From IMG/VR virus record IMGVR_UViG_3300028197_000002: a stretch of 64,000 bases of DNA; one strand, written 5' to 3'. How positions within the stretch are numbered: the stretch's first letter is position 1; each line of letters starts with the position of its first letter. The position numbers and the translations under genes are program-made. This stretch comes from a virus (Duplodnaviria; Caudoviricetes). This document shows, piece after piece, positions 1 to 64,000 of this stretch. The notes under the pieces are model-generated. The model was not told the origin of the DNA. It ran no database searches and saw nothing but the letters and a program-made list of their open reading frames with translations.

Positions 1-161
1 TTTAATTGTTCGCCATCTATAAATATAGCTTTTTCAACTCCATCTATTCGGGGGTCAGGACCCAAAGGCCTCATTTTAACCTCAAATTTATGTTTAAAAT
101 TGCCTTTTTCGTCTGTTGGGGGCAATTCTTTATGAAGTTCAAAATCATCAAAATTATTCAT
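1..161 (-). CDS. Hypothetical protein, 5' part (runs off left edge); not in ORF track
   Basis: Manual translation from ATG at 161: MNNFDDFELHKELPPTDEKGNFKHKFEVKMRPLGPDPRIDGVEKAIFIDGEQL..., open to the window edge. Confidence 0.7.
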   Translation of the reverse strand, partial: MNNFDDFELHKELPPTDEKGNFKHKFEVKMRPLGPDPRIDGVEKAIFIDGEQL

Positions 162-208
162 GAAATTAATATAGTATTTTATAAATAAATATAAAAGGAA
201 TTCACGTT

Positions 209-721
209 ATGCATTTTTTAGAAACCTCTTTAAGCGAGTTGTATCAAAGCACTGTTGATACTTTCCCAACGACTTCAAAAAGACAAAATTCAATTGATAC
301 AGTTGTTATTGAGAATTTGAATTGGATTCCTTTCTTGGGAGTAAAAACTTTATTTATAAAAGGTCTTGTTAAAAATGAAGGGAAAAAATACGACTCAATT
401 ATTTTAATTAAAAATATGAAGTTCGAAGAAAAAGAAGGGAAAAACATAATTAAAATAAAAATGAGTGATGGAAAAGATTATTATGTCCAAAAAGTAAAAA
501 TTGATGAAAACGATGTTTCTGTTAGATGCAACTGTGGAGATTTTTACTGGCGTGGGAACTACGCAAACTCGCTCGACAAATCTCTTTACGGAAGAAAAAG
601 AAGCAAGTACGAAACAAAAACTAATAGGCCTCCGGTCAATCCTGGAGATTCTCCGATAATGTGTAAACATCTTATTAAAATGACAAAAATTTTAAAAGAA
701 GCCAATTTGCTAAAAAATTAA
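209..721 (+). CDS. SWIM-type zinc finger phage protein
   Basis: RCNCGDF...MCKHL (CxC...CxH); TATAAATA at 180-187 and AAGGA upstream. Confidence 0.7.
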   Translation: MHFLETSLSELYQSTVDTFPTTSKRQNSIDTVVIENLNWIPFLGVKTLFIKGLVKNEGKKYDSIILIKNMKFEEKEGKNIIKIKMSDGKDYYVQKVKIDENDVSVRCNCGDFYWRGNYANSLDKSLYGRKRSKYETKTNRPPVNPGDSPIMCKHLIKMTKILKEANLLKN

Positions 722-756
722 TATATATCTAAACAAAGAACGCTGCTAGGAGTTTG

Positions 757-1293
757 ATGACCTATTTAATAAATCCAAAAACAACTGTGAGGCAAAACAA
801 TGTAGTCATAGGCACTATTTTGGGTGGATCTTCTCTTGTAAAACCCTCCAAAGGGAAAAATTGCTACTTGTCCATGAGAAGTAAAGATCTCGAATGGATA
901 AGTTGGAAATCCAAAGAGTTAAAAGACCTAGCCAATGTTGATCCTATTACAAAAGAAAAAACATATAGATGGCATTCGATATGTTATCCAGTATTTAATG
1001 ATTACTACAAACAATTTTATCATCAAAATAAAAGAGCTTTAAATATAGATACATTAAATCTATTACAAGAAATGAGTTTCGCTGTCTGGTTTAAAGATTG
1101 TGGTAAAATCAAATCAAACAAGGCTATATTCAATACAAATATATGGAAAGAAAAAGGAAACAAAACAATACTTAAATATTTTAAAAGCTTAGATTGGGAA
1201 TGTGAAATGTTTAAAGAAAGAAATAACTTTAGAATACGATTGTCTGAAGATTCTACACAAGAAATTTTAGATATGATGAAAAACTTAGACTGA
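757..1293 (+). CDS. Free-standing LAGLIDADG-like (LAGLIDADG_2) endonuclease, possibly catalytically degenerate
   Basis: GTILGGSSL and AVWFKDCG resemble the two LAGLIDADG_2 motifs (GTLLGDGS / AxWFMDDG); AGGAG upstream of ATG 757. Confidence 0.65.
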   Translation: MTYLINPKTTVRQNNVVIGTILGGSSLVKPSKGKNCYLSMRSKDLEWISWKSKELKDLANVDPITKEKTYRWHSICYPVFNDYYKQFYHQNKRALNIDTLNLLQEMSFAVWFKDCGKIKSNKAIFNTNIWKEKGNKTILKYFKSLDWECEMFKERNNFRIRLSEDSTQEILDMMKNLD

Positions 1294-1301
1294 GGAAGAT
1301 C

Positions 1302-2501
1302 ATGAAAAAAGCATCAGGAATTTTTTATACCGATGGGAAACAAGTTTTGTTACTCAAAAAAAGAAAAGGCAAAAGTAAAAACTCTTGGGGATTGCCCGGA
1401 GGTGGAATAGAAAAAGGAGAGTCTGCTTTAGATGCAGCCAAAAGAGAGTCTCGTGAAGAAATTGGAAAATGGGAAGGAAGAAATTTTGGTAAAGTAAGAG
1501 AATTAGAAAGAACTTCAGACGGCAGGAGATCAGAAATATCTCACAATTGGACTACTTTTTTTTACAAGGTAGAAAAACCTTTTAAGTGTAGATTAAGCAA
1601 AGAACATTCAAAATGGGATTGGTTTGATTTAGATGGACTTAAAAAAATAAAATTACATCCAAAGCTTAAAAAATATTTGAAAAAACATTTAAAAGTTGTA
1701 GAAAAAGAATTTAAAATAAACATAAAAGAAAGTTTTACTGATGAAGGGAAAGGAGCTACTTTTAAAGAATGGTTGGAAAATTCAAAAGTCGACGTATTAT
1801 CAGAAAGTATGGATGTGTCTGTGTCGGGCTACGTTGCGGACAGATCTAACAGAGATCTTCTTAGTTTGTCTAATTCTATGAGCAAAATAGTGAATAAAAC
1901 ATGGTTTAAACTTACTGATGAAGAGCGAGAAAAAATAAAAGTTCGACCCGTAGTAACTTCGGACGGAGATGATCATTTTGAAAAAGAAGGAACAATAAAT
2001 TTTTACACATCTGGCTGGAAAGATGAAGACGTTCAAGAAATATCTGACGGTCTTAAAAAATTCATGGATTCTAAAAATGTAAAGCATGGTCCGTTTCGGT
2101 TAGATAGAAGTGGAGTTTATGATTCCAGTGTGATTAGGATACCAATTCTTCAGATGCCTGTGGAAAAAGAAGGAAATAATCCTCCCGAAATGAACTTGTC
2201 TAATACAAATGCGATTGCTTTATTCAGAGATGTTTTAGGATTTGAATTTGATCAGACTCTTTCTGGATTTTCTATCCCTGCCTTCGAATTGCTTAAGGCG
2301 ATTGAAGATTTAAATGAACCCAAGGGCCAAGACAAAATAGACATTCATTCTAGAGATGCCTATCAAACAAAACGCAAAGATGGACCAACAATGATTCACG
2401 GAGGGCAAGATAGAAACGACATTCTAAGAAAGCTAAATGTAGTTAGAAAAATTGCTCAATGGGCAATAAAGAATGGTCATCAAGAAATATCTGTATTCTA
2501 A
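1302..2501 (+). CDS. Nudix hydrolase fused to an unknown C-terminal domain
   Basis: Canonical Nudix box GGIEKGESALDAAKRESREEIG; internal TFKEWLE motif. Confidence 0.85.
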   Translation: MKKASGIFYTDGKQVLLLKKRKGKSKNSWGLPGGGIEKGESALDAAKRESREEIGKWEGRNFGKVRELERTSDGRRSEISHNWTTFFYKVEKPFKCRLSKEHSKWDWFDLDGLKKIKLHPKLKKYLKKHLKVVEKEFKINIKESFTDEGKGATFKEWLENSKVDVLSESMDVSVSGYVADRSNRDLLSLSNSMSKIVNKTWFKLTDEEREKIKVRPVVTSDGDDHFEKEGTINFYTSGWKDEDVQEISDGLKKFMDSKNVKHGPFRLDRSGVYDSSVIRIPILQMPVEKEGNNPPEMNLSNTNAIALFRDVLGFEFDQTLSGFSIPAFELLKAIEDLNEPKGQDKIDIHSRDAYQTKRKDGPTMIHGGQDRNDILRKLNVVRKIAQWAIKNGHQEISVF

Positions 2502-3232
2502 TAATTTATATAATTTTGAGTTTCAATCATAGAGCTTACAGTTCCCATATCGTGCCAAAAACCTTTTAGCTTGTAAGACAACAAATTTTTTGATTGGACA
2601 TAGTGATTATTTACATCTGTTATTTCAAGCTCTCCTCTATTAGAGGTTTTGAGATAAGGAAGAATTTCAAAAACAGCAGGCGTGTACAAATACAAACCTG
2701 TGACAGCCCAGTTTGTTTTTGGGACTTTAGGTTTCTCAACTATATTTGAAACAACTCCTTGCCCATCTATTTCTGCAACTCCAAATCTTTCTGGGTCTGT
2801 TACTTCTTTTATGAAAATTGCTGCTTTGTTCGAATAGTCTTCAAATTCTTTTATTTCTTTTTCAAAAGAATCTTCAAAGAAATTATCGCCTAGTATAACA
2901 GCAAAATTTTCTTGACAAACAAAGACTTCAGATAGTTTTAAGGCTTGGGCTATTCCCGTTGGGCTTCTGTCCATTTCTTGAATTTTATAAGTTAAATTGA
3001 CATTTAAATCTTGCCCATCGCCTAAAGTTTGAACCATGTGCCCACAGTGATCTCTTGAAGTTATAATTAATATCTCTTCTATGCCACTTTGTTTAAGTGT
3101 ATTTATGGGATAGTGTATTATAGGCACAGCGCCTTTGTCTTTAGAATAAACAGGAGCCAAATGCTTGCATGTTGCATTTGTAAAAGGTGCCAAACGAGTG
3201 CCAAAACCTCCTGCGAGTATTACGCCTTTCAT
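2498..3232 (-). CDS. rmlA: Glucose-1-phosphate thymidylyltransferase (RmlA/RfbA-like NDP-sugar synthase)
   Basis: GVILAGGFGTRL, GIAQA, LGDNFF, VEKP, TGLYLY, RGELEITD, WHDMGT motifs. Confidence 0.9.
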   Translation of the reverse strand: MKGVILAGGFGTRLAPFTNATCKHLAPVYSKDKGAVPIIHYPINTLKQSGIEEILIITSRDHCGHMVQTLGDGQDLNVNLTYKIQEMDRSPTGIAQALKLSEVFVCQENFAVILGDNFFEDSFEKEIKEFEDYSNKAAIFIKEVTDPERFGVAEIDGQGVVSNIVEKPKVPKTNWAVTGLYLYTPAVFEILPYLKTSNRGELEITDVNNHYVQSKNLLSYKLKGFWHDMGTVSSMIETQNYINY

Positions 3233-3241
3233 AAGTATTTC

Positions 3242-3778
3242 TCAATTCATAAGATAGTTTTGTCTTGGACTCAAATCCATTTTTTTTAAATATTCAACAT
3301 CTTGTCTGATTTTCTCTTTGTCCCATTCTTCATAATTATCACCAAAAACAAATTTGTCATGTGGCTTTATATCCCACCAAACTGATCGTTCAAGTTCGTA
3401 TTCCAGCTGTTCTTCTTGCCACGTACAAAATCCAATATACATTTCGAATCTTGTTCTTTTATTAGATATTATTTTTTCTATATTTTCTGGGTGGCAGCTT
3501 TGATAAGTATTTGGGAAAACTTCTTCTTCTGAGTATTTTTTTGACTTATGAACTAAAAAGACTTTTCCGTATACGGGACCTCCTATTCTTAAATTGTTAT
3601 TTTTTGGAACAATTAAATTAGGATTGACTTCTTCCCATACGTCTTTAATTTTTTGATTCATTCGCTTATTAGTAATAACTCCTACATTACCAATATCTCC
3701 GTTTTTTAAAATCAATATTGTTGACTTATAAAAAATGGAGTCTTTAACGATAGGAGTTGATACTAAAATTTTACTCAT
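3242..3778 (-). CDS. YqgE/AlgH (DUF179) family protein
   Basis: ST(I)LIL...GVITNK, GGPV, YIGFCTWQEEQLEYEL..SVW pattern; start taken at MSK. Confidence 0.8.
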   Translation of the reverse strand: MSKILVSTPIVKDSIFYKSTILILKNGDIGNVGVITNKRMNQKIKDVWEEVNPNLIVPKNNNLRIGGPVYGKVFLVHKSKKYSEEEVFPNTYQSCHPENIEKIISNKRTRFEMYIGFCTWQEEQLEYELERSVWWDIKPHDKFVFGDNYEEWDKEKIRQDVEYLKKMDLSPRQNYLMN

Positions 3779-4349
3779 TAATAATAGTAACACCAGACAA
3801 AGGATCTTCTGTCAAAAGAGATTCTTCTGTATTTTCTTCTATGTTTTCTTCGTCATTTTTAACTTCTTTTAATTGTTTGTTATTGGAAGTTGAATGCACT
3901 ATATGTTCTAACTTACCTTCAGTATTAATTTGATCAGGTTGATCTAGTAAAAGCTTTTCTTCATTCATAACTTTCTCCTTGTTAGTTCTTTTCTTCCTAG
4001 TTTTTTCAGTCTTTTTTTTGACTTCTTTATTTATCTTTTGAGATTCTATTTTTTCTTCTACTTTTACTTTTTCTTCAGTTGTTATTGCTTTTTTCTGTGG
4101 GGCTTCTATGGTTCTAACTAAAGAAGCTTCTCTAGGAACCATTTGTAAAAAAGAACTATCTCCAGTCCAAGTTTGTCCGGGTTCAACCCATATCTTGCCC
4201 TCTGCCGATTTTTTAAATAGTTGAATAGAAGCGGTAGTGCTCCTATTTCTAAATTTGAACAAACCTTCGCCAGTTTCATTTTCTTTCTTTTTATTGAGTC
4301 TGGCTTGGTTTCTAGCTACTTTGGATTTGATATCATTTTTTTGTTTCAT
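3771..4349 (-). CDS. Hypothetical protein, Lys/Glu-rich
   Basis: 192-aa ORF, AGGTG SD, stop overlaps the next gene. Confidence 0.7.
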   Translation of the reverse strand: MKQKNDIKSKVARNQARLNKKKENETGEGLFKFRNRSTTASIQLFKKSAEGKIWVEPGQTWTGDSSFLQMVPREASLVRTIEAPQKKAITTEEKVKVEEKIESQKINKEVKKKTEKTRKKRTNKEKVMNEEKLLLDQPDQINTEGKLEHIVHSTSNNKQLKEVKNDEENIEENTEESLLTEDPLSGVTIINE

Positions 4350-4397
4350 AATTTTTCACCTAAATACTACATTTAGTATAGTATCAGGTAGGCCATA

Positions 4398-4754
4398 ATG
4401 AAAAATCCAGATCTAAAAAATAAATTAATACCCAAAAAGTGGACGGAACTTTACCCACAAGGCACTAAAGCTGGGAATGACGAATCAAAGTTTTTTGTCT
4501 GTCTATCCAGAAACAAAAAATATGATTGGAGATCTATCGCAGCGATATCCAAAGAAAGCTCTTTGAGCAAAAAAAGAGTAGAAGAGATAATTCTCAAATA
4601 CCATAAACTAGGAATAGTTCTACAGCACCCAAAGAATGAACTTCATTGGGGCTATTGGGAACGTATACCGCATATGCTTCCAGAAAAAAAGAACTCAATA
4701 TCTTCTTCAGATAAAGAAAGTAGAATAAAAAAAGCAATTAATAAAAATAATTAA
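4398..4754 (+). CDS. Hypothetical protein, possible winged-helix DNA-binding protein
   Basis: WRSIAAISKESSLSKKRVEEII is HTH-like. Confidence 0.5.
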   Translation: MKNPDLKNKLIPKKWTELYPQGTKAGNDESKFFVCLSRNKKYDWRSIAAISKESSLSKKRVEEIILKYHKLGIVLQHPKNELHWGYWERIPHMLPEKKNSISSSDKESRIKKAINKNN

Positions 4755-4778
4755 ATAATTTAATTAATTGCTTTTTTC

Positions 4779-5069
4779 TTATTTATTTTCTTTTACAGCA
4801 GTGTCTTTAGGCGTAACTATATTCTTATCCTTCATGTTTTTAGCTTCAACGTCTGCATTAGCTTTGCTTGGGTTAAAGTATTTTTCAGGATATTGACCAG
4901 AAACATAAGCATCAGGATAGTTTGCACTATAGCCTGTTCTTACTCTGTTTTCATCGGTAGTGTTGTCCTCAGCTTCCTTTGCCTCAAGATTATCTTCGGC
5001 AGGAGCTGCATCTGTAACTGCTGGACTTTCTAGTTTGTTTTCTTTCATCCAATTTAAAAATGATTGCAT
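4779..5069 (-). CDS. Small acidic protein with CTS-like N-terminus (candidate capsid-internal protein)
   Basis: MQSFLNWMKE; AAGGAG SD; TATATA upstream. Confidence 0.6.
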   Translation of the reverse strand: MQSFLNWMKENKLESPAVTDAAPAEDNLEAKEAEDNTTDENRVRTGYSANYPDAYVSGQYPEKYFNPSKANADVEAKNMKDKNIVTPKDTAVKENK

Positions 5070-5167
5070 TATAAAATCTCCTTGTGAACAATTTTATATA
5101 GAGTATATATAAGTTTTTTTTCATTTTTTTCAACTATATAATTTAGTCGCAAAAGGAGATAAATTTA

Positions 5168-6892
5168 ATGAGATTCGCAGAATGGCTAATTTTTGAAGAT
5201 ATAAGAGAAGATTTTAATAATTGTCACTTTAAATTGCTACTTAAACAAGTAGATGAATTGTTCGAAAGAGCATTAAAAACCAAAGGATTTATTGAAGAAA
5301 ATGTGGATTTTGAAGTAATTCAAGAAGTTTGGCAATATCCCACATCAGTAGAAACAATATCTGAAAATTTAAGCGATTGCAACTGCCGAGCTTTAATGGC
5401 CAAAAGCACAATACCAGTAAATTGCTGCTCTCTCAAGTGCATAAAAGATCTAATGGTTCAGGTTAGATTAGGAGGAATTGAGGAAAGAAGAAAAGATATG
5501 GGGAATCTGCAGGTCCTGCACAACAAGCAAATCGAGGTAGCTGAGGAATTGGAGAAAGAACCAGAAAATCCCTTCCTCATAGAAGATTTAGAAGACGTAG
5601 CAAAAGAAAAAATTAAACTATTAATTAAGCTTGGTCATATTAGAAAAAGAGAAACATTCGTTCAAAACTTCTATCTTGATGAACTAAAAGATAGAGAAAA
5701 GAATCTAGAAGAGCTTAACAAAAGAACTATGAACGCCTTGGCAGAAAAAAACAATGAAGTTCCAGAGGAAATGAAAATATATTTAAATCCCAATGCAAAT
5801 AAAGACTTTGGAACATTTTTAATGAAAATGTTTGTAAAAGGAGATGACATAGATCGAGCAGGAGACATATTCCAAAATTTCGTAAAAAGATTGACATCAA
5901 AAAAAATAAAAAATGGAGAAGCAACTTGGAAAGATTTTGCTGGTCTTAAAGGAACTTTACAAGATCTTGAAGACTCTGAGTGTGACGATTCATCATTAGG
6001 ATCACCAAAATCAGTTGAAAAAGAAAGTCCAATATTAAACAGACTATCAAAATTTATGAAAGCAAATATTTCTAAGTCCGGGAGATCTGGAAGTGAAGAG
6101 TACGTTTCTCGAAAAGAAACTGTGACAAGCAGAACGGCAAAACAAGCAATTATAAATAATGACTTGGGAAGAACGAAAGCGAAAGGACAAATAAATTGGT
6201 CTAAAAAAGGATCTGAGAATTTGGGATTCTATCGGGATGCTTTAAACAGTTTGTTTAATGGAGAAGAAATAAATGTTGTTTCAAGAGAAGATAAACTTAG
6301 AAAAGAAATAGTAGAAGATATATTTTTCTCTAAAAGCACTAATAAAGACTTGTTTCCAATTAGACCGTCTAACAAAGAAAACATAAGTTTATCATTGGAA
6401 AGTTATTATGATTTTTTGAAAGCAAGTACAATTTCAAAAGTTGCAGAAGTTCCACGAACTGCACTTAAAAGTTCAAGCGAAGAAGAAGACACAGACGCAG
6501 CAATACTAAGTTCATTAAGAGGCAGATCTCAAAAAGACAATTCTGTTGGGAAGTCTGCTGACCCTCTTAAACAACTAATTGGCAAAGAAGAAATGGAAGT
6601 GGGAGAATTAGGAAAAATAAATCAACAACTAAAGAAAATGCTTTTGGGATCAGAAGAAGAAATGCAACAAGCTCTTTCTTTCTGCATCAAATATGGGTTA
6701 GACTGCAGAAATTTCAATAAAATTAATGTAAGCAAAGATGTGTTTAGAACAACAACAAAAGGAGATTCCTTAAAAGGTCTTCCTGTACAAGTTGTAGCGA
6801 ATCAACTCTCTGTAATGTTGAAAAAAGACATCCCTTATCAAAAAGCAAGAAATCTAACAATGGACGCCGAGGCCAAAATAAGAAGTTTATAA
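5168..6892 (+). CDS. 574-aa protein with CTS-like N-terminus and sigma70 region-4-like C-terminus
   Basis: MRFAEWLIFE; C-terminal CIKYGLD..LPVQVVANQL..IPYQKARNLTMDAEAKIR aligns by eye to RpoD [41 protein letters not shown] SD. Confidence 0.5.
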   Translation: MRFAEWLIFEDIREDFNNCHFKLLLKQVDELFERALKTKGFIEENVDFEVIQEVWQYPTSVETISENLSDCNCRALMAKSTIPVNCCSLKCIKDLMVQVRLGGIEERRKDMGNLQVLHNKQIEVAEELEKEPENPFLIEDLEDVAKEKIKLLIKLGHIRKRETFVQNFYLDELKDREKNLEELNKRTMNALAEKNNEVPEEMKIYLNPNANKDFGTFLMKMFVKGDDIDRAGDIFQNFVKRLTSKKIKNGEATWKDFAGLKGTLQDLEDSECDDSSLGSPKSVEKESPILNRLSKFMKANISKSGRSGSEEYVSRKETVTSRTAKQAIINNDLGRTKAKGQINWSKKGSENLGFYRDALNSLFNGEEINVVSREDKLRKEIVEDIFFSKSTNKDLFPIRPSNKENISLSLESYYDFLKASTISKVAEVPRTALKSSSEEEDTDAAILSSLRGRSQKDNSVGKSADPLKQLIGKEEMEVGELGKINQQLKKMLLGSEEEMQQALSFCIKYGLDCRNFNKINVSKDVFRTTTKGDSLKGLPVQVVANQLSVMLKKDIPYQKARNLTMDAEAKIRSL

Positions 6893-6896
6893 ATTT

Positions 6897-7319
6897 ATGA
6901 AAGATTACATCCCCGCCATACTCGTAGCTTTATTTTGGGGAGTTTCGTATGGGGCTTGTGAACAATCTTTAAAGAGTGTTGATAAAAAAATATTTCTTCT
7001 TATCACAGGAATTGTAACAGGATTTTTTTGGACTTCCTATTATTTCATAGGTAAAAGCGAAAACAAAATTGATTCAATTGGATTGTTCTGGCTACTTGTA
7101 AGTGTGATTGCAGCGTTATTGGGAAATTATTATTGCCTAAAAGCTATAGAACAAATGGGTTCTGTTAAAGCTTCTGTCATAGAGATATCTTATCCCATTT
7201 TTTGCGCTTTGTTCATAATGCTTGTACAAATGAAAATCACGATGAACATTCAGCAAATAATTTGCATGTTCATCGTGATTTTTGGTTCCGCAGGATTTAT
7301 GTGGTGTGGTAGAAATTAG
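6897..7319 (+). CDS. EamA/DMT-family small membrane transporter
   Basis: 140 aa, about 5 hydrophobic helices; ALFWG, G..Y..L.AI..G..KAS.I..SYPIF pattern. Confidence 0.75.
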   Translation: MKDYIPAILVALFWGVSYGACEQSLKSVDKKIFLLITGIVTGFFWTSYYFIGKSENKIDSIGLFWLLVSVIAALLGNYYCLKAIEQMGSVKASVIEISYPIFCALFIMLVQMKITMNIQQIICMFIVIFGSAGFMWCGRN

Positions 7320-7333
7320 CAGGAAATTTCGGT

Positions 7334-7930
7334 TCAACCGCAGCTTCCACCTTCATGACCCCATCCGATTCTTGTAGATGGTGCATGTCCACAATCTCCG
7401 GGTTGAGTTTCCCCTAGTTGGCCATTAACGCTATTCCACCAAGATTTTTCTTCGTCTGTCATTTCTTTAGTTTCAAGCAATTCTTTAATTTTGCTAATAT
7501 TGCTTTTTACTTCTTGAACAACATCTGTCGCTTTTCCTTCTAAAAGAGATTCAAGCTCAGAGAGAATTTTTTCTAGTTGATTGTTTTCTTCTGTTTGAAC
7601 CTCTTCAGTTTCAGCTGTTTCTTCTGCTTTGACTTCTTCAGTTTCAGCTGTTTCTTCTGCTTTGACTTCTTCAGTTTCAGCTGTTTCTTCTGCTTTGACC
7701 TCTTCAGTTTCAGCGGTTTCTTCTGCTTTGACTTCTTCAGTTTCAGCTTGAGCTTCTACTGTTTCTTCTGCTTCTGCTTTTACTTCTTCATTTTCGGCTG
7801 CTTCTGACTCTTCTATTTCAGTGTTAGCACCCATAGGTTGTTGAGTTAAATTGTGAGGTTGTCTTAAGCCTAAGACTTGCGCACCATATAAAGACTCATT
7901 TAGTTTTTTGTACTCGCTGTAAGACAACAT
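7334..7930 (-). CDS. Highly acidic repeat protein with CTS-like start (scaffold/prohead-core-like)
   Basis: MLSYSEYKKLNES; (AEETAETEEVK)n repeats; AAGGAG SD. Confidence 0.6.
   Translation of the reverse strand: MLSYSEYKKLNESLYGAQVLGLRQPHNLTQQPMGANTEIEESEAAENEEVKAEAEETVEAQAETEEVKAEETAETEEVKAEETAETEEVKAEETAETEEVKAEETAETEEVQTEENNQLEKILSELESLLEGKATDVVQEVKSNISKIKELLETKEMTDEEKSWWNSVNGQLGETQPGDCGHAPSTRIGWGHEGGSCG
7603..7748. repeat. 33-bp in-frame tandem repeat, about 4.4 copies
   Basis: Unit cttcagtttcagctgtttcttctgctttgactt at 7603, 7636, 7669, 7702, and partial at 7735; no spacers. Confidence 0.95.
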
Positions 7931-7965
7931 AACAAATATTCTCCTTTTTTATTTAAGTTACATAT

Positions 7966-8691
7966 ATGAAAAACATACTAAAAATCGTATTGTTAATATT
8001 TATATCTATACTTTTAATCTTAATTTTTAATAAAAAAGAAAACACTCTCTCGAAGCCAGTTCCCTTTGAAAAGTTACCTTTAAACCACAATTCAGAGTCT
8101 GATCTCTGCGGATTTGAAAAAGTAGATTATTTCGAATGTGATTTTCTAATTCAAAATGCAAATTTTCCTTTTATTAAGCAAAAAGGGAAAATGTACATAA
8201 GCAAACCAAACAACATGTTTATAAAGAATTCATCTTTAGAAATAGGCTTAAACAAAAATTATTTCTGGTTCTGGTCAAAACATTTTAACCCTAAAAATTT
8301 ATATTATTGCAAAGCAAGAGATTTGGAAAATAGTCGTTTAAAAAAGTCTCTTAGTCCAATAATATTCAAAAAAATACTGACTTTAAATCCTAATGATGCT
8401 GAATTTAAAATAGGCAATGAAGATTTTAAGTTAATAATTCACATGGAAAAAATAAAAGAAAAAACAATAATAGTTAAAAAAATCTACAAAGACAATAATT
8501 TAGCAATAGAAGTATTCATAGAAGAATTTCAAGTAAAAGATGAGAAATCTTTTCCTAAAAAAATAAGAATAAATTGGCTAGAGGAAGACCTAGCGTCGAT
8601 TTGGACTTTAAGCAATATTGCACTAGATAATGAAAAAAAATGGAAAATTCAAGAAAAAAATAACATCAATAGAATTGACATATCAAACTAA
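7966..8691 (+). CDS. Membrane-anchored protein, LolA-like beta-rich fold suspected
   Basis: N-terminal hydrophobic anchor; KGKMYISKPNNMFIK and IGLNKNYFWFW patterns. Confidence 0.45.
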   Translation: MKNILKIVLLIFISILLILIFNKKENTLSKPVPFEKLPLNHNSESDLCGFEKVDYFECDFLIQNANFPFIKQKGKMYISKPNNMFIKNSSLEIGLNKNYFWFWSKHFNPKNLYYCKARDLENSRLKKSLSPIIFKKILTLNPNDAEFKIGNEDFKLIIHMEKIKEKTIIVKKIYKDNNLAIEVFIEEFQVKDEKSFPKKIRINWLEEDLASIWTLSNIALDNEKKWKIQEKNNINRIDISN

Positions 8692-8921
8692 GAAAGCCCA
8701 CTTCTTCTTTGTTTAAGTATACTCTGCACTCTTTTTTTTCTTTCTTCATCTCTTTGAGTTTTTGTCATTCCATTAACTTTGACTTCGCCTTGAGCTTGAA
8801 TAGAAATTTGATTTCTTGTTGATTGATTTGCAATTGTTCTATTCGTTGATCTGCTTGAAATTGGACCTAAAGCTTGTCTAGATCTTCTACCTCCACCGCC
8901 TCCTCTACATCCACAACCCAT
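8688..8921 (-). CDS. Small basic protein with MGCGC start
   Basis: 77 aa, MGCGCRGGGGGRR, Arg/Lys-rich; GGAG SD. Confidence 0.65.
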   Translation of the reverse strand: MGCGCRGGGGGRRSRQALGPISSRSTNRTIANQSTRNQISIQAQGEVKVNGMTKTQRDEERKKRVQSILKQRRSGLS

Positions 8922-8930
8922 TTCATTCTC

Positions 8931-9104
8931 CTATAAAAATTTAATGCTTTTTTTTACTCTTTTATATAGTTGTTGACTACTTTGTATTTTCTTGCAATTT
9001 TTGCCTCGACATCCAAGAGATCTACCACCACCACAATTGCAATTTCGCTTGCCACCTTCTAGATTTCTTAATCTATTCAAATTCATTCGAAATTTCTTAC
9101 CCAT
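8931..9104 (-). CDS. 57-aa basic Cys/Gly-rich protein (below ORF-track cutoff)
   Basis: Manual translation: MGKKFRMNLNRLRNLEGGKRNCNCGGGRSLGCRGKNCKKIQSSQQLYKRVKKSIKFL*; fills the gap exactly and its stop abuts the next SD. Confidence 0.65.
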   Translation of the reverse strand: MGKKFRMNLNRLRNLEGGKRNCNCGGGRSLGCRGKNCKKIQSSQQLYKRVKKSIKFL

Positions 9105-9114
9105 ATAAATATTT

Positions 9115-10617
9115 ATGAAAAATAAATTAATTAAAAAAACAATTGAAGCTTCGAAATTAAAAATAACAGAAAGAAATTATGAAGAGCTTGAGCTAATAGC
9201 AACTCAAGCATTAAAAATATATGCAAATAATGTTAATTTTAAATGCTTGAATGTCATAGCCAAAAAGAATCTAAATAAAGAATACTTTAACCAAATTAAG
9301 GAAATAGAAAATAGCTGTGCAGGTAATTTTGACTTAACAAGCACATTGGGTTTATTTTTTATAGATTTAGAAGAAATTGAATTAGCTAAAGACTTTTTCA
9401 AATTAGCAATAGCAATAGACCCAAAAAAAGAAGATGCTTGGCTTAATTTAGGAGTTTGTTTGAGACTAGAGAAAAATCTTGAGCAATCTTTAAAGCACAT
9501 TAAAAAAGCTTATGAATTAAATGAAAATAACTTTACGACACTCATAAACCTTGCAGGCGTTTACGCAGAAAGTCTAGAAATAGACAAGTCAATAAAGCAT
9601 TTAGAAAAAGCTCTAAAAATTGAACCAAATTCAAGTAAGGCAAACGTAGACTTAGGATGTTCTTATTACATAAAAGGAAAAATGAAGAAAGGTTTCAAAC
9701 ACTACCAGTATAGGTTTGAAGAATTTGAAAATCTTAAAAAAATAAAAAAAGAATTTGAAAAACAAGAATGGAAAAAATGGGAAGGAGAAAGAATAAAAGA
9801 TGATCAAAAAATTATTTTCTTCTCAGAGCAAGGCATAGGCGACTGTATAAACTTCATTAGATTTGTACAAGATTTCAAAACAATAAATCCAAAAGCAAAA
9901 TTTAAAATAATCATTCCTTCTGAGGCTGATGGTCTTTTTTCATTTGAAGAAAATGAATTCATAAAAGATAAAGATTTTAATCTAAAAGACTTGTCTGGTT
10001 ATGATTTCTACTGTTCTATAATCGACATTCCTTATTACTTAAACATAAGTAAAAAAGAAATAGAGAGCAGGTTCAAGCCTTATATATTTGCAAATAAGAA
10101 ATGTGATTATTCTTATTTTGAAAATTTATTTAAAATAGGGATATGTTGGGCTGGTAATCCAAAACATTCAAGAGACAACGAAAGATCATGCAGTTTATCT
10201 TTATTTAAAGATATATATAAAATTCCAAATGTGAAATTATTCAGTCTGCAAAAAGAACTAAACTCAAGAATAAGACCTTATGAGAAAAAGCCTGTTAGCT
10301 TGTCCGACTGTACTGATATTAAAATTGTAAACATGTCTCCTCACATGAAAACATGGGAAGACACAGCTTCAATTATAGATGGGATAGATTTGGTAATAAG
10401 TGTAGACACTTCAATTCTTCACTTAGCATGCGCAATGGGAAAACAAACATTTGGATTGTTGCCTTTTTTTCCTGATTGGAGATGGGGAGTTCTTTCTGAT
10501 CGTAGTTACTTATATCCAACTCTAAAACTCTTTAGACAAAAAGAAGCAGGAAATTGGAATGATGTGTTTTTAGACGTTACCAATTCTATAAAAAAATTAA
10601 GCCTTGATTATTTTTAG
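9115..10617 (+). CDS. TPR-repeat glycosyltransferase (GT-B, GT9-like)
   Basis: Several TPRs (AWLNLG, LINLAGVY, ANVDLG); EQGIGDCINFIRF, IGICWAGNP, DLVISVDTSILHLACAMG. Confidence 0.85.
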   Translation: MKNKLIKKTIEASKLKITERNYEELELIATQALKIYANNVNFKCLNVIAKKNLNKEYFNQIKEIENSCAGNFDLTSTLGLFFIDLEEIELAKDFFKLAIAIDPKKEDAWLNLGVCLRLEKNLEQSLKHIKKAYELNENNFTTLINLAGVYAESLEIDKSIKHLEKALKIEPNSSKANVDLGCSYYIKGKMKKGFKHYQYRFEEFENLKKIKKEFEKQEWKKWEGERIKDDQKIIFFSEQGIGDCINFIRFVQDFKTINPKAKFKIIIPSEADGLFSFEENEFIKDKDFNLKDLSGYDFYCSIIDIPYYLNISKKEIESRFKPYIFANKKCDYSYFENLFKIGICWAGNPKHSRDNERSCSLSLFKDIYKIPNVKLFSLQKELNSRIRPYEKKPVSLSDCTDIKIVNMSPHMKTWEDTASIIDGIDLVISVDTSILHLACAMGKQTFGLLPFFPDWRWGVLSDRSYLYPTLKLFRQKEAGNWNDVFLDVTNSIKKLSLDYF

Positions 10618-10706
10618 GTCTTTCATTTATAATTAATATTATCAAAATAATGTTTAATATTTATATATAAAATAGTACTAAAACAACGATTAATCAAGGA
10701 GGTGAC

Positions 10707-11300
10707 ATGTTGTTTAAATTAAATATCAAAACTGAACCTAACAAAATTGGTGAGGTTAAAATCATTGAGCCAATAGAAGCAAAGATTCAGGCTCTATCTG
10801 CTGCTTGGGACGAGCAGTCTAAAGAAATGCCAAAATCTGCTTGGTGGAAAAGAGCAATTAGTGGAGCAAATATATCTGCTGTTACAACCTTTTTAATGGG
10901 AGCAGTTGATGAATTGATTCAAACTGTCGAGGAGTTCGTTGATTACGGACCTGATAAAAAAGCCACTGTTTTAAATGGTATAGACAGATTATATGAGTAT
11001 GTAATTAAAGAAGCTTTACCCATATGGTTAAAACCATTTGCCAATCAAGTCAAGCAATACGTCATATACGTTTTGATTTCAAATGCAATTGATTGGATGG
11101 TTGGAAAATACAGAGACGGAAATTGGAAGCCTGAAGCAGCTGAAGAGGTTGTGGAAGTTAAAAGTTCAATCAAAGACCTTAATTTTTACAAATCTTTAAA
11201 AGTAACAGAACTAAAAGATCTACTTAGAAAAGCAGGTAAAAAAGTTTCTGGGACCAAAGATATCTTAATTAATAGATTAATAGGCCAGTTGACCAACTGA
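10707..11300 (+). CDS. Hypothetical protein with C-terminal SAP/HeH nucleic-acid-binding motif
   Basis: LKVTELKDLLRKAGKKVSGTKDILINRL; AAGGAGGT SD. Confidence 0.65.
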   Translation: MLFKLNIKTEPNKIGEVKIIEPIEAKIQALSAAWDEQSKEMPKSAWWKRAISGANISAVTTFLMGAVDELIQTVEEFVDYGPDKKATVLNGIDRLYEYVIKEALPIWLKPFANQVKQYVIYVLISNAIDWMVGKYRDGNWKPEAAEEVVEVKSSIKDLNFYKSLKVTELKDLLRKAGKKVSGTKDILINRLIGQLTN

Positions 11301-11310
11301 TGTTCAAACA

Positions 11311-11346
11311 AAAGGTTCTTGGAAAAATTCCAAGAACCTTTATTTT
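11311..11346 (+). terminator. Intrinsic terminator
   Basis: 14-bp perfect stem aaaggttcttggaa / ttccaagaaccttt, 3-nt loop, T-rich tail. Confidence 0.8.
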
Positions 11347-11383
11347 AACAAATTAAATAATTAAATAAACAAGGAGGTTTATT

Positions 11384-12340
11384 ATGAAGAATAGATTGAG
11401 CTTATTTCCATACGAAATGGAAAATGTGTTTTCTATTCAGGAGGTCAAGCAAAAAGCCAGTTGGGGAATCAACGCTTTAAACGTGCCTTCTGTTTGGAAG
11501 AAATCTAAAGGTAAGGGAATTCGAGTTGCGGTCTTAGATAGTGGCTGCGATTTGGACCATCCTGATTTAAAAAACAATTTGCTTCCCGGAGCTAATTTCA
11601 TTAATCCAAGAAAAAAACCTTGGGATGACAACAATCATGGCACGCACGTCTGTGGAATAATAGCAAGCGAAAACAATGATATAGGAGTAGTAGGAGTTGC
11701 ACCTGAGTGCAAGATCATTCCTATAAAAGTTTTAGACAATGCTGGAAACGGAAGTGAAAAAAGTGTTTGTGAGGGAATAAGATGGGCTGTAGACAAAGGA
11801 AAAGCAGATTTCATCTGCATGTCTTTAGGCGCTCCTAATCCTGTTTCTGGAGTAGAGAAAGCTTTAAAGTACGCAACTTCAAAAGGAGTCATTTCCTTTG
11901 TTGCTGCTGGAAATTCGGGGAAGACAAAAAAAGTTTTTTATCCTGCTAATTATCCTGAAACGATAGCGATTGGATCTATTGACGAAAACAAAAGAAGATC
12001 GCACTTCAGCAATACAGGACACAATTTAGATTTTATGGCTCCGGGCAATAAGATTTTATCCACCGTACCGGATGACTGGTACGCTGTCTTAAGTGGAACA
12101 AGCATGGCAACACCTTTTATGGTTGGCATTGCTGCTTTACTTTTGTCTTATTCAAGAGCTAATGGAAATAAAATGCGATTGAAAACCAAAGCAGATTATG
12201 TGAAGGTATTCAAGCAGCATACTTTTCCAATTAAAAACGAAAAAATGAAAAATAATAGATTTTATGAAGGTTTTGGAATAGTAGATCCCAAGAAGCTATT
12301 TCAAAACTTAAAATCTTTTATGTTGGAGCTAATGTTATAA
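11384..12340 (+). CDS. Subtilisin-like serine protease (S8)
   Basis: Catalytic triad motifs VLDSG, HGTHVCG, GTSMATP; oxyanion AAGN; no signal peptide. Confidence 0.95.
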   Translation: MKNRLSLFPYEMENVFSIQEVKQKASWGINALNVPSVWKKSKGKGIRVAVLDSGCDLDHPDLKNNLLPGANFINPRKKPWDDNNHGTHVCGIIASENNDIGVVGVAPECKIIPIKVLDNAGNGSEKSVCEGIRWAVDKGKADFICMSLGAPNPVSGVEKALKYATSKGVISFVAAGNSGKTKKVFYPANYPETIAIGSIDENKRRSHFSNTGHNLDFMAPGNKILSTVPDDWYAVLSGTSMATPFMVGIAALLLSYSRANGNKMRLKTKADYVKVFKQHTFPIKNEKMKNNRFYEGFGIVDPKKLFQNLKSFMLELML

Positions 12341-12910
12341 TTCTTTTAATATTAGTTTATTTATTTCTTCTTGGATCAGGTTTTGTTGTTCAGAATTGTT
12401 AGAGTGTTTTTCGAATTGGCTTATTAGAGATTTTAATCCCATTATTACTAGCTTTAAACGATGGGCTTCTTCGTAATTTTCTTTTTCTACGCAAGAAGAA
12501 AGTTTTTTCTCTAATTTTACGAGAAAGTCTTTGAAATTAACTTCAAAGACTTTCTTTTTTTGCTCTGGAGATTTTCCTGAATGTGTGATTTCTTTATTGC
12601 TGGGAGTCGTTTGAGTCTTTTTTATAACTAATGATACAAAGTCTTGAAAAGTGGAATAACACAAAGAGCATCCGAGTATTCCAGTTTTTATATATTGCTC
12701 GAATGATAGTCCACATTCACAAACATTATTGCGAACAGAAGGGTGAATTATCAAAGAAGATTCTTTCGGTTTTTTAAAATCACTAAAAAAACAGTTTTTA
12801 CAAAGATCTAAATTTTCAACATTTCCGTCTTTGTTGATATCTGTCACATGATAACATTTGACAGCATTACACTCTTTTTTATTTATTGGACATTCCATAG
12901 GACATTCCAT
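12335..12910 (-). CDS. mcsA: McsA-like protein-arginine-kinase activator (Cys motifs plus UVR domain)
   Basis: LCKNC, CECGLSFEQYIKTGILGCSLCYSTF, HSGKSP, VEKENYEEAHRLK match the McsA layout. Confidence 0.8.
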   Translation of the reverse strand: MECPMECPINKKECNAVKCYHVTDINKDGNVENLDLCKNCFFSDFKKPKESSLIIHPSVRNNVCECGLSFEQYIKTGILGCSLCYSTFQDFVSLVIKKTQTTPSNKEITHSGKSPEQKKKVFEVNFKDFLVKLEKKLSSCVEKENYEEAHRLKLVIMGLKSLISQFEKHSNNSEQQNLIQEEINKLILKEL

Positions 12911-12916
12911 AATTAG

Positions 12917-13840
12917 CTAATTGAAGAGTTCCCCACGCGCAGAACGATCAAGTACAGGAATTTGGCGGGCGAAGGAACCGGCAGGTGGGATTGATTTTCC
13001 AGATATTCGTAATTTAAATTCTAAGTCCACAGTTGAAGTACCAGATCCTGTGGTTTCTCTTTTAATCCAAATAGGCACTCCATCTCCCGGCCTTAAATCT
13101 CCTATTGAAATTGGATTGTCCGCAAAAGTATCAGAAAACACAACTCCAAAAGGAGTGGTTAAAGAATTCGGCAAAAGAGGAGCCTCAGAATTTATTGGCT
13201 GTCCTTCTGTAGCTTCACTAATGGAAATCGAAGCAGCAGGAGTTATGTTTAAATTTGTGGCTGTTAAAAGTTCATGATTTCTATTGTTCTCACCTCCTAA
13301 AAAAGAAATTAGAAAATCAGAATTCGAAGAAGCATTGACAACCACTCCAGAAAAATTTCCTCCCAGAACAGATAATCTATTTAACTCTCTTTGAATATTG
13401 TTTGCCATTTGTTCGGAATCACTACTGTACGGAATAGAATCCGTAGTTGATGTCTCATACTGTAATTTAAAACTTCCACTTGCAGGCGTTCCTGTGAGAG
13501 AAATATTTAAATTCTGAACTTCTGTTGAAGTTGATAATCCCAAAGTAATATTAGAAAAAACATCTCCTGTTCCTGATTGTTGAAGAACATAGATTGATGC
13601 TTCATACAAAGAATATAATTCTGAAGTATTGAATATATAAAAACACCTATAGTCAATTCCATCTGGTCCAAGGCTGGTCGGTGCCCCAAGGCCAGCGACA
13701 TCTGTAACATCTGTAAATATGCTATTCGCTATACCTTCTATTAAATTTACAGAAGCCTTCCCTCCAATTGATTTGGTAGGATCTAAATTGTTGCTACCGC
13801 CTGAATAGAAAAAATTGATGTCGCTTGCTGATATAGTCAT
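12917..13840 (-). CDS. Putative virion structural protein
   Basis: DINFFYSGG..DPTKSIGG..DYRCFYIFN pattern; Ser/Thr/Gly-rich, low Lys; ACTAAATA upstream. Confidence 0.55.
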   Translation of the reverse strand: MTISASDINFFYSGGSNNLDPTKSIGGKASVNLIEGIANSIFTDVTDVAGLGAPTSLGPDGIDYRCFYIFNTSELYSLYEASIYVLQQSGTGDVFSNITLGLSTSTEVQNLNISLTGTPASGSFKLQYETSTTDSIPYSSDSEQMANNIQRELNRLSVLGGNFSGVVVNASSNSDFLISFLGGENNRNHELLTATNLNITPAASISISEATEGQPINSEAPLLPNSLTTPFGVVFSDTFADNPISIGDLRPGDGVPIWIKRETTGSGTSTVDLEFKLRISGKSIPPAGSFARQIPVLDRSARGELFN

Positions 13841-13887
13841 TTTGATAATCTTTTTTTAAATAATTCGAACATGCTTATTTAGTTAAA

Positions 13888-13916
13888 TTGACATCAATAA
13901 TTTCAAATACTAAAAT
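13888..13916 (+). promoter_or_regulatory. Sigma70-type promoter, leaderless geometry
   Basis: TTGACA-N17-TAAAAT-N6-ATG(13923); no SD. Confidence 0.75.
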
Positions 13917-13922
13917 AAACAC

Positions 13923-14837
13923 ATGAATTTCAGCATAGGAACAGATCCAGAATTTATTTTAACCGATATAGAGTATACACCAAAAAGCTCAATAGGAATA
14001 TTAAAACATAAAGATAAAGCTGTTCCGGGCGGTAAAAATAAAATTTACTATGACAATGTTCTAGCCGAAGTAAATACAACTCCTTCTTTTACAAAAGAAG
14101 ACTTTTTAAAAAATATTAAATATTCTTTAAAAAGTCTAGTTGAAGTGATTAAGCCTTTGAAGATCAGCAAAGATTCTTTTGCTATTTTTTCTAGCTCAGA
14201 ATTAAATCATAAAGATGCTTTTGAGTTTGGTTGTGAAAGAGAGTATTGCGCATACGATCTTGATGTACACCAGATGAGCTTTGCACTAGGGGATGCTAGA
14301 TTTGCAGGCGGACATGTTCACATAGGAATTGATATAAAAAATCAAGAAGAACAAGTCATGCTTGTTCGAATGTTAGATTTGTTTTTAGGAATTTCTTTAA
14401 TTTTAATAGATGATTCAAGAAATTGTCATAAAAGAAGATCTTGTTTTGGCAAACTTGGAAGATATAGAAAAACGTCATATGGGATTGAATACAGAACTCC
14501 AAGCAATTTTTGGATATTTTATCCAAGTTTAATTGAACTTGTATATGATATTGTTGAATTCGTCATTGATTTTGTAAAAAGAGAAAAGCATTTTAATTTT
14601 TGGAAAATAGATTATGACAAATTAAATTCTGATGAGTTCTGGAACAACGGTGGCAATCCTTCTGCGTGTCATGATTGCTTTGGATATGACGTAAACTTTT
14701 TAAAAAAAATAACCAAGAAAGAAGAATTGAAATTAAATTCAAATATAATTCAAATCATCAATTTGAATCTACCTAAAAAAATACTAGAAAAAGTAAAAGA
14801 AATTAAAGATAATAAAACAAGTTGGGATTTTATTTAG
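13923..14837 (+). CDS. phiEco32-like COOH.NH2 ligase (amidoligase, type 2)
   Basis: IGTDPEF, DNVLAEVN, FGCERE, RFAGGHVHIG, RR..FGKLGRYR, GIEYRTPSNFW. Confidence 0.85.
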   Translation: MNFSIGTDPEFILTDIEYTPKSSIGILKHKDKAVPGGKNKIYYDNVLAEVNTTPSFTKEDFLKNIKYSLKSLVEVIKPLKISKDSFAIFSSSELNHKDAFEFGCEREYCAYDLDVHQMSFALGDARFAGGHVHIGIDIKNQEEQVMLVRMLDLFLGISLILIDDSRNCHKRRSCFGKLGRYRKTSYGIEYRTPSNFWIFYPSLIELVYDIVEFVIDFVKREKHFNFWKIDYDKLNSDEFWNNGGNPSACHDCFGYDVNFLKKITKKEELKLNSNIIQIINLNLPKKILEKVKEIKDNKTSWDFI

Positions 14838-15288
14838 GACCACGTTTCATAGGCACAGCTCTTAACTTTTCAACATGCTTGTCTTTTTTGCCTTTTAAAT
14901 TGTCCATCATATCTTTTAAATACTTGACCATTTCTGATGGCTTTTCACATGGGCATTTTTCTGAACTTTGAACCATAACTGACTTTTTATTTTTGTTGTA
15001 AAATCCTTTAGAAGTAATAAAACAACCTTTGTCAACTTCTGGATTGAAGCTAATCATTCCAACCCATTCTCCATCATCCCAATTTCTTGAAGAAACTAAA
15101 ATCCTTAAAGGTTCATTGTCAAATACTAACTTGACATGATATCCACAATTTTTCATCCCAGCACTTACGTATGATAATGCTATCTTAGCAAATCCGTTCA
15201 AGACATCTTCCATATTAGTTTTATAATTAACCGCTACAGAGTATCTTGATGCATCTTCTCTTAATGAATACCATTCTGTGAATTTCAT
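14830..15288 (-). CDS. Hypothetical protein with CTS-like N-terminus
   Basis: MKFTEWYSLRE; ACTATATA 5 nt before ATG. Confidence 0.7.
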   Translation of the reverse strand: MKFTEWYSLREDASRYSVAVNYKTNMEDVLNGFAKIALSYVSAGMKNCGYHVKLVFDNEPLRILVSSRNWDDGEWVGMISFNPEVDKGCFITSKGFYNKNKKSVMVQSSEKCPCEKPSEMVKYLKDMMDNLKGKKDKHVEKLRAVPMKRGPK

Positions 15289-15303
15289 ATTTCTATATAG
15301 TCC

Positions 15304-16203
15304 TTAATCCATAGATATATAAGGCAAATCCCCAAATTTGAAAATCAAATCTTCAAACCATTTGACCCTATCTTCTCTTGCTTCTGTTAAGAGTTGTTGA
15401 CCATCTAAAACAACACCTCCACCAACTCCGGGAACATTTTGGTACTTGCTTCTAATTCTTCCAAGTATTTCTTTTGCATATGTCAAAGCTCCTTCTTGCA
15501 TGGCTTGAGTAACATCTCCCCAATCTTTACATTTTTGAAGATAGTGAACTATAACCTTTTGAGGTCGGTAGGGAATGGGATATAATTTAATAGTATTCAA
15601 ACCTCCAACAAATTCCCAGCCTCCAAGATTAGAACTTACTCTTGAAAACATTTCTTCGTATTGCTTGTAAAGAACCCACTCCCCCATTCTTCCCCATATA
15701 GGTTGGACAGGGTCTATCATGCCTCCTTGAATAGAAGCATAAGATCCACCGGGATAAAAATACTCTATAGGTATAGCTCCATCTAAATCACTACTTTGAA
15801 AACCAAAGCTTCCTATTTCTTTGTAAAAGACATTTCTCACCAATCCTACATCTGGTGGCATCTCATAGACACTTTTCCCAGCGACAGAATCAAACACATG
15901 ATACGAGAAATACTCTCGCCCAGCATAATCTTCAAAAACCTTAAGCGCTTGATCTACGCAAAAATCTAAAGCTTGTTCATCAAACTCTAATTTCAATGTA
16001 GGCGCTCCTAACATCAGCAAAACATAATCTCTGACTTGTTCTCTGACTTTTTCTCTTTTTTTTCTAGATTTGCAATTAACTCTTGGGTCTATTGGATCAA
16101 CTGGACCCAAATCTGAGCCTCCGGAAGAAGAACACAAAATAGAAGACATGTTGCCTTTTGTTGGTCTGTTTATTGCCAAAGTATTATTTCCGCTACAACT
16201 CAT
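15304..16203 (-). CDS. Neck/head-tail adaptor protein, T4 gp13-like
   Basis: DYVLLMLGAP...DFCVDQAL and YAKEILGRIRSKY.NVPG.GGGVVLDGQQL. Confidence 0.85.
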   Translation of the reverse strand: MSCSGNNTLAINRPTKGNMSSILCSSSGGSDLGPVDPIDPRVNCKSRKKREKVREQVRDYVLLMLGAPTLKLEFDEQALDFCVDQALKVFEDYAGREYFSYHVFDSVAGKSVYEMPPDVGLVRNVFYKEIGSFGFQSSDLDGAIPIEYFYPGGSYASIQGGMIDPVQPIWGRMGEWVLYKQYEEMFSRVSSNLGGWEFVGGLNTIKLYPIPYRPQKVIVHYLQKCKDWGDVTQAMQEGALTYAKEILGRIRSKYQNVPGVGGGVVLDGQQLLTEAREDRVKWFEDLIFKFGDLPYISMD

Positions 16204-16263
16204 ATCATAATCTCCTTTACATTATATATAAAAAATAAAATAGAAGTTACTAAATTAAAAATT

Positions 16264-16566
16264 ATGTGGGATCAATATTTTAATAAGCCTTATTCTGGAC
16301 CTGTCAAAAAATATCTATTTGAAGTGTTGACAGAAAAATATGAAAAAAATGAGCCTGTTATAGACAGGCTCATGCATACCTTCGATATGAAAAAAGATAT
16401 TGAGGAATTAGTTGAGTTATTTGGAGATATTTACCAAAGTGGATATGAAGTTTCTTATAACCAATTTAAAGAAGAAATAGCAAAGCATGATTATTTAACC
16501 AAATTGCTTCCTCCTGAAGAGAAGGTCAAACAACAGAAAAATAATGCAATTTTCAAAGAAGACTAA
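16264..16566 (+). CDS. Hypothetical protein
   Basis: 100-aa ORF fills the gap between divergent/convergent genes. Confidence 0.6.
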   Translation: MWDQYFNKPYSGPVKKYLFEVLTEKYEKNEPVIDRLMHTFDMKKDIEELVELFGDIYQSGYEVSYNQFKEEIAKHDYLTKLLPPEEKVKQQKNNAIFKED

Positions 16567-17303
16567 GAAAAATCTGGATTATCCTCCGAAGGGATTGCTG
16601 TGAATAGCCATCCTATATCCTTAGAGACTTTTCCAGAAATTTTCCACCATCTATTTTCATCATATGGAACCCTATCATAACTAGAAGTTTTTGAATTATA
16701 AACTTCGTAGCAAAATGGAAATATTATAGATTTATTTTCCAATTTGTCGTTTGGATCTGTGGTCCAAAACTCTAAGCTCAGATCATTGTTTTTTGTAACC
16801 ACAGAAGGAAATATAAATTTTTCTCCATAGGATACTTTGATCCATTTTTCTCCATATAGGGAGTCTTGCCCAGTTTTTGTTTTTGCTGGCAAGCAATGCA
16901 TCAGGACTTTTCTTTTAAGTAAAGGAAATTTATAATTAGCCCATTTTGAATCTTCATTGTTTTTAGAAACTTGTTCTTTCTCAACAGGGACAGCAGACTC
17001 AGGCGGAATAGTGGGTCGTACAGGAACAGGTTGAACAGTGGGTTGTGCAGGAACAGGTTGAACAAACTCAGGTTGAACAGGGTTAACTAAAGGTTCTTTA
17101 ACTGGCGCTGGGTATCTGACTTCTTGTCCAATAGTAGAATTCAAGGAGTTTTTAGTCGATGGTTGTGCGTTTTTGTCAAAGTAAATATCGTCCCATTTTA
17201 AATTATAAAATTTAAGACTATCCATATTCCAACAATATTGGCCTTCGACTAATTTATTGGGACCTTCTAATACATAAATATCGCCATTTTTATCTTTTAT
17301 CAT
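16563..17303 (-). CDS. Hypothetical protein with Pro/Val/Gln linker
   Basis: PVQPEFVQPVPAQPTVQPVPVRP linker; start inferred from AAGG SD before MIKDK. Confidence 0.65.
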   Translation of the reverse strand: MIKDKNGDIYVLEGPNKLVEGQYCWNMDSLKFYNLKWDDIYFDKNAQPSTKNSLNSTIGQEVRYPAPVKEPLVNPVQPEFVQPVPAQPTVQPVPVRPTIPPESAVPVEKEQVSKNNEDSKWANYKFPLLKRKVLMHCLPAKTKTGQDSLYGEKWIKVSYGEKFIFPSVVTKNNDLSLEFWTTDPNDKLENKSIIFPFCYEVYNSKTSSYDRVPYDENRWWKISGKVSKDIGWLFTAIPSEDNPDFS

Positions 17304-17390
17304 TTTCATCCTTAACACTCTAAATAAAATAGTTCGATTTTTTGTAAAAAACACATATATATTAAGCAAACCTAATTAGGAGAAAAAACA

Positions 17391-17780
17391 ATGACATTAG
17401 TGGTATCTGACGAGGGTGAAAGAAGAATTCTCGAATATATAGTAGATAGAAACATTGCACTTCATTTATATACTAATTCTGTAGCTTTGTCAGGAGAGAC
17501 ATTTAATACAGCCAGTTTCACAGAAGCAACAGAAACAGGATACGCAGCCACAACTATAACATCTGCTGGATGGGCGGCTACTACCACTGGTGGGATCAGT
17601 TCTGCTCTGTATGACAATGGAATAACCTTTTCCTTTTCAACAGGCCAAGATGTTCAAGGCTACTACATGACAGACACTTCAGACCAAATACTATGGGCTG
17701 AAGAATTTCCAGGAGCGCCTTTTCAATTGCCTGTCGGTGGTGGAGATATCGCTGTTCGTCCACAATTACAACTTGACTAA
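17391..17780 (+). CDS. Small virion structural protein
   Basis: LHLYTNS..FTEATETGYAA pattern typical of small tail-associated proteins; AGGAG SD. Confidence 0.55.
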   Translation: MTLVVSDEGERRILEYIVDRNIALHLYTNSVALSGETFNTASFTEATETGYAATTITSAGWAATTTGGISSALYDNGITFSFSTGQDVQGYYMTDTSDQILWAEEFPGAPFQLPVGGGDIAVRPQLQLD

Positions 17781-17801
17781 AAAAAATAACACGGAGGTAG
17801 A

Positions 17802-18350
17802 ATGGGAATTAAAAACCCAGATGGCACACCATACAAGCCAGCAGGAAGCATTAGTCAATTTGATCAAACAAATCCAGAAAGGTGTTTGTTTGATGATCTA
17901 GATTCAGAAGCAATAAAAACATTTGGATCTCCAGTTTATTATTATGAAGTTTTTATACAAACTGGATCTTTGGATAAGTTGTATAGGGAAGACAGAGGCA
18001 AACTTTGGTCCAATAATCCTATTACTTTGTATGCAAGTTACGAGCCTATTCCAAATCAAAACTATCAAAATGCTTTTGGAATAGATGCTCCTGATGAAAT
18101 CATGTTTGATATGAACTATAAAGATGTTTTAGAAAAAATAGGACATCCTCCAAAAATTGGATCTAGAATCCATAGTCCTCACAGAAACGAAGACTGGGTA
18201 ATCATTCAAAGAAACATTGGGGAAACTATGCTTTGGAGCAAAGTCAGGCTTCAAGTGTTGTGCCAAAAGTTCCAAGAGAACATTACCACAGGAGAAGGTA
18301 AGGTTTCAAATAAGAAGCCTGAATTTAAATTACCTGACTGCGAAGGTTGA
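17802..18350 (+). CDS. Neck/head closure protein, T4 gp14-like
   Basis: DSEAIKTFGSPVYYY..LYRED..FGID pattern. Confidence 0.75.
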   Translation: MGIKNPDGTPYKPAGSISQFDQTNPERCLFDDLDSEAIKTFGSPVYYYEVFIQTGSLDKLYREDRGKLWSNNPITLYASYEPIPNQNYQNAFGIDAPDEIMFDMNYKDVLEKIGHPPKIGSRIHSPHRNEDWVIIQRNIGETMLWSKVRLQVLCQKFQENITTGEGKVSNKKPEFKLPDCEG

Positions 18351-18413
18351 GGCCCAATTTAAAATTTCATTAGATTGTGGCATACATAATAAAAACAATA
18401 ATAGGACAAACAA

Positions 18414-19004
18414 ATGAAAAATTTTTCAACATGGCTAGAAAATAAAAATTCTAATAAAAAAGAATTTGTCAAAAGTGTTATGGATAAGTATAGTAAAAAA
18501 CTTCCTGCTATTGATAGAGGAAGATACACAAATCTAGAAGACGAAGGCTTAGAAGGTCCTATAAGATTAAAAAGTGGCAAAGTAGTTTATTACGATACAA
18601 AAGCAGGCAAGTATTATGACAGAGATAGCGACATGTATATAAGTGATGAAGATTACATGGCTCATGAAAAAAGCGAATCAGTTGAACAAGCAAAAAAAAT
18701 AATAGCAGAAATAACAAGTATGGCTGACGTTCAAAAAACATTTAGACAAAATAGATTGGACTTAGGCGTAGTTGGTGCCGAAACTGTGCAGAGCATAATG
18801 CAGGGAATTCAACTAATGGCTTTGAAAGATACAGAAGACTTCATGTTCTTAATAAGAATGCTCAGAAATAAAATTAACGATCACGATCCAGCATTGGCAA
18901 AGGAAATATTGCAAGGCGCAAGAATAATGGCTAGTAGAGCGCAACAATCTGCAAAGAGGAAAGAAAAGCCCGGAATGCCAGCGGAAGACAATTCTGATCA
19001 GTAA
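18414..19004 (+). CDS. Hypothetical protein with CTS-like N-terminus
   Basis: MKNFSTWLE; GLEGPIRLKSGKVVYYDTKAGKYYDRDSD module. Confidence 0.7.
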   Translation: MKNFSTWLENKNSNKKEFVKSVMDKYSKKLPAIDRGRYTNLEDEGLEGPIRLKSGKVVYYDTKAGKYYDRDSDMYISDEDYMAHEKSESVEQAKKIIAEITSMADVQKTFRQNRLDLGVVGAETVQSIMQGIQLMALKDTEDFMFLIRMLRNKINDHDPALAKEILQGARIMASRAQQSAKRKEKPGMPAEDNSDQ

Positions 19005-19009
19005 CAAAA

Positions 19010-19228
19010 TTAATTCATAGGTGGCTCTTGATTAAAAACCTGTTTGACAAAGTCATCGGGAATTCTTTCTTCTTCTTTTTTGTGAAAGAATTCTATAGGT
19101 CTAGCTTCATGAACTTTCCAAAAAATAAATCTTGGAATTTTTAATGGATCTCTACTTTTCTCTTTTGATGCAAAAAAAGTTTTTCTTGGTCTTTGAGATT
19201 TTATTTTTTTAAATTTAAAACTTTTCAT
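19010..19228 (-). CDS. Hypothetical basic protein
   Basis: 72 aa, ATG overlaps the upstream stop. Confidence 0.6.
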   Translation of the reverse strand: MKSFKFKKIKSQRPRKTFFASKEKSRDPLKIPRFIFWKVHEARPIEFFHKKEEERIPDDFVKQVFNQEPPMN

Positions 19229-20004
19229 ACTTTGTAAAATTCAGAAATATAATTAATTTTTTTGTAGTTGTTTTTTTCTAAAACAACATTGTATGTTTGT
19301 CTCATTAAATCATGATGAACAAACTCTTTTCCATTGTAACAAAAGTCAATGTTTCTTCTATTGCTCTTAGATGGGTTTTTTTCTTGATAATTATTGGTTC
19401 TAATTGTGTTTGGATGAGGGATGTGCGAAACATATTTTTCAACATTGAAAAATATAATTTCGATTAGCTTTTCAGTCTTGTCTTTCATTCTTCTGTACAT
19501 GTCAATGTCTTCCCAGCCCCAACCTTTCAACTCCTCTCTATAAAAAGGAAAATTTGATTTGTTAAAAAGACATAGACCCGAAAGTTCTTTGTTGAACTGC
19601 CAGCTTCCATGAATCATGTAATCATAACTTTCTTTTAACAGTTTGTTCTTAATGTTTAAATCATAAAGCCAACTTTCATCTAGACATATGTAATCTGCAT
19701 CTACTTTTAAAATGACTTCGTTTTTACAAAAGTCAGTAGCTAAATTTAAAGACTTGGATAAAGAGAAATATTTTTGATCCACAACTTCAAGCAAAGTCAA
19801 CTTTTTATTTTTTAATATTTTTTTGAATTCATAATTATTATATAATTTAGATTTAGAACACCAATCCACAATAATTACATCATCTACAATATCCAAATCC
19901 AACCAAGATTTTAAAGAAATTAAAAGATGGGATTCTCGATCCATACATGTAACAATCACAGATATTTTAGTTTCTTTATTTTTACTTGATTTTACCCAAA
20001 ACAT
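19225..20004 (-). CDS. Glycosyltransferase (GT-A, GT2/GT7C-like)
   Basis: ISVIVTCMDR, VIIVDWCS, KVDADY (DxD), GWGWEDID. Confidence 0.85.
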   Translation of the reverse strand: MFWVKSSKNKETKISVIVTCMDRESHLLISLKSWLDLDIVDDVIIVDWCSKSKLYNNYEFKKILKNKKLTLLEVVDQKYFSLSKSLNLATDFCKNEVILKVDADYICLDESWLYDLNIKNKLLKESYDYMIHGSWQFNKELSGLCLFNKSNFPFYREELKGWGWEDIDMYRRMKDKTEKLIEIIFFNVEKYVSHIPHPNTIRTNNYQEKNPSKSNRRNIDFCYNGKEFVHHDLMRQTYNVVLEKNNYKKINYISEFYKV

Positions 20005-20043
20005 AATAAACTAAAATAGTCAATTGAGAAACTAAATAAAAAT

Positions 20044-21036
20044 ATGAAAAGCACAAATCCTGGAAATTATCCAGACCCTAAACTTAATAATTGCAACCCA
20101 ATTAGCCCATTGCAAACAAGTGTAAATAATGATGTTACTCCCAAACAATGCGGCCCAGAAGAATCTTTAAAAAATCCAAATGGTCCCGATATGGGTTGGT
20201 TAGAAGATTCAGCAAATAAAAAGTATGGACTTGGATATGATGCTAATTGTGATCCCCAGCAATCGGGAGAAATAGTAGAAGATATAGACAAGCCAAATAG
20301 AGAAGTTGTAACAAGATACTCTAAAAGCATAAGAGGCTGTGATGAAGCAATGGTGGATATGTTCAACAATATATCTGTAATCGACGAAGATGGCAAGGCG
20401 CATAAAGTTCCAATAGTTTGGGGAACTCAAGAAAGAGCAGTAGCTTGGATTCTTCAAGATACAGCAAGAAAAGATGGAAGCTTGGTAGTAGAAAGAATCA
20501 GACTCCCGGCCATGGCCATTCATTCAACTGGCGTGGAATTCGACCAATCTAGATACACCTATCATAAAGCAATAGATTTACTAAGAAATACAAGCGATGG
20601 GAAACCCGGATTTACGGTAAAGGAACGGTACGAAAGAGATACCGTCTTTGGAGTTTCTAGAGGAATTCCTGTCAATAAAACATATTCTTTGTTGTTATGG
20701 ACAATGTACATGGAAGATATGGATCAAATATTAGAACAAATATTTTTAAAATTTTCTCCTATCGCATATATAAATGTCAGAGGAGTTAGGTGGGAGACGA
20801 GTGTGAGTTTGGATTCCATATCTAACAATGTAGATTATGAACCCGGAGATCAAAATAAAAGAATCATTAAATATGAAATAAATTTGACTACGAGAACGTA
20901 TATACCTCAGCCGATTGTTCGTAAGAAAGCCGTACTTAAAACAACTGTTGATTTTCACAATAGTGTAGAAAAAGAAAAGATAACAGAAGTTTTAGCAAGA
21001 GTTGAAGAAAAAGTAAAAGAGATAGAAGATTTATGA
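20044..21036 (+). CDS. Tail terminator/sheath stabilizer, T4 gp15-like
   Basis: KVPIVWGTQER, RLPAMA, PIPVNK-type segment, DQILEQI; precedes the sheath gene. Confidence 0.8.
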   Translation: MKSTNPGNYPDPKLNNCNPISPLQTSVNNDVTPKQCGPEESLKNPNGPDMGWLEDSANKKYGLGYDANCDPQQSGEIVEDIDKPNREVVTRYSKSIRGCDEAMVDMFNNISVIDEDGKAHKVPIVWGTQERAVAWILQDTARKDGSLVVERIRLPAMAIHSTGVEFDQSRYTYHKAIDLLRNTSDGKPGFTVKERYERDTVFGVSRGIPVNKTYSLLLWTMYMEDMDQILEQIFLKFSPIAYINVRGVRWETSVSLDSISNNVDYEPGDQNKRIIKYEINLTTRTYIPQPIVRKKAVLKTTVDFHNSVEKEKITEVLARVEEKVKEIEDL

Positions 21037-21257
21037 TTGAAATAAAAAATAAAACTAGAAGTCCAGTTCAAATAGTAATAAAATCATTAAAAAAACCAAA
21101 ATCTTTCACTTGCTTGAATGTTCCGGGAATAGGAGCTGGAAAGAATACCTATTACCTAGAAGATGAAAGAAAAACAGAATACGTAGATCGCGCTGAACAA
21201 ATTGGATTAATTTCTACTAGATACATTACAAATAAAGAATTGAACAAGGGAGAATAA
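21033..21257 (+). CDS. Small tail-associated hypothetical protein
   Basis: 74 aa, translationally coupled between gp15 and the sheath gene. Confidence 0.6.
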   Translation: MIEIKNKTRSPVQIVIKSLKKPKSFTCLNVPGIGAGKNTYYLEDERKTEYVDRAEQIGLISTRYITNKELNKGE

Positions 21258-21262
21258 CAATT

Positions 21263-23713
21263 ATGGCAATTCTAAAAGGTTTTCCACCTTCGAATACAAT
21301 TTCACCTTCTGTTAGAATAACAGAAAAAGATTTAAGTTTTATAGAACCAGAACAATCGTCTCATTCTGCCGGTATTGTTGGATTTGCCTCTAAAGGACCA
21401 ATCAACATCCCTACAGTTGTGAGCACAACAAGACAACTTAATACAGTCTTTGGATTTCCTCACCCAGAAAGTGGAGATCCTTATTTAATTTATGCAGCAC
21501 AACAGTACCTGTTAGTTGCAAGCGAACTATATGTTGTTAGAGTTGGCGACACAGATGCAGTCAGTACAGAACGAGCTGTAGCTGCTTCTGTAGATGCTGC
21601 TAGCAACGGTGGTCAAGTTATAATTCAATCAGACACAGCCGCTGATGGAACGTCAAGCTACTACTCATTTGCTAGTACTGGATATTTCAGATGGAAATTA
21701 AACGGCGTATTGGCTTCTAAAACACTCGTTGTTTTAGCAGACGCTGATCATCCTGATGCTGACGTGAATTCTAATGGCTATGGTGCAGATCAGTTGGTAG
21801 CAGATTTAAATGCCCAATTAAGTTATGAATTTGATGGAATTCAATTCTTTGAAACAAGTGACAAAATTGGAGTTAGATCTACTTTCTCTTTTGGAACTAC
21901 TGCTACAGTAGAATTAGTTTCTGTTCAAGATGCAATTTATGGACCAAAAACCGCTGGCGTTGTGGTTCCTTTGCAAAACGTATCGCCTACAGGTCTTGGT
22001 CAACTAATGACAGTTGGTCAATTCACAGGCGGTCTAGATTACAATCAACCTTCGTCTTCTTCTCCTACTAATGGAACATGGGACTTTACTTCACTAACTT
22101 CATATGATTTGCAAGTTGTAGTTGATGGAACAGACAATGTCTTAATAGATAATGCTGTTCAAACAATCGACTTGTCAAGTTTTTCTGCAAATGCAGCAGC
22201 AACAACAGCAGATATAGTCACAGCAATAAACGCTGCCAGCCCAAGTGGATTTGCGGCTGTCGCGGTTGGAGATAATCTTTCGCTTTACACTATAGCTCAA
22301 GGTAGGGATTCAAGATTGTTGGTAAAGAGTGAAAGTTCAACTTTCGCATTCTTTGGATTCGACGCTCCTCTATCAGACCCAGATGACACAGCTAGTGCAG
22401 TAGGACCATATGTAACAGCAGAAGGAACCACTCCTTCTGGAACCGCTGGTGATGCTGACATCGCAAACTTAGGTTTAGTTGCTGGAGATGCAAATAGCAC
22501 TGGTGAAGTTTCATTAACAATTTCTGCTGATAGCGCAGGCATTGATGGAAATGACACACAAGTTGTTGTGAAAAATGACGTTAGAGAAGGAAGCTTCATA
22601 ATGGAAGTTTACAATAATGGAATTCAAATGGAATCTTGGGGGAATCTTTCTAAAGACGAAACCAGTAGATTTTATATAGAAACATTCCTAACGCTTGTTT
22701 CAGACTTTGTTAGAGTTACAGACAACTCGGCAGTTTCTGCTCCTCCAGCTGACGGGACATACTCGCTAGCAGGCGGTACAGATGGAATTCCTTCCGATCC
22801 AGACGATCAAGATTCATTATTGATTGGAAATCTTCTTGGAATGACAGGACTTTATGCTTTGTCGGAACCAGAACAAATCAATATTGACCTTGTTTCTGTT
22901 CCGGGACATGCATCCACAGGTGTTATCTTGGCCATGATTGACATGTGTCAAAATCAAAGATCTGACTGCATGGCAATTGTTGACCCACCATTTGGATTAA
23001 CAGTTAACGAAATAACGCAATGGCAAAATGGTGCTCATCCATTGAACACAACTAGATTCAATTCGGACTTTGCCGCACTTTACTGGCCTTGGTTGAAACT
23101 TAGAGATACATTCAACAACGTTGATGTATGGGTTCCACCATCTGGGTCCGTAATGGCTGTTTATGCTAGAAGTGACTTCTTAGCAGCTCCATGGTTTGCC
23201 CCCGCTGGTCAAACTAGAGGAATTGTACCAAGTGTCACAGATGTATTCAGCAGACCAACTCTAGCTGAAAGAGATTTAATGTATGGAAACAGAAATGCAA
23301 TAAATCCAATTGTTCAGTACGCAGACTTCCAAGACTTCGTTGTATGGGGTCAAAAGACCTTGCAAAGAAAACCAACAGCTCTTGATAGAGTTAATGTTAG
23401 AAGAATGATGTTCTACATAGAGAAAAGAATTAGATCTTCTTCTAGAGCATTATTATTCGATCCGAATGACGACATCTTCAGAGATAAGTTTGTTCAAATT
23501 GCAACAAAGATACTTCAAGAAGTACAAGTTGGAAGAGGCCTAACAGATTTCATCATCAAAGCCGATGAAGAAATCAATACGCCAGATGTTATAGATAGAA
23601 ATGAATTCAGGGCTAGAATCGGTGTTCAGCCCACACGAGCAGTAGAATTTATGTTCCTAGAATTTAGCATTCATAGAACCGGAAGCTTTGATCAAATTGC
23701 TGAAAGTTTCTAA
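21263..23713 (+). CDS. Contractile tail sheath, T4 gp18-like
   Basis: SPSVRITEKD, GFASKGP, FAALYWPW, PWFAPAG, INPI, WGQKTL, DRVNVRR. Confidence 0.97.
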   Translation: MAILKGFPPSNTISPSVRITEKDLSFIEPEQSSHSAGIVGFASKGPINIPTVVSTTRQLNTVFGFPHPESGDPYLIYAAQQYLLVASELYVVRVGDTDAVSTERAVAASVDAASNGGQVIIQSDTAADGTSSYYSFASTGYFRWKLNGVLASKTLVVLADADHPDADVNSNGYGADQLVADLNAQLSYEFDGIQFFETSDKIGVRSTFSFGTTATVELVSVQDAIYGPKTAGVVVPLQNVSPTGLGQLMTVGQFTGGLDYNQPSSSSPTNGTWDFTSLTSYDLQVVVDGTDNVLIDNAVQTIDLSSFSANAAATTADIVTAINAASPSGFAAVAVGDNLSLYTIAQGRDSRLLVKSESSTFAFFGFDAPLSDPDDTASAVGPYVTAEGTTPSGTAGDADIANLGLVAGDANSTGEVSLTISADSAGIDGNDTQVVVKNDVREGSFIMEVYNNGIQMESWGNLSKDETSRFYIETFLTLVSDFVRVTDNSAVSAPPADGTYSLAGGTDGIPSDPDDQDSLLIGNLLGMTGLYALSEPEQINIDLVSVPGHASTGVILAMIDMCQNQRSDCMAIVDPPFGLTVNEITQWQNGAHPLNTTRFNSDFAALYWPWLKLRDTFNNVDVWVPPSGSVMAVYARSDFLAAPWFAPAGQTRGIVPSVTDVFSRPTLAERDLMYGNRNAINPIVQYADFQDFVVWGQKTLQRKPTALDRVNVRRMMFYIEKRIRSSSRALLFDPNDDIFRDKFVQIATKILQEVQVGRGLTDFIIKADEEINTPDVIDRNEFRARIGVQPTRAVEFMFLEFSIHRTGSFDQIAESF

Positions 23714-23750
23714 TTTCAAGATTATAAAGATTTAAAGGGAGAATTAAAAT

Positions 23751-24317
23751 ATGATTAACATGGGTATAGGCGAAGTGGGTGGCGCAAACGTACTTCACAA
23801 GCGTAAATTCAGATGGACATTTGAACTTACTCGAGAAGGAGATACTATTGTTCCAGTTCACTATGTGAAACTTGCCGCAAGACCAAATATTAGCATTGAA
23901 GAAACTGAAATAAATTTCCTCAATGGAAAAACATGGATTCCGGGCAAAGGAACTTGGGAAACCGTAACAATTACATACTACGATGTATCTGTTGATGGTG
24001 GACAAGGAAACATTGGACTTTGGAATTGGCTCGCAACTGTTTATGACTTTACAAATCCTGTAAAGTTAACTCAAAGTACAAGAAGAGATAATTACTCTTG
24101 TGACGCAACCTGCACTCTTTATGATGGTTGTGGAACTGCTCTTGAAGCTTGGGGAATGGGAGATGCTTGGCCAACTGCGGTTAATTTTGGAGAATTGGAT
24201 TACGCAACTTCAGAAGAATGTACAGTGGAAGTTACCATGAGATATGCTAACGTAAGCTACGCTAACTTCTGCGGACCAGACGTTACACCTGAATGCGAAG
24301 GCTGCACAGGCGGTTGA
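23751..24317 (+). CDS. Tail tube protein, T4 gp19-like (copy 1)
   Basis: KRKFRW, AARPNISIEE, WETVTITYYD, DAWPTAVNFGELDY. Confidence 0.9.
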   Translation: MINMGIGEVGGANVLHKRKFRWTFELTREGDTIVPVHYVKLAARPNISIEETEINFLNGKTWIPGKGTWETVTITYYDVSVDGGQGNIGLWNWLATVYDFTNPVKLTQSTRRDNYSCDATCTLYDGCGTALEAWGMGDAWPTAVNFGELDYATSEECTVEVTMRYANVSYANFCGPDVTPECEGCTGG

Positions 24318-24371
24318 TGTATCAGGATAGTTCGTATTACTTTACTCCTTTATTTAGTAGATAATTAATTG

Positions 24372-24402
24372 GCAGGAGGGGCTATTTAGTCCCTCCTGCT
24401 TT
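24372..24402 (+). terminator. Intrinsic terminator after tube copy 1
   Basis: gcaggaggggct-attt-agtccctcctgc stem (one G-U pair) followed by ttt. Confidence 0.8.
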
Positions 24403-24420
24403 AATATATAAGGAAAAAAT

Positions 24421-24945
24421 ATGGTCAACATGGGTCTAAACTCGTTAGGAACTTCTGACGTATGTTTTAAAAGAAAATTTAGATGGCTTTTTTTAATTCC
24501 ATCTGTTTCTGGAGCTGAAATCGGAATGCTACCTCCAGAAAGAGGAGCAAGACCTAGCGTTACAATAAAAGAAAACGAAGCTCAACATTTAAATGAAATA
24601 ATATACTTTCCAAGCAAGCCAGACTGGAAGCCAATAAATTTAACTTTATATGATTTAAAGTTAAATAGAAACCCAGTTATTGAGTGGCTTTCTAATCAAT
24701 ATAACCCACAGACGGGCGCATGGAACATAGGTTACGGAGAGGTGCAAGATCCTGCTAGCGATTTTAAAAAAGATGCGACCATACAAATGCTTGATGGTTG
24801 TGGGGACGTAATTGAAGAATGGGAGCTAGAGAATGTCTGGCCTAATAACATTGAATGGGGAGAGCTAGATATGTCAGATTCTAATTATATGACAATAGAT
24901 CTTACTTTAAGATACGACAGAGCTTATAAAACTATACAAGGCTAA
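24421..24945 (+). CDS. Tail tube-fold protein, gp19-like (copy 2)
   Basis: KRKFRW, ARPSV, WKPINLTLYD, NVWPNNIEWGELD, LTLRYDRA. Confidence 0.88.
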   Translation: MVNMGLNSLGTSDVCFKRKFRWLFLIPSVSGAEIGMLPPERGARPSVTIKENEAQHLNEIIYFPSKPDWKPINLTLYDLKLNRNPVIEWLSNQYNPQTGAWNIGYGEVQDPASDFKKDATIQMLDGCGDVIEEWELENVWPNNIEWGELDMSDSNYMTIDLTLRYDRAYKTIQG

Positions 24946-25166
24946 TCTAAATCTTTTTGCAAAAGCTCTTTCATTTCTTTTAGCTTTTCTTCCAACTCTT
25001 TTGTTTTTAAATTTAATTTTCTACAAGCTCCGCTTTTGTTCAGTCTGCCTTTCTTTGTGTAAACTTTATTTTCGTGTTCAAGCAAAGCTGCAACTATTTC
25101 TCCATAGCCATTTTCAATTAATTTATCTATGAGTTCTTGTATTTCTAATTGATTTATCATATTCAT
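24942..25166 (-). CDS. Small HTH-like protein
   Basis: LNKSGACRKLNLKTKELEEKL; own TTGATT-N16-TAAAAT promoter. Confidence 0.5.
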   Translation of the reverse strand: MNMINQLEIQELIDKLIENGYGEIVAALLEHENKVYTKKGRLNKSGACRKLNLKTKELEEKLKEMKELLQKDLD

Positions 25167-25205
25167 AATTTTTAATTTTACAAAATTTTCTAGTTAAATC
25201 AACAT

Positions 25206-25751
25206 TTAATTTCTATCTTTATTGCTTATAAAAACTTGCTTTCCATTTTTTATCATTACGTGATTATCGCAATATTGAAAATAATTAAGAAATCTTTTTT
25301 TAAGTTCGTTATAATTTCGAGCGGTTCTATAAAGTTGTCTAAAATGATTTAAAATACATGTGGTCATATAATTAAAAGCTTTGCCCTTTCTCGAATCAAA
25401 TCTATTTATTTTTTCAAAACAAATAACAACTCCTTCTTGTATAGCATCATCTTGATCTATTAATTGAAATTTCGCATAATTAGTTATATTCTCAGATAAA
25501 GTATAAAATGCAGTGGCGAGATGCTCTTTAGAGTTTTCAAATTCTTTTTCTAGCTCAAAATATTTTTTATTTTTATTTAAAAGATCAACTTCATATTCTT
25601 TATGCTTTATGCTTTTTGACTTTCTTCTTTTTATAGTATTCTCTAAACTTTCTATAATTAATTTTGTTTTTTCTTTTTGTCTTTTAGAAGTTTGAAATTT
25701 ATTAATTATTTGTTCAAAGTACTTGTTGTTTAAGTATTCGCTTTTCATCAA
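25206..25751 (-). CDS. Phage late sigma factor, gp55-like (region 2 only)
   Basis: DDAIQEGVVICFEKINRFDSRKGKAFNYMTTCILNHFRQ. Confidence 0.85.
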   Translation of the reverse strand: MMKSEYLNNKYFEQIINKFQTSKRQKEKTKLIIESLENTIKRRKSKSIKHKEYEVDLLNKNKKYFELEKEFENSKEHLATAFYTLSENITNYAKFQLIDQDDAIQEGVVICFEKINRFDSRKGKAFNYMTTCILNHFRQLYRTARNYNELKKRFLNYFQYCDNHVMIKNGKQVFISNKDRN

Positions 25752-26595
25752 TCTCCTTTGTCCAAGTTTCTATTCTAGAAATCGCCTCTTGTGTTGCTTC
25801 TTCTAGCCAAAGTGAAACTTGTTTATAGTATTCAGGGCTATATAAAAGACCAGAGGTTAAACTCCTACAATGGTCGATATATTTGTCTTTGTTTCTTTGA
25901 AAATTTTCTTCTTTTCCTATTAATTTAACAGGCAAATTGTATTGTCTTAAAATTACATTTCCTAAAATTTCAGTGTCTGGCCAATTTGGTCTTGTTGGGT
26001 TTGGTTTGTAGTCTTTAATATCATAAAGAGAAGAAAGTCTTCTCATGCTCCATCCAAATCCAATCTTATCCATTGTTTCCATATGGTACATGCTGGCTGT
26101 GTGCGAAATCATTCCTACCCAATCCTCATGCTGTCTTGGGCTTATTTCATATCCAACCGCTGGGTATTTGTCGTCTAAATGACAACCACAATATTTTAGT
26201 AAATATTCTATAAAATCATTTTTCATCAAAAATACATCTGCGTGTGTGGCAAACATAAATTCTGTTCTACACACAGCTTGTGCTAAATCCATTGCCATAG
26301 CAGGAAAATCTGACGGATGACAAACACCATTAAGTCTTAAAGAATGAACTTCAACATCATCGTCAGCAAGGCTATTTATTTTTTCTAAATTTTCTTTTTT
26401 AGAACCAGTATCTACAATTACAATATAAGGCTTTATTGTTTGAAGCTTTAATATTTCAACGCATATTTTTAAAGATTCATATGTGTCTAGCACGGGTATG
26501 GCCGCTGTAACCTTATATTCCCAAGGCTTTTTTGAACACGACCCTTCCCAAGGCCTTTCCTCTACTGATTTGTTTCTTAAAGGTGCAATTGTCAT
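25714..26595 (-). CDS. Glycosyltransferase (GT2-like)
   Basis: IVIVDTGS, FATHADVF, WPDTE. Confidence 0.75.
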   Translation of the reverse strand: MTIAPLRNKSVEERPWEGSCSKKPWEYKVTAAIPVLDTYESLKICVEILKLQTIKPYIVIVDTGSKKENLEKINSLADDDVEVHSLRLNGVCHPSDFPAMAMDLAQAVCRTEFMFATHADVFLMKNDFIEYLLKYCGCHLDDKYPAVGYEISPRQHEDWVGMISHTASMYHMETMDKIGFGWSMRRLSSLYDIKDYKPNPTRPNWPDTEILGNVILRQYNLPVKLIGKEENFQRNKDKYIDHCRSLTSGLLYSPEYYKQVSLWLEEATQEAISRIETWTKEIDEKRILKQQVL

Positions 26596-26613
26596 AACTA
26601 TAATAATAGTAGT

Positions 26614-26799
26614 ATGAAATGGGAAAAATCAATATTTGCTTTAAATTCAATTCTAGAAAATCCATTTGTTCAAACAGGATACAAAGAATTAATTAAATAT
26701 TATGAGTCCAATGAAATGCAATATGAAAAAGAGTGTTTAGATTTTTTATTGAAATTAAAGTTTGAAAATGACAACGATTCAAATAATAACAAAGAATAA
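26614..26799 (+). CDS. Hypothetical protein
   Basis: 61 aa, TATAAT upstream, overlaps the next gene. Confidence 0.55.
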   Translation: MKWEKSIFALNSILENPFVQTGYKELIKYYESNEMQYEKECLDFLLKLKFENDNDSNNNKE

Positions 26800-27715
26800 C
26801 GAAAGCACCTTATCTAAAACATTAGATTCAATTAATAACATTAAATCTAAAAAAATAATATTAGATTTGGGAAGCACTGACAAAACAATTGAAATATGCT
26901 CTGGTTATGATGGATTAAAATTATTTAATTTAGATGAAGAGAAAAGCTATGCAGAGATAAGAAATGAGTTCGCAGAAAAAGACCAAGCCAATGTGTACTT
27001 AAATCCTTGGGACACATTGATTAAAGGCGAAGACTTCTTAAACGATATAATTGAGAATCAAGAAAAATGGAATGACCCATTTTTTGTTTATGTCTTGGAA
27101 AACAAAATAATATCAAAAGAAATAAGAATTTGGAAAAATCAAAAGTTTGAGAATCCAGTCTATGAATCAATAAATGCTGCTGGTGAATTGGAACCAAGAA
27201 TAATAATTTATTCTAATTCGAACCAAGCAGAAGATAGAAGACAAGAAAATTTAAATAAAACAAACAAGTGGATAAAAGAAAAGCCTTTGTCTTTAGAGCC
27301 TTATTATTATGCGGCTTGTTGCCATCTCTCTTTAAGAAACTATGAAAAATTTATTTACTACTCTGATAAATATTTTTTAAAAGAAACAAAAGTTGGAGAT
27401 TCTTACATAATTTTAAAATACTACAATGCACAAGTCAAACTGCACTTAAAAAAAATAAAATCTGCCGTGGAGTGTGTTCTTTTTTGCTTGTCCTACAAAC
27501 CTTGCATGTCAGAGTTTTGGTGCTTGTTAGGTGATATTTATTACAATCAAAAAAAGATAAACAAAGCAATTTCTTTTTATGAAAACGCTTTGATAATTGG
27601 ACAAAAAAGAAAAAACTCTGATTTTCTTCCGATAGAGCTGGTTAGCTATAAAGAATACCCAGAACAAATGATAAAAGCATTAAATAAAATTAAAAATGAA
27701 GCCAAGCCTATTTAA
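26762..27715 (+). CDS. GT2-TPR protein, glycosyltransferase domain degenerate
   Basis: IITKNNESTL, LDLGSTDKTIEI, FENPVYE, then TPRs (EPYYYAA, SEFWCLLGDIYY); the expected LDADE is replaced by LNPWD. Confidence 0.7.
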   Translation: MKMTTIQIITKNNESTLSKTLDSINNIKSKKIILDLGSTDKTIEICSGYDGLKLFNLDEEKSYAEIRNEFAEKDQANVYLNPWDTLIKGEDFLNDIIENQEKWNDPFFVYVLENKIISKEIRIWKNQKFENPVYESINAAGELEPRIIIYSNSNQAEDRRQENLNKTNKWIKEKPLSLEPYYYAACCHLSLRNYEKFIYYSDKYFLKETKVGDSYIILKYYNAQVKLHLKKIKSAVECVLFCLSYKPCMSEFWCLLGDIYYNQKKINKAISFYENALIIGQKRKNSDFLPIELVSYKEYPEQMIKALNKIKNEAKPI

Positions 27716-28092
27716 TATACAATATCTAATTCATTAACCACAACAGTGACATTGTCTTCGAATCTAGCCACATCAAGCTGCTTTCTTCCCGGCCCTAATC
27801 TTCTAAGATTTTTTTCTAACTCGTCCATGTGGCAATTTATCACTGTCCATTGATTCTCAGATAGTTTTTGAACTTGTTCATCTAAATTTTCAATTTCTGA
27901 ACTTGGGTAATATTTTTCTAGTTGTTCTGCGCATTCTTTTATTATTTTTTTATAAAGAGGAACGTGGCAAGGGCATCCCGGATTATTCAAGAACTCGTCA
28001 ACTTCTTTTTCTAAAGATTTTGGCAAAGACTGTCTAAATCTAGAATCTTTCAAAGCTTTCTTAACTTCAATTAATCCTATTTTTCTACTCAT
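27712..28092 (-). CDS. Hypothetical protein
   Basis: 126 aa, coupled operon; NPGCPCH. Confidence 0.65.
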   Translation of the reverse strand: MSRKIGLIEVKKALKDSRFRQSLPKSLEKEVDEFLNNPGCPCHVPLYKKIIKECAEQLEKYYPSSEIENLDEQVQKLSENQWTVINCHMDELEKNLRRLGPGRKQLDVARFEDNVTVVVNELDIVY

Positions 28093-28351
28093 CTTTATTC
28101 TCCTTAAATTTTCTTTTAAATTCTATCATTTCTTTTTTCCAAACTTCTTGCTCTTTTAATATTTTTTTTAATTTAATGTCTTCTTCCATTTTCTTTTGTG
28201 GATCTAAAGCCTGTCTTATCCTTAATAATCTTCCGCAAGAAAGACACTTGCAATTTTCTGCGTTTTCGTCTTTGTTTAAGATTTTCTTCCAATTGCAATA
28301 TTCGCAATAAAACATTTGGACTTTACTCATTATTTTCTTTTTCTTCGCCAA
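28085..28351 (-). CDS. Zinc-ribbon protein
   Basis: CEYC...CKCLSCG. Confidence 0.6.
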   Translation of the reverse strand: MAKKKKIMSKVQMFYCEYCNWKKILNKDENAENCKCLSCGRLLRIRQALDPQKKMEEDIKLKKILKEQEVWKKEMIEFKRKFKENKDE

Positions 28352-28661
28352 AATCTACTATGCTTTTAGCTTCTAAATAATTTAAATAAGTTGCTGCCCA
28401 TGTAGCTATGAAGCTTCCTGCCATGCCGCACATAAATACAACGAAAGGATCTTTAGATATTAAAAAATATCCACTTAAAAAACCAATCCAAGTCCCACAG
28501 CATTGATAGCAAGATACAAGTTTATCCAACCAAACAGGACATCTTTTTTCTATAAAGCCTCTAATCGGTCTAGCGATTGTTGCTGGGTCCACGATGATAT
28601 GAGTGAAGCCTATAACCGACAAAATAAATAAAAGTAAATTTGAAAAATGAATTTCAACCAT
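28323..28661 (-). CDS. DUF1360-like membrane protein
   Basis: Hydrophobic helices around LVSCYQCCGTWIG (CxxCxxxW). Confidence 0.7.
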   Translation of the reverse strand: MVEIHFSNLLLFILSVIGFTHIIVDPATIARPIRGFIEKRCPVWLDKLVSCYQCCGTWIGFLSGYFLISKDPFVVFMCGMAGSFIATWAATYLNYLEAKSIVDFGEEKENNE

Positions 28662-28665
28662 CTGA

Positions 28666-29037
28666 CTATCTCCAAAAAGTGATTTTTAATTTGTTTTCTT
28701 TTAGATAAGTTGAAAAACGAGGATAAAGGCTTTCGCTTTCTAAATTCAAATCCAACTCAGCATCCTCAATATCTAATTCCATGTTTTTTACAACATTTTT
28801 ATCTATTTTAGTAATAGTAACAGTAGTGCCTAAATACTTGGAAATTATGTCTTCATGGGCTTTTTTAGATTTATTTAAAAAGTCTAATTTTGCTTTTTGA
28901 CCCATAGCTCTAAGAACGGGAGACATTTGACTCAGTTTCCATTGGTCTCTAATGTGTCTTAAATCTGGTAATTTTTTCCATAGTTTACTATCATTAAATA
29001 TTAGTTCTTCTATGTTGTGAATATTTATTTCAACCAT
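28666..29037 (-). CDS. Hypothetical protein
   Basis: 123-aa ORF; TAATAT 6 nt before ATG. Confidence 0.65.
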   Translation of the reverse strand: MVEINIHNIEELIFNDSKLWKKLPDLRHIRDQWKLSQMSPVLRAMGQKAKLDFLNKSKKAHEDIISKYLGTTVTITKIDKNVVKNMELDIEDAELDLNLESESLYPRFSTYLKENKLKITFWR

Positions 29038-29084
29038 ACTCTTATATTAGAAGAAATTTGCAAATTTTACAAGGAGAATTTTAA

Positions 29085-30131
29085 ATGAATGACGAGTTTA
29101 GTCCGCAAAAAATAAATCCTGAAGACATCCAAAGTCCTCAGCCTGTTTCGTCGGCAAAAAACATAGAAACAGAGATGTTGCAAAACAATACAAAAGAAGG
29201 CGCACCAAAGTTTTCAGGCCCAGTTCCACCAGCATTTAAAAGTGCAGTTGCATCAAATAGAGGAGATGCGACATCTACATCTGCGACTAATAATCCACAA
29301 GAAATGAGAGTAACTGGAAGTTCAAAGTTAGAAGAATTAATTGCTGGAATTTCAGCAAGAGGTAATTTAGTTCATGAGAAAATTCTACTTCCCTCTAAGG
29401 GAAGATTTTATGATGGAGAAAATGGACCAGCTGATGGAGTAATTAATATAAGACCAATGACTGGAGAAGAAGAAGAGATATTGGCTACTCCAAGATTTGT
29501 AAAAAGAGGTCAAGCAATTGACATGATTTTCAATAAATGCATGAAAGAAAATTATGACTCAAAAAATTTCCTGACCCAAGACAGAACATACATGTTGATA
29601 TACCTTCGAGGTATTTCTTATACCCCTGAGTACGAAGTGGAAGTCAAAGACCCAGATTCTGATCAAACTTTTGCAACAAGCATAAATCTAAGTGAACTTT
29701 ATGTTGAATATTGTAAAGATGACTTTTCTTCAGAAAATCTTAGAGACACTCTTCCAGTTACAGGATATAGCTTTAGTTATAAGTTAGCCACTGGGAAGGA
29801 TGAAAAAACTGTTCAGGACTACAGAGACAGAAGAGCCAAGAACTTTGATTTATCTGGCCAAGCGGACGATACTCTTTTGTACAGAACAGCTCATATGATT
29901 TCTGAAATCGAAGGGTTGACTGATAAAACTGAGGTGCAAACGTTGCTTAAAAAGTTGCCCATTCAAGATGTTGCTTATCTTAGAACTGTTGTAAATGAAC
30001 CTCCTTTTGGAGTAGATACAAAGGTATCTGTCAACAACCCTTACACTATGAGTGATTTCGAAATGGAGTTACCTTTAGAAGCAAATTTTTTCTTCCCACG
30101 GGCAAAGAAGAAGGCAGTGACCCAAGCTTAG
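29085..30131 (+). CDS. Baseplate hub/tail assembly chaperone (gp26-like)
   Basis: ILLPSKGRFY, IRPMTGEEEEILAT, DRTYMLIYLRGISY, FGVDT, ends ELPLEANFFFP. Confidence 0.75.
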   Translation: MNDEFSPQKINPEDIQSPQPVSSAKNIETEMLQNNTKEGAPKFSGPVPPAFKSAVASNRGDATSTSATNNPQEMRVTGSSKLEELIAGISARGNLVHEKILLPSKGRFYDGENGPADGVINIRPMTGEEEEILATPRFVKRGQAIDMIFNKCMKENYDSKNFLTQDRTYMLIYLRGISYTPEYEVEVKDPDSDQTFATSINLSELYVEYCKDDFSSENLRDTLPVTGYSFSYKLATGKDEKTVQDYRDRRAKNFDLSGQADDTLLYRTAHMISEIEGLTDKTEVQTLLKKLPIQDVAYLRTVVNEPPFGVDTKVSVNNPYTMSDFEMELPLEANFFFPRAKKKAVTQA

Positions 30132-30148
30132 TCTTGTGGAACAATTTG

Positions 30149-30313
30149 ATGGAAGAGTTATTTTTTTTCATGTATCATTTGAAACAATCAAGAGATAATT
30201 TTATGTCTTTGCCCATAAATGAAAGAAAATGGCTTATTGACCGATTTGTTAAGCAAAAAGAAAAAGAAAATGAAGCAATGGAGTCTGCTAGGAGAAAGGC
30301 CAAAACAAGGTAA
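30149..30313 (+). CDS. gp51/T-like chaperone C-terminal ORF (not in ORF track), probably reached by -1 frameshift
   Basis: MEELFFFMYHLKQSRDNFMSLPINERKWLIDRFVKQKEKENEAMESARRKAKTR*; the frame is open from 30056 across the slippery site 30083-30092. Confidence 0.75.
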   Translation: MEELFFFMYHLKQSRDNFMSLPINERKWLIDRFVKQKEKENEAMESARRKAKTR

Positions 30314-30315
30314 AA

Positions 30316-31062
30316 ATGAATAAAGAAAGAAATCAGAACCTAGTAATAGGCGATACAGTAAACTTAAGATTATTTACTTATAATTCTAATAACAGACAAA
30401 ATGTAAGCTCTGTTGATAAAGTTGAAATATACTTTCTAGATCCAGAATTAATTTCTACAACTAACACTGATGGTCGAAGATTAGTAGCCACAATAGGTAG
30501 CGACCAAGTTCAAATAGTAGACGATCCTTTTGGAGGTCAGTACTTAGTAAGCGATGTCTTAGAAGATCAGGTTTATACGATTGGAAATTACAAGGATGTG
30601 TGGACGGTATCTTTCAATGCGGATCAACAAGGAACTGTTGAAAATTCATTTAATATAATGCCTAATTTATGGTATGCATCAGATACGCCTATAATATATG
30701 ATTTTTCTTTTGGGTTTAGACCAAATAGATTAAGAAAAGGAGAAAGAAGGTGGATTAACATTTATGTTGAGCCAAACGTACCGGAAATTTCTGATTTAAA
30801 AAGATATTATGCGAACCTAGCTGTTTCTTCTCCTTTATATTTAAATATAGAGCAGATTTGTGGAGATTGTGTGCCAAATGAAAAAGATTTAAGAATGGTA
30901 GTTGAAAATGAATTAGTCACCAACAGGAGAGGAACAGAAGGCAGTTATTTTATCGACACTGAAAAATTAGATATGGATCTTGGAATGTACAACATCTGGT
31001 TCGAAATGGAATTTGGAGAAAACAAATATATCTCTGACAATTTACAATTACAAGTATTTTAA
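30316..31062 (+). CDS. Putative baseplate/structural protein
   Basis: 248 aa, beta-rich, coupled with the tail fibre genes. Confidence 0.55.
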   Translation: MNKERNQNLVIGDTVNLRLFTYNSNNRQNVSSVDKVEIYFLDPELISTTNTDGRRLVATIGSDQVQIVDDPFGGQYLVSDVLEDQVYTIGNYKDVWTVSFNADQQGTVENSFNIMPNLWYASDTPIIYDFSFGFRPNRLRKGERRWINIYVEPNVPEISDLKRYYANLAVSSPLYLNIEQICGDCVPNEKDLRMVVENELVTNRRGTEGSYFIDTEKLDMDLGMYNIWFEMEFGENKYISDNLQLQVF

Positions 31063-31065
31063 AAA

Positions 31066-32550
31066 ATGGGCGCACAAACTTTAATAAAATTTAGACGAGG
31101 AACAGATACTGACTGGTCAAATGCTAACCCTACTTTATCCGTAGGAGAGCCAGGATATGACACGACAGCTGAAAAATTTAAAATTGGTGATGGAACAACT
31201 TCATGGTCATCACTTGGATACATAGGCGATGGCAATAGTGGAATAGATGGTTCTGGGACTTCTGGTAATATACCTAAGTTTAGCGATAGTGATACTATCG
31301 GTGATAGTGTGATTAAAGAATCGTCTGGTGGCGAGATAGGAATTGGAAGCATAACTCCAGCAGTTAAAGGCTCAGGAGCAACTGCTCTTTTGGATGTAGA
31401 TGGTCCTATTTTGGCTAGAGGGGGAGTCTCTGCTAATCAAACAGATGCAGGAGTTTTAGATTACGCTAGTAACATATTAAGAGTAAGAGCATACGGAAAC
31501 ACAAGTGGAACAGGCGAAATACAATGGAGAGTAGGTGGAGGTGGTGGTTCTGCTGATGCTCTTGGGATGTACCTTAATAGTTCGAAAGATCTTACTCATT
31601 ACGGCGACACAGCGTTAATTGCCGATGCCAGTTCTTATGAATTAAGCATTAGTGGTTCTGCTGCAACTTTAGGAGGAAATAGACTTCAGCTCTTAGGTGC
31701 TGAGACCGTGGTTAACAATGCCGGATCAACCATTGATTTCAGAGTTGAAGGTGATACTGATGCAAATCTACTATTTGTTGATGCTGATACAGATAGAGTT
31801 GGTATTGGAACGTCATCACCTTCTAGAAAATTACATGTTGTTGGAGATTTATTAATTGATGATGGTAGCGCTATAGTTCTTGATGCTAATGGTCTTAAAA
31901 TTACAGATGATACTATAGGGGCTACTTTAGACTCCAATTGTAGCGATGCTATAGTCATTGGAGAAGGAGCTAGAAATTATTCAGATAAATCTATTAACAT
32001 TGCAAATGGTAGATTTTCTAATAATGGAGATTGTCAAAAAATAAGTCAGGTGTTAAGAGGGTCGACTACTGATGCTAGTAGATTCTATCTATCTACTGAC
32101 GGAAGTCAGGCTGGAGTAATCCATAGCGGAGCTGTGTTTTTGGCAGGAACAGCGTATGGCAATATTGCTGGTATAGTTTTGCCAGATAACGCAGTATTTA
32201 CTTTTTCAATAAATATTTCTTGCAGAAAGCAAAGCAGCAACGATTCTGCCGCTTGGATAATTAAAGGCGCTGTCCGGAACAGTAGTGGTTGGGGCGGATC
32301 GAGCCAGACACTCTTCTCTGAAGCTTCGGTTACTTCAACAATGAATTACAATTTAATAGGCTCTCCTATTATAGAAAGCTTTATTGATTCTGGTTTAAGT
32401 GGAATAACTGCGGAGGTGACAACTTCGTACTACAATTCAGACACAACAAATTCTGTATCTAATGCATGGTTTGGTATAGAAGTTCATGGACTTGCCTCTA
32501 CTAACTTAAGATGGTCCGCTATGGTCGATGGTATACTTACTACATATTAG
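31066..32550 (+). CDS. Tail fibre/spike protein 1 with Mtd_N-type N-terminus
   Basis: IKFRRGT..WS.ANPTL..GEPGYDT...FKIGDG.T.W; repeated V/IGIG beta-strand motifs. Confidence 0.85.
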   Translation: MGAQTLIKFRRGTDTDWSNANPTLSVGEPGYDTTAEKFKIGDGTTSWSSLGYIGDGNSGIDGSGTSGNIPKFSDSDTIGDSVIKESSGGEIGIGSITPAVKGSGATALLDVDGPILARGGVSANQTDAGVLDYASNILRVRAYGNTSGTGEIQWRVGGGGGSADALGMYLNSSKDLTHYGDTALIADASSYELSISGSAATLGGNRLQLLGAETVVNNAGSTIDFRVEGDTDANLLFVDADTDRVGIGTSSPSRKLHVVGDLLIDDGSAIVLDANGLKITDDTIGATLDSNCSDAIVIGEGARNYSDKSINIANGRFSNNGDCQKISQVLRGSTTDASRFYLSTDGSQAGVIHSGAVFLAGTAYGNIAGIVLPDNAVFTFSINISCRKQSSNDSAAWIIKGAVRNSSGWGGSSQTLFSEASVTSTMNYNLIGSPIIESFIDSGLSGITAEVTTSYYNSDTTNSVSNAWFGIEVHGLASTNLRWSAMVDGILTTY

Positions 32551-32553
32551 GAG

Positions 32554-32877
32554 ATGATAATGGGAATTTTTGATAATAATATGACAACAGAGAATAAATC
32601 TAAAGATATAGCTGATTCTCTTGTCAATATAACAAAAAATACTTTTGATAAAATAAAAATATCTTATTCCCAAGGAGTGCAGACGTTTTGGAATAACCCT
32701 AAAGCAACACCACAAGAAATCGCAGAGGCTTTAGGAACAAACGCCTCAGAGGTTTTTTCTTTACATTACAACTTAGGAGCACTTATTGCCACTATAGATC
32801 CAAGTTTTTTAGAAAACACCGCAAACCTTATTGGCAATTTCACACAAAATGAAGATGGAACAGTAACTATCAACTAG
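32554..32877 (+). CDS. Small tail-fibre-associated protein
   Basis: 107 aa between the two fibre genes; AGGAG SD. Confidence 0.55.
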   Translation: MIMGIFDNNMTTENKSKDIADSLVNITKNTFDKIKISYSQGVQTFWNNPKATPQEIAEALGTNASEVFSLHYNLGALIATIDPSFLENTANLIGNFTQNEDGTVTIN

Positions 32878-32885
32878 GTAAAAAA

Positions 32886-34970
32886 ATGACAGTAGATTAT
32901 GGATCTCATGATTTAACAACTACAGGAGATGTTGGAATCAACACATCTTCTCCAAGCTTTAAGTTAGATGTCAATGGAACATTTAGCGCGAACAGTGTAA
33001 ACGTAAATGATGCATTTACCTTACCTACATCTGATGGTGCTCAAAATCAAATTCTGGTCACTGATGGATCTGGAAATGTGGCTTGGAGCACCTTGTCTTC
33101 TTCTGGTATAGACGGATCTGGAACTGCTGGCCAAGTGCCTAAGTTTAGCGATAGTGATACTTTAACTGATAGTGTTATTTCAGAATTGTCCAATAATGTA
33201 GGAATTGGAACAGCGAGTCCATCTGAAAAACTACATGTCGATGGAACCATCAGAGCAGACGATGGCATTGGAACTGAACAAGAATCCAGCACATTCATGA
33301 CATACCCCGGAGGAGGTCTTTATAGAACTGCAACTAGTACGAAAACTGGGTATATTAAAATAACAATGCCGCAATCTTGGCTTGCAGTCATGATAAAAAT
33401 GAGTTTTGATCTCTATGAATACAGCGCTCAAGACTTTACTACTTTTAAACTTTCTGGGTACATGTACACAAGCAGTGGGGGACAATGGATTAACACCGCT
33501 ACAAGTATGGACTCAAATTATGCAAATGATGTTAGATACTATGTTAGATTTGGACACGATGGAACTTACTGTGCTATTTACATATCAAAATGCGATGCCG
33601 CAGGAACAGATTTAGCCGAAACTAGTACTTGGAGTTATCCTCAAGCAGTCGTTAGAGATGTTCATGCTTCATTTTCAGGCACGTATGGTACTATGGATCG
33701 CTGGGCTGATGGTTGGGATGTTGATTTCACTACGACTCTTGGCACGATTACTGCAACCAGAGCTATAGGCAGAGCGTACCATATGCATGAAGCAGGCTAT
33801 GTTTTTAATGAATTGGGAGAAGATGTCGATTTTAGAATTGAGGGAAGTTCTGACACTAGTCTTTTTGTTGTCGATGGAGGTCTTGACAAAATTGGAATTG
33901 GAGAATCCTCTCCTAATTGCAAACTAACTATTGGTGAAAATATTGATTCTGGAATTGTTAATCCCGGAATATCTATAAATTTGGAAGGCGTGAATAAGCC
34001 ATCATTTACAACAAGAAGAACTACTTCTAATCCTGTCTTCTCTATTATGCCTTATTTGGGACAGACATATCTTTCTACTGGGTGTTACTATAACGGATCT
34101 AATTGGATACATTCTTCTTCAAATGCTTATAACAACATACTTGTTCTAGAACCCATATCGGGAGCTAATTGGTATTGTGGTGGCAACAGTAGCACTATAA
34201 ATAGCATTGCAAGCAATAAAAATCTATGGGACAGAACAGGCGCATGGAAGGCAGACATAAACACTTCTTCACTACAAGTTAATAGTGCGTTCACATTTCC
34301 TACATCTGATGGCTCTGCAAATCAGATCTTAAAAACTGACGGATCTGGAACCGTGACTTGGGCAGATGATGGATTTAATTTAATATCTGAAAGTGCTGAT
34401 ACGGTTACTATATCTGGAAATCTTGCTGTTTCTGGGACCACAACAACAATTAATTCAACAACAGTAACAGTAGATGATAAAAACATTGAATTAGGATCTA
34501 ATGCTAGTCCAACTGATGTAACTGCTAACGGTGGTGGGATAACACTAAAAGGATCTACAGATAAGACTATCATATGGGATAGCACTAATTCTAACTGGAC
34601 TTCCAGTGAGAATTTTAATATTGCTTCAGGAAAAGAATTTAAAATAAATAATGTGGCGATTTCAACAGCCAAAGCTTGGTGCTACTTCGGGGGCGGCACA
34701 AGTCCCTACATCGTTAGAGACTTTAATGTTAGTAGCGTAGCTGATGTCTCCGGAGGAAACTTTGGACAATATGTTGTTAATTTTGAGAATAACATGTCTA
34801 CTTCTAGTTATGTCTGTGTGACAGCTGGTGCTGTTACAACTGACGGTAGGGTAGCTACAGTTTGGGCCAATGCTAAAAGTACAAGCAGTGTCAATATCTT
34901 TGGATTGCCAAATTATGGCACCATAGCTTATGTTGACATAGGCGGTATGGACATAGCAATTTTTGAATAA
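32886..34970 (+). CDS. Tail fibre protein 2 (modular)
   Basis: Repeated AFT.PTSDG..NQIL.TDGSG modules, TTTINSTTVTVDDKNIELG, C-terminal AKAW..F..FNVSSV.D. Confidence 0.85.
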   Translation: MTVDYGSHDLTTTGDVGINTSSPSFKLDVNGTFSANSVNVNDAFTLPTSDGAQNQILVTDGSGNVAWSTLSSSGIDGSGTAGQVPKFSDSDTLTDSVISELSNNVGIGTASPSEKLHVDGTIRADDGIGTEQESSTFMTYPGGGLYRTATSTKTGYIKITMPQSWLAVMIKMSFDLYEYSAQDFTTFKLSGYMYTSSGGQWINTATSMDSNYANDVRYYVRFGHDGTYCAIYISKCDAAGTDLAETSTWSYPQAVVRDVHASFSGTYGTMDRWADGWDVDFTTTLGTITATRAIGRAYHMHEAGYVFNELGEDVDFRIEGSSDTSLFVVDGGLDKIGIGESSPNCKLTIGENIDSGIVNPGISINLEGVNKPSFTTRRTTSNPVFSIMPYLGQTYLSTGCYYNGSNWIHSSSNAYNNILVLEPISGANWYCGGNSSTINSIASNKNLWDRTGAWKADINTSSLQVNSAFTFPTSDGSANQILKTDGSGTVTWADDGFNLISESADTVTISGNLAVSGTTTTINSTTVTVDDKNIELGSNASPTDVTANGGGITLKGSTDKTIIWDSTNSNWTSSENFNIASGKEFKINNVAISTAKAWCYFGGGTSPYIVRDFNVSSVADVSGGNFGQYVVNFENNMSTSSYVCVTAGAVTTDGRVATVWANAKSTSSVNIFGLPNYGTIAYVDIGGMDIAIFE

Positions 34971-34981
34971 GGAATAAAAAA

Positions 34982-35230
34982 ATGAAAAGAATAATTTATC
35001 CAAATGATGATAGTGGAGTTGCGATTGTTATTCCATCTCCAAATACAAAATATACAATAGATGAAATTGCCCTTAAGGATGTTCCTGCTGGGAAGCCATA
35101 TCATATCATAGAAGAAACAGACGTTCCTACAGATAGAACTTTCCGCAGTGCTTGGGAAGCTGACTTCACTGAGCCTGAAGGTTTTGGTATAGGAGCAGAC
35201 GAGTTCTTTAGATTAGGCTATGGAGGATAA
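34982..35230 (+). CDS. Tail fibre assembly-associated protein
   Basis: RIIYPNDDSGVAIVIPS..IALKDVPAGKPY..DRTFRSAWE; common downstream of fibre genes. Confidence 0.7.
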   Translation: MKRIIYPNDDSGVAIVIPSPNTKYTIDEIALKDVPAGKPYHIIEETDVPTDRTFRSAWEADFTEPEGFGIGADEFFRLGYGG

Positions 35231-35840
35231 TATGAATATAAGTGTTAATATGCAAAAAGCTAAAGAAGTATGGAGAGATAAAATTCGGCAGGATAGAGAG
35301 TCTTATTTTACTTCTTTAGATGTAGACTACCTTAAAGCTACAGAAGCACAGAATGTCACCTTGAAAAATGACATAGAAGAAAGAAAGCAACTACTTAGGG
35401 ATGCTCCAGAAGATGATAGAATTGAAAGTGCCACAACACCAGAAGAATTGAAAGTTGTTGATCCTGTAAAAGAGGCTATGTATATTTCAGATATAGACAA
35501 AGCAAAAAGGGACAAACTAACAGAGATTGATGAAGCTTGGAAAGTTACGTTAAACAATGGATGGCAAACGCCAGAAGGTTGGAGTCTTGGTATTCATACA
35601 GATGATGTAGCCTTATTGAGTGCTGCCTATGCTCTTGCTAAAGAGGCCGCGTCGTTAGGTTATACAGACCCTGTTGTTATTTCGGATACAAATAGTGAAC
35701 TTCATTCATTGGACGTAGCAGAGATGACACCCTTGATGTTGGCTTATGGAGCAGCGAGAACGCAACTTAGTGGGGCAGATGCCGCTAGAAGAAAACTTGT
35801 TAAAAATGCTACAACCATAGAAGAATTAGTAGGAATATAA
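35220..35840 (+). CDS. Tail fibre chaperone, DUF4376-like C-terminus
   Basis: VNMQKAKEVWRDKIR..LDVDY..KQLLRDAP; KRDKLTEID..; RRKLVKNATTIEEL. Confidence 0.65.
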   Translation: MEDNMNISVNMQKAKEVWRDKIRQDRESYFTSLDVDYLKATEAQNVTLKNDIEERKQLLRDAPEDDRIESATTPEELKVVDPVKEAMYISDIDKAKRDKLTEIDEAWKVTLNNGWQTPEGWSLGIHTDDVALLSAAYALAKEAASLGYTDPVVISDTNSELHSLDVAEMTPLMLAYGAARTQLSGADAARRKLVKNATTIEELVGI

Positions 35841-35883
35841 CATGAGTGTAGCCATAATTATAAAATATTTACTATAATATTTT

Positions 35884-36444
35884 ATGGATGATATAGAAAT
35901 AGAAAATCTTTTAGAAAATACTAAAAGCAAAAAAATAAAATCTAAGCCAAAAGGCAAAAGAGTTGAGCTTCAATTAGCGAAAGATTTAAATGAAAGATTT
36001 GATTCCATTTTTACAAAAAATCCAAAATGGGGAAAATTTTCTAGGACCATAGGATCAGGAAATCGTTGGGGGCAGAATGTTCATTTGTCAAAAGCCTCAA
36101 TGGACAACTTTTCTGGAGATCTGGTTTGCCCTCCTTCTTTTAAATTTGTAATTGAATCAAAAGGAGGATACAACGAAATAGATCTTTGCTCTGCTTTTTC
36201 AAAAGGAAATTCTGAGCTAGATTCTTTTTTAAAGCAAGTTTCTGATGATTCCGAAAGAACAGGAAGAAAACCTTTGTTGTTCTGGAAAAAAGATAGAAAG
36301 CCTAGGTTGTCTTTTTTAAAGATAAAAGATATAGGAAATATAAATAAATTATCTTTTGACTACCACATGAAATATAAAGATTGGATAGTTATAGAATATA
36401 AAGATTTAATTAGTTTTAAAGATGACTTTTTTTTTGAAAACTAG
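35884..36444 (+). CDS. Holliday junction resolvase-like PD-(D/E)xK nuclease
   Basis: KGKRVELQLAK, FSRTIGSG, SGDLV, VIESK. Confidence 0.8.
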   Translation: MDDIEIENLLENTKSKKIKSKPKGKRVELQLAKDLNERFDSIFTKNPKWGKFSRTIGSGNRWGQNVHLSKASMDNFSGDLVCPPSFKFVIESKGGYNEIDLCSAFSKGNSELDSFLKQVSDDSERTGRKPLLFWKKDRKPRLSFLKIKDIGNINKLSFDYHMKYKDWIVIEYKDLISFKDDFFFEN

Positions 36445-36785
36445 ATTTTATTTACAGGAACCTCTAAATTGCTTAAGATTTTTTCTATCTCTGAAACACA
36501 AGACTGCAAGACGTTTTCTAGTTTGTTTTCTACTTCTACGCTTTTTTTTATATTATATCCACATTTTTGTAGAGTTTCCAAATGCTTGACTTGATCATTT
36601 GGCACTTTTGATCTAATTATTCTTCTTATTTCTTTTACAATGTTATCTGCTGCTCTATTGATATCTCTAGAGCCTATGTTGTCCAGATTATCTATCAAAT
36701 CTTGAATAGCATTTAATATGTCTCCAATTCTTCCTGTTAGATAAACAGTATTTTCATTTAATATAAATTCTTTAAAATTAATCAT
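36441..36785 (-). CDS. Helical protein with CTS-like N-terminus
   Basis: MINFKEFILNE. Confidence 0.65.
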   Translation of the reverse strand: MINFKEFILNENTVYLTGRIGDILNAIQDLIDNLDNIGSRDINRAADNIVKEIRRIIRSKVPNDQVKHLETLQKCGYNIKKSVEVENKLENVLQSCVSEIEKILSNLEVPVNKI

Positions 36786-37200
36786 CGTTTGCCAACTTAA
36801 CTTCTGATTTGGGTTTCTTTTTATTCTTTACATTTTTACCTAATTTCAAGTTCTTTACACTTCGAACACAAGCTCTTGCTTCTTCCATAGAATCGGTCGA
36901 TCCTTGGTGAAATAGGTCTTTTGCGGTATTTAAATTTTTAATGCTATATTCTAAAACAGCATCTTCAATTATATACCCTTCTTCGGTGTATTTTTGATGC
37001 TGAGTTTTGGGAACATTGAAACAACCAAAGCACATTTTTGAATAGTTGTTGTTGTCAACAAAAGGGGAAGATCTGTGGGAAACCACATACAAATCCATTT
37101 TTTGATTACAAATTGGACAATTTTTAAATGCTTTTTTCACACTTGTTTTTGTTGCTTTTTTTCTTGACATTTTTGTAATTTTTAGATTAATTTTTTTCAT
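36778..37200 (-). CDS. Zinc-finger hypothetical protein
   Basis: CPIC...CFGC; TAAAAT-N6-ATG. Confidence 0.6.
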   Translation of the reverse strand: MKKINLKITKMSRKKATKTSVKKAFKNCPICNQKMDLYVVSHRSSPFVDNNNYSKMCFGCFNVPKTQHQKYTEEGYIIEDAVLEYSIKNLNTAKDLFHQGSTDSMEEARACVRSVKNLKLGKNVKNKKKPKSEVKLANDD

Positions 37201-37236
37201 AAGTCAATTTTATATTAAAAAAAATTAAAGTAAAGT

Positions 37237-37986
37237 CTATTTGTATTTTAAAATAAAATCCAAAGCTTCACTCTCAAATATAGAAGACAATAACTCAGCA
37301 TTGGGGATAATGCAATGACCTCCAATTTTATTGTTTTCAGGAGGAATTAAATTTGGCCTTGAAAATATTTTTTTTCCTAATTCCTCGTATCCTTCATTGT
37401 AAGTTTCATTCCATTTTTTTATAATATCAAAATTCAAATTTTGTTTATCAAAATGTTTTTTCATTTCTCCATGAAAAGCAATGCATAGCCCATAATAAGT
37501 TGTGCTATATAACTTGGCCAACTCAGTATTTGAAGATCCTAAAATTAAATCGTATTTTAAATTCAAATCCTCAAAATGTTTTTTAGATAATTCTTTTTCT
37601 TCTTCATTTTGATAGCCTATGTATTTGACAAAAGTTTTCAAAGCTTGATATAGATTAGGATGGATGCCTCTTACAGGCGAATGGACCACAGGCAATGATG
37701 ATATTTTTCTTATTTTATTAGTTACATCAGGTAGCGTTGTAGAATGTATTATTGTTAAATTAGGTTTGTATTGAAACATCACCTCTGCAACAGTGTTTAT
37801 AAAATTATCTTCATCTTCAAAAGATATGCAAATGTTTAATATTTCTATATTTTTAAAATCATCAAGATGTTTGTCGCAAGAATAAGGGTCTCTGATTTTT
37901 ATTTCAAAATCAGATTTAAAATCTTGGTAAATCTTAGAAATAGATTTGCCAATTTCTCCATGTCCTAAAATTCCTATTTTTTTCAT
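37237..37986 (-). CDS. UDP-glucose/GDP-mannose dehydrogenase-family protein (C-terminally short)
   Basis: IGILGHGEIG Rossmann motif, IIHST, HSPVRG, TELAKL, IGGHCI. Confidence 0.8.
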   Translation of the reverse strand: MKKIGILGHGEIGKSISKIYQDFKSDFEIKIRDPYSCDKHLDDFKNIEILNICISFEDEDNFINTVAEVMFQYKPNLTIIHSTTLPDVTNKIRKISSLPVVHSPVRGIHPNLYQALKTFVKYIGYQNEEEKELSKKHFEDLNLKYDLILGSSNTELAKLYSTTYYGLCIAFHGEMKKHFDKQNLNFDIIKKWNETYNEGYEELGKKIFSRPNLIPPENNKIGGHCIIPNAELLSSIFESEALDFILKYK

Positions 37987-38408
37987 TTTCCCGTAGAGCC
38001 AAAGCCTCCTGATCCTCTTGTGGTCGAGGACAAATTCTCAGTTTTTTCAAAATCAAAATTAAAACAAGCCTCTATAATGAGTTGAGCTATTTTGTCTCCT
38101 TTTGAAATATTAAAAGAAGAATTTGAATCTGTGTTGAAAAGTATAACTTTTACTTCTCCACGATACGAAGCATCTACGACTCCTGCTAAAACATCTATGC
38201 CACTTTTAAGTGCATGACCTGATTTAGGGGCTATTCTTCCATAATAGTCTGAGGGTATCTCTATAGATATCCCAGTAGAAATTGCCTTTCTTTCTAATGG
38301 TTGTATTATTGCGTCTTCAGAAGCAAACAAATCCGCTCCTGCGTCGGATGGATTTGCTCTATATGGAATTTTTGCATCTTCATTGAGAAGCTTTACTTTT
38401 ATAGGCAT
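37983..38408 (-). CDS. dut: dUTPase (trimeric)
   Basis: AGADL, GRIAPKSG, AGVVDASYRGEV, GDKIAQL, RGSGGFGSTG. Confidence 0.95.
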   Translation of the reverse strand: MPIKVKLLNEDAKIPYRANPSDAGADLFASEDAIIQPLERKAISTGISIEIPSDYYGRIAPKSGHALKSGIDVLAGVVDASYRGEVKVILFNTDSNSSFNISKGDKIAQLIIEACFNFDFEKTENLSSTTRGSGGFGSTGK

Positions 38409-38409
38409 T

Positions 38410-40062
38410 CTATCCCTCACATGCTGCACAAGTTAAAATAGATCTAGCTAGTTCTTGCGCAGGGTTGGCCGATCTCTGATAATAAAAAGTTTTAACCCCC
38501 ATTTCCCACCCTTCAATAAGCAAAGAATTAACTTCCTTTGGAGATGCTGAAGGCGGTATCATTAAGTTTAATGATTGGGATTGATCAATATATTTTTGAC
38601 GCTGGGCGGCTTGAACGACTATGTCTCTTTGACTTATTTCTCCAAAAGTTTTAAAAACATCTTTTTCTTCTTGGCTAAGAAAATTCAAGTGTTGGACTGA
38701 TCCACCTTTTACAAGAATGCTTTTCCAAGTTTCGTCATTGTTTTTATCGTGTTCTTTCAAGATAACTCTTAAATAAGGATTTTTATAAGTAAATTTTCCT
38801 TTAGCTAAATTTTTAACAAAATAATTGGAATTTAAAGGCTCTATCGAAGGACTAACTTGACCCAAAATGAAAGAACTGGATGTTGTTGGAGCAACTGCTA
38901 AAGTTGTTACGTTTCTTCTTCCATATCCCTTTAAAAGTTCTGGTTCTCCAAATTCTTTGGCCATCTCTTCTGTGGTCTTATCTGCTCTTTCTCTTATGGA
39001 CTTCCAAATTTCCATATTTAGATACTTGGCTTCCATTGACTCGAAGGAAATCATTTTAGATTGAAGTAAAGAATGCCATCCTAAAACTCCCATTCCCAAA
39101 GCTCTTTGCTTTTTAGCAAAATCATGAGGAGCTTCCATGTAAGGAACCCCTTCTGTTTTAACAACAAACTCTTCATTTACAGCGTCTAAAAATTTAACTA
39201 ATGTTTCTACCGCGTCTGTTTCTTTTATTTCATCCCAATGAAGTAAATTTATAGAAGATAACACACAAACAAAAGAATTGTCCTTGTCAGAGTGAAGCTG
39301 GATTTCGCTACACAGATTAGAAGCATTTATTTTTAATTTTTTATCTTTATAAACTTTTGGAGCTTGTTTGTTGGTGTTATCAACAAACATGATGTATGGA
39401 TAACCAGTCTCAAATCTTTTTTGAATTACTTTGGCCCACAATTTTCTTTTTTCTTTATCGCCTTCGATAAGTTCTTTCATAAACTTATTGGTAACAGTAA
39501 CTCCTATGCTCATATTTTGAATTGGATGACCTTCGCCTCTAATGTGAAGAAACTCTTCAATATCAGAATGTTCTATTGGCATATAGGCAGCAAAAGAGCC
39601 TCTTCTTGCGCTTCCTTGACTGATGACCTCTGCTACTTTGTCAAAGATTTCCATAAAGTGCACAGCGCCACTAGATTCTCCTCCTACGCTTATCTTGGTT
39701 CCTCTTGCTCTCAGGTCACCAAAAAAGCCTGAAGTGCCTCCGCCAAGTTTTGACATCATGCCAACTTCTGAGGCTTTAGTTAATATGGACTCCATTTTGT
39801 CTTGTATATGACTTCCAAAGCAACTTACAGGAAGTCCTCTTTTATTTCCAAAGTTTGTCCAAATAGGAGTGGCTAAAGAATAGAACCCTTTAGCCATATA
39901 GTCTTCAAACTTCTTGGCGAAATTTTTTATTTTTAATATTTTTTCTGCGTTTTTAGCTATTTGCTTTATTCGTTGCTCAGGAGTAACTCCTTCTTCCAAA
40001 TAGCCTCTTTTTAAAAATAATCTACTATGATTGTTTAGCCAATAAAAATCTTGCTTGCTCAT
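38410..40062 (-). CDS. nrdA: Ribonucleotide reductase class Ia alpha, no ATP cone
   Basis: PVSCF, ASNLCSEI, CVLSSINL, APTTSSS, DQSQSLN, KTFYYQRS, C-terminal CAAC. Confidence 0.96.
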   Translation of the reverse strand: MSKQDFYWLNNHSRLFLKRGYLEEGVTPEQRIKQIAKNAEKILKIKNFAKKFEDYMAKGFYSLATPIWTNFGNKRGLPVSCFGSHIQDKMESILTKASEVGMMSKLGGGTSGFFGDLRARGTKISVGGESSGAVHFMEIFDKVAEVISQGSARRGSFAAYMPIEHSDIEEFLHIRGEGHPIQNMSIGVTVTNKFMKELIEGDKEKRKLWAKVIQKRFETGYPYIMFVDNTNKQAPKVYKDKKLKINASNLCSEIQLHSDKDNSFVCVLSSINLLHWDEIKETDAVETLVKFLDAVNEEFVVKTEGVPYMEAPHDFAKKQRALGMGVLGWHSLLQSKMISFESMEAKYLNMEIWKSIRERADKTTEEMAKEFGEPELLKGYGRRNVTTLAVAPTTSSSFILGQVSPSIEPLNSNYFVKNLAKGKFTYKNPYLRVILKEHDKNNDETWKSILVKGGSVQHLNFLSQEEKDVFKTFGEISQRDIVVQAAQRQKYIDQSQSLNLMIPPSASPKEVNSLLIEGWEMGVKTFYYQRSANPAQELARSILTCAACEG

Positions 40063-40132
40063 TTATTTTTGTACTTAATTTAAGCCTAGGATACTGAAAA
40101 TATAGTATATCAGATAGTGAAAGTTTTACAAA

Positions 40133-41104
40133 TTAAAACAAATCATCTTCTGAGAAGCTTTTTCCTTTTTTACTATATTCAACAGGTCTTGAATGAAAAA
40201 AATCAGACATGTTGTTTCCAAGAACTTGTTCATCAAACCAATGAGTTTTGGCAAGCAATTCTTTATTAATTTCAAATACTTTACTATATCCAATTTCTTG
40301 TAAAGATTCGTTCATTCTATTTTTTATAAATTCTTTTAGAATAGCTGAGTTTAATTTTTCTTCTCCATATCCATTAACAATCCATTCAATGATTTGCATC
40401 TCATACTTGACAGCTTCTTTCGCTTCGCTAATTATTTTTTCTTCTAATTCTTCATCAAATAACTCTGGATATTCGTCTCTTATTACATTTATTATCTTCA
40501 TGCCGATCATAGCGTGAAGGTTTTCCTCTCTAGATGTGTATTCTACTTGCTTGTTGGTATCTTTAAGTAGGTTTCTATATCTTCCAAACCAACTTATTGT
40601 ATAAAATTGTGAAAACAAAGCTATGTTTTCCACAAACAAAGTAAATAAAACCAAAGAATAAATAAATTGTTTTTTATTGTCCGAGTGGAACTTATGCAAA
40701 TGCTTTCTTAAATAATTAACTCTTCCTTTGATAATATCCAGCTCTAACATTTGGTCGAAAGAATCTTCGATTCCCAAGACTTCAAGAAGTCTCTCATAAG
40801 CATCTCCATGTATGACCTCTGTATTTGCCATTACATAGCCCATGTCATTTATGCTTGGATGTGGAAGATTGTCTCCAAGCTTTGCCCAAAACTTTTTAAC
40901 TGATATCTCTAATTGGCCAATTGTCGCTAAAGCTCTTTTTACTATTTCTTTTTCTTGAGCAGTTAAGGAAACCATAAAATCTTGTTTGTCGCTTTGAAAG
41001 CTAAACTCTTTATCAGTCCAAAATCCATTGTGCATTGCTTCAATGAAGTCCTGCGTCCATGAATAGTGGTCTGGCTTCCGTGATATCTGCTCTTCAAAAA
41101 TCAT
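40133..41104 (-). CDS. nrdB: Ribonucleotide reductase class Ia beta
   Basis: FWTDKE, EVIHGDAY, LFVENIALFSQF, SREENLH, DFF. Confidence 0.96.
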   Translation of the reverse strand: MIFEEQISRKPDHYSWTQDFIEAMHNGFWTDKEFSFQSDKQDFMVSLTAQEKEIVKRALATIGQLEISVKKFWAKLGDNLPHPSINDMGYVMANTEVIHGDAYERLLEVLGIEDSFDQMLELDIIKGRVNYLRKHLHKFHSDNKKQFIYSLVLFTLFVENIALFSQFYTISWFGRYRNLLKDTNKQVEYTSREENLHAMIGMKIINVIRDEYPELFDEELEEKIISEAKEAVKYEMQIIEWIVNGYGEEKLNSAILKEFIKNRMNESLQEIGYSKVFEINKELLAKTHWFDEQVLGNNMSDFFHSRPVEYSKKGKSFSEDDLF

Positions 41105-41204
41105 ATAAAAATTCTCCTCGTAATTTGTTTTTCTTTATTCTCGATAAGATATATCTAAGTTTGATAAAAAATTTTTTTCAACTATTGAAAATTTTTTTTG
41201 TCAA

Positions 41205-43202
41205 TTACTTCAAAGTTGTAAATCCTTCGCTTTTTTCTAGATTTATTAAATCGCAACCTTGAAGCAAATCTAGTAAATTTTCATCATGAGTTGTTATAAA
41301 AATCTTTCTATCCTTTGCAAGTTCAGAAATCATACTATAAACACCAACCACTCCAATTGGATCAATATTAGTGGTTACTTCATCTAAAAACACCAAAGAA
41401 GGACAAACTCCAGAACTTAGCGTCATTATATGAGCAAAGGCTTGCGAAACAGCTAGATTCAGTCTTCTTCTTTCTCCTCCACTCATTGCGTGATAAACAA
41501 AAGGATCGCCATCAGAAGGGCTTCTTTCTATTTTCTCATCCAACTCATTGTTAAATTCTAAACTTATTTTATTATCAATTAAGAACTGCAGCCAATAAGC
41601 AACTTTAGAATTAAGAGCGGGTATAATACCATCTATTATAAATTTTCTAATTCCAGAATCTCCAAAGGCAACTACCCAGAATTCATAATAAGGCAGTTCT
41701 TTTTCTGCTTTATTCAACTCTTCTTTTTTATTTTTCAAAGAAGACGCTTTATTCTCTAGGTCTGTGCTTAAGGAACTTTTAATTTCAATAAAAGGACTTT
41801 TTTCTAAGTCTTTCTTTTTATCACTTATTTGCTCTTCAGTATGTAGCACCTTCTCTTCTAGTATTTTTTGATTGACATCAGAATTTTCAGGCTTAGAGAT
41901 TTTTTCTAATTCTTTTATTCTTTTGTCCGTGTTTGCGGCATTTTCTTTGTTTTCGTGCTGTTTATCTTGAGCAGAACCTACTACTTTTTCAAACTTTTTA
42001 ATTGCTTTATTGTCTATTTCTACTTTTGCGTCTAAAGTGCTTTTTTCAGCCTCTTTTTCAGAAACGAATTTTTCTAATTCCTTTATTTTAGATTTTACTT
42101 TGGATAAGTATTTTTCATAATTTTTTTCTTGTATTTCTCCAAAACAGAATTGGCATTTTTTGCCTTTATTAGAATTAAATTTTTCTATTTCCTTGGAACA
42201 TTCTTTTATTGATTTTTTGGAATTGTTAATTTCATTTTCAACATTATTTATTTCCATCTGCGTAGAGTTCAATAAACTTTTTTGTTCATTGACTTTGTTT
42301 TTGGCAGAATCTATTATTTCATATATTTTAGATAAATTTGAAGCATGGCTTTCAATTTCTGCTTTTAAACCTTCTATTGTTTTTTGACTTTCAAGGTACA
42401 GCTTCATATCTTGATCACTAGATTCAATTTCTGTCTTTTTTAATTCAGATAGCTTTTGTTCAAGATCTTGTATTTCTGTTCTCTTCTTTTCTTTCCATTG
42501 ATCTTCTTGATCTTGTGCTATGTTAATTCTTTTTGCAATTTGAGATTCTTGATCTTCTAAATTTTCTACTTCGTAACAATAATTTTTTATTTGATCTTTT
42601 TTGTTTTTTCTAAGCTCTTTTGCTTTATCTGCAAAGTCTCTATATTTGTCTAATGAAAGCAGGTTTTCTATTATTTGTCTTTTACTTGCCGCATCGCACT
42701 CTAAGAAACTTCCTGCGTTGTTGTCGGTAAACACAAGAACATTTACGAATGTTTCATAGTTTAAGCCTATCTTATCTTCAATTAATTTTTGCGTAGCAGG
42801 CATTCCTCCGAGAGTTATCTCAGTTTCATTTCCCCATTTGTGTTTTTTATCTTCCCAAATGCGAAGAGAGTCAGGCTTTCTTTTTCTAACTAATTTAAAA
42901 TTTCCCCATCTTACTTCTATTTCTAAATTCTTTCCAGTTTTATTATTGATTACATTTTTATGCGTAATTTTTTTATGGTTTTTTATGGTTTTCCCATAAA
43001 GCCCATAAACAATTATTTCGGGTATGCTTGATTTACCAACTCCATTGCTTGACGTTCTATCGTCATCAATGTTTTTAACATCAAGATTGCTACCTTTAAT
43101 TAAAACAATATCGGAGCACTTGCTTAAATCAAGCTCGATCCCATCGGGACCGAAGCACAGAAAGTTCTTTGCAGCTATATAATTAAAATCTAAATTTTCC
43201 AT
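41205..43202 (-). CDS. SbcC/Rad50/T4 gp46-like SMC ATPase
   Basis: Walker A NGVGKSS, central CQFC hook, signature MSGGE, Walker B LVFLDEV, H-loop ITTHD. Confidence 0.95.
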   Translation of the reverse strand: MENLDFNYIAAKNFLCFGPDGIELDLSKCSDIVLIKGSNLDVKNIDDDRTSSNGVGKSSIPEIIVYGLYGKTIKNHKKITHKNVINNKTGKNLEIEVRWGNFKLVRKRKPDSLRIWEDKKHKWGNETEITLGGMPATQKLIEDKIGLNYETFVNVLVFTDNNAGSFLECDAASKRQIIENLLSLDKYRDFADKAKELRKNKKDQIKNYCYEVENLEDQESQIAKRINIAQDQEDQWKEKKRTEIQDLEQKLSELKKTEIESSDQDMKLYLESQKTIEGLKAEIESHASNLSKIYEIIDSAKNKVNEQKSLLNSTQMEINNVENEINNSKKSIKECSKEIEKFNSNKGKKCQFCFGEIQEKNYEKYLSKVKSKIKELEKFVSEKEAEKSTLDAKVEIDNKAIKKFEKVVGSAQDKQHENKENAANTDKRIKELEKISKPENSDVNQKILEEKVLHTEEQISDKKKDLEKSPFIEIKSSLSTDLENKASSLKNKKEELNKAEKELPYYEFWVVAFGDSGIRKFIIDGIIPALNSKVAYWLQFLIDNKISLEFNNELDEKIERSPSDGDPFVYHAMSGGERRRLNLAVSQAFAHIMTLSSGVCPSLVFLDEVTTNIDPIGVVGVYSMISELAKDRKIFITTHDENLLDLLQGCDLINLEKSEGFTTLK

Positions 43203-43233
43203 CATGCCATTATAAGATTAAAGTCATTTTCAA

Positions 43234-44298
43234 TCAATTACAAATACTTTTGCCAATAGAAATTAGCTTAGTTTTTTCTAATTCTGTTTTAACTTGTTCA
43301 ATATACTTTTCTATCATCTCGTCTTCTTTTTGCAAAATGACTTTAGCATCTTCGACAACATGTTCTTCTCTTTTAACAGATTGTTTTATCTGTATTGAAG
43401 AAACTTTATTTTCTTTAATTAATTTTTTTCTTACTTCCATTATTGAAGAGGAACTCATGTCTTCAACTTCTAATCTAACAAAATTTCCCTCTAGGTCGTA
43501 TTGGTCAATTTCATCTTCTTTAATTATGAAATGTTTAGGACTGAACTCGTTTTCCACATATTCAGATTCATCTTTTTCTAAATCATAAATTAAAACATGC
43601 TTCTTTTGGAATGCTTCTCCAAAACTTAATTGCAACGGAGAACCAACGTACTCTACGTTGTCATCTATTTTTTGCTCTGCGTGGTAGTGGCCCAAGAAAA
43701 CTTTGTCCCATTTCTTAAAAACACCTTTGTCAACTTTTATCATTTCTCCATCATGTTCTACCGAAACTTCTGCCATGGTGTTGTATTTTAAATTCCAAAG
43801 GGATCCATCTACTGCTATATGCGCTCCTAATATTTTCTTTTTATTCTTTAATTTACTATATTTTTTTTCTAATGACTTTAAGTCATTTATCGGATCATGA
43901 GTATAAGGAAGAAATGCAAATAAATTCTCTTCATTTTCCGTCAAGGATATAACACTAGGCTCGTTTATAACTTTAACACCCGGAAGAGTCCTCAAAGGAT
44001 TTACAGAAGACACGTCCCATTTCTGGTCATGCCACATATCATGATTGCCTAAAAGAATGAAAAATTTTAAATCATTTTTAAGTAAATGCTTTTCAAGAAC
44101 TTCAAATGTTTTTTGGTAAGTCAAAACATCTATTTTCTGCCTATCATGGAACAAATCTCCCAAAAAAACCACATGTTTAATTTCTTTGGCGGCTGCTGTT
44201 TCGAATGCCCAATCTAACGCACGGATACAATCTTCAAGTCTTTCTACAGACTTTTTGTGCGGATGGATATGAATATCTGTAAATATTAAAGTTTTCAT
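43234..44298 (-). CDS. SbcD/Mre11/T4 gp47-like nuclease
   Basis: DIHIH, LGDLFH, GNHD, GAH, LGHYH, YVGSP. Confidence 0.93.
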   Translation of the reverse strand: MKTLIFTDIHIHPHKKSVERLEDCIRALDWAFETAAAKEIKHVVFLGDLFHDRQKIDVLTYQKTFEVLEKHLLKNDLKFFILLGNHDMWHDQKWDVSSVNPLRTLPGVKVINEPSVISLTENEENLFAFLPYTHDPINDLKSLEKKYSKLKNKKKILGAHIAVDGSLWNLKYNTMAEVSVEHDGEMIKVDKGVFKKWDKVFLGHYHAEQKIDDNVEYVGSPLQLSFGEAFQKKHVLIYDLEKDESEYVENEFSPKHFIIKEDEIDQYDLEGNFVRLEVEDMSSSSIMEVRKKLIKENKVSSIQIKQSVKREEHVVEDAKVILQKEDEMIEKYIEQVKTELEKTKLISIGKSICN

Positions 44299-44322
44299 TA
44301 AATAACATTATATCAGACAATG

Positions 44323-44610
44323 CTATTTTTGTCGATCTTTATTCTTTACATAATCCTTTAAAAGATCCCAGATATTTAAAGATTTAATTTCTTGAGCATT
44401 AACAGGCTTGTTCTCAGCGTTCTGGGCATCTATTCCACCTCCTAAAGGATCTGCTCCTAAAGATGCGTCGAAGTTTGGGCTGGGCGCGTTTGGCGGTGGA
44501 GGTGGCGAACTAGAAGCTCCTAAGCCAATTGAAGAACTATCGCTTCCTGTCTCTGGGGCTGGGCTTTCTGGTGACGCTTCTTCAACTTCATTTACATTGT
44601 ATTTTTTCAT
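44323..44610 (-). CDS. Pro/Ser-rich low-complexity protein
   Basis: SSSPPPPPNAPSP; TATAAATA immediately upstream. Confidence 0.6.
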   Translation of the reverse strand: MKKYNVNEVEEASPESPAPETGSDSSSIGLGASSSPPPPPNAPSPNFDASLGADPLGGGIDAQNAENKPVNAQEIKSLNIWDLLKDYVKNKDRQK

Positions 44611-44643
44611 GTATTTATATACGCAAAATATTAATAATATTTC

Positions 44644-45402
44644 TTAAAGCTCAGTTAAAATTTCATATCCGTCATCAACACATAATATTAAATGTTCATA
44701 TTGAGCAGACAATTTTCTATCTGTTGTTACCGCTGTCCAATTGTCTTCTAATATGACACAATCGGAGGTTCCTAAGTTTATCATAGGCTCAATTGTAAAT
44801 GTCATTCCCGGCATTATTTTAGGTCCAAAATTTTTAAATTTTTCATCTACATAATGACATATTTTTGGGTCTTCATGAAATTCAACTCCACACCCATGAC
44901 CCACAAAATTCTCTACAACAGAGTACCCTGTTCCTTTTGAAAAGCTTGTTATTGCATGGCCAATCATGTTGAAAGGAACGTTTGGACCAACGACTTCAAT
45001 TCCCTTTCGCAACGATTCTTTTGTGTGTTTTAAAAGATTTTGAGATTCTTCTGATATCTGGCCGACAGTATACATTTTGCTAGTGTCGCCAAAATAACCA
45101 TCTACTATGGTGGTTATATCTATATTTAAAATATCTCCTTCTTTAAGTATCTGTTCGTCAGAAGGAATTCCATGGCAAACGACTTCATTCACAGAAATAC
45201 AACTTTCAGCAGGATAGCCTCTATAGTTCAAAGTTGCAGCGACAGCATTATTTTTTTTTATAAATTTGGATATCTGTTCATTTACGAATCCTGTCGTCTC
45301 TCCTAGTTTTACAAATTGTTCAGCATGAACTAAACATTCAGCTGCTAATTTGCAACTTTTTTTAATTCCTTCAATCTGGCTTTTTGTTTTTATAGGTATC
45401 AT
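44644..45402 (-). CDS. map: Methionine aminopeptidase type I
   Basis: VCHGIP, NIDIT, DGYFGDTS, GHGCG..FHEDP, TIEPMIN, SAQYEH. Confidence 0.95.
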   Translation of the reverse strand: MIPIKTKSQIEGIKKSCKLAAECLVHAEQFVKLGETTGFVNEQISKFIKKNNAVAATLNYRGYPAESCISVNEVVCHGIPSDEQILKEGDILNIDITTIVDGYFGDTSKMYTVGQISEESQNLLKHTKESLRKGIEVVGPNVPFNMIGHAITSFSKGTGYSVVENFVGHGCGVEFHEDPKICHYVDEKFKNFGPKIMPGMTFTIEPMINLGTSDCVILEDNWTAVTTDRKLSAQYEHLILCVDDGYEILTEL

Positions 45403-45445
45403 TATTTTATTATAGCTTAATGTACAATTAAAGAAAGTTAAATTA

Positions 45446-46027
45446 TTATTTTAAATTAGAAATCTGTGGTATGTTTCTAGAGAACCTATCCCAATTCTGT
45501 TCCGCCCACTTTTTAAATTTAACTTCTGCGTTCTTTGGCCCAATTTCATTTGTTTTTCCAGTAGTTTGAAATTCTAATGCATGAGTGGCTTCATGAATAA
45601 TTGTGCTTGCTATTTCTAATATTGCTGCTTTCGAGTCTCTAAGTTCTTTTAAAATTTTATTGACGTTAACTTTTATTACATCTGAAGGTTGAATTTTTGA
45701 TACGTCTATATCTGGAAGATAATCTTTTAAAACTTGATTTGGAAGTTTTTCTAAATTTTGAAGAGCTTTTGGATCGTTCCCAAATTTAAGTCTTATTTTA
45801 GACAAAACATCATTTCCAATTAATTTTTTATTTTCGCCCGAGCTATAAAGGCCATAAACGGATGATGTCAAAGGAGCTATTGTGCTTATGTTTTTCAAAA
45901 GATTTCTATCATACATTCTTACAAGTTGCACTGCGTACTTAGCCTTGTCGTAAATCACATTGAGCTGTCGTTCATCTACTTGATCAGTACCAATCGTATT
46001 TTGTTCAAACCATTTTTTAAAATTCAT
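45446..46027 (-). CDS. CTS-like protein with HEXXH zinc-metallopeptidase motif
   Basis: MNFKKWFE; IIHEATHALE...NEIGPKNAE. Confidence 0.65.
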   Translation of the reverse strand: MNFKKWFEQNTIGTDQVDERQLNVIYDKAKYAVQLVRMYDRNLLKNISTIAPLTSSVYGLYSSGENKKLIGNDVLSKIRLKFGNDPKALQNLEKLPNQVLKDYLPDIDVSKIQPSDVIKVNVNKILKELRDSKAAILEIASTIIHEATHALEFQTTGKTNEIGPKNAEVKFKKWAEQNWDRFSRNIPQISNLK

Positions 46028-46085
46028 TTTTTCACCTATTCATTACAGTTGCTTTATATATTAAACTTTAATAAACATTTATAAA

Positions 46086-46466
46086 ATGAAGTATAAAATT
46101 ATGCATAGGAGGCAAACTTTGAAAATAAGCAAAGAATGGATTCACGCTATTTTTCCCAAAAATAGCTCTTATTTTAAATTAAAAAAAAGTGATTTTTCAC
46201 TCTCAGGTTGGAAATATATTTCTAAATATCAATACCATTATGTTGAATTGGCGATTATAGAAACAAAAGAAGAGTCAGATTTGTTTCATTTGTTTTGGGA
46301 ATCTCCAATGAAAATGGAATTTGGAGCAATAATATCAAAAGAAAAATTAAAGAATTCAGATTATAAATTGCATTCAAATATTGAAAATATAAATTATTAC
46401 ATTAATGAAAAACACAAAAATAAGATAAAACACAAAATCTTTTGTACCTCTATTTTTGTATCATAA
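46086..46466 (+). CDS. Hypothetical protein
   Basis: 126-aa ORF filling the gap; the start may be an internal Met. Confidence 0.5.
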   Translation: MKYKIMHRRQTLKISKEWIHAIFPKNSSYFKLKKSDFSLSGWKYISKYQYHYVELAIIETKEESDLFHLFWESPMKMEFGAIISKEKLKNSDYKLHSNIENINYYINEKHKNKIKHKIFCTSIFVS

Positions 46467-47276
46467 GGCGCTTAATTGTTCAGAAAGTTTGTTGGCTAGT
46501 TGAATATATTCTCTGTAGTACTTCAACACGCATTGATTATCATTCAAATGAGAAAAGTGAAAAAACACGGACTCAAAAACATTGTTGTTAGTGTCTGTTG
46601 ATATGACTTTATCTCCCGAAAAAGTTTTTTTTAATTCTATGTCATTCCAAGAAGCTAAGTTACACCCTTTATGTTTGCATACTTTTACATTGTCAAAATT
46701 AAGATGAATAAAGTCTAAGTATCTTTGGTCTACATAAAGACCAATTCCTGGGCTTTCTTCACACTTCCAATAACAACAGTCAGCCCACCAACTTATGGCA
46801 TCTAAAGATTTTTTAGATGCGCCAATAAACCCAGCATTAAAAAATCCATGAGTAAAGTTTACTGAAAAGTTTTTGTAAGAAGGAGAAGAAGGTCTCCAAT
46901 GTCGGGTCAATAATAAGCCATCTATATCTTCTAGTAAAAAATTCCAATCAGAAACAAAGTAGATGTCTGGGTCTACGTAGATTACCTTGTCGTATTTTTT
47001 TAAAAGTTTTTTTATCAAAAAAGGTTTTGTAGCCCACCGAGTATTGTCATTGTAAAAATTATTGTTCAAATTAATTAATTCATATTCTTCTATGAAATTT
47101 TTATCTAGGACCTTTACATCATCAAGTTGACCAGATACGTTTTTTTGTCCTGTCGCCGGTGCGTTTAAAATATAGAAGTCCACATCTTCTTTATATTTCT
47201 TCATAGAAAACAATGTAGACATTGCTCTTGATAAGAAATTTGTAGATGCAATTGTGCAAACGCAATTTTTATTCAT
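46461..47276 (-). CDS. Glycosyltransferase (GT8-like)
   Basis: ATKPF, IYVDPDIYF (DxD), FFNAGFIG, DQRYLD, NLASWN, FFHFS. Confidence 0.85.
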   Translation of the reverse strand: MNKNCVCTIASTNFLSRAMSTLFSMKKYKEDVDFYILNAPATGQKNVSGQLDDVKVLDKNFIEEYELINLNNNFYNDNTRWATKPFLIKKLLKKYDKVIYVDPDIYFVSDWNFLLEDIDGLLLTRHWRPSSPSYKNFSVNFTHGFFNAGFIGASKKSLDAISWWADCCYWKCEESPGIGLYVDQRYLDFIHLNFDNVKVCKHKGCNLASWNDIELKKTFSGDKVISTDTNNNVFESVFFHFSHLNDNQCVLKYYREYIQLANKLSEQLSAL

Positions 47277-47988
47277 AGATCATAAACTCGTTTTTTGTGC
47301 CTTTAAGGGAATTGGCTAATTCTTCATAATTTAAAACATTTTGTCGAACTGTTTTTTTATTTATTTTTTTAAGGCTTGTTCGTAAACGCTCAGGTTCAAC
47401 TTTTAAGAAATTTTGAACTAATAAAAAATGACTATTTGAATCTTGAATCAATTTTTCATAAGATATTTTGATCACATTAGAGCTATCGCTAGATATTATA
47501 TCTAAAATTCTTCTTTCATTATTGTTTTCTTGAAGCAAAAAATTTTTAAATTCATCTAAATCTAAAACAATTTTTTTACTTTTTGGAATTTTTTCTTCCC
47601 CTCTGTAGTGCCAAGTTTTACTTGATCGAGCTTTTTTCAAAGAAATAAATTGTTTTATTTTATTGTTTCTATAGAGAAAAATTATTTTTGAGTGATTTGA
47701 AATATATTTCCAAGAAGGGTTGTTGATTGAAAATTGATCTCTGTGAATTTTAAAGCCATTGCGTTTTTTAAATATGCTTTCAATCACATCGCTACAATCA
47801 TATTTCCTATTGAAATCAGAAGGATTCAATCCCATGTCAAGTAAATAGGCCATTCTGTACGCACCCCAGTACTTACAATTCCAACAAAAAAATTCATCTA
47901 AAAGAGAAATTTTAGAATGAGAATCTAAACTTTCTCTTAAAAATGTACTTCCGACTCTATTGCTGCCTAATATTACAAAATTATTCAT
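47269..47988 (-). CDS. Sulfotransferase (Stf0/LPS-type)
   Basis: 5'-PSB-like SNRVGSTFL; 3'-PB-like LYRNNKIKQFIS; ISYEKL. Confidence 0.8.
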   Translation of the reverse strand: MNNFVILGSNRVGSTFLRESLDSHSKISLLDEFFCWNCKYWGAYRMAYLLDMGLNPSDFNRKYDCSDVIESIFKKRNGFKIHRDQFSINNPSWKYISNHSKIIFLYRNNKIKQFISLKKARSSKTWHYRGEEKIPKSKKIVLDLDEFKNFLLQENNNERRILDIISSDSSNVIKISYEKLIQDSNSHFLLVQNFLKVEPERLRTSLKKINKKTVRQNVLNYEELANSLKGTKNEFMIYE

Positions 47989-48023
47989 ATATAATATAAA
48001 AGTAACATTAAAAGGTAAAAATA

Positions 48024-49082
48024 ATGAAATTTACAGAATGGCTAGCAGCAGAAGAAATGATAACTGAAGTTGACTGGAAAGATGATTTTGAAGATGTAAA
48101 AAAACAATGCGTAAATCCAAAAGATGCAGTAGAGTACTTAAATGCAGTAAGAAAAAATGCTAGTCGTCCATATGGGGACAGAGAAAAATTCCCAGCAAAC
48201 AAACCTTTTGTTCATGCAAAATCTTCTTTCTTTAAGAAAGGAGAAGAAGAGGTAGATATAGATTATTTTATAGATCAAATAACAAAACCTCCAAAAACCG
48301 TTGTTAATACAAATGAAAAAATATTAAAAAGTGGTGGTCCAAATGAATTTGTTTACAAAACTGGAATTCCGGCATTTAGAGGAATAGCCTATGACAAAGA
48401 CAAAGGTGAATTTGTTTACATAAACACCTGTCCCGGAGCAGGAGGTTGTGTTCTTGTGTGTTATGCAAGAAGAGGAAGATACATCCAGTATCCAAATTCA
48501 TATGACAATATGACAAGGCGACTAAATCTTCTTTTGAACGATCCAGAAGAATATGAAAATAGATTATACAAAGAACTCAAATCAAAAGCAGAAGAACACA
48601 AGGCCCTTGAAGGATACAAACCAAAAATCATACTGCGATGGAATGACTCCGGCGATTTTTTTACAAAAAAATACGTAAAGATTGCAGAAGACGTAATTAA
48701 AAAGTTGAATAAAAACAAATACAATGTCGAAAGTTATGCCTACACAAAAACGCCTGATATAAAGCCTGACAAGTCGGTGCAAACAACCGTGTCACTTCAA
48801 CCAAATAAATCAATTTCAAAAGAAGATCAAAAAGTTTCTTTGATTGTTCCCAAAGAATTATTCAAAGGCCTTGACTTTTTAAAAGTAAAAGATGAAGAAA
48901 AATTAAAGGATAATATCTCTGATCATTTTAAATTACCAAAATCTAAAATTTTAACTTATGAAGAAATGAAAAACACTCCAGAAGGAAAAGGTTTAAAATG
49001 GAATGTCATTGTAACTCCAAATGATGGAGATGATGCAGCGTTCAGAAAAGACGTGAAAAGAATTTTACTGACTCAGCACTAA
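48024..49082 (+). CDS. GP88-family protein (Fe-S/radical-SAM-like) with CTS-like N-terminus
   Basis: MKFTEWLAAEE; TCPGAGGCVLVCYARRGRY; LRWNDSGDFF; YAYTK. Confidence 0.75.
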   Translation: MKFTEWLAAEEMITEVDWKDDFEDVKKQCVNPKDAVEYLNAVRKNASRPYGDREKFPANKPFVHAKSSFFKKGEEEVDIDYFIDQITKPPKTVVNTNEKILKSGGPNEFVYKTGIPAFRGIAYDKDKGEFVYINTCPGAGGCVLVCYARRGRYIQYPNSYDNMTRRLNLLLNDPEEYENRLYKELKSKAEEHKALEGYKPKIILRWNDSGDFFTKKYVKIAEDVIKKLNKNKYNVESYAYTKTPDIKPDKSVQTTVSLQPNKSISKEDQKVSLIVPKELFKGLDFLKVKDEEKLKDNISDHFKLPKSKILTYEEMKNTPEGKGLKWNVIVTPNDGDDAAFRKDVKRILLTQH

Positions 49083-49086
49083 CATG

Positions 49087-49114
49087 TTGATTTACACGTA
49101 TATTTAACTATAAT
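49087..49114 (+). promoter_or_regulatory. Sigma70-type promoter, leaderless geometry
   Basis: TTGATT-N16-TATAAT-N6-ATG(49121). Confidence 0.7.
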
Positions 49115-49120
49115 AAGGTT

Positions 49121-50542
49121 ATGAAAACCACACTAAAAATAGGTAATTGCTACAGTCAGTTGCTATCTGACAATCTGGGTTTGTTGAAAATTCTTCACGA
49201 GAATATGAGATTTCGTGAAAAGAACTATTTCCATAGTCGTCTTTATAAACAAAAACTATGGGATGGGTACACAGATTTTTTTAGTAAAAAAACAGGCAAG
49301 TTTTTAACTGGACTTCTTCCTGAAGTTTTGGCTGCTCTGGATCATATCGAAGAACCTTACGATACATTCGATCAAAGACAAGAGTTTGATTTTAATTTCA
49401 AAGAAATTGATGAAAATTTTTTAAGTCAATTCGCTACACCGGGATCGGAAGATGAAAACATGTCTCTTTACGACTATCAAGTTGATCTTACCAATTCACT
49501 TTTAAAATACAAAAGAGGAGTAATATGTGCTCCTACCGCTGCTGGTAAAACTAATATCATGATTTCAATTTTGAAAGCAATTCCAGAAAACTGCCCTACT
49601 TTGATACTTGCAAACAAAACTAGTTTGGTGCAACAAAATTACGAAGAGATGATGAAATGGGGATTTACAAATGTGGGAAGATTATATGGAAAATACAAAG
49701 ATCCAGATGTTTTTACTTGTTCTACTGTTCAATCTTTGCACAAAATAGAGCCTTTGCTAGGAAAAATAAAAGTTTTAATTGTTGATGAAATCCATGAAAA
49801 CATGAGCAAACAACCAAAAAAATTCATAAATAAAATGAAAAGTTGTTCTGTGCGTGCTGCTGTAAGCGCTACTCCATTTAAATTTGGAGGAAAAGATCAT
49901 TGTCAAAAATGGTTAGTAAAAGGATATTTCGGCCCAGTTTTAAAGTCTAAAAGTATAGGTGGAGTTTTAACAACAAAGCATCTTCAAGAACGAGGAACTC
50001 TTTCAAAAGCAAAATGCATTTTTCATCCAGTTAGAGAGCCAGAACTTAAACATGAAATTTATTTAGATGCCGTAACAAGAGGAATTGCAGAAAATTGGGA
50101 ATTTCACAAAACTGTTACCAAGATCGCTGGCAAGCTTAAAGGAAGAACCTTGATACTAGTTGACAGAATTGCTCATGGAGATGCATTAGCCTCAATGCTA
50201 CCTGATGCTTTGTGGGTTCAAGGTAAAGATAACTTAGAAACAAGAAAAAATGTTATTGAAAAATTAAAAACATCTAAAGATAAAATAATTGGAATAAGCA
50301 CTCAACAAATCTTTAATACTGGAATTAATGTCAAGATTCACAACTTGATTAATGCTGCTGGTGGTCAAGCTGATCATCAAATTATTCAAAGAGTAGGTAG
50401 AGGATTGAGAACTGCTGATGATAAGGATATCTTAAACTATTATGATTTTGTTTTTCATAATAATGAATATCTTAAGACTCATAGTCTAAAGAGAATAAAA
50501 ATATTAAAGAAAGAAGGACACGAAGTAATAATAAAAGACTAA
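49121..50542 (+). CDS. SF2 DNA helicase, UvsW-like
   Basis: APTAAGKT, IVDEIH, SATP, TGINV, QRVGRGLR. Confidence 0.92.
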   Translation: MKTTLKIGNCYSQLLSDNLGLLKILHENMRFREKNYFHSRLYKQKLWDGYTDFFSKKTGKFLTGLLPEVLAALDHIEEPYDTFDQRQEFDFNFKEIDENFLSQFATPGSEDENMSLYDYQVDLTNSLLKYKRGVICAPTAAGKTNIMISILKAIPENCPTLILANKTSLVQQNYEEMMKWGFTNVGRLYGKYKDPDVFTCSTVQSLHKIEPLLGKIKVLIVDEIHENMSKQPKKFINKMKSCSVRAAVSATPFKFGGKDHCQKWLVKGYFGPVLKSKSIGGVLTTKHLQERGTLSKAKCIFHPVREPELKHEIYLDAVTRGIAENWEFHKTVTKIAGKLKGRTLILVDRIAHGDALASMLPDALWVQGKDNLETRKNVIEKLKTSKDKIIGISTQQIFNTGINVKIHNLINAAGGQADHQIIQRVGRGLRTADDKDILNYYDFVFHNNEYLKTHSLKRIKILKKEGHEVIIKD

Positions 50543-50543
50543 T

Positions 50544-50918
50544 ATGAATTTTAAAAATTATCTAATTGATATTGACGGGACAATTACAGATGATGTTCCA
50601 AACGAAGAACCTGAAAAAATGGAAACATGTTTGCCCTACGAAGGTAGTGTTGAAACTTTAAACAAATGGTATGACGAAGGCCATACGATTACTTTTTTCA
50701 CATCAAGAACAGATGAACACAAAGAAGTTACAGAAAATTGGCTTAAAAAACATGGATATAAATATCATCATTTGCTTTTAAATAAACCAAGGGGTGGCAA
50801 TTACGCAATCATTGATAACCATATGTTTAAATCATGCCATTTTACAGGAAATTGGCCTAAAGTAAAAAAAGAAATGGACTCATATGTCCATGATTATAGT
50901 CCATCTTCAAAAATATAA
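50544..50918 (+). CDS. HAD-superfamily phosphatase (capless)
   Basis: IDIDGTI, FFTSR, KPRGG..IIDN. Confidence 0.85.
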   Translation: MNFKNYLIDIDGTITDDVPNEEPEKMETCLPYEGSVETLNKWYDEGHTITFFTSRTDEHKEVTENWLKKHGYKYHHLLLNKPRGGNYAIIDNHMFKSCHFTGNWPKVKKEMDSYVHDYSPSSKI

Positions 50919-51030
50919 TTTTTATCAACTCAGATTTAATAGCATATCAAAAGCTCAATTACATTATGGAATGAAAACCACAATGCAGTAAGACATAGGA
51001 TTAAATCAGATAACTTCCCAGATTGGAACT

Positions 51031-51882
51031 TTATTGACACCTAAGACTTCTATGATATTTTCTTATTGGATTGTTAAATTCCTTTATGGGATGCATTATG
51101 TAAGATTTTTTGCACGACTCGAAATCATCAGTTCCTAAATCACCATCGTTAGATTTACTTACTTCATTGTTAACAGTATATGTAAATGATCCCCCAAATT
51201 TAATTTTGTATTTTTCATATTCTCCTGTTGGTTGTTGAGGAATTGAAAAATTTGCAAATTCTCCTATGCCTCCTCCCAAATGCCAAGCTAAAGTTGGAAA
51301 AAGATGTTCTGAAACATCCCAGCCTTTATATTTAGGATAATAACCTTTATTGAAAGCATTTGTATAATTTAAAATTATTTCAAAAAAGTTCAGCTCTTTT
51401 AATTTTTTCAAAAAATCTTTCTTAAAAAACAAACAACATCCTAACATGTAATAGGTATCAGTTATTTCTTTTCGCAAAAACTTTCCTATGAAAGGAAATG
51501 TATTGTCTTCAAAATTTCTATCCACTTTCTCTTTTTTTAAGTTATTTCCAACCAACCAAGAGTTTCTTTTTTTTAAATCTTGAGCAATATTATTTGCTGC
51601 AAATAAGCAATCCGGCTCTGTATAACAGTACCAGTCTACATCTTCGCCCCATATTTCCCATGCTTTCATCAGTCCTAATATTACATTTTTATAAGGAGCT
51701 TTATTGGAATTATGACTAAAACCTTTTAGTTTATATGTGTAATTTATGCTTTTGAAATCATCTTTTGAGTAGCCGTCACTCACAAGAAGTATATCTTTAG
51801 ACAAAAAAGATCTAACTGAGTCTAACGTGTCGAGCAAAAGGTCACTTTCTTCGTGACAGTTTAAAACCGTAGCTATTTTCAT
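51031..51882 (-). CDS. Glycosyltransferase-like protein (GT-A)
   Basis: IATVLNCHE, LLVSDG, CYTEPDCLF, DVSEH, IMHPIK. Confidence 0.55.
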   Translation of the reverse strand: MKIATVLNCHEESDLLLDTLDSVRSFLSKDILLVSDGYSKDDFKSINYTYKLKGFSHNSNKAPYKNVILGLMKAWEIWGEDVDWYCYTEPDCLFAANNIAQDLKKRNSWLVGNNLKKEKVDRNFEDNTFPFIGKFLRKEITDTYYMLGCCLFFKKDFLKKLKELNFFEIILNYTNAFNKGYYPKYKGWDVSEHLFPTLAWHLGGGIGEFANFSIPQQPTGEYEKYKIKFGGSFTYTVNNEVSKSNDGDLGTDDFESCKKSYIMHPIKEFNNPIRKYHRSLRCQ

Positions 51883-52500
51883 TTAATAAATTGTCTTTGA
51901 AAACATTATTTCTTTATTATCTCTTATAAAAGTAATTCCACAATTTTTAATTGAAGTATTTTCTTCAAAATCAAAATTAGAATATCTTTCAAAAAGAATT
52001 TCAACAGTGTTAGTAGCTAAAGCGTGTAAACATCTACACACAGATCCATGAGAAACTATTAAATATTTTCCTTTTGGATCTAAATTAGAATAAAAGCTCT
52101 TAACTCTTGGTACGAACTCTGCAAGACTTTCGTCTTTAAAACAAATCTCTTTTTTATCTTCGATCCACGAAAAGTCATAAATATCTTTTCTGTTTCTTAT
52201 CGTCACACAAGGAGAAATTGAATTTTCTTTAGTGACAGAAAATTCTCTTAATTTATAATTAACTTCAAAGGGAACTTTTATAATATGAGATAAAACTCTA
52301 GAAGTTTGCAAACATCTTAATAAAGGAGAAGTGTATCCAATAAAATTTTCAAAAGGGGTTTTTTGAGAAAAAATATTTTTTAACCATCTTGCAGTAACTT
52401 CCATTTGAGTAAATCCATTATTACTCAAAGAGCTATCTAAATCTTCTGTGGTCCCGATGTTGTTAAAGCTTTCTGCGTGTCGAATTAAAACAAGTTGCAT
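51883..52500 (-). CDS. Histidine phosphatase (phosphoglycerate mutase family)
   Basis: LIRHAES, TSPLLRCLQT, LREF, VSHG. Confidence 0.9.
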   Translation of the reverse strand: MQLVLIRHAESFNNIGTTEDLDSSLSNNGFTQMEVTARWLKNIFSQKTPFENFIGYTSPLLRCLQTSRVLSHIIKVPFEVNYKLREFSVTKENSISPCVTIRNRKDIYDFSWIEDKKEICFKDESLAEFVPRVKSFYSNLDPKGKYLIVSHGSVCRCLHALATNTVEILFERYSNFDFEENTSIKNCGITFIRDNKEIMFSKTIY

Positions 52501-52808
52501 TAAACTTCTTTAGCTTTTGGAGCCAAAGTATCTCCTGTGATTTTTCGAATAAGATCAGCAATAAGTATACCTCTATCTATAGAATTTTCAATGGTTTCAT
52601 ATTTAGACCTGTCTCTTTCTTTAATATTTTTAATTACGCCTAAATCAAGCAAATCTTGCTTAAGTTTTCGACTAAATTCTTCTGTATTTCTTTGAAGAAG
52701 ATATTTTTTTTCTCTATCTCCAAGATTTTCATAATTAGAAGAAATTGTTCCTAGTATTGCATCTTCTATCACTTCACTTTTTTGTTCAAACCAAACAGAA
52801 AATTTCAT
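52500..52808 (-). CDS. Small protein with CTS-like N-terminus
   Basis: MKFSVWFE; AAGGA SD. Confidence 0.65.
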   Translation of the reverse strand: MKFSVWFEQKSEVIEDAILGTISSNYENLGDREKKYLLQRNTEEFSRKLKQDLLDLGVIKNIKERDRSKYETIENSIDRGILIADLIRKITGDTLAPKAKEV

Positions 52809-52854
52809 AAATATCCTTGTTTTTAATTAAATTCACATTTATATATACTGTATC

Positions 52855-53658
52855 ATGAGAACATTTAAAGAATGGATAGAAAAAAGACAAGATATTTTTG
52901 GCTTTGAAAAAGAGCAAGAAGAAGACTCGTCGTTTGCCGTAAAAAATCAAGATCCAATTATGCAAGTTGATATTGAGCATATTATGGATGAATTGGCAAA
53001 CACTAAAATCCATGGAAAAAGAGGCAAAATTCCTTATATTAATGAAATACACTGGGGTGACGAAATTGGCTCTTTAAAATTATTGCTAAGTCCCGCTGGT
53101 TCTGGCAAAGCAATAATATCTGGAAAGCAAACTGATCTTGAAAATAAAGATTGTTGGATTTGCAAATCAATAATTCCATATGTGAATCTAGAAGATGCTT
53201 CATTTAGAGATGATGAAAACCTCGCTGATATACTGTATAATAAAATAGATGAAATTGGACCTATAGAAATACCTAAAGCAGAATATTTAAATTTAGAAAA
53301 ACTAACAATTAAGCTTTCTAGAAAATGTTGCAAGCCTGACGTTATACCTAAAATTTTTATATACACAGGAATAAGAGAAGTAGTTAAAGATAAAAATTAT
53401 ATAATAAAATTTGAATGCAAAGGACAAGGAGCAGAGGCTCCGGGAGAAGGTGGAGGAAATAGACTTGAAATGTTTGCCATAGAAACATCTTATAATGATA
53501 AAACTGGTTTGATTAGATGCATGGGTTATGGAGTAACCTCTCCCATGAAAGGCCATAAATGGGAACCACAGCCATCTGATTGGGATGAATATTTTTCTCC
53601 AAAGCAAAAATCAGATGAAATTTGTGAAGCAATTGCCAACGCTTTAAGTATTTTTTGA
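52855..53658 (+). CDS. Hypothetical protein with CTS-like N-terminus
   Basis: MRTFKEWIE; TATACT-N5-ATG. Confidence 0.7.
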   Translation: MRTFKEWIEKRQDIFGFEKEQEEDSSFAVKNQDPIMQVDIEHIMDELANTKIHGKRGKIPYINEIHWGDEIGSLKLLLSPAGSGKAIISGKQTDLENKDCWICKSIIPYVNLEDASFRDDENLADILYNKIDEIGPIEIPKAEYLNLEKLTIKLSRKCCKPDVIPKIFIYTGIREVVKDKNYIIKFECKGQGAEAPGEGGGNRLEMFAIETSYNDKTGLIRCMGYGVTSPMKGHKWEPQPSDWDEYFSPKQKSDEICEAIANALSIF

Positions 53659-53796
53659 GGATTTAAAATGATGGGATCTGTTAGTTCTATAGTTCGCTGC
53701 AAAGATTTGGAAAACAAAAACTTTCAAGTTCAGGGTGCATTGTCTAATTTGGATTGTAAAAAAGAAAAGAAAAAAAATAAAACAAAAATAAAAACA

Positions 53797-54297
53797 ATGA
53801 AATTTAGTGAATGGTATGAAATAAGAGAAGCAAAAGAAAAAAAGAAAGTTCCTAAAAAATACCTAAAAGGCTTAAAAGAAAAAGGCGAATACGGATCAAA
53901 AGAAGCAATGAAAAAAGAGATAAAAAAATTCTCAGGCTCTGACGATTACAAAAAAAATTGGGATGCTGATTATAAAAATGGGAAAAGGATAAAAACAAAA
54001 AAATCAGCAGCTACAAAAGCTTATGAGAAAAAGTATGAGTCTAATCTTTTTGAATCTAATGATAATATAGATGTTGCTTTGAAAAACAAATCTGAAAAAA
54101 CTGGAATATCCAAATCAATACTTAGAAAAGTATACAACCGAGGAAAAGCCGCTTGGAATTCTGGACATCGACCGGGTGTTGCTCAAGATCAATGGGCTAT
54201 GGGAAGAGTCAATAGTTTTATAACAGGAAGTGGAGGCGCTCGAAAGGCAGACAAAGATCTTTGGGATAAAGCTAAAAAATCTAGGAAAAAGAAATAA
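53797..54297 (+). CDS. DUF5824-like basic protein with CTS-like N-terminus
   Basis: MKFSEWYEIRE at the internal Met of ORF 53668-54297; TGISKSILRKVYNRGKAAWNSGHRPG..QWAMGRVNSF. Confidence 0.7.
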   Translation: MKFSEWYEIREAKEKKKVPKKYLKGLKEKGEYGSKEAMKKEIKKFSGSDDYKKNWDADYKNGKRIKTKKSAATKAYEKKYESNLFESNDNIDVALKNKSEKTGISKSILRKVYNRGKAAWNSGHRPGVAQDQWAMGRVNSFITGSGGARKADKDLWDKAKKSRKKK

Positions 54298-54321
54298 TAT
54301 ATAAATTGAAGAATTAGCATC

Positions 54322-55248
54322 TTACCAACGAGATAATAAAACCTCTCCATTTTCTCTCTTTGATATTTCAGAACTCATATGGTCACTTTTTGCCAGTATT
54401 ATACCTTCAATAGTTTCTGGCTCTTGTGGAGAATTCCACTCTTTTCTATCTTGATGAGTTAAGATGCAATGACTTACTTTGTTGATAAAATCTCTATCTA
54501 GATTTTCATTATGAGCATATCTGTTAAATATGCTATTACTTCTTACAATATGACTTTGATATCTTTCTCCATCTCTATCATACTCAATTGAATTTTCATT
54601 ATTTATAGAGTAAAGCTCTATTTTTCCAATGTCATGAAGCCAAGCGCTTAGGTACAAAACATCTGTATCAATAGTATTTGAATAAAAATCAATGTTATGC
54701 TGGCAATTTGCAATAGCCATACAATGAGAAAATACTTCTGCCGTATGAACTAACAAGCCACCTTTAAAAGCATGGTGATTTTTCTTAGCCGCAGGACAGT
54801 TTACAAAAACTTTATTCTCTGATATTACTGATACGAGAAATTTTCCATAATCTTTATTGATCCAGTATGAATCGTCAATCAATAATTTTTTAGCTTTTTC
54901 AACTTGTTCTTTTCTATCCTTAAATATCAGCTTTGAAATTTCTTCAGGGACATCTTCTTTTTGAACTACTTCGCAGTTCGCATGAAAAGGTTTGTTTTTT
55001 ATGCTTGAATCTAAAGATATGCTGCTATAAGTCTTGTGTTCTTCTAATGCTTCTTCGTAATTAAAAAGAACTATTTTTACAAAATTATTGGATTTAGGTT
55101 TGAGATCATTTTCATTCACATTCCAATATTTCATATTCACTCGTCCTGCGCATGTATTCAAACTCAGAACATATTGTTGAAATCCGCGTCTTTCTTCTAT
55201 GCCAGAAGATTCAACGTAACCATAAAACTCTTGATCTAATTTTTTCAT
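54322..55248 (-). CDS. HD-domain nuclease, YhaM/Cbf1-like
   Basis: PAAKKNHH..GGLLVHT, WLHDIGK, SHI, ILTHQ, AKSDH. Confidence 0.85.
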   Translation of the reverse strand: MKKLDQEFYGYVESSGIEERRGFQQYVLSLNTCAGRVNMKYWNVNENDLKPKSNNFVKIVLFNYEEALEEHKTYSSISLDSSIKNKPFHANCEVVQKEDVPEEISKLIFKDRKEQVEKAKKLLIDDSYWINKDYGKFLVSVISENKVFVNCPAAKKNHHAFKGGLLVHTAEVFSHCMAIANCQHNIDFYSNTIDTDVLYLSAWLHDIGKIELYSINNENSIEYDRDGERYQSHIVRSNSIFNRYAHNENLDRDFINKVSHCILTHQDRKEWNSPQEPETIEGIILAKSDHMSSEISKRENGEVLLSRW

Positions 55249-55269
55249 TTTTTAATTCCTTGAAAAGGA

Positions 55270-55297
55270 TTATAACAATTTTCAAAAATTGTTCAAT
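55270..55297 (-). promoter_or_regulatory. Sigma70-type promoter with an inverted repeat in its spacer
   Basis: Minus strand TTGAAC-N16-TATAAT with TG extension; AACAATT-N6-AATTGTT at 55274-55293. Confidence 0.55.
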
Positions 55298-55384
55298 TTC
55301 AATTATATAAAAAATACAAATTTAAACATTGAGCTAACTAGATTAAGTTAAATATAATGTGTTTGTTTAATTAATATAAATTTA

Positions 55385-55762
55385 ATGAAATCAAAAGATG
55401 TATTAGAATACAGGCATAGATGCGCTGATATTTATAAAATAACTCAAGGATGTGTAGAATGCGGATACAATGAACATCCGTCTAATTTGTGTTTTGACCA
55501 TTTGCCACAACATGAAAAGGCTGAAGTATGTAAAAATGGTTACTCAAAAAGATCCACTGCTGGCGGGATGTATAAACTTTATCGTAAAAAATATAGCATT
55601 GATATTTTAATTGAAGAGATGAAAAAGTGTCAGGTTATTTGTCATCATTGCCATATGAAAAATCATCATAAAAAAAATACAAGAACAATTGACAATGTAG
55701 ATGAAAGAATAAATTCTATCGAAGAATTAGAAAGCTTATTAAGAGAATTTGAAGAACAATGA
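55385..55762 (+). CDS. HNH-like zinc-binding endonuclease
   Basis: CVECG..LCFDH...KCQVICHHCH. Confidence 0.8.
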   Translation: MKSKDVLEYRHRCADIYKITQGCVECGYNEHPSNLCFDHLPQHEKAEVCKNGYSKRSTAGGMYKLYRKKYSIDILIEEMKKCQVICHHCHMKNHHKKNTRTIDNVDERINSIEELESLLREFEEQ

Positions 55763-56700
55763 ATCTAAAAGAATTTTATGAAAATAATAAAACTGATCCA
55801 GAGTTTGATCATGAATTCTATTCAAGAGGCGTAATTAAATTCACAAAAAAATTAAGTGAAAATTTACATAAATTTGCCCAGCCCTACTGTAGGGATAACG
55901 ATGTGACCGAGCGAGAGAGACTTTATTATCATTATGAGCTTCACGGGAAAAAACTAGGTCTTTTCAAAAGCCTAGAAGAAATGAAGAAAACTTTTTCAAT
56001 GCAAGAAGACAAGGAAGATATAGATCCAGCGAGTAAAATTTCTGTTGTGTGTGCGTGTATGAATAGGGAAAAAATGCTCAAAGTATCGCTACAGTCATGG
56101 TTGAATTTTGATGAAGTGGATGAAGTTGTAATTATAGATTATTCTTCTATGAATAATTTAAAGTATCTTGAAAAAATAAACAATAAAATAAAAGTTATAA
56201 GAATAGAGGGTCAAAAATACTACAATGTTGCAAAAGCAAATAACTTAGCAGTCTTAAATGCAAAAAATGAAAGGGTAATGAAAATGGATGTGGATTATGT
56301 TTTAAATCCATATTTTAATATATTTAAAATATTAAATAAAGCAATAAGAAGAAATAATTTCATTATCGGAAACTGCAAGCTTGAGCAAGCGGACAATAAT
56401 CTTGGATTTTTAAGATATCTTCATGGATTTTTATACATCTATAAAGAAACTTTTGAAAAATTTGGAAAATACAATGAGAATTTTGAAGGTTATGGGTGGG
56501 AAGACTCAGATGTTCATGTCAAGTTAGAAAAAAATGGTTTAAAAAAAGAATTTATACCTTTTGATCAAATGTATATCTATCATAATCCGCATAGTGATAA
56601 TGTGAGATCAGAAAATTACGAAAATAAAAACATAGAAGAAACTTTTCTCTCAAATCAAAATTACAAAAATGAAGATAAGAAGTACAAATGGATTTGCTAA
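55759..56700 (+). CDS. Glycosyltransferase (GT2/GT7C-like), paralog of 19225-20004, with an N-terminal extra domain
   Basis: ISVVCACMNR, IIDYSS, KMDVDY, GYGWEDSD. Confidence 0.85.
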   Translation: MNLKEFYENNKTDPEFDHEFYSRGVIKFTKKLSENLHKFAQPYCRDNDVTERERLYYHYELHGKKLGLFKSLEEMKKTFSMQEDKEDIDPASKISVVCACMNREKMLKVSLQSWLNFDEVDEVVIIDYSSMNNLKYLEKINNKIKVIRIEGQKYYNVAKANNLAVLNAKNERVMKMDVDYVLNPYFNIFKILNKAIRRNNFIIGNCKLEQADNNLGFLRYLHGFLYIYKETFEKFGKYNENFEGYGWEDSDVHVKLEKNGLKKEFIPFDQMYIYHNPHSDNVRSENYENKNIEETFLSNQNYKNEDKKYKWIC

Positions 56701-57439
56701 TCAATTCAGACATTCTTTATTTTTTAACTACGCATTAAAAAATAAAATATTAAAAAACGCGATTCAGTATTGGACTATAACAAATCACAATAACGTTTCT
56801 TTCTGTAAGTTTTTTAAAAAACCATGTTGTTTAAATATCATAGAAAATAATATGATGTGTCATGAAATCGAAAAATTAGATTACGAAAATGAAACTTTTT
56901 CTTTCTTAGTAAAAAAATACACAAATGAAAAATCATTCGAAATTTGCAAAAAATCTTTTAAGGATTTTGAATTGAAATGTGAATATGAATTTAAAATTCA
57001 AGAATTCATAAGAAAAAATAACATTGAGAATTCAATAGGTCTTCACTTGAGGACGACTTGCAAAACAGCTCTTTTAAGAGAAAATAAAAACGCTAGGTTT
57101 CAACCAAAAGATATACAAGATACAATAAAAAAAATAAAAGAAACAGATAAAAAAGTTTATTTAGCAACAGATAACAAAGAAACTCAAGATAAGATGGTTG
57201 ATTTACTTGGAAATAAAATAATTTTTTACAAGAAAATAGAGTCAGGAGAAGAAAACTTCAAAGGGAAATATGATAAATCAAAAGTAAAAAGAAACACGAC
57301 TGATTTTCACACTATCTTTGATTTTTATGTTTTACAAAGTTGCAGTTCTTTTATTGGGTCTAACGAAAGTACCCTTTCCATTATGATAAAATATATAAGA
57401 GATAACGCTACAGACGATCCTATATTGGGAAGTCTATAG
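56669..57439 (+). CDS. Fucosyltransferase-like GT-B (GT11/GT23/O-FucT superfamily)
   Basis: GFANQ, IGLHLRTT, VYLATDN, DFYVL..C..FIGS..STLS. Confidence 0.75.
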   Translation: MKIRSTNGFANQFRHSLFFNYALKNKILKNAIQYWTITNHNNVSFCKFFKKPCCLNIIENNMMCHEIEKLDYENETFSFLVKKYTNEKSFEICKKSFKDFELKCEYEFKIQEFIRKNNIENSIGLHLRTTCKTALLRENKNARFQPKDIQDTIKKIKETDKKVYLATDNKETQDKMVDLLGNKIIFYKKIESGEENFKGKYDKSKVKRNTTDFHTIFDFYVLQSCSSFIGSNESTLSIMIKYIRDNATDDPILGSL

Positions 57440-57449
57440 ACACTCAGTG

Positions 57450-57986
57450 TCACTTTTCATTATCTAGAGTATTCTCGACATCTTGGAGTTGTTCTTCGAT
57501 GTATTTCTTTATTTGCAATTCAAATTCTTCTTCAGAAGATCTAGCTCTATCTTCATCGCCTTCTTCAGATGCATATCTAAAAGCAGGATAATTGCTTCCT
57601 ATGTCAATTCCAAGATGATATCCTTCTTTGTATGATTCTGTAGCAACCCATTTATTTTGATCTAAACCTTGTTCGTATCCTTCATGCCAAATTGATCCAT
57701 AACTTGAAGTCATTTCATCTTGAGTTGGATTTATTGTTTTTAACATGCCTTCTAAAACTCCTTGGTTTTTCGCAAGAGCAACATCATTGTTTTCTAGAGA
57801 CTTGAACTGAGTTAAGAACAGTTCGTTTAGTTGGTCGGAATTCAATTCATTTCTTTTTTCTGACACTTCAAGCAAGTTTTTATAATAATTAACTTGCTTT
57901 GCTTGATATAAAGAAAAATTCACACATGTGAAAATTGTTGCTAAAATAAAAGAAAAATTAAAAAGTCTTCTTGAAGTAAATTTCAT
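57450..57986 (-). CDS. Membrane-anchored hypothetical protein
   Basis: N-terminal hydrophobic segment followed by a coiled coil; AAGGA SD. Confidence 0.6.
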   Translation of the reverse strand: MKFTSRRLFNFSFILATIFTCVNFSLYQAKQVNYYKNLLEVSEKRNELNSDQLNELFLTQFKSLENNDVALAKNQGVLEGMLKTINPTQDEMTSSYGSIWHEGYEQGLDQNKWVATESYKEGYHLGIDIGSNYPAFRYASEEGDEDRARSSEEEFELQIKKYIEEQLQDVENTLDNEK

Positions 57987-58103
57987 TTTGTAACTTCCTT
58001 GAAAGAAAATACGAACGGTTTGTCTATGTCAAAGTGATGGAAGTATTTTAGAACAAAAAACAAATATGGTGCAATGGTTTTGTTGAAAGAAATAAAGAAA
58101 ATG

Positions 58104-58301
58104 CTACTTTTTTCTGAAAATAGAATTTTTCATCTTTTGCCAAAAACTAATTTTAACAACTTTCTCCGCATTTTTAAATTTTTTTTCAAGATAAATTTGA
58201 TCCATTTCTTTTTCAATTTCTTGAATTGTTTGTTTATTTTTGTCTAAAAGAGTTTTTTGACATTTTAAATATTGACTATCAGTTAATCCAGAATCTCGCA
58301 T
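58104..58301 (-). CDS. Hypothetical coiled-coil protein
   Basis: 65 aa; AGGAGG upstream. Confidence 0.6.
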   Translation of the reverse strand: MRDSGLTDSQYLKCQKTLLDKNKQTIQEIEKEMDQIYLEKKFKNAEKVVKISFWQKMKNSIFRKK

Positions 58302-58760
58302 TCATTCCTCCTTTTCTAATTTAACAAAAACATTTTCAGGAGGTTCTGAAAAATATAATTTTAAATAAGAACAAGCAAAAATCTTTTGTTTTGTATTAAA
58401 ATCGAGATATTCTGGCTCTATCTTGTAGATCCATCCATCATGAAATTTTTCTTCAAAAACTAAACGAGCATCACAATTTAAAAAAAGTTCATTGGAAAAC
58501 AAAAGGTTAAAACCATCTTCAGGACGGTCTATTTTTTTCAAAGAGGTTACGCTTTTTATTATTTTATCAGCGCCCCATATGATAGGAGAAAGAGTTTTTC
58601 TAGTAATTGGAGCCGGAGCTAATCCAAAAGTTCCTTTTGTACAATGAAAAGCCCATGTGTTCTTTTGGTCACGAAATATTCGAATGCTTTTTATAGAAGA
58701 TTCTTTTTCAGGTTCAGGTGAATCTTCATTTTTAAAAATTCTATGATCTTTAATATTCAT
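58302..58760 (-). CDS. Hypothetical protein (DUF6717-like)
   Basis: TWAF..GADKII..GFNLLFS..GWIY pattern. Confidence 0.45.
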   Translation of the reverse strand: MNIKDHRIFKNEDSPEPEKESSIKSIRIFRDQKNTWAFHCTKGTFGLAPAPITRKTLSPIIWGADKIIKSVTSLKKIDRPEDGFNLLFSNELFLNCDARLVFEEKFHDGWIYKIEPEYLDFNTKQKIFACSYLKLYFSEPPENVFVKLEKEE

Positions 58761-59415
58761 GTTTAAATTTCTCTTTAAAATATTTTTCCACTTCAGGAGT
58801 AATTGAAGGACGATACAAATCTAAATCTAGATTCTCAATTGCTGAATTTTTTTGCATAAAAGGAGACAGAATAACATAGTAATTCGAAATCTTACCATCA
58901 TAAATCCACCCATTAATTTTTTCTAATGGAGCTTGGTTTATATCTAAAAACTTATGTTTTTCTAAAAAACTATAGGTAGAATTTAATTCATTTTTAATTT
59001 TATTAAAACTTGCCCTAATGTCCATTTGCTCAAAAGTGTTAACTTCTTTTAGTCTTTGATTATAAATCCAATGCCATCTTTTCCATCTTTTCCATGCTTT
59101 TTCGCCAACAAGTATTTGAGGTTCGATTAAAGGATGGATGTTATTCTCTTCGAGATGTTTTAAAGTTTGCAATTGGGCTAAAACATAAAAATAATATTCT
59201 TTATCATCCGAAAGTAAACCTTTTGTTTCTCTAATTAATTTATATCCGTATTTAAATAAAGTTGTCTTTCTTGGATCTTTATTTAAATTTAACCTAGGAA
59301 ATCTTTCATTTGGAAATACTTCAGCACAGAGTTTTTGCCAAATAAGACAAATCTTGTAAGCCTTAATTTCCATGTTGTCCATATCATATTTTAAAATAAT
59401 TTCTAAATTGTTCAT
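58750..59415 (-). CDS. Hypothetical protein
   Basis: 221-aa ORF, coupled to the downstream gene. Confidence 0.7.
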   Translation of the reverse strand: MNNLEIILKYDMDNMEIKAYKICLIWQKLCAEVFPNERFPRLNLNKDPRKTTLFKYGYKLIRETKGLLSDDKEYYFYVLAQLQTLKHLEENNIHPLIEPQILVGEKAWKRWKRWHWIYNQRLKEVNTFEQMDIRASFNKIKNELNSTYSFLEKHKFLDINQAPLEKINGWIYDGKISNYYVILSPFMQKNSAIENLDLDLYRPSITPEVEKYFKEKFKHEY

Positions 59416-59986
59416 TTAACTTTGTTTTTTCTAAAAAGGTTGTTATGATCCTTCCAACCAATTTTAACTTTTAACTTACCCGTACTATTTTACGATAACT
59501 TTCAAAAACATACAATGAGTAAATGAAAAATTAATCTTCACAGTTCTATGTAGAACACAATGGGGTTAAAAGCTCTCCCAGTATTTCTAAGCCGATAATT
59601 TTATGTTATCAGGTTGTGTCAAAAGCAACTGTTACTCGGGGCTGAATCATTTAACAGAAAGATCTTTTTTCCGATAGGTTTTTTCCATGTAACCAGATAG
59701 TAGTTGATCTATCATAAGGGTTTTGGGTCATGGTCTAAAAAGGACAACGTTCTTTAACTGACATAAAAAAAGATTACAAGTAAGTTAAATTGAAGAAATT
59801 GAAAAAGAGAAGATTAAAGAAAATCACTTAGGATATATTTTATATTTTAGTGGGGTTAGTTGAGTTGTGAAATTAGCTGTTCTCTATAGCTAATAAATAA
59901 CTATGTAATACTAATTCTCTCCCTAAAATATATTAGGTCCTCGGGGAAAAGGCCCTTCTATGCAATTACATAAAATATATTAGAAA
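59416..59986. other. Longest non-coding region (571 bp), with hairpins and repeats; candidate origin or structured RNA
   Basis: No ORF of 60 aa or more; imperfect ~92-nt hairpin 59841-59932; TAAAATATATTAG at 59924 and 59971. Confidence 0.45.
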
Positions 59987-60235
59987 ATGAACAAAAAACA
60001 TAGACGACATATAAAGAGGTTGGCATCTAAGTATGATATTACTTTGTTTGAAGCAATTAAATTATTTTATGGAGAAAAAGAATCTATAAATAAAAATGTT
60101 GTTTATTCGATTTATAAAAAAAGGAATAAAGGCAAGGTTGGAAAATTCAAAAGCACTAAAAAGAAAAAACGAACAAAAGTGAAAAAACAAGTGTTATCAA
60201 AGCTCTCTCAATCTGATATTATAAATTCATGTTAA
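59987..60235 (+). CDS. Small basic protein
   Basis: 82 aa, Lys/Arg-rich, overlaps the polA start. Confidence 0.55.
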   Translation: MNKKHRRHIKRLASKYDITLFEAIKLFYGEKESINKNVVYSIYKKRNKGKVGKFKSTKKKKRTKVKKQVLSKLSQSDIINSC

Positions 60236-61518
60236 ACATTGCCGAAATATTAGATTCTGTTGGTCCAGACGTGTTTTTTCATTTTGATGAAGCTCACATT
60301 GACTGGACATCAGAGAAAAAAGCCAGTTTGATCATACAGTCTAACGGTAAAAAGTCATGTATTGAGTTAGTTGATCCCAAAGTTATAGAGGAGATGGCAG
60401 CTAGTATCCCTTATTATTTTAAAGATTGTAATTTATATTCTTGGAATCTGAAAAATTTAATATCTTTTTTCAAAAAGAAAACATCTTTAAATTTGAAATT
60501 TGAAAATGACATTTACGATCTCTATATTTTGTGTTCTTATTTTTCTTTAGGTTTAAAAAAGCCAAAGAGGACTCAAGATGCAGCGTTAATTGTAAATCAT
60601 TTAAAACAAACTGATATCTGGGATAAGTTTTTAATATTTTATAAAAAAATATATACGCCTTTAATTCAAAGAGTCATTCCCGACATAGAAACAGACCCTT
60701 TAGTGAATTTAAAAACCAAGAGTTTTTCAAATTGTTATTATGAGCTTGAAGGCCAAGCGAATGGGAGGATGAAAACTTTAAAGTTATCGAATAATAGCTA
60801 TATGCCCCATAGCATGTCTGATGATGATAAAAATAACATAGCGCTCCCAGACCCAGACGATGTCTTTTTGGTATTTGACTACAAACATATGGAGGTAAGT
60901 GTTCTTGAATGGCTTTCTAAAGATAAGGGTTTGTCTGAGATACTTTCTGAGGATCGAGATCTTTATAGCGCTGTTTGGGAGTATTTAACAAAAACTGATG
61001 CGGATGAGTCTCAAAGAAGTCTCTGCAAGAAGATATTACTTCCAGTTGTTTTTGGCCTAGGGCCAAAAAGCTTGTCAAAAAAACTTGGGTTGAGCGAAAA
61101 AAACGCCTCTAAGTTGATATATAAATTGGTCGATACATTCCCCGTTGCTTTTTCTTGGGTTGAGTCTCAACGAGTCGATAGCAACAACTTTGCCACAGAT
61201 TTTTTTGGTAGACGTAGAAAATTCTCAGAAAATGAATTCTATAAAATTAGAAATTTTTGTGTGCAATCCCCTTCTAATATGATTTGTTTAAAAAAACTTG
61301 TAGATCTACACGATTCGCTAATTGATGCGAAATTACGATTTCATGTTCACGATGGCTATGTTATTTCGTGCAATAAAAGAGAAATTAAAAATGTTTATAA
61401 AAACGCTAAATTAGTTTTAGAAAAAGATGATGAAATGTTTCTAAATTTAAAGTTAAAAGTTTCTTGCAAATATGGTAAAAAGTTAAACAATCTATTTAAT
61501 ATAAACGAGGTCATTTAA
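60229..61518 (+). CDS. Minimal family A DNA polymerase (polymerase domain, degenerate exonuclease)
   Basis: NGRM, motif A FDYKHME, motif B QRSLCKKILLPVVFG, FFGRRR, NFCVQS, motif C HVHDG. Confidence 0.88.
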   Translation: MLNIAEILDSVGPDVFFHFDEAHIDWTSEKKASLIIQSNGKKSCIELVDPKVIEEMAASIPYYFKDCNLYSWNLKNLISFFKKKTSLNLKFENDIYDLYILCSYFSLGLKKPKRTQDAALIVNHLKQTDIWDKFLIFYKKIYTPLIQRVIPDIETDPLVNLKTKSFSNCYYELEGQANGRMKTLKLSNNSYMPHSMSDDDKNNIALPDPDDVFLVFDYKHMEVSVLEWLSKDKGLSEILSEDRDLYSAVWEYLTKTDADESQRSLCKKILLPVVFGLGPKSLSKKLGLSEKNASKLIYKLVDTFPVAFSWVESQRVDSNNFATDFFGRRRKFSENEFYKIRNFCVQSPSNMICLKKLVDLHDSLIDAKLRFHVHDGYVISCNKREIKNVYKNAKLVLEKDDEMFLNLKLKVSCKYGKKLNNLFNINEVI

Positions 61519-62076
61519 ATGAAAGAAATTGTTCAGAAGTTTCCAGTCACAGGAAAGGAGTACGCAAATTTAGAAGAAAAATTTGGCGAATTGTGTGAAT
61601 ATCAAGCGTGGCAATTGCTTAAGAAAAACTCAAAAAACAATCACACTGATGGTCAAGAAGACATAGCTCAAGACATGCGGATAGCTTTGTTGAGATCCGC
61701 CTCTTATTACAAAAGGCAGTGCTACATAGAATCTTGCTTGAAAATTTGCGAAGAATACGCAAAAGATGACTTTATGAAGTCTATGCTGGATCAACTTAAA
61801 GATTTGTGGATAAACAAAACAAGACACGGAGCTAACCGGCAGAAGTTTGGAGAATATCAAGAGAACATTCTTGATAAAATGGTTAAATGTTTGGTGCCTA
61901 TTAAAAAAAGACCAAGCAAGAAAGAGCCTCTTTTGATGGACACTAAGTTTATAACCTATTGCAAAGCAATAACTTGGAATGCTCAAAAAGCTTTGGGAAA
62001 GAAGATAACAAGAGAAAAGACAATAAGAACAGGAATGGTTTCTTTATCTGAATATGATTATTTAGGTGGAAGTTAA
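61519..62076 (+). CDS. Sigma70 region-2-like protein
   Basis: EDIAQDMRIALLRSA...KFITYCKAITWNA, with an insertion. Confidence 0.55.
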   Translation: MKEIVQKFPVTGKEYANLEEKFGELCEYQAWQLLKKNSKNNHTDGQEDIAQDMRIALLRSASYYKRQCYIESCLKICEEYAKDDFMKSMLDQLKDLWINKTRHGANRQKFGEYQENILDKMVKCLVPIKKRPSKKEPLLMDTKFITYCKAITWNAQKALGKKITREKTIRTGMVSLSEYDYLGGS

Positions 62077-62126
62077 AATAATTATTTAGGGTAGATAATA
62101 ATGTTGATTGGATACTCTAGAAGAAT

Positions 62127-62405
62127 TTAGCTCCAGTGTTCGACTCCTGTTTCGTCATAGTAGTGAAGAACCCAACCAGATGTAGAAAGATATTTTCTGT
62201 CGATTTTGATTAATCCTGCATGAACTTTTCGGTGACAAGATGAGCAACATGTGACCGTGTTTGTGTCTGTGTATTGTCCGCCATCTTTGCCTTCAATTAT
62301 TCTGTGTACATCAAGAACGCAATACTCAGATGTTTTGCAAAACTTGCAAATTTTATCACTTAATTTTTTGTGCTTTTTATTTATAAGTTTTCTTTTTCGG
62401 CTCAT
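62127..62405 (-). CDS. HNH endonuclease
   Basis: CKFC..LDVHRI..GGQY...N.VTCCSSCHRKVH. Confidence 0.88.
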   Translation of the reverse strand: MSRKRKLINKKHKKLSDKICKFCKTSEYCVLDVHRIIEGKDGGQYTDTNTVTCCSSCHRKVHAGLIKIDRKYLSTSGWVLHYYDETGVEHWS

Positions 62406-62425
62406 TGTAATTTAACTTAGTTAAA

Positions 62426-62453
62426 TTGACATTTCTTTTGTTTTGATTACAAT
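62426..62453 (+). promoter_or_regulatory. Sigma70-type promoter for guaC
   Basis: TTGACA-N16-TACAAT; shares the 16-mer TTAGTTAAATTGACAT with 13879-13894. Confidence 0.7.
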
Positions 62454-62487
62454 TTTTTACACAAGCGACCCACAAGAAAGAGAAAAT

Positions 62488-63618
62488 ATGAGAATAGAAA
62501 ATCAAATAAAATTAGATTTTTCTGATGTTTTAATATCTCCAAAAAGATCTGAAGCTCCGAGTAGAAAAAATGTCGACTTGCGTAGAAAATTTAATTTTTT
62601 AAATTCAGATGTTTCTTGGCAAGGCGTTCCTGTTTTGGCTGCAAATATGAGCACTACTGGAACTTTTGCAATGGCGAGGGCTTTTGGCAAACACGACATG
62701 ATGGTTTGTTTGCACAAGTATTATTCAATTGATAATTTAATATCTTTTTATAAAGAATATGAGAACACCGACAAGGAAGCTCCTGTTTTTTATACGCTAG
62801 GAATTAAAAATGATGATTTTGAAAAATTAAATGAATTTTCAAAAAAATATAAAAAGCCAAAATATATTTGCTTGGACGTAGCTAACGGATACACCAAGTA
62901 TTTCGTAGAAAAGTGCAAAACTTTAAGAGGTCTTTATCCATCATCTGTTTTTATGGCGGGAAACATATGTACTCCAGAAATGGTTCAAGAGCTTCTTTTA
63001 TCTGGAGGTGTTGATATTGTAAAAGTAGGCATTGGGGGTGGTTCTGCTTGCACAACTAGAATTGTAACAGGAATAGGAGTTCCTCAATTCTCTGCTGTTT
63101 GCGAATGCGCAGACGCAGCACATGGGCTGAAAGGCCATATGGTTTCAGATGGCGGGTGCGTTCATTCTGGAGATGTCGCTAAAGCATTCGGAGCAGCATC
63201 GGATTTTGTAATGTTAGGAGGAATGCTTTCTGGTCATGATGAGTGCGAAGGAGATTGGGAGTTTGAGTGGAAATGCACAACTTTGGGGCAAGACGAAAGA
63301 GCGAATCGAGAGTGGTGGCAACCATGTGACCCCGGATATCCTACTGAAAAAAGAAAAGTTTCTTTGGGATTTTATGGCATGAGCAGCAAAGAAGCTATGG
63401 ATAAATTTAATGGAGGTCAAGATAATTATAGAGCTTCCGAGGGTAGATCGGTAAGCATCCCTTATAAAGGATTTGTTGAACAAACTATAATAGACTTATT
63501 GGGTGGTATTAGAAGTTCCTGTACATATGTCGGCACAGAGAGCTTGAAAGACTTTAGCAAATGCTGTACATTTATTAGGGTGAATAATACACACAATAAA
63601 ATTTTTGAGAAAAATTAA
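62488..63618 (+). CDS. guaC: GMP reductase
   Basis: MRIEN..KLDFSDVLI.PKRS, AANM, CLDVANGY, KVGIGGGSACTTR, SDGGC, FYGMSS, YRASEG; no CBS domains. Confidence 0.93.
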   Translation: MRIENQIKLDFSDVLISPKRSEAPSRKNVDLRRKFNFLNSDVSWQGVPVLAANMSTTGTFAMARAFGKHDMMVCLHKYYSIDNLISFYKEYENTDKEAPVFYTLGIKNDDFEKLNEFSKKYKKPKYICLDVANGYTKYFVEKCKTLRGLYPSSVFMAGNICTPEMVQELLLSGGVDIVKVGIGGGSACTTRIVTGIGVPQFSAVCECADAAHGLKGHMVSDGGCVHSGDVAKAFGAASDFVMLGGMLSGHDECEGDWEFEWKCTTLGQDERANREWWQPCDPGYPTEKRKVSLGFYGMSSKEAMDKFNGGQDNYRASEGRSVSIPYKGFVEQTIIDLLGGIRSSCTYVGTESLKDFSKCCTFIRVNNTHNKIFEKN

Positions 63619-64000
63619 ATGTCTGATTTTAATTTCGATGATTTAACTGATGAAGAAATATATAAATTAAGGAAAAATACAAATCCTGACGAGACCGAAG
63701 CAGAAAAATATAATTGGACAGAAGAATTTCAAAAAAATATAATTTCTCTTTTGCTTTGCGACCGTTGGTTTGCTGTTCAGTGTCGCGACTTGGTTAATCC
63801 AAATTATTTTGTTGACGAAGTGCATCAACTTCTTGTTCGAGTTCTTTTCAATTACTTAGACACTTACAAAAGTCTTCCTGAAAAATCTTTTGTGATGCAA
63901 GAGGTTGATAGTGCAACCAAGAAAAAAGAGCCAAAAATAAAACAGCACTACATAGCAGAAACTAATTTGGTTTATGAAAAATATGTTCCAAATTTAGAGT
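63619..64000 (+). CDS. Replicative helicase (DnaB/gp41-like), N-terminal part; runs off the right edge; not in ORF track
   Basis: Manual translation: MSDFNFDDL...YNWTEEFQKNIISLLLCDRWFAVQCRDLVNPNYFVDEVHQLLVRVLFNYLDTYKSLP, typical of a DnaB N-domain. Confidence 0.65.
   Translation, partial: MSDFNFDDLTDEEIYKLRKNTNPDETEAEKYNWTEEFQKNIISLLLCDRWFAVQCRDLVNPNYFVDEVHQLLVRVLFNYLDTYKSLPEKSFVMQEVDSATKKKEPKIKQHYIAETNLVYEKYVPNLE

Follow-up and report, generated by a model that had tools for sequence, protein, structure and literature searches.

A conserved protein family of T4-superfamily jumbo phages joins a capsid-targeting-like N-terminus to a predicted sigma region 4-type C-terminal domain

In concept, the closest described systems are those in which a phage factor acts on transcription at or after DNA entry, or at the sigma-4/beta-flap site. 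T4 Alt, an ADP-ribosyltransferase carried in the virion, targets RNA polymerase; T4 gp33 and AsiA work at the beta-flap/sigma region 4, and the N4 virion RNA polymerase represents a transcription take-over factor delivered by the virion. None of these shows homology to the protein described below, and to our knowledge none is a head-carried helix-turn-helix of the sigma-4 type. As far as we know, T4-like phages are thought to begin infection from host sigma70 promoters, aided only by the injected Alt. The internal proteins of T4 are basic, and the gp21 protease cuts after (L/I)-x-E. The T4 capsid targeting sequence (CTS), MKTYQEFIAE, has been described (PMC8442874) and is also treated in PMC3012670. 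A further group of relevance is the Ltr superfamily of phage late transcription activators, which includes RinA, ArpU, LtrA/Sigma70_r4 and LtrB/DUF1492, and in which LtrA, a sister family of RinA, was reported to be similar to sigma region 4 (PMC3753634).

The window analyzed here, i.e., the whole stretch of 64,000 nt, has a G+C content of about 32%, and no tRNA genes were found in it. Its genes are those of a phage with a contractile tail: a tail sheath, a baseplate hub, neck/adaptor proteins and a gp15-like protein that would stabilise the sheath are encoded, along with ribonucleotide reductase, SbcCD and a helicase. Among isolated phages, the sheath protein found its best tblastn match at 34% identity, over 59% of the query. 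Based on the gp15-like, gp18-like and gp13-like proteins present in the window, together with Gp23 (T4 major capsid family) and Peptidase_S77 (T4 prohead protease family) on the contig of a relative (P0011), we assign this uncultured giant (jumbo) phage to the T4 superfamily as a distant member. The gene of interest is the following:

5168..6892, + strand: protein-coding ORF with an ATG start, encoding 574 aa (65.5 kDa, pI 6.25) plus a stop codon

We judged this ORF to be real. Its position, strand, length and N-terminus (MRFAEWLIFE) agree with an earlier, sequence-only reading of this DNA, and all the stretches quoted there were found in the translation. With the full 574-aa protein as query, nothing was detected in Pfam, PHROGs or, by tblastn, the genomes of isolated phages; profile searches of PDB sequences yielded no relevant match, and ESM Atlas features no usable one.

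We found that about a dozen metagenomic relatives conserve the protein. Among them are seven full-length metagenome sequences of 45–91% identity, two more distant members (P0010 and P0011) identified in an exhaustive HMMER search, and a fourth lineage (P0014, on locus L009) recovered in a metagenome scan. No further family members were gained with a profile word search, and no relative was found on IMG/VR viral contigs. The order of genes around the family gene is conserved (LAGLIDADG, NUDIX, DUF179, the 574-aa gene, EamA, TPR-glycosyltransferase and S8 subtilase), a neighborhood shared by marine relatives and by other metagenomic jumbo phages that are highly diverged. On L009, where identity has dropped to about 25%, the S8 and LAGLIDADG genes are still located close to the family gene. 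The 574-aa protein is the founder of an unannotated family of T4-like jumbo phages. Since this family is unannotated, yet conserved in marine relatives and very divergent jumbo phages, its fold and probable location would be useful for genome annotation. Our interpretation, which we hold tentatively and at somewhat less than an even chance, is that the protein is specific to this clade, is probably packaged in the head and injected, and ends in a DNA-binding domain of the sigma region 4 type.

For the protein, which we regard as a clade-specific, mostly helical 65 kDa product of uncultured T4-superfamily jumbo phages, the full-length AlphaFold2 model was poor overall (pLDDT 59), with residues 195–320 poorly modelled and a pLDDT below 50 for residues 227–294 and 421–476; residues 476–574 were well modelled. 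Closer to the N-terminus, the model contains the following element:

5423..5752, + strand: residues 86–195, helical bundle of long helices (pLDDT about 71–87 in the full-length model)

A cluster of cysteines (C71, C73, C86, C87 and C91), conserved among close homologs only, precedes this bundle, and structure searches with residues 100–202 returned generic four-helix-bundle matches only. The protein as a whole is near neutral, whereas its C-terminal domain (residues 462–574) is basic, with a pI of 9.3.

The C-terminal domain was folded alone with AlphaFold2, using an 11-sequence family alignment and no templates. The resulting model (pLDDT 76, pTM 0.69) consists of four main helices and a disordered insertion, arranged as follows:

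6563..6694, + strand: residues 466–509, two helices, putative counterpart of sigma region 4.1 (model, VIA-align, hhalign)
6707..6775, + strand: residues 514–536, variable insertion of about 23 residues (low pLDDT; length differs among homologs)
6776..6889, + strand: residues 537–574, helix-turn-helix, putative counterpart of region 4.2 (pLDDT 90–95; structural alignment with SigmaE; hhalign)

The 4.1-like helices end in the family signature A-L-x-F-C-I-K-Y-G-L-x-C, and none of the eight aligned members, not even the most distant, departs from L503, C506, G510 or C513. The insertion lies between the 4.1-like helix and the helix-turn-helix, in which a GL-x-V-x-x-V-A motif is followed by the recognition helix with Q558, K559, A560 and R561 at its start, four residues that are invariant across eight aligned close relatives and tandem paralogs.

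Exhaustive alignment of this model to all 48,161 representative chains (VIA-align) returned sigma region 4 domains in 26 of the 27 top rows. The best match was region 4 of E. coli SigmaE on −35 DNA (2h27_D; Z 7.4, rmsd 1.6 Å, 63 of 69 residues), followed by AlgU (Z 7.3), SigL (6.6) and SigC (6.6); SigH, BldN, HrdB, SigF and others were also matched. LuxR-type and other helix-turn-helix domains were found only at Z below 5, and the region 4 matches recurred when the full-length model was aligned. VIA-align itself rates a Z of 7–8 as middling; what gives the result its weight is that the top rows belong so uniformly to one family and that the small target domain is covered almost completely. In a shape search of the ESM Atlas, the RinA family of phage late activators ranked first (TM 0.54), and DUF1492 and WhiA helix-turn-helix clusters came next. 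Foldseek searches with the same model against PDB, BFVD, AFDB clusters and Swiss-Prot retrieved nothing significant, which is probably explained by the ~23-residue insertion and the long first helix. At the level of the predicted fold, the modelling supports a four-helix helix-turn-helix domain of the sigma region 4 type at residues 462–574.

At the sequence level, Pfam Sigma70_r4/r4_2 gave no match at E up to 10, either with the full protein or with 11 isolated C-terminal domains, and the C-terminal domain had no sequence match in PDB. By hhalign, the family profile aligned residues 534–574 with the region 4.2 helix-turn-helix of RpoE. With a profile built from region 4 of five E. coli sigma factors, the score was 20.4 (P 0.005, probability 7%), compared with 8.9 ± 1.7 and a maximum of 17.1 for 200 column-shuffled controls. 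The register was such that GLPVQVVANQL...YQKARNLTMDAEAKI lay on the 4.2 helix-turn-helix both of RpoE and of the five-sigma profile, and the sole significant alignment with full-length sigmas comprised regions 4.1 and 4.2 (68 columns). The profile support for region 4 that these comparisons provide is weak but consistent. The alignment of this C-terminus to RpoD region 4, initially made by eye, is borne out by hhalign, which finds the same register, and by the model, for which the anticipated sigma region 4 helix-turn-helix fold is predicted.

Compared with sigma region 4 as seen in SigmaE (PDB 2h27) and P. aeruginosa AlgU (8z6g), the domain shares the four-helix arrangement with a C-terminal helix-turn-helix, the GL-x-x-E/V-x-A first helix and the basic recognition helix in the same register, and the position at the extreme C-terminus after an acidic linker. 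In contrast to the 574-aa protein, the known domains have neither the ~23-residue insertion nor the cysteines C506 and C513. We counted this insertion and the two invariant cysteines against our interpretation, along with the Foldseek and sequence-search nulls and the middling Z.

The question then arises whether the rest of the protein is that of a sigma factor. What chiefly defines a sigma factor is the sigma-2 domain, the best-conserved part of these proteins. According to one possible explanation, which was the main proposal of the sequence-only reading, the 574-aa protein is a complete, extremely divergent sigma factor, with a sigma-2-like domain within residues 86–420 that would bind the beta-prime clamp helices, read the −10 element and send host RNA polymerase to phage promoters. 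The region 4-like domain does follow an acidic, disordered linker at the C-terminus, as in sigma factors, and some VIA-align rows chain the bundle of residues 103–200 onto sigma-A, from residue ~95, in addition to region 4. Yet these two-block alignments have an rmsd of 17–30 Å and a Z no higher than that of region 4 alone, and the bundle of residues 100–202 is better matched by generic four-helix bundles. Likewise, 13 of the 50 rows obtained with the full-length model in Foldseek are sigma70 chains, but all are non-significant, with E-values of 0.5–3. Regions 2 and 3 gave no signal in Pfam, PDB or hhalign (against RpoD, RpoE and the five-sigma alignment), even though sigma-2 is the part that is best conserved. 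The stretch likened to region 2 in the sequence-only reading (residues 214–303) is largely modelled at a pLDDT below 50 and, with no Pfam, PDB or hhalign match, resembles region 2 no better than chance. The same holds true for the acidic stretch likened to region 3.2 (residues 438–450), modelled at a pLDDT below 50 and backed by no sequence, profile or fold comparison.

We consider a complete sigma factor very unlikely. The protein also has no significant sequence match to sigma factors and is far larger than ECF sigmas. The designation "highly divergent sigma70-like factor" captures the region 4-like C-terminus and the N-terminal tag, but overstates the evidence, since sigma-2 defines sigma factors and none of the searches found one. 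The milder proposal of the sequence-only reading, a sigma or anti-sigma mimic entering along with the DNA, may still hold. On the strength of the models, the 574-aa protein is best described as a putative carrier of a sigma-4-type domain and, at most, a candidate sigma factor.

The other end of the protein carries the feature that points to the virion:

5168..5197, + strand: residues 1–10, capsid-targeting-like tag MRFAEWLIFE, ending in I-F-E, a T4 gp21-type (L/I)-x-E site

We searched the six-frame translation of the window with the pattern M-[KR]-x0-1-F-x1-2-W-[LI] and derived the expectation from codon shuffling. The pattern occurs four times compared with 0.21 expected, and all four occurrences coincide exactly with the starts of called genes (5168, 18414, 48024 and 52855), whose products are mutually unrelated outside the tag. 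The proposal of a CTS-like N-terminus is upheld by this recurrence. The decapeptide is nearly invariant in homologs that are 45–91% identical overall, R2K and E5Q being the only substitutions, and the distant members P0010, P0011 and P0014 keep similar starts (distant starts MKFNDWLFLEE, MTGFKEWIEE and MFCFKEWLQ).

MRFAEWLIFE resembles the T4 CTS in being an N-terminal decapeptide with a basic residue at position 2, aromatic/hydrophobic residues at positions 6–8 and a final I-x-E. Moreover, in both cases the tag is common to otherwise unrelated proteins of one phage, and the phage studied here is itself placed in the T4 superfamily. The two sequences differ in that 3 of the 10 residues are identical and Trp takes the place of Phe. 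The T4 cargo is small and basic, whereas the putative cargo here is a near-neutral, multidomain protein of 65 kDa. It is from this tag that we infer packaging into the virion, as had been done before us. A strict (L/I)-x-E ending is lacking in the other three tagged proteins of the window, which we counted against our interpretation, as we did the near-neutral character of the protein in view of the basic T4 internal proteins.

Two explanations that part ways over the tag have to be considered at this point. The first regards the protein as an unpackaged intracellular activator of the RinA/Ltr kind, or another DNA-binding regulator of the sigma-4 type, made after infection, with the N-terminal motif serving some other purpose. 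Ltr proteins are phage-encoded, and RinA-family and DUF1492 proteins are among the nearest predicted structures to the C-terminal domain, the RinA family forming the nearest cluster (TM 0.54). That phage activators can be built on sigma region 4 is documented (PMC3753634). However, no sequence match to PF05263, PF07374 or ArpU was found that would speak for Ltr/RinA membership, and members of the Ltr superfamily are small proteins that stand alone, come from temperate Gram-positive phages and have neither a capsid tag nor sequence similarity to the 574-aa protein. The latter, with about 460 extra residues upstream of the domain, is three to four times their size. In addition, the motif occurs nowhere but at the N-termini of proteins that are unrelated to each other, and it closely matches the T4 CTS in length and final I-x-E, which argues against another purpose. 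We regard an unpackaged activator as unlikely.

The second explanation accepts packaging and sees in the protein an internal head protein, whose helix-turn-helix would simply bind the phage genome to condense it, protect its ends or counter restriction, like T4 IPI–IPIII, with no role in transcription. The CTS-like tag and the basic C-terminal domain would suit such a function, as would the behavior of the gene among phages. Some of them (L002 and L003) possess a tandem second paralog of about 45% identity, whereas the window and L007 contain a single copy; copy number is one or two (tandem paralogs of 45–52% identity), although the neighboring proteins of those phages are 77–99% identical to those of the window. 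In the more distant phage L001, the family protein is the most diverged of its neighborhood (51–52% vs. 64–93% identity), as expected for genes involved in host interaction. In turn, the gene neighborhood is retained across very divergent phages, the QKAR residues of the recognition helix are invariant between paralogs, which is easier to reconcile with a fixed, specific target than with an arms-race inhibitor, and the whole protein is not basic. We find an internal head protein of this kind decidedly unlikely.

Returning to the head-packaged and injected carrier of a sigma region 4-type domain, what was observed here is that the gene is conserved, that the tag recurs on proteins unrelated to one another, and that the domain is predicted to have a region 4-like fold, with weak profile support. 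From them we infer the following course of events. Residues 1–10 would act like the T4 CTS and dock the protein on the scaffolding core, so that it would become enclosed in the prohead, where a gp21-type prohead protease may remove the tag after Glu10. The mature protein would then enter the cell together with the DNA, and its basic C-terminal domain would bind DNA through its recognition helix, which is conserved, and possibly touch RNA polymerase as well. In this way, the protein could influence transcription as soon as infection begins.

The contact with RNA polymerase could also be conceived differently, i.e., the protein may be a sigma-4 mimic or decoy that occupies the host beta-flap tip, or binds a host anti-sigma factor or activator, and so displaces host sigma region 4, by analogy to T4 gp33 or AsiA. 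The nearest folds of the domain are indeed sigma region 4 domains, including those from crystals with anti-sigma factors and flap chimeras, but the conserved basic recognition helix argues for retained DNA binding, and we consider this explanation most improbable. A complex prediction of the C-terminal domain with E. coli beta-flap residues 831–1057 scored 0.15 against a mark of 0.32 and gave no answer either way.

The packaged and injected protein would, if real, have consequences beyond this family. A head-packaged protein of the sigma region 4 type would represent a new control of the first minutes of infection, and the cargo of capsid-targeting tags would widen from small anti-restriction proteins to large regulators. 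The boldest version, in which the CTS brings a factor with a sigma-4 domain into the head of a T4-superfamily jumbo phage, and injection of this factor re-aims RNA polymerase or displaces host sigma region 4 from the beta-flap before phage genes are expressed, seems to us rather doubtful; if true, it would provide the first virion-delivered sigma-like or sigma-mimicking factor.

Finally, we inspected the region that precedes the gene:

5104..5158, + strand: conserved upstream region with candidate promoter boxes (conserved in relatives)

It contains an upstream box, TATATATA(A), also written TATATATAA, at 5104–5112, a TATAAT-like box, TATATAAT, at 5135–5142, and a strong Shine-Dalgarno sequence, AAGGAG, at 5153–5158; a −35 element was not found in the region upstream of the 574-aa gene. 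Across the 98 nt of the divergent intergenic region, close relatives show hardly any differences and conservation is still recognisable in L004, and the duplicated second paralog retains the proximal box only. The arrangement of the boxes fits a candidate T4-late-type, −10-only promoter, which would imply late expression of the gene. An ORF at 61519–62076, a gp55-like candidate, had no Pfam or PHROG match. The TAGTTTNYGGTA promoter motif shows little or no enrichment in the window, with 6 occurrences (one mismatch allowed) vs. 2.6 expected and 2 of 100 shuffles reaching 6. As for ATATATAA, it occurs 19 times in the window vs. 5.4 expected, a number reached in none of 100 shuffles, and several of its copies precede genes, the gp13-like neck gene among them.

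The gene encoding the 574-aa protein with the sigma region 4-like C-terminal domain occurs as a single copy in the window and in the related metagenomic phage locus L007, and as tandem paralogs in three other related loci:

L001: 1659-3326 and 3402-5126
L002: 10001-11707 and 11768-13492
L003: 7091-8797 and 8858-10582

We found that a separate promoter-like box and Shine-Dalgarno sequence accompany each tandem paralog, and that the encoded proteins share 45-52% identity with the window protein. The neighboring proteins of L002 and L003 are 77-99% identical to those of the window, while L001 is more distant (64-93%). In L001, the two copies share the N-terminal half of the second paralog, a pattern suggestive of gene conversion. 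The window protein carries a C-x-C ... CC-x3-C cluster at residues 71-91 (window 5378-5443), which is invariant in close homologs and not present in the distant family members P0010 and P0011; it may form a lineage-specific metal site.

Two genes stay close to the focal gene even in L009, the most divergent locus (~25% identity; counterparts at L009:8353-8916 and L009:972-1904, respectively), and seem to belong to the clade's constant gene set, not to a mobile or accessory fraction:

754-1293, +, LAGLIDADG_2 protein, 179 aa
11384-12340, +, signal-less S8 subtilase

The capsid-targeting-like N-terminal tag of the focal protein is common to three further, mutually unrelated window proteins, which are candidates for additional head cargo:

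18414-19004, +, N-terminus MKNFSTWLE
48024-49082, +, N-terminus MKFTEWLAAEE
52855-53658, +, N-terminus MRTFKEWIE

A GP88 domain (Pfam) is present in the 352-aa tagged protein. Neither of the others was assigned to a Pfam family; the 196-aa protein matches phrog_13298, a family of unknown function.

As for candidate replication and transcription genes, the window phage encodes a family A DNA polymerase domain alongside T4-like structural genes, in contrast to T4 with its family B polymerase, and a protein weakly matching a transcription factor family:

60229-61518, +, family A DNA polymerase domain (Pfam), 429 aa
45446-46027, -, 193-aa protein with a weak VLTF3-like Pfam match

The polymerase match covers only the C-terminal part of the Pfam model, and this ORF may be part of a split polymerase gene. 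No late sigma factor of the phage was identified within the window; the candidate gp55-like ORF (61519-62076, +, 185 aa) has no Pfam or PHROG match. The 193-aa protein, adjoined by an M24 methionine aminopeptidase gene (44644-45402), matches the VLTF3-like family of poxvirus late transcription factors weakly and below the threshold (E = 8.5e-4).

The motif ATATATAA occurs 19 times in the window against 5.4 expected (e.g., at 5105, 10663, 16222/16224, 24404, 46054, 47987, and 52839), and several copies closely precede genes that lie in the same orientation as the motif; TATAAATA of T4 is found 15 times against 7.5 expected. ATATATAA may be the -10-only (late-type) promoter of this clade, replacing the T4 motif.

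Follow-up and report, generated by a model that had tools for sequence, protein, structure and literature searches.

The window, i.e. the whole stretch of 64,000 nucleotides that was analysed, carries on its plus strand a gp26-like gene for baseplate-hub assembly, the 3' end of which is overlapped by a second open frame in the -1 register. The features of this locus are as follows:

29085..30131 (+): gp26-like gene for baseplate-hub assembly in frame 0, encoding the short form of 348 aa (PF12322, phrog_150)
30053..30055 (+): TGA closing the -1 frame upstream of the predicted slip site
30083..30089 (+): overlapping second heptamer A_AAT_TTT, partially conserved
30086..30092 (+): slippery heptamer T_TTT_TTC in frame 0, with TTT in the P site and TTC in the A site; the conserved, predicted slip site
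30092..30313 (+): predicted extension in the -1 frame, 73 codons plus TAA (30311-30313)
30092..30131 (+): dual-coding overlap, reading FPRAKKKAVTQA followed by the stop in frame 0 and LPTGKEEGSDPSL in frame -1, both readings being conserved
30132..30148 (+): segment leading from the gp26 stop to the ATG, an annotated spacer, conserved as the -1 codons V L W N N L
30149..30313 (+): 54-aa ORF with ATG start as reported by gene callers, equal to the C-terminal three quarters of the extension domain

The 348-aa protein matches the Pfam family T4_baseplate (PF12322; residues 116-328, 47.1 bits at a cut-off of 24.5, E 3e-12), to which T4 gp26 and gp51 belong, as well as the baseplate hub family phrog_150 (E 1.8e-15). 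No relative was found by sequence in the PDB, and the AlphaFold2 model of the gp26-like body (pLDDT 50) was too poor for fold comparison. Metagenomes contain 1147 homologues of the gene, many of them on contigs of 200-530 kb. The nearest GenBank record is the 595-kb uncultured phage LR756511 (48 % amino acid identity), which was also the sole match in a DNA search against GenBank phages. PF12322 is present in single copy in each of five huge-phage records, including two whole ones, a 533-kb genome (rated 100 % complete) and LR756511.

In the window, the gene is neighboured by small opposite-strand genes and a 248-aa ORF and does not lie between tube and tape measure genes. The 248-aa ORF (30316-31062, +) directly follows the predicted frameshift cassette and belongs to no Pfam or PHROG family. 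Homologues occupy the equivalent position in LR756511 and in the relative L095, and Xanthomonas phage Xoo-sp13 has an ORF matching in size and place; possibly, this ORF represents another hub component. It is followed by a 494-aa ORF (31066-32550, +; precomputed PF18454 Mtd_N) and a 694-aa ORF (32886-34970, +). Having in common the N-terminal segment GIDGSGT.G..PKFSDSDT..DSVI, they are probably paralogues that serve as fibre or receptor-binding proteins and share a module for attachment.

The frame-0 codons at 30081-30098 read GCA AAT TTT TTC TTC CCA and hold both heptamers in frame (30083-89 and 30086-92), as described in an earlier note on this DNA. All coordinates given there were confirmed, including those of the -1 frame, which is shut by TGA at 30053-55, then open from 30056 up to TAA at 30311-13, and includes the 54-aa ORF from ATG 30149. 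The same note had let the hub/chaperone ORF end at the heptamer; in fact, 13 further codons lead to its TAG (30129-31). Slippage at A_AAT_TTT or at T_TTT_TTC would give an identical peptide. The predicted long form comprises residues 1-336 plus 73 residues of the extension (409 aa in total) with the junction ..EANFF/LPTGK.. (slash at the point of the shift).

By itself the heptamer is no evidence for recoding, since the AT-rich window abounds in heptamers of the type X_XXY_YYZ that lie in frame: there are 334 of them (5.7 per kb), including four copies of T_TTT_TTC. The combination of a heptamer with a -1 frame running at least 30 codons beyond the stop occurs at three places in the whole window. 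The signal is raised above chance solely by comparison with relatives. On the minus strand at 3287-3296, T_TTA_AAA and A_AAA_AAA lie in frame 16-17 codons before the stop of a 183-aa ORF (3242-3793), with the -1 frame open for 46-47 codons; these heptamers may be chance occurrences in an AT-rich genome.

Conservation of the predicted slip site and of the -1 frame

The comparison set consisted of 80 IMG/VR loci with 48-92 % amino acid identity, 78 of which reach the site. T_TTT_TTC is invariant in all 78 as well as in LR756511 and the window, and the adjoining Leu, Pro and Glu codons are free to vary in the same relatives. Codon usage was analyzed for 69 unique genes across 135 conserved degenerate codon columns, yielding a median normalised codon entropy of 0.93. 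Zero entropy was found in just three of the 135 columns: N334 (AAT, 65/65), F335 (TTT, 69/69) and F336 (TTC, 69/69). The following Phe337 is encoded by TTC in 68 of 69 genes, and the other conserved Phe columns (n=10) use TTT and TTC at a ratio of about 50:50. Codons for Gly, Asp or Ser that take the place of this Asn still have T as their third base (GGT, GAT, AGT). The T retained in this way before TTT is the base that re-pairing in the P site would require.

The first A of A_AAT_TTT, the third base of an Ala or Ser codon, is retained by 52 of 61 unique sequences (85 %), the others having G or C. Since the A completing this heptamer is only 85 % conserved, T_TTT_TTC is regarded as the selected site; of the two overlapping heptamers proposed earlier, the latter is thus the conserved one. 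The ortholog alignment suggested in the earlier note as a check was carried out and found T_TTT_TTC to be kept at synonymous positions. On the evidence of these codon columns, the site is conserved beyond the requirement of the protein.

Downstream of the heptamer, 19-33 codons lead to a conserved EE.FFF motif; from the heptamer through the domain, a stop interrupts the -1 frame in none of the 69 unique sequences. As controls, the -1 frame in the upstream part of the same genes contains 7.6 % stops per codon, and the third frame over the heptamer-to-motif stretch is interrupted by a stop in 25 of 69. The stretch that follows the gp26 stop measures 20 nt in 63 of 69 sequences and 2, 11, 32, 35, 38 and 56 nt in the remaining six; the -1 frame is preserved in all of them. 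At 30132-30148, the -1 codons specify Leu in 48 of 54 sequences (by six different codons), Trp in 51 of 54 and Leu again in 51 of 54 (by at least five codons). Mean entropy by codon position is 1.12/0.55/1.29 in this stretch, the second position being lowest. The same coding-type pattern upstream of the ATG holds in the 31 sequences that keep the ATG like the window. The -1 frame upstream of the Met, the conservation of which the earlier note had also wished to see compared, is hence conserved as protein. The C-terminus in frame 0 (30120-30131, TQA followed by the stop) is oddly conserved, perhaps as a mere consequence of coding in the other frame, the motif DPSL of which it overlies in the -1 register.

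The Met of 30149 is replaced by an Ala or Leu codon in 25 of 64 unique relatives, ATG being present in 39 of 64. In 12 of these 25, no ATG, GTG or TTG is found between the heptamer and the EE.FFF motif. Gene callers report many stubs of 44-46 aa in the relatives, starting inside the extension domain. Stop and ATG of LR756511 overlap in the sequence TAATG. Since ATG 30149 is retained in the window and its subclade, an additional separate product of 54 aa may be formed. The previously considered independent start at this position is therefore present in the window and a free product may exist, but the start is absent in 25 of 64 relatives. Both the coding-type conservation upstream of the ATG and the loss of the ATG in relatives favour a frameshift over a separate gene.

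A stimulatory element is common, yet not obligatory, for programmed -1 ribosomal frameshifting. RNAalifold analysis downstream of the site (-1.65 kcal/mol, no covariation) revealed no conserved structure. A hand-picked TTCC/GGAA stem showed recurrent pairing, starts directly after the heptamer and is likewise devoid of covariation. The single-sequence fold of the window compared to shuffles gave z = -0.05, and a search of Rfam yielded no match. The GGAG 14 nt upstream, proposed as a stimulator of Shine-Dalgarno type, is present in the window (30065-68) but occurs at that place in just 4 of 61 sequences and is not conserved. Among Logan marine metatranscriptome contigs, a single one (259 nt, from a relative, with 17 differences) covers 29934-30192 without indel; as metatranscriptome contigs hide rare variants, it says nothing of expression level or of rare slipped transcripts.

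The extension domain and its carriers

The AlphaFold2 model of the 73-aa extension (pLDDT 88) consists of helices at residues 11-30, 34-38 and 42-72, the first of which is predicted to begin 9 residues before the Met of 30149. The extension is conserved as protein (alignment A2). No precomputed Pfam match exists for the 54-aa ORF, and Foldseek comparison of the extension model with viral predicted structures gave no match at E <= 0.001. With respect to T4 gp51, BLASTP of the extension retrieved nothing, hhalign returned E 0.34, and a local HMM comparison gave a weak match (p 0.006-0.05) at the expected place (gp51 residues 223-246). In a cluster of look-alikes from the Atlas, 39 % of the members carry PF28602. 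A weak, sub-threshold match was also obtained with DUF6760. Homology between the extension and the tail of T4 gp51 is suggested by architecture, annotation, the Atlas lead and the weak HMM match, and none of the scores is significant; in view of the empty BLASTP search and the hhalign E value of 0.34, statistical homology to T4 gp51 itself is not claimed. Pfam matches of the extension to Tma16 (43 of 55 members) were rejected as matching of Lys/Glu-rich helices.

An exhaustive search with the extension profile retrieved 252 proteins, nearly all of them small. Three metagenome proteins (P0143, P0145 and P0151; 115-123 aa) carry the extension domain in stand-alone form together with an N-terminal region of their own (about 40 aa) and an extra C-terminal motif, and represent a third way of supplying the domain. 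Since such forms occur in other lineages, the domain can work unfused.

A word-index search for longer proteins fused in frame had retrieved none. The exhaustive profile search detected one fusion, P0144 (327 aa), with the extension at its C-terminus. It is encoded in L095, where two tandem PF12322 paralogues (1883-3984) share 65 % mutual identity and about 50 % with the window protein. The heptamer is lost in the first copy (g1, 371 aa; GGG TTC TTT TTC) and its -1 frame is closed. The second copy (g2, i.e. P0144) has no N-terminal region of about 100 aa and continues in frame into the extension at ..GFF/LPSP.., which is exactly the FF/LP junction predicted for the frameshift product; it is followed by the homologue of the 248-aa ORF of the window. 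As read from these two gene sequences, L095 shows the T4 solution arisen inside the clade, and that short and long forms are both wanted.

The arrangement extends to distant relatives. In the cyanophages S-RIM8 and S-SSM6a and in Aeromonas phage Aeh1, gp26 ends in ..FF plus one residue; T_TTT_TTC stands in frame at a distance of four codons from the stop, and the -1 frame, which contains the domain, is open. The downstream ORF of S-RIM8 (45 aa) is annotated as "baseplate hub assembly catalyst" (gp51); nothing is annotated at this place in Aeh1. Agrobacterium phage Atu_ph07 (T_TTT_TTC) and Xanthomonas phage Xoo-sp13 (T_TTT_TTT) also have the domain in the -1 frame. No frameshift is annotated for the cultured carriers in GenBank, and no report of a frameshift in genes of the gp26/gp51 family was found in open-access papers and bioRxiv.

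In several Firmicute and cyanobacterial phages (SP-15, LIS04, Mel-JY01, HSE3 and Streptococcus phage GXN1), the domain is found in the +1 frame, and the annotated small ORFs are truncated or missing. The respective sites read TTT TTT N in SP-15, LIS04 and Mel-JY01, and TTC TTT CGT CCC in HSE3 and GXN1; a +1 shift may operate in these phages. With regard to the phase of the T-run, T_TTT_TTY is present in seven of seven -1 lineages examined and TTT_TTT_N in three of five +1 lineages, HSE3 and GXN1 being without a run. The gene order in Mel-JY01, HSE3, SP-15 and LIS04 is sheath, tube, PF12322 gene, small ORF, and tape measure or long tail protein.

Probable ribosomal slippage and its alternatives

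Judging from the sequence comparisons, the locus very probably encodes a conserved programmed -1 ribosomal frameshift by which a single PF12322 gene gives rise to a short and a long form. Most ribosomes would finish in frame 0 and produce the 348-aa short form. A minority would slip back by one base on T_TTT_TTC (U_UUU_UUC in the mRNA), with two Phe-tRNAs re-pairing on TTT TTT (tandem slippage), and would then read 73 codons in the -1 frame to yield the 409-aa long form with its three-helix C-terminal domain. Two proteins with a common N-terminal body would thereby be formed in a fixed ratio, the short one corresponding to T4 gp26 and the long one to T4 gp51 (PF12322 plus C-terminal domain). 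We infer that ribosomes, not RNA polymerase, slip at the site, and the efficiency of slipping is likewise an inference; the two products presumably act as chaperones towards hub and tape measure.

Identical proteins would result from transcriptional slippage, if RNA polymerase occasionally added one U on the T6 run and a minority of mRNAs thus carried the extension in frame. The conserved element is indeed a homopolymer run, T6 or T7 runs are also present in SP-15, LIS04 and Mel-JY01 with their domain in the +1 frame, and no ribosomal stimulator was found. However, six T are short for efficient slippage of a polymerase, the phase of the run matches the frame of the extension as predicted by tRNA re-pairing, and T is retained ahead of the TTT codon in spite of amino acid changes. 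The one metatranscriptome contig, of a kind that hides rare variants, contains no inserted letter. Transcriptional slippage is considered unlikely on these grounds, and a slip of the ribosome is favoured because the T-run fits the extension frame in those lineages that have a run.

Alternatively, no recoding might be involved, the extension belonging to a small gene of its own that is translated in the ordinary way, from ATG 30149 or by coupling to the gp26 stop. This would agree with the ATG, which the window has in common with 39 of 64 unique relatives, with the TAATG overlap of LR756511, with the stand-alone forms of the domain elsewhere and with the 54-aa gene reported by gene callers. It leaves unexplained why synonymous variation is zero at the heptamer, why conservation is of the coding type ahead of the ATG, why 25 relatives have no Met (12 of them no common start codon at all) and why the in-frame fusion in L095 lies at exactly FF/LP, and is rated as highly improbable. 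There is hardly any probability left for the heptamer being a coincidence, arising from conserved Asn-Phe-Phe-Phe in an AT-rich genome, or an assembly artefact due to homopolymer sequencing errors. In-frame heptamers are indeed numerous in the window (334) and the NFFF motif is invariant as protein; yet protein conservation leaves synonymous bases free, and the other Phe and Asn columns do vary. Errors are countered by about 80 independent assemblies from many samples and a wide range of base composition, all of which have T6.

Relation to lambda G/GT and to T4 gp26 and gp51

A conserved -1 frameshift of tail assembly chaperone genes, as in lambda gpG/gpGT, was reportedly described by Xu, Hendrix & Duda in 2004 (Mol Cell 16:11); P2 E/E+E' is another tail assembly chaperone pair. 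Like these systems and further pairs of tail assembly chaperones, the window gene would yield two proteins with a common N-terminal body in a fixed ratio, through a predicted -1 slip on an X_XXY_YYZ heptamer towards the end of its first ORF. In the distant PF12322 relatives, the gene pair takes the canonical place of the chaperones between the genes for tail tube and tape measure, whereas in the window and in T4-like phages generally it does not adjoin tube or tape measure genes, unlike G/GT. In further contrast to lambda, there is no sequence family in common with gpG, and the slippery sequence is T_TTT_TTC instead of G_GGA_AAG.

Leiman et al. 2010 (PMC3004832, Table 2) give T4 gp26 (208 aa) and gp51 (249 aa) as chaperones of hub assembly, and gp51 is described there as an essential protein that has no known function and is missing from the particle. 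With respect to domains, T4 gp26 consists of PF12322 only and T4 gp51 of PF12322 (residues 1-201) plus a 48-aa tail. Close homologues of T4 gp51 have precomputed matches to PF12322 and PF28602 (Gp51_C). Like the two products predicted for the window gene, T4 gp26 and gp51 thus belong to PF12322, and in either pair a C-terminal helical domain of about 50 aa is confined to the long form. In T4, however, they are encoded by two separate genes, as the earlier note had said, which are divergently transcribed and involve no recoding, whereas one gene of the window would provide for both forms. The window protein also differs from T4 by an extra N-terminal region of about 100 aa, and the similarity of its extension to gp51 is not significant.

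That the extension resembles gp51 and follows the logic of G/GT, as had been proposed from the window alone, gains support from several sides: T4 gp51 equals PF12322 plus a C-terminal domain which gp26 does not have; L095 contains an in-frame fusion at the predicted junction; cyanophage records name the downstream stub gp51; and the gene of distant relatives is placed between the tube and tape-measure genes. While this logic is upheld, statistical sequence similarity to T4 gp51 is not. Tails of the T4 type appear to follow the same logic of two chaperone forms as lambda with its G/GT. That the PF12322 proteins, i.e. T4 gp26 and gp51, are in T4-type phages what G and GT are among tail assembly chaperones is, in our estimation, as likely as not.

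If this is so, long-tailed phages in general would need a chaperone in both a short and a long form. Most T4-like and giant phages, cultured cyanophages and Aeh1 among them, would obtain the two by -1 frameshifting, some Firmicute phages by +1 shifts and the T-even phages by gene duplication, and the puzzling "catalytic" gp51 would simply be the GT-like form. T4-like phages are among the most studied and most abundant phage groups, and a widespread, unannotated recoding event would be added to them, namely to marine cyanophages and giant phages. This would explain why many T4-like genomes have a gene 51 stub of 45-60 aa or lack gene 51, would link hub assembly in T4 to the general chaperone principle of G/GT and would correct gene calls in hundreds of genomes.

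Another route to two products within the PF12322 family is provided by T4 gene 26' (NC_000866). It differs from the predicted frameshift in that an in-frame internal initiation leads to a shorter C-terminal product, with no C-terminal extension.
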